Shown here: positions 1 through 11,509 of the stretch, piece after piece | Layout: every line of letters begins with the position of its first letter | How positions within the stretch are numbered: position 1 is the first letter of the stretch | DNA from: Hadesarchaea archaeon | Lineage (GTDB): Archaea; Hadarchaeota; Hadarchaeia; Hadarchaeales; Hadarchaeaceae | DNA: 11,509 bases | Assembly: GCA_030619825.1 (NCBI GenBank) | Contig: JAUXAS010000025.1 | Location: 1-11,509, forward strand | Direction: 5' to 3' | Translations under genes and position numbers: made by a program | The notes under the pieces: model-generated | Database searches by the model: none | What the model saw: the letters and a program-made list of their open reading frames with translations, nothing else | Told to the model about the DNA's origin: nothing

Positions 1-288
1 TTCCAAGACGCTGTATGATTTCTGAAAAATCCCGCTCGACAATGCACACGCCCCCGCTACGACCACAACTTTGGGCTCCTTCAGCTTGGCGTAGACTTCT
101 TTTAGCGAATCCAACATCTTCATCGTCACGACCCCCACCACAATAAGTACGTTCGCCTGTTCAGGTTCCTCCACAATCTTCGTCCTGAGTTCCCCGATGC
201 CGAACCGCGTAGCCAGCACGCTCAATACCTCAATGTCACAACCGTTACATGACCCGATGTTCAAGCGATAAACTCCGATTTCGCTCAT
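1..288 (-). CDS. Group 4 [NiFe]-hydrogenase small subunit (NuoB/MbhJ/EchC-like), 3' end outside the window
   Basis: Not in the ORF track. Manual translation from ATG at 288: MSEIGVYRLNIGSCNGCDIEVLSVLATRFGIGELRTKIVEEPEQANVLIVVGVVTMKMLDSLKEVYAKLKEPKVVVVAGACALSSGIFQKSYSVLE. It has the GSCNGCDIE and GACA motifs and an ATGA overlap with the large-subunit stop (285-288). Confidence 0.92.
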   Translation of the reverse strand, partial: MSEIGVYRLNIGSCNGCDIEVLSVLATRFGIGELRTKIVEEPEQANVLIVVGVVTMKMLDSLKEVYAKLKEPKVVVVAGACALSSGIFQKSYSVLE

Positions 289-1421
289 TTTAATCGCCTT
301 AGCTCATCTAGACTTATCTTTCTACTTCTACCGGTTCTCTCGTCCACCACAGTGATGCGGTTGGTGCAGGATATGCACCGGTCCAAGCTCTCCAATATGG
401 GCGGGAGATTGGCCAGTTTTTCCCCTACCAGCATCTCCACAACGGCGGGATTGTTTACATAGGTGGGGGGCCTGAGTTTGATGCGCTCAGGATAGTTTGT
501 CCCGTTCAGTCTAGCATAGTAGATTAGCTCCCCCCGAGGCGCCTCCACTCGGCTGAAGTCCTCCCCGACCGGCGGCTTCCCCAACTCCGCGCGTATCTCA
601 CCCTCCGGCATGCGGTCGATCAGCTGTCGAACTAATTTTATACTTTCAAAAGTTTCCCTCGCCCGCACCAATGCCCTGGAGAAGACATCACATCCGTTCT
701 CCGTCGGTACATCAAAATCAACCTCCTGGTAAGCGGCATAGGGGTCGTCTTTTCGGATGTCGCTTTTGATACCAGAAGCTCTCGACACAGGCCCCACTAC
801 TCCATACGCTCTGGCCTTATCCTTCGGAAGCAGCCCTATCCCTGAAAGTTTCGGTGCAGCGTCTTTCAAAGCTTTCATAATGTCGTCAGAAAGTTTCGTG
901 AGGTCATCCGTCAGGGTCTTGACTTTGACGAGTATCCCTCCTGACACATCACGCCTGACCCCGCCCAAGTTATTTATCGAGAAGTGTACTCGGTTGCCGC
1001 AAATGGGCTCTAACAGGTCCATCAGTCTTTCGCGTGTATCGAGAACCTGGATTAGGTGCCCGTCGTCGTGCAATGCATGAAAGAGCAGCACGAACCACAT
1101 GTAATGGCTGTGTAACCGATCCATCTCGAAGACCAGAGATCTGATGTAATTCGCCCGTTGGGGAATCTCCGCGCCGAAGATTTTTTCTACAGCTTGACAA
1201 TAAGCGGTGGAGTGGGCTTGGGAACACAGCCCACACACACGCTCGGCAAGTAGAACATCTTGACTGAGGGATTTTGACTCCATTAGACGCTCGATGCCGC
1301 GGTGTGTGTATCCTTGCTCGATACCGACATCGATGATTTTGCCATTGCGCATGGTCACCTCGTATATCTCTGGCTCCAGATTCAAGGGGTGATATGGGCC
1401 TATCTTCATGACCTCAGTCAT
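285..1421 (-). CDS. Group 4 [NiFe]-hydrogenase large subunit (NuoD/MbhL/EchE-like)
   Basis: Motifs GPYHP..LEP, GYTHRGIE, L1 ERVCGLCSQAH, EAPRGEL and L2 DRCISCTNR, followed by a C-terminal extension. All four Ni-ligating Cys are present. ATG at 1421 is preferred (GAGGA about 10 nt upstream, 1 nt after the hdrB stop); TTG at 1430 is the alternative start. Confidence 0.93.
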   Translation of the reverse strand: MTEVMKIGPYHPLNLEPEIYEVTMRNGKIIDVGIEQGYTHRGIERLMESKSLSQDVLLAERVCGLCSQAHSTAYCQAVEKIFGAEIPQRANYIRSLVFEMDRLHSHYMWFVLLFHALHDDGHLIQVLDTRERLMDLLEPICGNRVHFSINNLGGVRRDVSGGILVKVKTLTDDLTKLSDDIMKALKDAAPKLSGIGLLPKDKARAYGVVGPVSRASGIKSDIRKDDPYAAYQEVDFDVPTENGCDVFSRALVRARETFESIKLVRQLIDRMPEGEIRAELGKPPVGEDFSRVEAPRGELIYYARLNGTNYPERIKLRPPTYVNNPAVVEMLVGEKLANLPPILESLDRCISCTNRITVVDERTGRSRKISLDELRRLK

Positions 1422-1422
1422 T

Positions 1423-2289
1423 TTACCCAATCCTCGCTACTAGTTGTGATACGGGGCTTCGGTGAAACTCAAGTGACAATTCTTTCGACGGCGCACCAAA
1501 TGCCAGCGCCAAGAGCTCGACCAAGTGCAAACATGGGATCGAGAACTTGGCACTGTACCTTCTGAGGGCGAGTTGCCCTGATTCAAATTGAACATTACAC
1601 GCAGGGCAAACCACCACGATTCCATCGACCCCTATATGTTGATAACGCTCCAGTTTTGGAAGCAAGTTGTGTTTAAGCGAAAATTCTTCGTCCACATGAG
1701 ATGTCGGGAAACCACAGCACAGTTGGTCGACGTCGGAGCGGACGACCTCAGCTCCCGTAGCACTTACTAGCTCTTCGAACTGTTTAGGCTTCCTCCAAAT
1801 ATCTCTGCCGTTCTCTTCTCTGAAGAGGTGGCAACCGTGATGTACGGCAAGTTTCAATCCTAGTGGTTTTTTTACTTGATTTTTTATCGCTTCAATCCCG
1901 ACATCCTCGTGGAGAACCTCAACGACATGCCTGACATTTATCGTCCCGTTATATTTCCTTCCCACCTTGGCCAAGAGTTCATTTATCTCCCTACTGGTTT
2001 CCCCCCGCTTCATGAACTCGTTGGCCTCCCAGAGTGTCTCGTAACAACCGTTACACAACACCACGACATCTAGGCCTTGCCCTTCCGCTATGCTCAGATT
2101 CCTTGCTGACATGGATAGCGCGACCTTTCTGTCCATCAAGCGTGCTAGAATTGGGTCCGGGCAGCAGGTGTAGCCCGTCATCTCCGCAATCTCGAGCCCG
2201 AGTGAATTGAAGACCTTGTGCGTGGCAAGCTCAGCGCTCGGAAGCCGCTGAGGGATCATGCAACCCAAGAAAAGCGCGTATTTCTTCAC
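1423..2289 (-). CDS. hdrB: Heterodisulfide reductase subunit B (two CCG domains)
   Basis: Two complete five-Cys CCG motifs: FLGCMIP...TCCPDP...LCNGCY and HHGCH...LCCGF...VCPACN. 288 aa, MKKYALFLGC N-terminus typical of HdrB, GTGA overlap with the upstream gene. Confidence 0.92.
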   Translation of the reverse strand: MKKYALFLGCMIPQRLPSAELATHKVFNSLGLEIAEMTGYTCCPDPILARLMDRKVALSMSARNLSIAEGQGLDVVVLCNGCYETLWEANEFMKRGETSREINELLAKVGRKYNGTINVRHVVEVLHEDVGIEAIKNQVKKPLGLKLAVHHGCHLFREENGRDIWRKPKQFEELVSATGAEVVRSDVDQLCCGFPTSHVDEEFSLKHNLLPKLERYQHIGVDGIVVVCPACNVQFESGQLALRRYSAKFSIPCLHLVELLALAFGAPSKELSLEFHRSPVSQLVARIG

Positions 2290-2957
2290 TTTTTCACCCC
2301 CCTCAGTTTCTTCCGCTTCCAGTCATAGCCAGCCTGCCTGCTGAAGTTCGTCTGCCTGATGAGTTCGTGAACCTCTTTAAGCTGGGACTCGTTCGAATAG
2401 CTGGCCGGCGGTTGTGGTGGAAGTCCCGCTTCCACCCGCCTTCGTTTCATTAAGGAGGATATAGGCGCGGTGGCCCCGACGGTAATAACAGCTTCTGCAA
2501 CCGGGCCGATTTCGTCAGGGAGTTTGGATTTGAAGGGCTTGCCCAATGGAAAAGTGCCCTCCGGCAATTTGTCCGATAAGACCAGATGTCCCGGTTTGGG
2601 ATGATCTCTGAATCTTACCCCGCACAGCTCTGCTGCCTCGTTTTCTGCCCATTCCGCTGTAGGGGTCAGGTCAGCTACAGTATCGATCTCGGGTTTCTCT
2701 TTCCCCAATTTCACTCTCAACACTACGACTTTACCCTCCAAATCAAAATGGTACAGAAGGTCTATGTCCAGCCCCGCATCGACAGCAGCTATAATGATTA
2801 ACCTCGCTCCCTTGCAGAGCAAGGTCTCAGCGGCTTTCCTTATTATGTCCGGAGCTATTTCGGCCGACACCTTTCGCACTCGAGGTGTGACCACACTTAA
2901 GAGTCCATCTGGGATGTTTTTCTCCAAGAGTTCAACTATCTCGGCTTCCTCCATCAT
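2286..2957 (-). CDS. NuoC/MbhK-like hydrogenase subunit fused to an HdrC-C-terminus-like tail
   Basis: The N-terminal ~145 aa has complex I 30-kDa-subunit motifs (VD...LLYHF, AEWAENEAAELCGVRFRDHP, FPL). The C-terminal ~77 aa is extra. Start placed at ATG 2957 (ATGA overlap with the upstream stop, GGTGA SD-like motif nearby) rather than 3035. Confidence 0.85.
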   Translation of the reverse strand: MMEEAEIVELLEKNIPDGLLSVVTPRVRKVSAEIAPDIIRKAAETLLCKGARLIIIAAVDAGLDIDLLYHFDLEGKVVVLRVKLGKEKPEIDTVADLTPTAEWAENEAAELCGVRFRDHPKPGHLVLSDKLPEGTFPLGKPFKSKLPDEIGPVAEAVITVGATAPISSLMKRRRVEAGLPPQPPASYSNESQLKEVHELIRQTNFSRQAGYDWKRKKLRGVKK

Positions 2958-3427
2958 CTCACCCGCAAATAGCGGCTCCGTGCGAACTCGAGCGCTTCGG
3001 CACGGGTTCCAACCCTGATCGCTTGAGGGGAACAATACTTGGCGCAGTTCGGGTCACCATCGCAGAAATTGCACTTGGTTGCGATACGGTGTTCCTCGTC
3101 GAACCACGCTGCGGCGATTGGACAAGCGTAGGTACAGGAGCGGCAACCAGTACACTTCATGGGGTTTATCATCACCCATCCCGTGGCTTCGTCCTTGGTG
3201 ATAGCATCAACCGGGCAAGCGGCGGCGCACACAGGGTCCTCGCAGTGCAGACAGTTGGTCGCCTCGCGCGCAAATTTCTGATCGTCAATGAAAACATGGA
3301 TGTGGGATTTCTCAGGGTTGAGGGTGCCGAAGTTCTTGTAGGCACACGCAATCTCACAGTACCGGCAACCTGTACATCGCTCCGAGTCGTAAATCAGCAC
3401 GAGCTGCTCGGCTTTGGGCTTCTCCAA
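2954..3427 (-). CDS. 4x[4Fe-4S] iron-sulfur protein (DmsB/HycB/CooF-like)
   Basis: 16 Cys in four groups: CTGCRYCEIAC, CLHCEDPVCAAACP, CTGCRSCTYACP, CNFCDGDPNCAKYC. TTG start with AGGGG upstream. Confidence 0.92.
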   Translation of the reverse strand: MEKPKAEQLVLIYDSERCTGCRYCEIACAYKNFGTLNPEKSHIHVFIDDQKFAREATNCLHCEDPVCAAACPVDAITKDEATGWVMINPMKCTGCRSCTYACPIAAAWFDEEHRIATKCNFCDGDPNCAKYCSPQAIRVGTRAEALEFARSRYLRVR

Positions 3428-3459
3428 TAACGTCGCCCCTTTAGCCGAAGGGGGGCTTA

Positions 3460-3477
3460 TGTGCTTAAGCCTTTCGC
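3460..3477 (-). promoter_or_regulatory. Putative BRE/TATA promoter of the hydrogenase-HdrB operon
   Basis: Minus strand reads GCGAAAGGCTTAAGCACA: purine-rich BRE (CGAAAG) followed by a TTAAG TATA-like box about 40 nt upstream of the TTG start. Confidence 0.5.
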
Positions 3478-3478
3478 T

Positions 3479-3489
3479 AAAAAAAGAAA
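3479..3489 (-). terminator. Putative oligo-T terminator after the R15P isomerase gene
   Basis: TTTCTTTTTTT on the minus strand immediately after the TAA at 3491-3493. Confidence 0.55.
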
Positions 3490-3490
3490 T

Positions 3491-4429
3491 TTAAATGAAC
3501 TCTTCGCCCGGCCTCCACTCGAAGAGCTCCTGGATCATCGTGTAAGCTGCCGAGGGTGGGATTATGCCCCGCTCGGTTATAATGAGGTCAATGTAATCGG
3601 GCGGCGTGACATCAAAGACCGGGTTACGAATTTTCAAGCCTGGGAAGCGCTTAGGGTTGATGATCTCCTTGGGAGAGCGCTCCTCGATCTCGACAAGCCT
3701 CCCCACGAGCGTCCCAGGATGGAACTTGTAACTCTCTGCGGCGACGAAGAATAACACTCGAGCCTCGTGAGCGGTGAGGGCGATCTGTGCGGTCCCTATC
3801 TTGTTGATCACCGCTCCATTTGCCGCGATGCTGTCCGCACCAACGATGACCTTGTCAATGTCTCGGATGAAATAGCGCACAGCTGAGTCAACGATGAGGG
3901 TGGTGGGAATGTCAGCTTTTTTCAGGTCTCGTACACTTATCAAACCCTGTCGGCTCGGACGAGACTCTGTGACGAATACTTGGATGCGCTTGCCCTTCTC
4001 GAAAGCCGTCTTGATTACCGCTAGCGCGCTGTGGCTGTTGCAGTGAGTAAGCACTACATCGCCATCAGAGATGCGACGCGCGCCGATTTCACCTATTCGC
4101 TCGACAGCTTTCTTTGAATCTCGAATAAACTCGTCCACACGAGAGATGACTCCCCTCTGAAGCGTCTGCAGGTCGGCCCCTCTCGCTCGCTTCGCACCAA
4201 GCGTGACGTAGCGGATCGCGTTGGGAAGCGAGACCGCTGTTGGGCGGGTAGCTAGCAAAAGTTTTGAAACGCGATCGAGCTCCCTCGCGAACTCAGCTGG
4301 AGTCTTGGCTCGAGTCGTCTTTGTAGTGATTTTCAAGGCCCGGGCCGCAGCGCGAGCGATCCTTCCGGCGCCGCGTATGCGCATCGTTTGGATATCCCGC
4401 GCGATTTGCTTGACCTCATCGTGCGCCAT
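3491..4429 (-). CDS. e2b2: Ribose-1,5-bisphosphate isomerase (eIF2B-like family)
   Basis: MRIRGAGRIA, TRPTAVSLPNA, LTHCNS (catalytic Cys), ESRP, VGADSI (catalytic Asp), NKIGT, NPVFDVTPP and ITERG match the archaeal R15Pi pattern. Confidence 0.9.
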   Translation of the reverse strand: MAHDEVKQIARDIQTMRIRGAGRIARAAARALKITTKTTRAKTPAEFARELDRVSKLLLATRPTAVSLPNAIRYVTLGAKRARGADLQTLQRGVISRVDEFIRDSKKAVERIGEIGARRISDGDVVLTHCNSHSALAVIKTAFEKGKRIQVFVTESRPSRQGLISVRDLKKADIPTTLIVDSAVRYFIRDIDKVIVGADSIAANGAVINKIGTAQIALTAHEARVLFFVAAESYKFHPGTLVGRLVEIEERSPKEIINPKRFPGLKIRNPVFDVTPPDYIDLIITERGIIPPSAAYTMIQELFEWRPGEEFI

Positions 4430-4463
4430 GATTTCCCCTAATTTCTATCTATACCTGTACCCA

Positions 4464-4478
4464 AACTTAAACCAATCG
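4464..4478 (-). promoter_or_regulatory. Putative TATA box for the R15P isomerase gene
   Basis: Minus strand CGATTGGTTTAAGTT, with TTTAAG at 4471-4466 about 37 nt upstream of the ATG. AGGGG SD-like motif before the start. Confidence 0.4.
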
Positions 4479-4483
4479 GGATT

Positions 4484-4714
4484 TCACTTGGGAAGGCGGC
4501 GCCGCAGCTCATTGAGGAAAATCTGCCCATCTGTTTTGCGTGTGGTGTCAGCTTCGGCTGAAATCGCCTGCCTGAGCCCCTCGATGAACACCTCAATACC
4601 TGCACTCTCACCAAGCATTCGTTCGATTAGGCTTCGGAGCTCCTGTGGATAAGCAAGGTATGGCATGACCGATGAGAATGAATCTCGAACGAGTTTTGCC
4701 TCAGCTTCCTGCAT
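4484..4714 (-). CDS. Hypothetical small helical protein (76 aa)
   Basis: Fills the gap between the Lrp gene and R15Pi, starts 8 nt after the Lrp stop with an AGGTG SD, and has an amphipathic helical pattern. No recognised motif. Confidence 0.7.
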   Translation of the reverse strand: MQEAEAKLVRDSFSSVMPYLAYPQELRSLIERMLGESAGIEVFIEGLRQAISAEADTTRKTDGQIFLNELRRRLPK

Positions 4715-4722
4715 TTCAGCAC

Positions 4723-5163
4723 CTAGAGGTTCAAAAGACGCTCCTTGATGGTTTCCATTGCCACGATAGTTCGGACGCTCTTCACCGAGTCGAATGACTG
4801 GATGCGGTCGTCAACGAACTTTTTCAAGCTTTCCACGTCGCGGGCACGTACCTTCAACATCAATCCATGGCCCCCCGTCGTGTGATGAAGCTCGCACACC
4901 TGGTGGCAGTGTGACAGCGAGCGGACGAGCTCGCGCATGCTCCTGCTATCGACATCGATGCTGACGAAAGCCATCACCCCATAGCCAAATTTTTGAGGGT
5001 CTATTAGCGCTGAATATTGTTTGATCAGACCGAAGCGCTCAAGCTGCTTGACCCGTCGCCTCACCCCAGAAGTGCTGAGGCCGACCTCGCGCCCCATCTT
5101 GCGCAGTGAAACATGTGCGTCATCGCTCAGCATCTTTAAAAGTTTCATGTCGACGCTATCCAC
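4723..5163 (-). CDS. Lrp/AsnC family transcriptional regulator
   Basis: MDSVDMKLLKMLSDDAHVSLRKMGREVGLSTSGVRRRVKQLERFGLIKQY HTH, then an IDPQKFGY linker and RAM domain. GTG start with GGTGGTGA SD. Confidence 0.93.
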   Translation of the reverse strand: MDSVDMKLLKMLSDDAHVSLRKMGREVGLSTSGVRRRVKQLERFGLIKQYSALIDPQKFGYGVMAFVSIDVDSRSMRELVRSLSHCHQVCELHHTTGGHGLMLKVRARDVESLKKFVDDRIQSFDSVKSVRTIVAMETIKERLLNL

Positions 5164-5207
5164 GCTTCACCACCCAGCCAGCCTTGTAATTAGTTGGTGC
5201 GCTTTGG

Positions 5208-5223
5208 TTATTTAATTTTTGCG
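5208..5223 (-). promoter_or_regulatory. Putative BRE/TATA promoter of the Lrp gene
   Basis: Minus strand CGCAAAAATTAAATAA: A-rich BRE followed by TTAAATA. Confidence 0.55.
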
Positions 5224-5239
5224 GGAAAATTTTTGTGCG

Positions 5240-6751
5240 TCAAAGCTGAATTACTTTTAGTTTTTTCCCTACATCTTTGCACGCTTCAACGAGTGATTTA
5301 CCCCATCGCCGCTCGTCGTTGAACAGTAGAACTCGTTCGTAGTGCCCACCATACCTCTCGAGGAAGCGAGAGAGGCCTTCGGCCACCGATTTTATCTGCA
5401 TCGCGTCAAGCTCGCGGGGCACCTGAAACTGCCCGAGCGGGTATATCTCCTCGAGCTCCTCGGGGACGGCGCCAAATGGAGGTACGAGCCTCACGAGGTG
5501 GGTTCGCTCAGGTTCTTCGAGCTTCGGCCGCTCTTTCCCAAAAGCGGGCAAAAGCGCTAAGATGGGCAGCTGGGGCGGCTCATATCGCCCATTAAGTCTA
5601 CTCCAGGAACGCACGACCTCTGGGCGATTCACCGACTCCTCACCGAGGTAGCAGAATGCCGAGGGCTTGGTCACGGGATCAAACCTCTCGAGGAAATCCC
5701 GATACCTCGCCAACCTCCGAAGCCCATCGAGCAGCCGCGGATGGGCACGACATCGCAGCTCAACGTGCTCTCCCAGACTTCCCTCCACGATTGCTTGGCG
5801 AATGCGCCGCAGTTCGCCAAAGGTAACATGAAGATTGTGCCTAGCCAAGAGCTTGACCCGTTCGTCCTGCGGAACACGCCTGAGCTCATCGGGTGAATGC
5901 TCCGCACAAATAGGGCACTCACATGGTAGGTAAGATAACTCCTCGAGGTGAAAGGTCCCCTCTGAAGTCATGTAACGCCCGTCACGTGCATAGAGCACGT
6001 ATGCAGCGGAGTCGAAGAGGTCGCAGCCCATCGCCACGGCGAGGGCGAACATCATGGGGTGCCCAGCGCCAAAAAGATGCGTGGGGCGATCGAGTGGCAG
6101 GTATTGCTTCGCAGTCATGACGAGATCGACGAGTTTCGCGTAGCGATATCCCTCCAGCAACTCGACGGGGCTTCCAATCGCGTGCAGTTGATAGTCGAGT
6201 TTCCCAACCTCGCGTGCGCTCTGGGCGACCAACTCGCTGAAGAGGCCCCCCTGCACCGGCCCGCACCACATCAACTTGGGATTAGACCTGAGTTCGACTG
6301 CTTGTCTGGCTCGCTCAAGCGTTATCCGCACCGTTTCGGCTGCACGCTCCTTGGTCGCTTGAACACCAGTCGGGACATCGAGGATAGTCGCGATATCTGG
6401 GGCAATCGCATCTTGGTAGCGCACGATTTCTTCAGGTGAAACTTCGACGTCCCCATAGCGCAGGATTTGGTAGCCGCCCGAGTCGGTCATGATTGGACCC
6501 TCATAGCTGAGCGCACCGTGAACCCCTTGCTTCGCGGCTTCCTCGCCGAAGTGACGAAGCATCAGGTAGGCGTTGGTCATCACCAGTTCAACGCCGAACT
6601 CGCGCCGCATCTGGTTGGGTGATAGAATTACGTCCAATGGATCGATGACAGGCATGAGGGTCGGGGTTGTCACATCGCCGTGGGGGGTGCTAAGTTTACC
6701 CACTCGACCCATGCCATCGCGGTACAAGATTTGGAAGATGGTATCGACCAT
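5240..6751 (-). CDS. tgtA: Archaeosine tRNA-guanine(15) transglycosylase, PUA-less form
   Basis: GRVGKL..PHG..TP.LMPV, TNAY, MTDSGGYQ (catalytic Asp), LDVP, VQGG, HLFGAGHPM, GCDLFDSAAY, Zn site CECPIC...HNL, and RCRAHP. Confidence 0.93.
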   Translation of the reverse strand: MVDTIFQILYRDGMGRVGKLSTPHGDVTTPTLMPVIDPLDVILSPNQMRREFGVELVMTNAYLMLRHFGEEAAKQGVHGALSYEGPIMTDSGGYQILRYGDVEVSPEEIVRYQDAIAPDIATILDVPTGVQATKERAAETVRITLERARQAVELRSNPKLMWCGPVQGGLFSELVAQSAREVGKLDYQLHAIGSPVELLEGYRYAKLVDLVMTAKQYLPLDRPTHLFGAGHPMMFALAVAMGCDLFDSAAYVLYARDGRYMTSEGTFHLEELSYLPCECPICAEHSPDELRRVPQDERVKLLARHNLHVTFGELRRIRQAIVEGSLGEHVELRCRAHPRLLDGLRRLARYRDFLERFDPVTKPSAFCYLGEESVNRPEVVRSWSRLNGRYEPPQLPILALLPAFGKERPKLEEPERTHLVRLVPPFGAVPEELEEIYPLGQFQVPRELDAMQIKSVAEGLSRFLERYGGHYERVLLFNDERRWGKSLVEACKDVGKKLKVIQL

Positions 6752-6801
6752 TACAACTTTAAATAATTCTTACAAAGACCTTCCGCTTAAAATCTGAAGG
6801 C

Positions 6802-8013
6802 TCAACAAACCGGGATTTTTCCTTCGGCGAGGTCCATGCAGAATTTGTCGATGTGCTCGAGTTCCACGTCTACCACTTCCGCTATCTTCCCCCGGACGCT
6901 CTCGATCGTGGTGCCAGGCTTCGTGATGACCCGGGCGACGGCGATCGCAGGGTCATCGATGGGTTTCCCTATCTGACTAACCAACCAAACGTAAACCTCA
7001 TTCAATCCCGAAACTTGACTGTAGATTTTATTCGCGATTCGGTGCGTGAGCAAATTGTAAATCTTGCCCACATGGCTAACGGGATTCTTGCCCGCCGCCG
7101 CCTCCGAGCCCACATGGCGGTTGAGTGGGATCACGCCGTTGGGACGATTGCCCCTCCCAACTTGACCTGAGTCCGCCCCATCAGCGCTCGTCCCAAGCAC
7201 GGTGAGGTAAACCCCTCCGACGCCCCGTCCACGTACATCAAGGGTGTTTAGATCGAGCGTGAATTTTTTGACATCAGAATTCTCCTCCACGAAGGTGCGC
7301 AGCCGCTCTAGGATCTCCCCCTTCTTCCTGAAGTAATCATCCTCGCTCTCCACGAATCGGTCAACGAAAGCCATCCCCAGGGTTAGATAGAGCTCGTCGT
7401 TCTTTCGAAACCCCATCACCTTTACGTCCTCACCAGACTCCGGGAACTCCTTCTTGAACTCCTTTGAGTTGAGGTAGCGCTCAGTCTTCAGTACTAACTG
7501 TTCGGTCCAAGTCATGGGCGCGTAGCTGACTGCAGCTGAAGTATCGTTAGCGCTAAACACCCTGCCCTTCCGCTTGAAGATATCAGTGAGTGCCGCAGAG
7601 CCGGGTCTGAGTTCTACCTGGTAGCGCATGTGCTTTTCCGGATCGACAAACCTCAAATTTTCTTTTACCCAATTCTTCGCCGCGTGAACCGCGATGTCCT
7701 TTACTGATATCCTAATCCCCTCAACCTCCTTGGTCGCCCGGTCTCCAAAGATCAAAAGCATCGGTTGCTTCACTTCGCCACCACCAAATCTCGTTTCGAC
7801 CTCTCCAGCGACGAGCAGCGACTTGTCGGCATTGTGGTGCATAATCGCGCCAAACTTTTTCAAATACTCCTTACTTAACTCGACTGAAACTCGATCCAAA
7901 ATCGCATCACATATAGAGTCGGGGTGCCCGAGGCCCTTTCGCTCAACAATCTCCAATTTCTGCTTCTCGAGAGGTTCCTGCTTGAACTCCTCGACGATTA
8001 TGTTTCGTGCCAA
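6802..8013 (-). CDS. mat: Archaeal S-adenosylmethionine synthetase
   Basis: VERKGLGHPDSICD, HHNADK, ANDTS, GEDVKVMG, YLTVLGTSA, DSGQVGRGNR, EAAAGKNPVSHVGKIYN and SQIGKPIDDP. TTG start. Confidence 0.96.
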   Translation of the reverse strand: MARNIIVEEFKQEPLEKQKLEIVERKGLGHPDSICDAILDRVSVELSKEYLKKFGAIMHHNADKSLLVAGEVETRFGGGEVKQPMLLIFGDRATKEVEGIRISVKDIAVHAAKNWVKENLRFVDPEKHMRYQVELRPGSAALTDIFKRKGRVFSANDTSAAVSYAPMTWTEQLVLKTERYLNSKEFKKEFPESGEDVKVMGFRKNDELYLTLGMAFVDRFVESEDDYFRKKGEILERLRTFVEENSDVKKFTLDLNTLDVRGRGVGGVYLTVLGTSADGADSGQVGRGNRPNGVIPLNRHVGSEAAAGKNPVSHVGKIYNLLTHRIANKIYSQVSGLNEVYVWLVSQIGKPIDDPAIAVARVITKPGTTIESVRGKIAEVVDVELEHIDKFCMDLAEGKIPVC

Positions 8014-8046
8014 GTTTACGCCTCGCGGATTTTCGGTCTGCGAGCG

Positions 8047-8078
8047 AGTTATTTATAGCTTTTGTTCAAAATATAACT
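8047..8078. promoter_or_regulatory. Divergent promoter region between mat and the HTH-CBS gene
   Basis: Minus strand AACAAAAG-CTATAAATA (BRE+TATA toward mat). Plus strand has TTTATA (8052-8057) and AATATAA (8070-8076). Contains the inverted repeat TTTTG-TT-CAAAA. Confidence 0.55.
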
Positions 8079-8098
8079 AGCAGGAATTGGCGATCTCG

Positions 8099-8680
8099 AT
8101 GCGAATTTTGAAACCATCCGAAGTGAAGGTGATGCGCACGAGGATGGGGCTTACCCAAGTGCAGCTGGCGGAACTGGCGGGCGTTACCCAAGCATACATC
8201 GCAAAGATTGAAGCCGGCACCGCAGACCCCCGAATCTCCACTCTCGAGAGAATCTCCAAGGCGCTCGAGCGGGCAACGACCGAGGAAAAGCGTGTGACCG
8301 TTGGGCAGATAATGGCCTCGCCAATAGTGGCCGTCAAGTCCGATGATCGGATAGAAAAGGCAATCCGTCTCATGAAATCCTACGATATCTCACAGCTACC
8401 CGTGCTCGATGGTGAAGCTCAAGTGGGATCAATATCTGAGGCGACGATCGTACACAAAATCGCCGCGGGTGAAAACATGCACAAGCTGCTAAGGTACAGC
8501 ATCAGCGAGATGATGGAGGGCCCGTTCCCGACGGTGGGCGAGGATGTCGATGTCGACGTCATCTACCCCCTGCTCGAACACGAACCCGCAGTCCTCGTTA
8601 TGGAACATGGGAAAGTGGCTGGGATTATCACCAAAGCTGATCTGTTCAAGCTAGCTGGAAAACCGCGAACTAAAAGCTGA
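8099..8680 (+). CDS. XRE-type HTH transcriptional regulator with C-terminal CBS pair (COG3620-like)
   Basis: R.RMGLTQVQLAELAGVTQAYIAKIEAGTADPRISTL HTH, then two CBS domains (ISQLPVLD..VGSISE; AVLV...VAGIITKADL). Start is ATG 8099 or TTG 8087. Confidence 0.92.
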   Translation: MRILKPSEVKVMRTRMGLTQVQLAELAGVTQAYIAKIEAGTADPRISTLERISKALERATTEEKRVTVGQIMASPIVAVKSDDRIEKAIRLMKSYDISQLPVLDGEAQVGSISEATIVHKIAAGENMHKLLRYSISEMMEGPFPTVGEDVDVDVIYPLLEHEPAVLVMEHGKVAGIITKADLFKLAGKPRTKS

Positions 8681-8729
8681 GCGTTCCTGATATTTTTATC
8701 CCTGACCCCCAGATTAGTAATGGTGTACC

Positions 8730-9443
8730 ATGGCTGAAGTGAGGGAAAGGATCGCGCGATGGATCGCCGGCGACATAACCATTTCCGACGACCCTGGGGA
8801 AGCCTTCAAGCGCTGGCGGGAGCGATTCGGGATGAGTCAGACCTTGCTCGCCAAGGTAATGCGCGTCTCCCCCTCGGTAATCAGCGATTACGAGGCCGGG
8901 CGGAGGAAATCACCCGGGGCCGCGACCATCAAGCGTATGGTTGACGCCTTCCTTAAGGTTGATGAGCAACAGGGCGGGAAGGTGTCCAATACCTTCGCCA
9001 AAGTGTTCGGCACCCAGTTGCCGCCCGATGTCGTGCTTGAAATCCGAGAGTTTGGCGAGCCTACCAATGGGAAGACCATCTGCAAAGCGGTCGATGGTGA
9101 TGTCGCCGCCAATAAGGACCTACTCAGCCAGAAGCTCTTCGGCTACACTATCATCGACAGCTACAAGGCAGTGTTGGGGCTCTCCGTCGACGATTTCAGA
9201 CGCCTCTACGGGCTGACCACCGAGCGGGCGCTGGTTTTCACCGGCGTGACGACGGGGCGTTCCCCCATGGTGGCAGTGAAGGTGATCGGGATAACCCCAG
9301 GGATGGTGATCTTGCATGGCGAGCTCAAACGCGTCGACGCGCTGGGGGTAAAAATAGCCGAGCTCCTGCGCGTTCCTCTCGTGACCTCGAGGCTGCCGTC
9401 CGTGGGCGACCTGCTCGAGGGGCTCCGGAAGTGTGCCCGCTAA
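8730..9443 (+). CDS. Archaeal HTH transcriptional regulator (COG1709-like, HTH plus DRTGG-like domain)
   Basis: [24 protein letters not shown]....[17 protein letters not shown], then [42 protein letters not shown]-like box at 8693-8700. Confidence 0.88.
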
Positions 9444-9465
9444 CCCCCAACGGCAATCGCCGATG

Positions 9466-9472
9466 TTTTTTT
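9466..9472 (+). terminator. Possible oligo-T terminator
   Basis: T7 run 22 nt after the stop at 9443. Confidence 0.4.
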
Positions 9473-9479
9473 CGACAAT

Positions 9480-9494
9480 CGAAAGGCTTTTATT
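9480..9494 (+). promoter_or_regulatory. Putative BRE/TATA promoter of the HMG-CoA synthase-thiolase operon
   Basis: CGAAAGG-CTTTTATT, with an AGGTGA SD at 9541-9546 before the ATG at 9554. Confidence 0.6.
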
Positions 9495-9553
9495 GCTCTC
9501 GCTTAAGCATAGACACAAAAATTGGTGTTCGAAATAAAAAAGGTGACTCACTG

Positions 9554-10600
9554 ATGGACGTTGGTGTAGTTGGCTACGGTGTTTACATCCCCAAGTACCG
9601 CATCCGAGTCGAGGAAATAGCTAAAGTCTGGGGGGACGACCCCGAGAGCGTCAAGCGTGGACTTTTGATCGAGGAAAAATCCGTCCCGGCACCCGATGAG
9701 GACACCGCCACCATCGCGGTCGAGGCCGCACGCAACGCTTTGAAACAGACCGGCATCGACCCGCATGACATCGAAGCGATTTACGTCGGCTCGGAATCCC
9801 ACCCATATGCGGTCAAACCCACCGCAACTATCGTAGCGGAGGCCATCGAGGCCACTCCAGACCTCACCGCCGCCGACTATGAATTCGCCTGCAAGGCTGG
9901 CACCGTGGGCATCCAAACCTGCATGGGGGCTGTCGAGGCTGGCATGATAAAATACGGCATGGCGATTGGGTCGGACACCGCCCAGAGCGCACCAGGGGAT
10001 GCCCTTGAATACACCGCTGCGGCCGGGGGTTGCGCCTTTATCGTGGGTAGGAACGGGAGCAAGACCCTAGCTGCGATCGAGGACACTTACTCCTACACTA
10101 CCGACACCCCCGACTTCTGGCGCCGGGAGATGCGGTCCTACCCGAAGCACGGAGGGCGATTCACCGGAAAGCCGGGCTACTTCAAACACGTACTCGCCGC
10201 GGCCAACGGCTTGCTTCGCAAGCTCCAGCTTACCCCTCAAGATTTCGCGCACGTGGTCTTCCACCAACCCAACGGAAAATTCCCCCTGCTAGCTGCCAAG
10301 GAGCTCGGCTTCTCGAAGGAGCAGGTGGCACCCGGTCTGCTGGTGTCTAAAATAGGCAACACCTATTCTGGATCGACCATGATTGGTCTCGCCGCGGTTC
10401 TCGACCAAGCCAAACCCGAGGAGCGAATCCTCGCGGTCTCCTATGGTTCAGGCGCCGGGAGTGATGCATTCAGCATCATCGTGCGCGACGGCATCGAGGG
10501 CAAACGGGATGCTGCGCCCAAGGTGCTTGACTACGTGGGTCAGAGGGTTATCATCGACTACGCAACCTACGCGAAATTCAGGAAGTTACTGGTGAAGTAA
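9554..10600 (+). CDS. Hydroxymethylglutaryl-CoA synthase (archaeal type)
   Basis: [44 protein letters not shown] (catalytic Cys), [23 protein letters not shown] and SYGSGAGSD. Start placed at ATG 9554 after AGGTGA, not 9431. Confidence 0.96.
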
Positions 10601-11509
10601 ATGCGCGATGTCGCAGTGATAGGTGTGGGCCTGACGAAGTTCGGCGAGCTCTGGGATGTTTCGTTCAGGCAGATGATGATGGAAGCGGGTGCCCGAGCGA
10701 TCGAGGATGCTGGAATCGACGGCAAACAAATCGATGCGATGTATGTAGGGAATATGTCCTCTGGACAATTTATCCGCCAAGAGCACATCTCCTCCATCGT
10801 CGCGGACCACGCGGGGCTCGTGCCCATTCCCTCAACGCGCGTCGAAGGGGCCTGCGCGTCGGACGGGCTGGCGCTCCGTCAAGCAGTGATCGCCGTGGCT
10901 TCAGGTATCCATGACATCATCGTTGCAGGTGGTATAGAAAAAATGACTGATGTGCTGACCGGACAAGCAACGGGAGCACTCGCGACCGCCGCCGACCAGG
11001 AGTGGGAGATATTCGTGGGCGCCACTTTCCCGGGCCTCTACGCGCTGATGGCTCGCCGCCACATGTACGAGTTCGGGACTACCGAGGAGCAGATGGCGAT
11101 GGTTGCGGTCAAAAACCACCACAACGCGTGCTTCAACACATGCGCGCAATATAAAATGGAAATAACCGTCGAAGATGTGTTGAAATCGCCGGTGGTTACC
11201 TCGCCCATAAAATTGCTCGATTGCTCCCCGATCACCGACGGCGCCGCCTGTGTGATTCTCGCCCCAGCGGAGAAGGCGCGGAAGTTCACCGATACCCCTA
11301 TCGTGGTCACCGGGACCGGGCAAGCGAGCGACACCATCTCGCTCCATGGCCGCTCCTCGCTCACGAGCATACGGGCTACCACCGAAGCGGCGCAGACGGC
11401 GTACAAGATGGCTCGTGTCAAGCCGGATGACATCGACCTCGTGGAAGTTCACGACTGCTTCACCATCGCGGAGATCATGGCGATCGAGGACCTAGGCTTC
11501 TGCAAGAAG
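10601..11509 (+). CDS. Acetoacetyl-CoA thiolase (archaeal SCP2-like), 3' end outside the window
   Basis: Not in the ORF track. Open frame from the ATG directly after the [25 protein letters not shown]...RVEGACAS (Cys85)...GGIEKMTD...[14 protein letters not shown]...VAVKNHHN...[10 protein letters not shown]...[20 protein letters not shown]. Confidence 0.95.

Follow-up and report, generated by a model that had tools for sequence, protein, structure and literature searches.

A Hadesarchaea archaeon operon with HdrB at its center

The contig analyzed here raises the question of what an HdrB does inside the operon of a group 4-type [NiFe] hydrogenase. The window, which is the entire contig C41 (11,509 nt), encodes on its minus strand five consecutive ORFs in the order 4x[4Fe-4S] protein, NuoC-like protein, HdrB, large subunit, and small subunit, the last of these being cut by the contig end. 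Successive genes meet at ATGA, at GTGA, across a 1-nt gap (or an 8-nt overlap if translation starts at TTG 1430), and again at ATGA. The five genes, their families, their order, and their junctions all agree with the original prediction, and the features are as follows.

2954..3427 (-), HycB/AorA-type 4x[4Fe-4S] protein, 157 aa, 16 Cys, Fer4_11
2286..2957 (-), NuoC::HdrC-arm fusion, 223 aa, with a NuoC/HycE-N/MbhK domain at about aa 1-143 (PF00329 at aa 34-143)
2322..2516 (-), cluster-free C-terminal arm of HdrC, aa about 148-212 of the fusion, TIGR03290 positions 83-142
1423..2289 (-), HdrB, two copies of PF02754
285..1421 (-), group 4-type [NiFe] large subunit, 378 aa, PF00346 and PF00374
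1..288 (-), small subunit, first 96 aa only, PF01058
3464..3476 (-), putative archaeal BRE/TATA promoter, read from the sequence
3435..3456 (-), conserved leader motif over the ribosome-binding site, ahead of the TTG start, from an alignment of 8 Hadarchaeia loci

The arrangement withstood a check for misassembly or chance insertion: contigs from two other studies cover positions 1-4110 and 1-3509 without a joint, and both extend beyond position 1. The same five-gene order was found again in 8 of 40 relatives and in further genomes, and the operon is present in 15 of 66 Hadarchaeota as well as in Bathyarchaeia-type genomes. The BRE/TATA motif lies just past a T-run (3479-3489) that itself follows a ribose-1,5-bisphosphate isomerase gene, and a similar motif stands at an equal distance in several Hadarchaeia orthologues; a sigma-70 promoter scan, unsuited to this archaeal case, gave no match. 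Within the window, the leader motif folded no better than shuffled sequences (z -0.28).

A group 4 core without a membrane arm

The large subunit carries the RxCGxC and DRCxxCxxR motifs, present in 19/19 full-length orthologues, where the L2 motif reads DRC and not DPC throughout the Hadarchaeia, and its C-terminus is extended by 23 aa; a HycI protease gene sits at the Mbh locus of the host genome. Its fold is of the NuoD type, and its nearest solved relatives are HycE (7z0s_E) and MbhL (6cfw_L). The accompanying soluble subunits are of the NuoB, NuoC, and NuoI types expected of group 4, the NuoI part being visible only in relatives, because the contig ends. In these relatives, the small subunit is a NuoB::NuoI/HycF fusion of 285-301 aa and the last gene of the operon; that of the nearest relative (L042; 290 aa, 16 Cys, 88% identical across the shared part) matches MbhJ/HycG and then MbhN/NuoI.

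The suggestion that the complex might conserve energy if membrane subunits followed found no support. None of the 25 related loci in which the 3' end can be seen has membrane genes; in all of them the operon stops after the small-subunit::NuoI gene. The N-terminal segments of NuoB and NuoI, which we take from complex I structures to be membrane-facing, are kept in all membrane types and deleted in all soluble ones examined. NuoH was not found in 4 of the 15 Hadarchaeota carriers (83-92% complete), and in those no group 4 large subunit other than the operon's was found; the other 11 carriers have one NuoH each, already partnered. Judged by sequence, the operon thus appears to present a group 4 core without NuoH.

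These data also bear on a trans arrangement in which the soluble module would use the Mbh membrane arm as its dock, so that turnover of H2 and disulfide is coupled to the pumping of ions, as has been suggested for Ehd. The host does carry a full Mbh-like operon (contig C80), NuoH occurs in most carriers, and close membrane-bound relatives with the same NuoC::HdrC-arm fusion own NuoL and NuoH (L059, L131, L132, L134, L135, L150), but the four carriers in which NuoH was not found, the prior partner of the sole NuoH elsewhere, and the deleted NuoB and NuoI segments make such docking very improbable.

In a large-subunit tree built without Drh sequences and with Ehd and Ehe labels assigned by gene order and McrA, the soluble large subunits form a single clade (100/100) apart from Ehd plus Ehe (100/99). 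Because pipelines annotate these proteins as membrane-bound hydrogenase or NADH-quinone oxidoreductase, they are probably counted, wrongly, among the ion pumps in energy models of Hadarchaeia and Bathyarchaeia.

An HdrC remnant and a four-cluster subunit next to HdrB

The earlier statement that the operon lacks hdrC is only half true: there is no stand-alone hdrC, but the NuoC-like protein bears the C-terminal arm of HdrC. The N-terminal domain of this fusion (AlphaFold model, pLDDT 82) matches 7z0s_E and 6cfw_K. A profile search matched the arm to HdrC structures in the PDB (8rvu_c, E 2.5e-7; 5odc_C, E 5.2e-6), the alignment needs no gaps, and hhalign scored it at 96% against one canonical HdrC from Hadarchaeia and at 91% against the Ehd arm that stands alone. 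CxxC is absent from all 21 orthologous arm tails, and the arm may act as a clamp holding HdrB on the hydrogenase. On this analysis, the "HdrC" of Ehd-type clusters would likewise be a cluster-free clamp only.

The 4x[4Fe-4S] protein, whose 16 Cys are invariant in 22/22 orthologues, matches 8c0z_C, 6x6u_B, and 7z0s_B in the PDB, its nearest solved relatives being Fe-S subunits of aldehyde oxidoreductases. In every locus type examined (Ehd, Ehe, and soluble), a HycB-like subunit is encoded ahead of the HdrC arm and HdrB, and we infer that it donates electrons to HdrB in place of the lost ferredoxin domain of HdrC. It might instead be an open entry point at which ferredoxin or a tungsten aldehyde oxidoreductase (AOR) delivers low-potential electrons, to be mainly vented as H2 or passed to HdrB, bypassing the ion-pumping Mbh. 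The structural kinship, the at least two full AORs encoded by the host, and the usually H2-evolving character of group 4 enzymes (PMC11094006) would suit such an entry point. We nevertheless consider it improbable: the invariable position ahead of the arm and HdrB fits a fixed wire to HdrB, pump-free venting would short-circuit the Mbh present in 11/15 carriers, and the exclusion of an NAD(P)-linked enzyme described below would be left unexplained.

HdrB and its substrate pocket

Proteins of the HdrB CCG family have two CX31-39CCX35/36CXXC motifs, and both are found in the operon's HdrB. Its model (pLDDT 91) superimposes on 5odc_B with a TM score of 0.92, and the ten ligand Cys and a CCG[FY]P loop are conserved in 29/29 sequences, although it scores 267 bits on TIGR03288, below the family cut-off of 345. 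In trees, these HdrBs fall in one hydrogenase-linked clade with those of Ehd and Ehe, nested among membrane forms. Of the CoM/CoB contacts defined from the 5ODR structure (PMC13261682), G46, the GAGGG loop, R201, F233, and R240 are altered in 29/29, and only R14 is kept. These changes are no proof of a different substrate, because the GAGGG loop, R201, and F233 are missing from Ehd HdrBs of McrA-bearing genomes too, and R240 is replaced by Val in M. marburgensis HdrB.

Genome content supports the view that the substrate need not be CoM-S-S-CoB. McrA was found in 0/15 Hadarchaeota and 0/10 Thermoproteota carriers and HdrA in 2/15 Hadarchaeota carriers, whereas the five Hadarchaeota with Mcr/Acr have no copy of the operon and encode canonical HdrBC. 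A search of the host genome found no ComA, MvhA/G, or second HdrC; an orphan HdrA-MvhD fusion is encoded on contig C21, with no hdrBC alongside. Reduction of CoM-S-S-CoB, made or imported, or a bifurcating complex with this unlinked HdrA-MvhD could draw on the retained HdrB fold and R14, but seems most unlikely of all given these distributions and the absence of the HdrC ferredoxin domain, the usual partner of HdrA. The same McrA and HdrA counts, together with the altered CoM/CoB contacts, support the original reading of a non-bifurcating H2:disulfide oxidoreductase, as far as gene content can indicate.

Comparison with known HdrB-linked hydrogenases

The novelty of the arrangement had been overrated: HdrB-linked group 4 hydrogenases (Ehd, Ehe, Drh, Ehg, and Ehd-like) were already predicted from genomes, according to PMC9723716. 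These share the HycB-like/HdrC-arm/HdrB module. The remark that the operon looks different from Ehd was nonetheless correct. Compared with nine-gene loci in McrA-bearing Thermoproteota, the operon shares with Ehd (Methanomethylicia; EhdA-I, PMC9723716) the order HycB-like subunit, Cys-free HdrC arm, HdrB, and large subunit, but Ehd additionally encodes an antiporter, NuoH, and a small membrane protein; its HdrC arm stands alone, its NuoC is fused to the large subunit, its NuoI and small subunit are separate, its large subunit falls in another clade, and its host is a methanogen. Of the features that mark Ehd and Ehe, the operon thus has HdrB and an HdrC-like gene within the hydrogenase cluster, and lacks the antiporter, NuoH, and the large-subunit affiliation. 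Ehe (Culexarchaeia) and Ehd-like complexes share the CCG[FY]P-loop HdrB, the HdrC arm, the HycB-like subunit, and non-methanogenic hosts, but are membrane complexes that all have NuoL and NuoH; in Ehe, genes for gcvH, SdhA-like, and HdrA2B2C2 proteins also lie alongside.

A further relative is Drh of Methanocellales, reportedly described by Lyu and Lu in 2015. Compared by its description in PMC9723716, Drh shares the group 4-type core with HdrB, the lack of an ion antiporter, and a proposed direct H2:disulfide coupling, but has eight genes (drhB, H, hdrB, C, E, D, F, G) instead of five; it is termed "putative membrane-associated" and its host is a methanogen, according to PMC9723716 and PMC6046458. 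The soluble arm of formate hydrogenlyase (HycB, E, F, G; 7Z0S) and Mbh (6CFW) have the same four kinds of soluble subunit and the same cleavable C-terminal extension on the large subunit, whereas the operon has no formate dehydrogenase, HycC/D, or Mrp arm, and joins HdrB via NuoC. MvhAGD-HdrABC (5ODC, 8RVU) shares the HdrB fold and the C-terminal arm of HdrC, but the operon is of group 4 rather than 3c, has no HdrA, MvhD, or HdrC clusters, and differs in its CoM/CoB contacts. From its sequences, we classify the operon as a distinct soluble clade of HdrB-linked group 4 hydrogenases.

Exclusion of group 3 hydrogenases in Hadarchaeota

A group 3-type large subunit is found in 0/15 carriers and in 38 of the 51 other Hadarchaeota, and the exclusion runs the same way within four genera (g1, g2, g8, g9) and one family (f4). 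The slot between the isomerase gene and an EF-Tu-domain gene is occupied by the HdrB operon in 9/15 carriers and by a group 3b operon in 3 of the 8 loci fetched, with the same neighborhood in 2 more. Both this exclusion and the slot exchange are new. The exclusion is not universal: Bathyarchaeia-type genomes hold the operon together with group 3c or NAD-linked group 3 enzymes, sometimes as direct neighbors (L056, L123, L124, L126).

A by-product of cassette swapping at one slot, with little functional meaning and another role for the H2:disulfide oxidoreductase, could yield the same pattern: the two cassettes often share both flanking genes, genera are intermingled in the large-subunit tree in the way expected of horizontal exchange, and 13 Hadarchaeota (7 of them at least 85% complete) have neither enzyme. 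Such an origin appears unlikely, because three carriers with the operon outside the slot (G014, G059, G060) are still without group 3, and three genomes with a 3b locus outside it (G013, G021, G023) are without the operon.

The group 3b sulfhydrogenase (HydBGDA) is likewise soluble, but its accessory subunits have no sequence kinship to those of the operon, in which no flavin or NAD(P) sites, HydB/G-type subunits, or group 3 large subunit were found; likeness to 3b is a "works like" claim only. Since the copies in relatives have no membrane subunits and, in Hadarchaeota, never share a genome with 3b, the operon likely encodes an H2-to-disulfide link that would do the job of 3b by another route. 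The reading we favor, with some reserve, is a soluble, non-ion-pumping, non-bifurcating H2:disulfide oxidoreductase that probably stands in for the NAD(P)-linked group 3b hydrogenase as a redox valve. The Ni-Fe, Fe-S, and CCG ligands are intact. The Ni-Fe site would split H2, and electrons would pass through the NuoB cluster, two NuoI clusters, and four HycB-like clusters to the pair of non-cubane clusters in HdrB, clamped to NuoC by the HdrC arm. HdrB would then reduce some disulfide other than CoM-S-S-CoB, and a CoA-disulfide-reductase-family flavoprotein or the glycine cleavage system could close the loop to NAD(P)H. Such an enzyme would work near equilibrium, taking up H2 at high H2 and releasing it only at a few Pa. 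The thiol-oxidizing, H2-evolving direction proposed earlier would be thermodynamically open at low H2 pressure only, and only for a low-potential dithiol such as dihydrolipoamide.

Candidate disulfides

Many non-methanogenic archaea carry HdrB genes, which raises the standing question of the disulfide they act on. No purification of any HdrB-linked group 4 hydrogenase is reported in the cited literature; with only five genes and no membrane subunits, the present form is the easiest of them to produce and assay, making the question directly testable, and the 3b swap indicates which function deserves the first test.

In one candidate role, the complex would be a soluble enzyme that uses H2 to remove sulfane sulfur or a small-molecule disulfide (candidates are polysulfide, CoA-persulfide, CoA-disulfide, and an AhpD-type protein dithiol); it would then take over from 3b the sulfhydrogenase side and not the NAD(P) side. 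Group 3b enzymes show sulfhydrogenase activity (PMC9723716); the exclusion fits equally; methanogen Hdr accepts non-native disulfides (PMC13261682); CoA-disulfide-reductase-like and AhpD (CxxC) genes lie beside L033, L035, L055, and L130; and the reaction would run downhill at any likely H2 pressure. However, no conserved sulfur-transfer gene stands beside the operon, AhpD is near only 4/30 soluble loci, and no energy would be conserved without a membrane arm, leaving this role rather doubtful.

For the favored H2:disulfide oxidoreductase, our first-ranked, if tentative, electron carrier for HdrB is the lipoyl arm of GcvH, whose potential falls between those of H2 and NAD(P). More speculatively, this arm-less complex-I-type hydrogenase might exchange electrons between H2 and lipoyl-GcvH via HdrB, flavin-free, with the lipoyl protein relaying between H2, glycine cleavage, and NAD(P)H; it could then have displaced group 3b across deep-sediment archaea, while membrane-bound relatives might pump ions with the same lipoyl couple. 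The host has LipS1, LipS2, a lipoate ligase, GcvH, and a CoA-disulfide-reductase-family flavoprotein with a single catalytic Cys, not the Lpd dithiol; no Lpd-type gene was found. Neither trait is specific genome-wide: GcvH occurs in 13/15 carriers and 32/51 others (p 0.12), Lpd in 0/15 and 9/51 (p 0.11). Among soluble-type loci, gcvH with the lysine motif adjoins one of 30 (L060), and none in Hadarchaeia. Kohtz et al. proposed GcvH as the Ehe partner (PMC9723716), and gcvH with the lipoyl-lysine motif lies directly ahead of 6/6 Ehe-type operons. It also lies two genes ahead of 3 membrane-type operons, with a CoA-disulfide-reductase-like gene between.

Architecture of the operon

Judged by sequence comparison, the operon in the window is real and conserved. 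It belongs to the HdrB-linked group 4 hydrogenases, a kind already predicted, and represents a soluble branch of them. The window makes up all of contig C41 in a host genome of 0.99 Mb (89% complete), with Hadarchaeia supplying the nearest named loci, and the operon comprises five genes:

2954-3427, minus strand: four-cluster (4x[4Fe-4S], HycB-like) protein, 157 aa
2286-2957, minus strand: NuoC-like protein, 223 aa
1423-2289, minus strand: HdrB
285-1421, minus strand: [NiFe] large subunit, 378 aa
1-288, minus strand: small subunit, first 96 codons, truncated at the contig end

The tight gene junctions of the original prediction (ATGA, GTGA, a 1-nt gap or 8-nt overlap, and ATGA) were recovered unchanged on re-reading. 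In two other studies, the assembled DNA runs without a joint through positions 1-4110 and 1-3509 of the window, and both contigs extend beyond position 1. The nuoC/hdrB junction is bridged by RNA-library contigs from one study (2107-2983 and 2001-2456), which may include DNA and do not by themselves prove a single transcript; these contigs give no cover over 1-2000 and 3400-4600, and the uncovered parts are uninformative. Upstream, a motif over the ribosome-binding site (3435-3456) and a TTG start are conserved in several Hadarchaeia copies, and by inspection the motif is not enriched ahead of other genes of the host genome. The motif could be a repressor site or an element of translational control; a leader hairpin received no support from folding z-scores. 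The remainder of the window (3491-11509) is otherwise ordinary, encoding ribose-1,5-bisphosphate isomerase, an Lrp regulator, tgtA, mat, two HTH regulators, HMG-CoA synthase, and thiolase. A 76-aa gene (4484-4714) with no match in Pfam or NCBIfam is flanked by lrp and the isomerase gene, an arrangement conserved across Hadarchaeia.

The NuoC-like protein consists of a NuoC domain and a 65-residue tail, which aligns ungapped to the C-terminal arm seen in HdrC structures and matches a canonical Hadarchaeia HdrC (hhalign, 96%). This arm lacks CxxC in 21/21 orthologues and is the sole TIGR03290 match in the host genome. In a fold search with the predicted model of the fusion, the best 50 matches listed were all NuoC-type chains. 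HdrB retains its ten ligand cysteines in 29/29 copies, and its predicted model has the HdrB fold (TM 0.92). Both Ni-Fe motifs are intact in all 19 full-length large subunits, which carry a HycE-like C-terminal extension; the second motif (window 357-383) reads DRC in 13/13 full-length Hadarchaeia proteins and the usual DPC in the Bathyarchaeia type. An Ehr-like loss of Ni-Fe ligands in Bathyarchaeia large subunits was ruled out, as the ligands are kept. HycI genes adjoin nine Bathyarchaeia-type loci, and another is found at the host's separate membrane-bound hydrogenase (Mbh) locus. In relatives, the small subunit (285-301 aa, 15-18 Cys) is a NuoB/HycG domain fused to a NuoI/HycF domain.

Distribution and 3' end

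The operon is present in 15 of 66 Hadarchaeota genomes (hereafter carriers). A scan of a genome collection gave 20 full-length NuoC::HdrC-arm loci in 40 matches: 13 from Hadarchaeia, five from Bathyarchaeia, one from Baldrarchaeum, and one on a contig labelled Krumholzibacteriaceae. The proteins of this last locus (L061, labelled Krumholzibacteriaceae bacterium) nest among Bathyarchaeia, reflecting either misbinning or transfer. At a threshold of 1e-75, HdrB was matched in 58 of the 401 Thermoproteota sampled, and nine of the 20 loci fetched from these 58 were of the soluble type; loci fetched from the best 2 of 201 Asgard genomes were both of membrane types. HdrB matches from genomes of family f2 were not counted in the operon survey, since their loci show them to be canonical HdrBC; the inclusion of three f2 proteins in the search alignment also inflates their scores. 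In one carrier (G016, L032:7335-8795), a TnpB/Cas12f1-like gene of the IS200/605 type sits between the large- and small-subunit genes on the same strand.

The original prediction had allowed for energy conservation if membrane subunits followed. This was not supported: the operon ends after the small-subunit fusion in 25/25 loci with a visible 3' end (12 Hadarchaeia and 13 others, leaving out five further loci cut by contig ends), and none of these includes a NuoH or NuoL gene. A 5-TM gene following one locus (L086) was rejected as a hydrogenase subunit, being a ZIP transporter. The small subunit and NuoI each keep an N-terminal extension in all membrane types examined (that of the small subunit ends in SPW or APW), and both extensions were absent from all soluble types examined; from complex I structures, we take these lost segments to be membrane-facing. 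NuoH was not found in four of the 15 carriers (G014, G015, G017, and G044), although incompleteness could hide some, the genomes being 83-92% complete. In these four, no group 4 large subunit other than that of the operon was found, nor was any group 3 hydrogenase.

Relationship to membrane-bound forms

Ehd, Ehe, Drh, Ehg, and an Ehd-like cluster are all genome predictions in Kohtz et al. (PMC9723716), which groups the Ehd-like cluster with Bathyarchaeia sequences; PMC12700198 and bioRxiv 2022.08.18.504445 repeat this account. PMC6421429 does not mention Ehd, hdrB, or hdrC, and PMC11291895 does not mention HdrB. Neither the membrane-free form nor its exchange with group 3b is described in the freely readable literature searched, which did not take in Borrel 2019, Lyu and Lu 2015, or supplements on bioRxiv, where a relevant account may exist.

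Naming clusters by gene order, we recovered Ehd, with its nine genes in order, from four genomes that carry McrA and the Ehg order from one; the Ehe order was recovered at six loci. In Ehd and Ehe, "HdrC" is a stand-alone arm of 92-118 aa with 0-1 Cys, and the fusion partner of NuoC is the large subunit; in the window, that partner is the arm. A reading of EhdD as a NuoC::HdrC fusion was dropped, since loci of the Ehd order have a stand-alone arm of 111-118 aa, with NuoC on the large subunit. As originally proposed, the arrangement differs from Ehd, the window operon standing apart both in having no membrane genes and in the clade of its large subunit. A third, membrane-bound type shares the NuoC::arm fusion but adds NuoL and NuoH. 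Its gene complement (L132, L134, L135, L059, and L150) is HycB-like, NuoL, NuoC::HdrC arm, HdrB, large subunit, NuoH, NuoI, and small subunit, in McrA-lacking Thermoproteota and Asgard hosts; another locus (L133) has NuoH as its only membrane gene.

Soluble large subunits form one clade (21/36 rows, support 100/100, in a tree leaving out 13 near-duplicate or long-branch rows; 27/46 rows in another tree). In a quick tree, HdrBs paired with a cluster-free arm also form one clade (41/56 rows, SH-aLRT 100), within which the soluble HdrBs nest among membrane forms (27/56 rows, SH-aLRT 90). This nesting suggests that the soluble type arose by loss of the membrane arm.

Substrate of the HdrB subunit

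According to PMC13261682, the methanogen structure 5ODR has the CoM sulfonate held by G46 and G198 and CoB by R14, R201, and R240, with F233 lining the tunnel. When these contacts were mapped by alignment, R14 alone was kept in 29/29 soluble HdrBs. The GAGGG loop is replaced by G[FY]P in soluble HdrBs, and likewise in Ehe and the membrane type, and is kept in Ehg and in canonical HdrB of Acr-bearing Hadarchaeota; such contact residues call for caution, as the loop is equally missing from the HdrB of Ehd, and position 240 is Val in one of the solved methanogen structures. McrA was found in none of the 15 Hadarchaeota and none of the ten Thermoproteota carriers, and the operon is absent from all five Mcr/Acr-bearing Hadarchaeota. 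ComA, MvhA, and MvhG were not found in the host genome. HdrA was detected in at least two of the 15 carriers, up to 15 candidates per genome having been scored; in the host, an HdrA-MvhD fusion (L082:4337-6679, contig C21) is unlinked to the operon and has neither hdrBC nor mvhAG beside it. This orphan is divergent from acyl-CoA ligase genes and a gene for an 891-aa Mo/W oxidoreductase.

Proposed electron path and a possible lipoyl-GcvH link

In the path and subunit contacts that we infer, electrons would run from H2 through the Ni-Fe site, the NuoB cluster, two NuoI clusters, four HycB-like clusters, and the HdrB non-cubane clusters to a disulfide, with the HdrC arm clamping HdrB to NuoC. Because it has no flavin and no membrane arm, the predicted complex could neither bifurcate nor pump. 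Computed values for the H2 couple are -414 mV (1 bar) and -296 mV (10 Pa); approximate potentials of the other couples are -290 mV (lipoamide), -320 mV (NAD(P)), -234 mV (CoA-disulfide), and -140 mV (CoM-S-S-CoB). On these values, two-way traffic with NAD(P)H is open only to a lipoyl-like couple.

A gcvH gene with the lipoyl lysine motif stands ahead of 6/6 Ehe-type loci and of three membrane-type loci (L132, L134, and L135, the only such cases among the five membrane-bound loci), where a gene for a CoA-disulfide-reductase-like flavoprotein lies between gcvH and the four-cluster gene. The five-locus type is a candidate ion-pumping H2:lipoyl oxidoreductase. Sulfur oxidisers with the sHdr system depend for it on a GcvH homologue that binds lipoate (PMC10332631). 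The host genome encodes LipS1 and LipS2 (above cut-off), a lipoate ligase, a CoA-disulfide-reductase-like flavoprotein, and GcvH in a glycine-cleavage operon; an Lpd-type gene was not found there. Among soluble-type loci, gcvH adjoins one of 30, and tests for co-occurrence of GcvH and Lpd with the operon were not significant. Lipoyl-GcvH ranks first as the putative redox partner of HdrB, a tentative assignment that we hold to be possible rather than probable because the link is weak within the soluble clade. GcvH-like genes near five loci (L056, L058, L123, L124, and L126) were not counted, as they lack the lipoyl lysine motif. Such motif-less proteins (e.g. L123:10680-11282) are mostly 200 aa long with an extra N-terminal part, and occur near hdrABC-mvh clusters in Bathyarchaeia-type genomes.

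Exchange with group 3b hydrogenases

The search for a group 3-type large subunit gave 0/15 carriers vs. 38/51 other Hadarchaeota (Fisher p 1e-7, an overstatement given that related genomes are not independent). Within genera or families, 5/5 contrasts agree with exclusion (sign test, p 0.03). Against exclusion, 13 Hadarchaeota genomes have neither the operon nor a group 3 enzyme, and Bathyarchaeia-type carriers can also have group 3c or NAD-linked enzymes. Eight of the 38 group 3 loci were fetched, picked across genera, and all eight show a four-gene beta-gamma-delta-alpha layout; the two that were scanned best matched HydBGDA/Shy models, with scores below cut-offs. PMC11094006 presents enzymes of group 3b as H2/NAD(P)H redox valves. 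In three of the eight loci, the genes directly flanking the 3b operon are those for ribose-1,5-bisphosphate isomerase and a small EF-Tu-domain protein, a slot occupied by the HdrB operon in 9 of the 15 carriers; two more of the eight are in that neighbourhood and three elsewhere.

Follow-up and report, generated by a model that had tools for sequence, protein, structure and literature searches.

Several group-4 hydrogenases linked to HdrB are known from genomes, namely, Ehd, Ehe, Ehg, and Drh (PMC9723716, PMC12700198, PMC6046458, bioRxiv 10.1101/2022.08.18.504445). Ehd with "HdrBC" is one proposed answer to coenzyme regeneration in the HdrA-less methyl-reducing methanogens of the Thermoproteota; its EhdD/hdrC genes carry the tags Metus_0142 and EF809_01580 (supplement of PMC9723716), and the drhH gene of Drh is listed between hdrB and drhB (PMC9723716). 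In HdrABC, the clusters of HdrC pass electrons to HdrB (PMC13518236, PMC12054007), and a role in binding CoM and in transferring protons has been proposed for the HdrC residues T79, Y81, Y84, E94, and K98 (PMC13518236, Extended Data Fig. 6 legend).

We analyzed an 11,509-nucleotide stretch of DNA from a Hadesarchaea archaeon (hereafter the window), in which five overlapping minus-strand genes encode, in order, an Fe-S protein, a NuoC domain fused to an HdrC-like tail, HdrB, and the large and small subunits of a hydrogenase. The first gene (2954..3427) encodes a HycB/DmsB/HydN-like protein of 157 amino acid residues with 16 cysteines and four cluster motifs. The start of the fusion gene (P0001; 2286..2957; 223 residues) overlaps the stop of the Fe-S gene, and its stop overlaps the start of hdrB, which follows directly (1423..2289; 288 residues, two CCG domains). 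HdrB keeps all the cluster cysteines as well as E88 and H154, the equivalents of E87 and H154, and the loop behind its second CCG domain is FP, not AGGG. The large subunit (285..1430) matches PF00346 and PF00374, is of the group-4 type with a C-terminal extension, and has both Ni-binding CxxC motifs (ERVCGLC and DRCISC). With regard to the group-4 small, NuoC, and NuoI-like subunits, the NuoB-like small subunit (1..288) starts in the window and is truncated by the contig end, and the NuoI-like part is seen in relatives, in which the small subunit closes the operon and carries a NuoI-like 2x[4Fe-4S] domain on the same chain (about 295 aa). No NuoH or antiporter gene was found upstream in the window or downstream in complete relatives.

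Beside the operon, positions 3491-11509 of the window form a conserved housekeeping block, which has the same position in several relatives and contains genes for an IF-2B-family protein, an Lrp/AsnC regulator, an archaeosine-type TGT, a SAM synthetase, two HTH proteins, HMG-CoA synthase, and thiolase. One related operon has a 486-residue ORF between its large- and small-subunit genes (L022:5838-7295, genome G016), presumably for a protein resembling the IS200/IS605 TnpB type. Another soluble operon (L038, genome G060) lies directly behind a complete membrane-type group-4 hydrogenase cluster. In three Bathyarchaeia loci (L048, L050, L069), an ordinary hdrC-hdrB pair stands right behind the soluble operon, so that two HdrB paralogues with different partners coexist.

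The source genome (89% complete) yielded no other HdrC, no other CCG protein, and no match to McrA or to ComA (searched as the CoM route), and CODH was not found in it. It also encodes a second, membrane-type group-4 hydrogenase cluster. A 780-residue ORF of this genome (G000:C21:4340-6679), which contains four ferredoxin motifs and ends in an MvhD domain, appears HdrA-like from the look of its sequence; neither a full HdrC nor a third large subunit of a hydrogenase is present beside it in the genome.

Architecture of the NuoC fusion and its predicted contact with HdrB

Residues 1-142 of the fusion (2532..2957, minus strand) constitute a NuoC/MbhK/HycE-N 30-kDa domain. PF00329 matches residues 34-143 of the 223-residue ORF (E = 1.4e-16, 61.6 bits against a Pfam cut-off of 22.5), and the best Foldseek matches of this half are 7Z0S_E, complex I NuoC, and 6CFW_K. 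Residues 137-140 (2538..2549) read PLGK, a degenerate version of the NuoC-terminal PLRK motif. The tail, a cysteine-free HdrC C-terminal domain according to sequence and fold and a predicted HdrB clamp according to complex modeling, comprises residues 147-223 and the stop codon (2286..2519), in agreement with the first-pass annotation, which had described a NuoC domain continued by about 77 residues. The peptide quoted there for the tail is indeed HdrC-like, but it corresponds to residues 157-218 (62 aa) and leaves out the 14 residues behind PLGKPF and the last five. The fusion contains two cysteines, C48 and C112, and the 77-residue tail none; inspection of the cysteines over all 223 residues showed that the two [4Fe-4S] ferredoxin motifs of HdrC are absent, as had been claimed.

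Pfam has no family for the tail. Searched alone against NCBIfam, the 77 residues matched solely TIGR03290 (HdrC), at positions 88-142 of 144 with E = 3.3e-6 and about 25-27 bits, far under the family cut-off of 160 bits. The top four hits of a PDB sequence search were HdrC chains (8RVU_c, residues 119-183, E = 4e-5), and a profile of 27 family members matched residues 106-183 of 5ODC_C with E = 7.2e-14. The AlphaFold2 model of the fusion (pLDDT 91.6) displays a NuoC fold followed by helices at residues 148-160, 168-176, 190-202, and 205-209; residues 141-223 modeled by themselves gave a pLDDT of 84. The fold evidence for the tail comes from Foldseek, in which the first seven of the 15 matches to the latter model were HdrC chains (best TM 0.76, rmsd 1.7-1.8 Å over 73 residues), the remaining eight having E above 6. 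ESM Atlas gave no usable feature match for the tail or for the free-standing adaptor described below, and its structure rows were below the naming bar. The claimed similarity of the tail to HdrC C termini is significant by family model, profile, and fold.

A first search returned 41 homologues of the fusion under the names Hadarchaeum or Hadarchaeales. A contig from an independent run spans 2107-2983 without gaps and with seven differences, and the NuoC-tail junction is intact in it. Contigs from RNA libraries (four runs, one study) span 1932-3396, a cover that is no proof of transcription; they did not extend over the genes of the large and small subunits, from which nothing follows. Judged by its sequence, the fusion protein belongs to the NuoC family and, because it has no clusters, is not an HdrC; the models suggest that it works like the HdrB-binding half of HdrC.

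The C-terminal part of HdrC reportedly contacts HdrB. The proposed interface between the tail and HdrB was predicted with confidence: a model of HdrB with residues 141-223 had an ipSAE of 0.83 compared with 0.00 for the best of three controls, a score that may echo the HdrBC complex, which is already solved, and that therefore shows likeness, not binding of this copy. Of 157 solved complexes, 116 attained the ipSAE mark, as did 2 of 215 mismatched pairs. The runs agreed in at least 90% of contacts, and the partner pLDDT was at least 79, compared with 35 when HdrB was replaced. The predicted interface of 109-118 contacts places tail residues 149-209 on HdrB residues 8-63, 105-111, 198-199, 272, and 275, and the tail is thereby predicted to bind the N-terminal CCG domain of HdrB. 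Conservation was not enriched at the interface in the tail (0.52 versus 0.53, p = 0.70) or in HdrB (0.62 versus 0.64, p = 0.75); near-invariant positions are R174, G178, L179, and E195 of the tail and E20 and R63 of HdrB.

Linkage to hdrB and the free form of the tail

Full-length fusions were found in 15 of 66 genomes of Hadarchaeota, 43 of 301 of the Bathyarchaeia class (45 matches at E ≤ 1e-55, two of them partial), 4 of 62 of the class of genome G066, and 5 of 251 in a Methylomirabilota sample; fusion records also occur in Asgardarchaeum, "Desulfurococcales", and Thermoplasmata. The GTDB scan covered 30 of 64 parts, and 80 of 593 loci were taken from it, with the large subunit rather than hdrB as the criterion of choice. 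Linkage was counted over distinct sequences from loci L021-L236, and the counts are patterns, not statistics, because kin among them are not independent. hdrB is the next gene in 47 of the 48 fused copies, the last one being cut by the contig end, and behind all 25 free tails. The 96 tail-less NuoC divide into 71 without any hdrB within 4 kb and 25 whose loci contain both hdrB and a free tail. Eight further free Asgard tails, fetched later, all have hdrB next. When the best 30 of 47 Bathyarchaeia fusion matches were followed, some of which overlap with the earlier loci, 29 had hdrB next and the other lies 40 bases from a contig end. The most divergent fused group, which is inside the 48, has hdrB next in four of five metagenome loci, the fifth being cut. 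In Hadarchaeota, the 15 fusion genomes are the 15 with the best HdrB matches of the 66, and the genes are adjacent in all of them. The expected co-occurrence of the tail-bearing NuoC with an adjacent hdrB is thus observed, with exceptions at contig ends only. At the level of the genes, the findings are evidence that HdrB belongs to these hydrogenases as a true subunit and is not a mere neighbor.

The 48 distinct fused genes comprise 33 of the soluble type, which share a small::NuoI fusion without NuoH and form a separate clade, 8 accompanied by NuoH and antiporter genes, and 7 that are cut short. Four rows were left out of the counts: L151 (a cut copy of a full HdrC), L273 (a broken full HdrC), L278 (a full HdrC), and L229 (tail score <25 bits). 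At L229:5552-9386 (genome G121), a weak, motif-less, tail-like ORF precedes hdrB with no hydrogenase nearby; this hdrB unit is divergent from an Fe-S gene and another gene, which we take to be aldehyde-oxidoreductase-like, and in the tree the HdrB of this locus falls immediately beyond the adaptor group. A divergent fused group (P0106, P0187, P0342-P0358) has conserved tail cysteines (PPLC..xCP), unlike the rest of the family. In six Methylomirabilota loci (L080, L096, L162-L165), the small::NuoI gene of the soluble operon has moved to the front. The large subunits of these bacteria fall together with those of Bathyarchaeia (support 97), which suggests transfer from archaea.

A gene of its own, about 85-120 aa long and placed between the Fe-S gene and hdrB, encodes the tail in Hermodarchaeota, in other Asgard archaea, and in many genomes of the G066 class. 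All 25 free tails start with the motif [YHF]P[LW][RK][KR], and the NuoC domains of the same loci (25 of 25) lack the motif and end at LPxxWP, just short of its position. The eight free-tail loci fetched later display the same motif and the same break in NuoC. Ordinary tail-less NuoC away from hdrB has the motif in 71 of 71 cases (69 strictly), and the fused copies have it in strict form in 23 of 48 and in relaxed form in 25, the version here being PLGK. By analogy with complex I-type structures, this motif would bind the hydrogenase core. From these sequences, the free tail is likely a fission product of the fused gene, with the YPLRK motif leaving together with the tail, and fission would likely have given a two-sided adaptor, one end on the hydrogenase core and the other on HdrB.

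Phylogenetic trees were built by quick searches without bootstrap and include non-independent kin; six duplicate loci were left out of the soluble-clade tree and one long-branch row out of the monophyly test. In the HdrB tree, one group (35 rows, SH-aLRT 94) unites the HdrBs that go with a cluster-less tail, apart from those with a full HdrC. The free forms make up one group (91 in the HdrB tree, 97-98 in the large-subunit trees), as do the soluble fused forms (support 100), which lie beside the free-adaptor clade (97) in the large-subunit tree. In the large-subunit tree test, the fused forms as one clade were not rejected (p-AU 0.143), so that the order of fusion and then fission follows from the break point, not from the tree. 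A candidate loss of tail and hdrB together in L040 was not supported; L040 groups with Ehg. In five loci (L099, L104, L160, L167, L171), split-form membrane clusters stand directly behind genes weakly matching small and large hydrogenase subunits, which are probably a second, Mvh-type hydrogenase.

In the history that we propose, HdrC would have lost its ferredoxin half and joined NuoC once, and one lineage would later have split the gene just before YPLRK, whence the free-standing "HdrC" that Ehd, Ehe, and Asgard loci encode. We lean, with a little more belief than doubt, toward a joint reading in which all HdrB-clamped hydrogenases form one family that goes back to one ancient chimera of NuoC and HdrC, with soluble members in Hadarchaeota, Bathyarchaeia, and Methylomirabilota and membrane-bound ones in Asgard archaea and Thermoproteota; in which the split form is the "HdrC" of Ehd and Ehe and probably of Drh; and in which electrons reach HdrB by a route unlike that of any solved Hdr and the soluble form reduces a non-methanogen disulfide with H2.

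A proposed HdrB-clamped hydrogenase and its alternatives

It is highly probable, in our assessment, that NuoC sits on the hydrogenase core and the tail holds HdrB in a soluble five-subunit enzyme. NuoC with its PLRK end would bind the core of large subunit, small subunit, and NuoI domain, as in complex I. Electrons would pass from the [NiFe] site to the small subunit, then to the NuoI domain, the four-cluster protein, or both, and from there directly to HdrB; because the tail has no clusters, they must bypass it via the NuoI domain or the four-cluster protein. The 16-cysteine protein, whose gene stands upstream of the fusion or the free tail in nearly all loci, is likely part of this electron wire. 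Because HdrC residues 79-98 precede the part that was kept (106-183) and are hence absent, catalysis may differ. The net reaction would most likely be H2 + R-S-S-R' → two thiols, and no ion pumping is expected because there is no membrane arm. The tethering of HdrB to the hydrogenase by such an arm, the central idea of the first-pass annotation, is thus supported by modeling, but the arm belongs to a family spread across several phyla and not to this locus alone.

Because none of the 15 fusion genomes has a match to McrA or AcrA and an FP/YP loop replaces AGGG in HdrB, the Hadarchaeales substrate is probably not CoM-S-S-CoB. The Ehd HdrBs of methanogen lineages likewise deviate from the AGGG loop. 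A tie to alkane-oxidizing Hadarchaeota was considered and rejected, since McrA/AcrA matches occur in 5 of the 66 genomes and none of these five belongs to the 15 with the fusion; the available portions of the literature on these archaea describe no such cluster. These findings would point to a disulfide of another kind in abundant subsurface archaea without Mcr.

We favor H2-driven disulfide reduction as the reasonably probable direction. The same clamped complex could run in reverse, oxidizing thiols, for example lipoyl carriers, and releasing H2, which we regard as unlikely, though worth serious attention. Group-4 enzymes usually evolve H2, which counts for this direction, and the source genome encodes GcvH, but its gene is on a contig other than that of the operon. 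The gap between CoM-S-S-CoB, at -281 mV (PMC12054007), and H2 is small and by our estimate could be closed at a few Pa H2; such very low H2 would be needed, however, and no energy input is available without a membrane arm. Published models favor disulfide reduction, although they are themselves proposals (PMC9723716).

It is quite improbable that the clamp is real but that the apparently soluble module docks on the membrane arm of the other group-4 hydrogenase of the cell and thereby conserves energy, the role proposed for Ehd. The second membrane-type cluster of the source genome, the adjacency of the two clusters in G060, and the NuoH and antiporter genes in 8 of 48 fused loci are in line with such docking. 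By contrast, the second cluster has a set of its own of small-subunit, NuoC, large-subunit, and NuoI genes, a second NuoC was not seen in 5 of the 15 genomes with the fusion (79-92% complete), and the 33 soluble loci form their own clade with a distinct small::NuoI fusion and no NuoH.

The tail might instead mostly complete or stabilize the HdrB fold, with NuoC gripping the hydrogenase loosely and forming no durable tether. The large predicted interface, the tail pLDDT of 35 in the control without HdrB, and the relaxed PLRK motif of 25 of 48 fused copies would fit this explanation. The NuoC domain, however, is full-length and well folded in the model, and the NuoC-derived motif is kept in all 33 free tails, the only sensible reading of which is that the tail must also grip the core; we therefore consider a fold-stabilizing role very improbable. 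Finally, a chance match of the tail to HdrC or an assembly join of two genes, for which the modest single-sequence E-values of the tail might speak, is counted as refuted by the profile match (E = 7e-14), the fold match, the conservation across phyla, and the junction intact in the independent run.

Comparison with known systems

The tail resembles HdrC (TIGR03290; chain C of PDB 5ODC, 8RVU, and 7BKB) in its homology to the C-terminal residues 106-183, with a TM of 0.76, and the fusion gene, like hdrC, lies directly ahead of hdrB, with HdrB binding predicted for its product. The fusion differs from HdrC in that NuoC replaces the ferredoxin half, and both the clusters and residues 79-98 are missing. 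According to the models, the cluster-less tail could hold HdrB, but could neither pass electrons on nor contact HdrA as HdrC is known to do. Compared with the NuoC/MbhK/HycE N-terminal domain (PF00329), the fusion has the same domain and fold and adds about 80 residues.

Ehg (Nezhaarchaeia) is likewise a group-4 cluster with hdrB, and loci of the Ehg gene order were found, but its HdrC is full, with eight cysteines, and its NuoC has no tail and retains the motif; it may resemble the state before fusion. Drh (Methanocella) is an HdrB-linked enzyme of the group-4 type without an antiporter subunit, for which coupling of H2 and disulfide is proposed, as for the operon here, and is set apart by its description as membrane-associated and by a different gene order (PMC9723716, PMC6046458). 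drhH is a candidate for the free adaptor of Drh.

Ehd (Methanomethylicia) and Ehe (Culexarchaeia; PMC9723716, citing Borrel 2019) share with the operon here a group-4 hydrogenase, hdrB, an Fe-S gene, and an HdrC-derived piece in one cluster. In them the tail is free (92-127 aa), NuoC and the large subunit form one protein, and genes for NuoH and an antiporter are present, whereas the operon here has the tail on NuoC, NuoI on the small subunit, and no membrane genes, antiporter genes included, and its large subunit falls outside the Ehd/Ehe group in the separate soluble clade. EhdD as the fused protein, which would fit the gene order of L093, was rejected because the canonical loci have a free tail and a NuoC-large fusion. 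Metus_0142 and EF809_01580 belong to members of free-tail 90% clusters (117 and 127 aa), other members of which are named "hdrC-like protein", and EheH/"HdrC?" matches the free tail by position. As judged from these assignments, the published EhdD/"HdrC" is a free-standing copy of the iron-free tail, which would be unable to carry electrons itself.

The literature surveyed, with Borrel 2019, Lyu & Lu 2015, and Wagner 2017 outside its scope, described neither a fusion of NuoC with HdrC nor the lack of clusters nor the passage of the motif to the tail; in their available portions, PMC6421429 mentions neither Ehd nor HdrB, and PMC10811742, PMC11297162, and PMC12350162 hold nothing bearing on the fusion. 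The claim that the chimera was undescribed accordingly stands for the fusion but not for the free form, which the EhdD/hdrC tags and the "hdrC-like protein" names show to have been noticed already. If the "HdrC" of Ehd has no clusters, the models of coenzyme regeneration built on it need another electron path, and the adaptor of 90-120 aa offers a handle for testing that path. The fusion is a probable clamp variant among HdrB-linked hydrogenases already known from genomes, and its membrane-free five-gene version is the simplest member of the family to express and solve.
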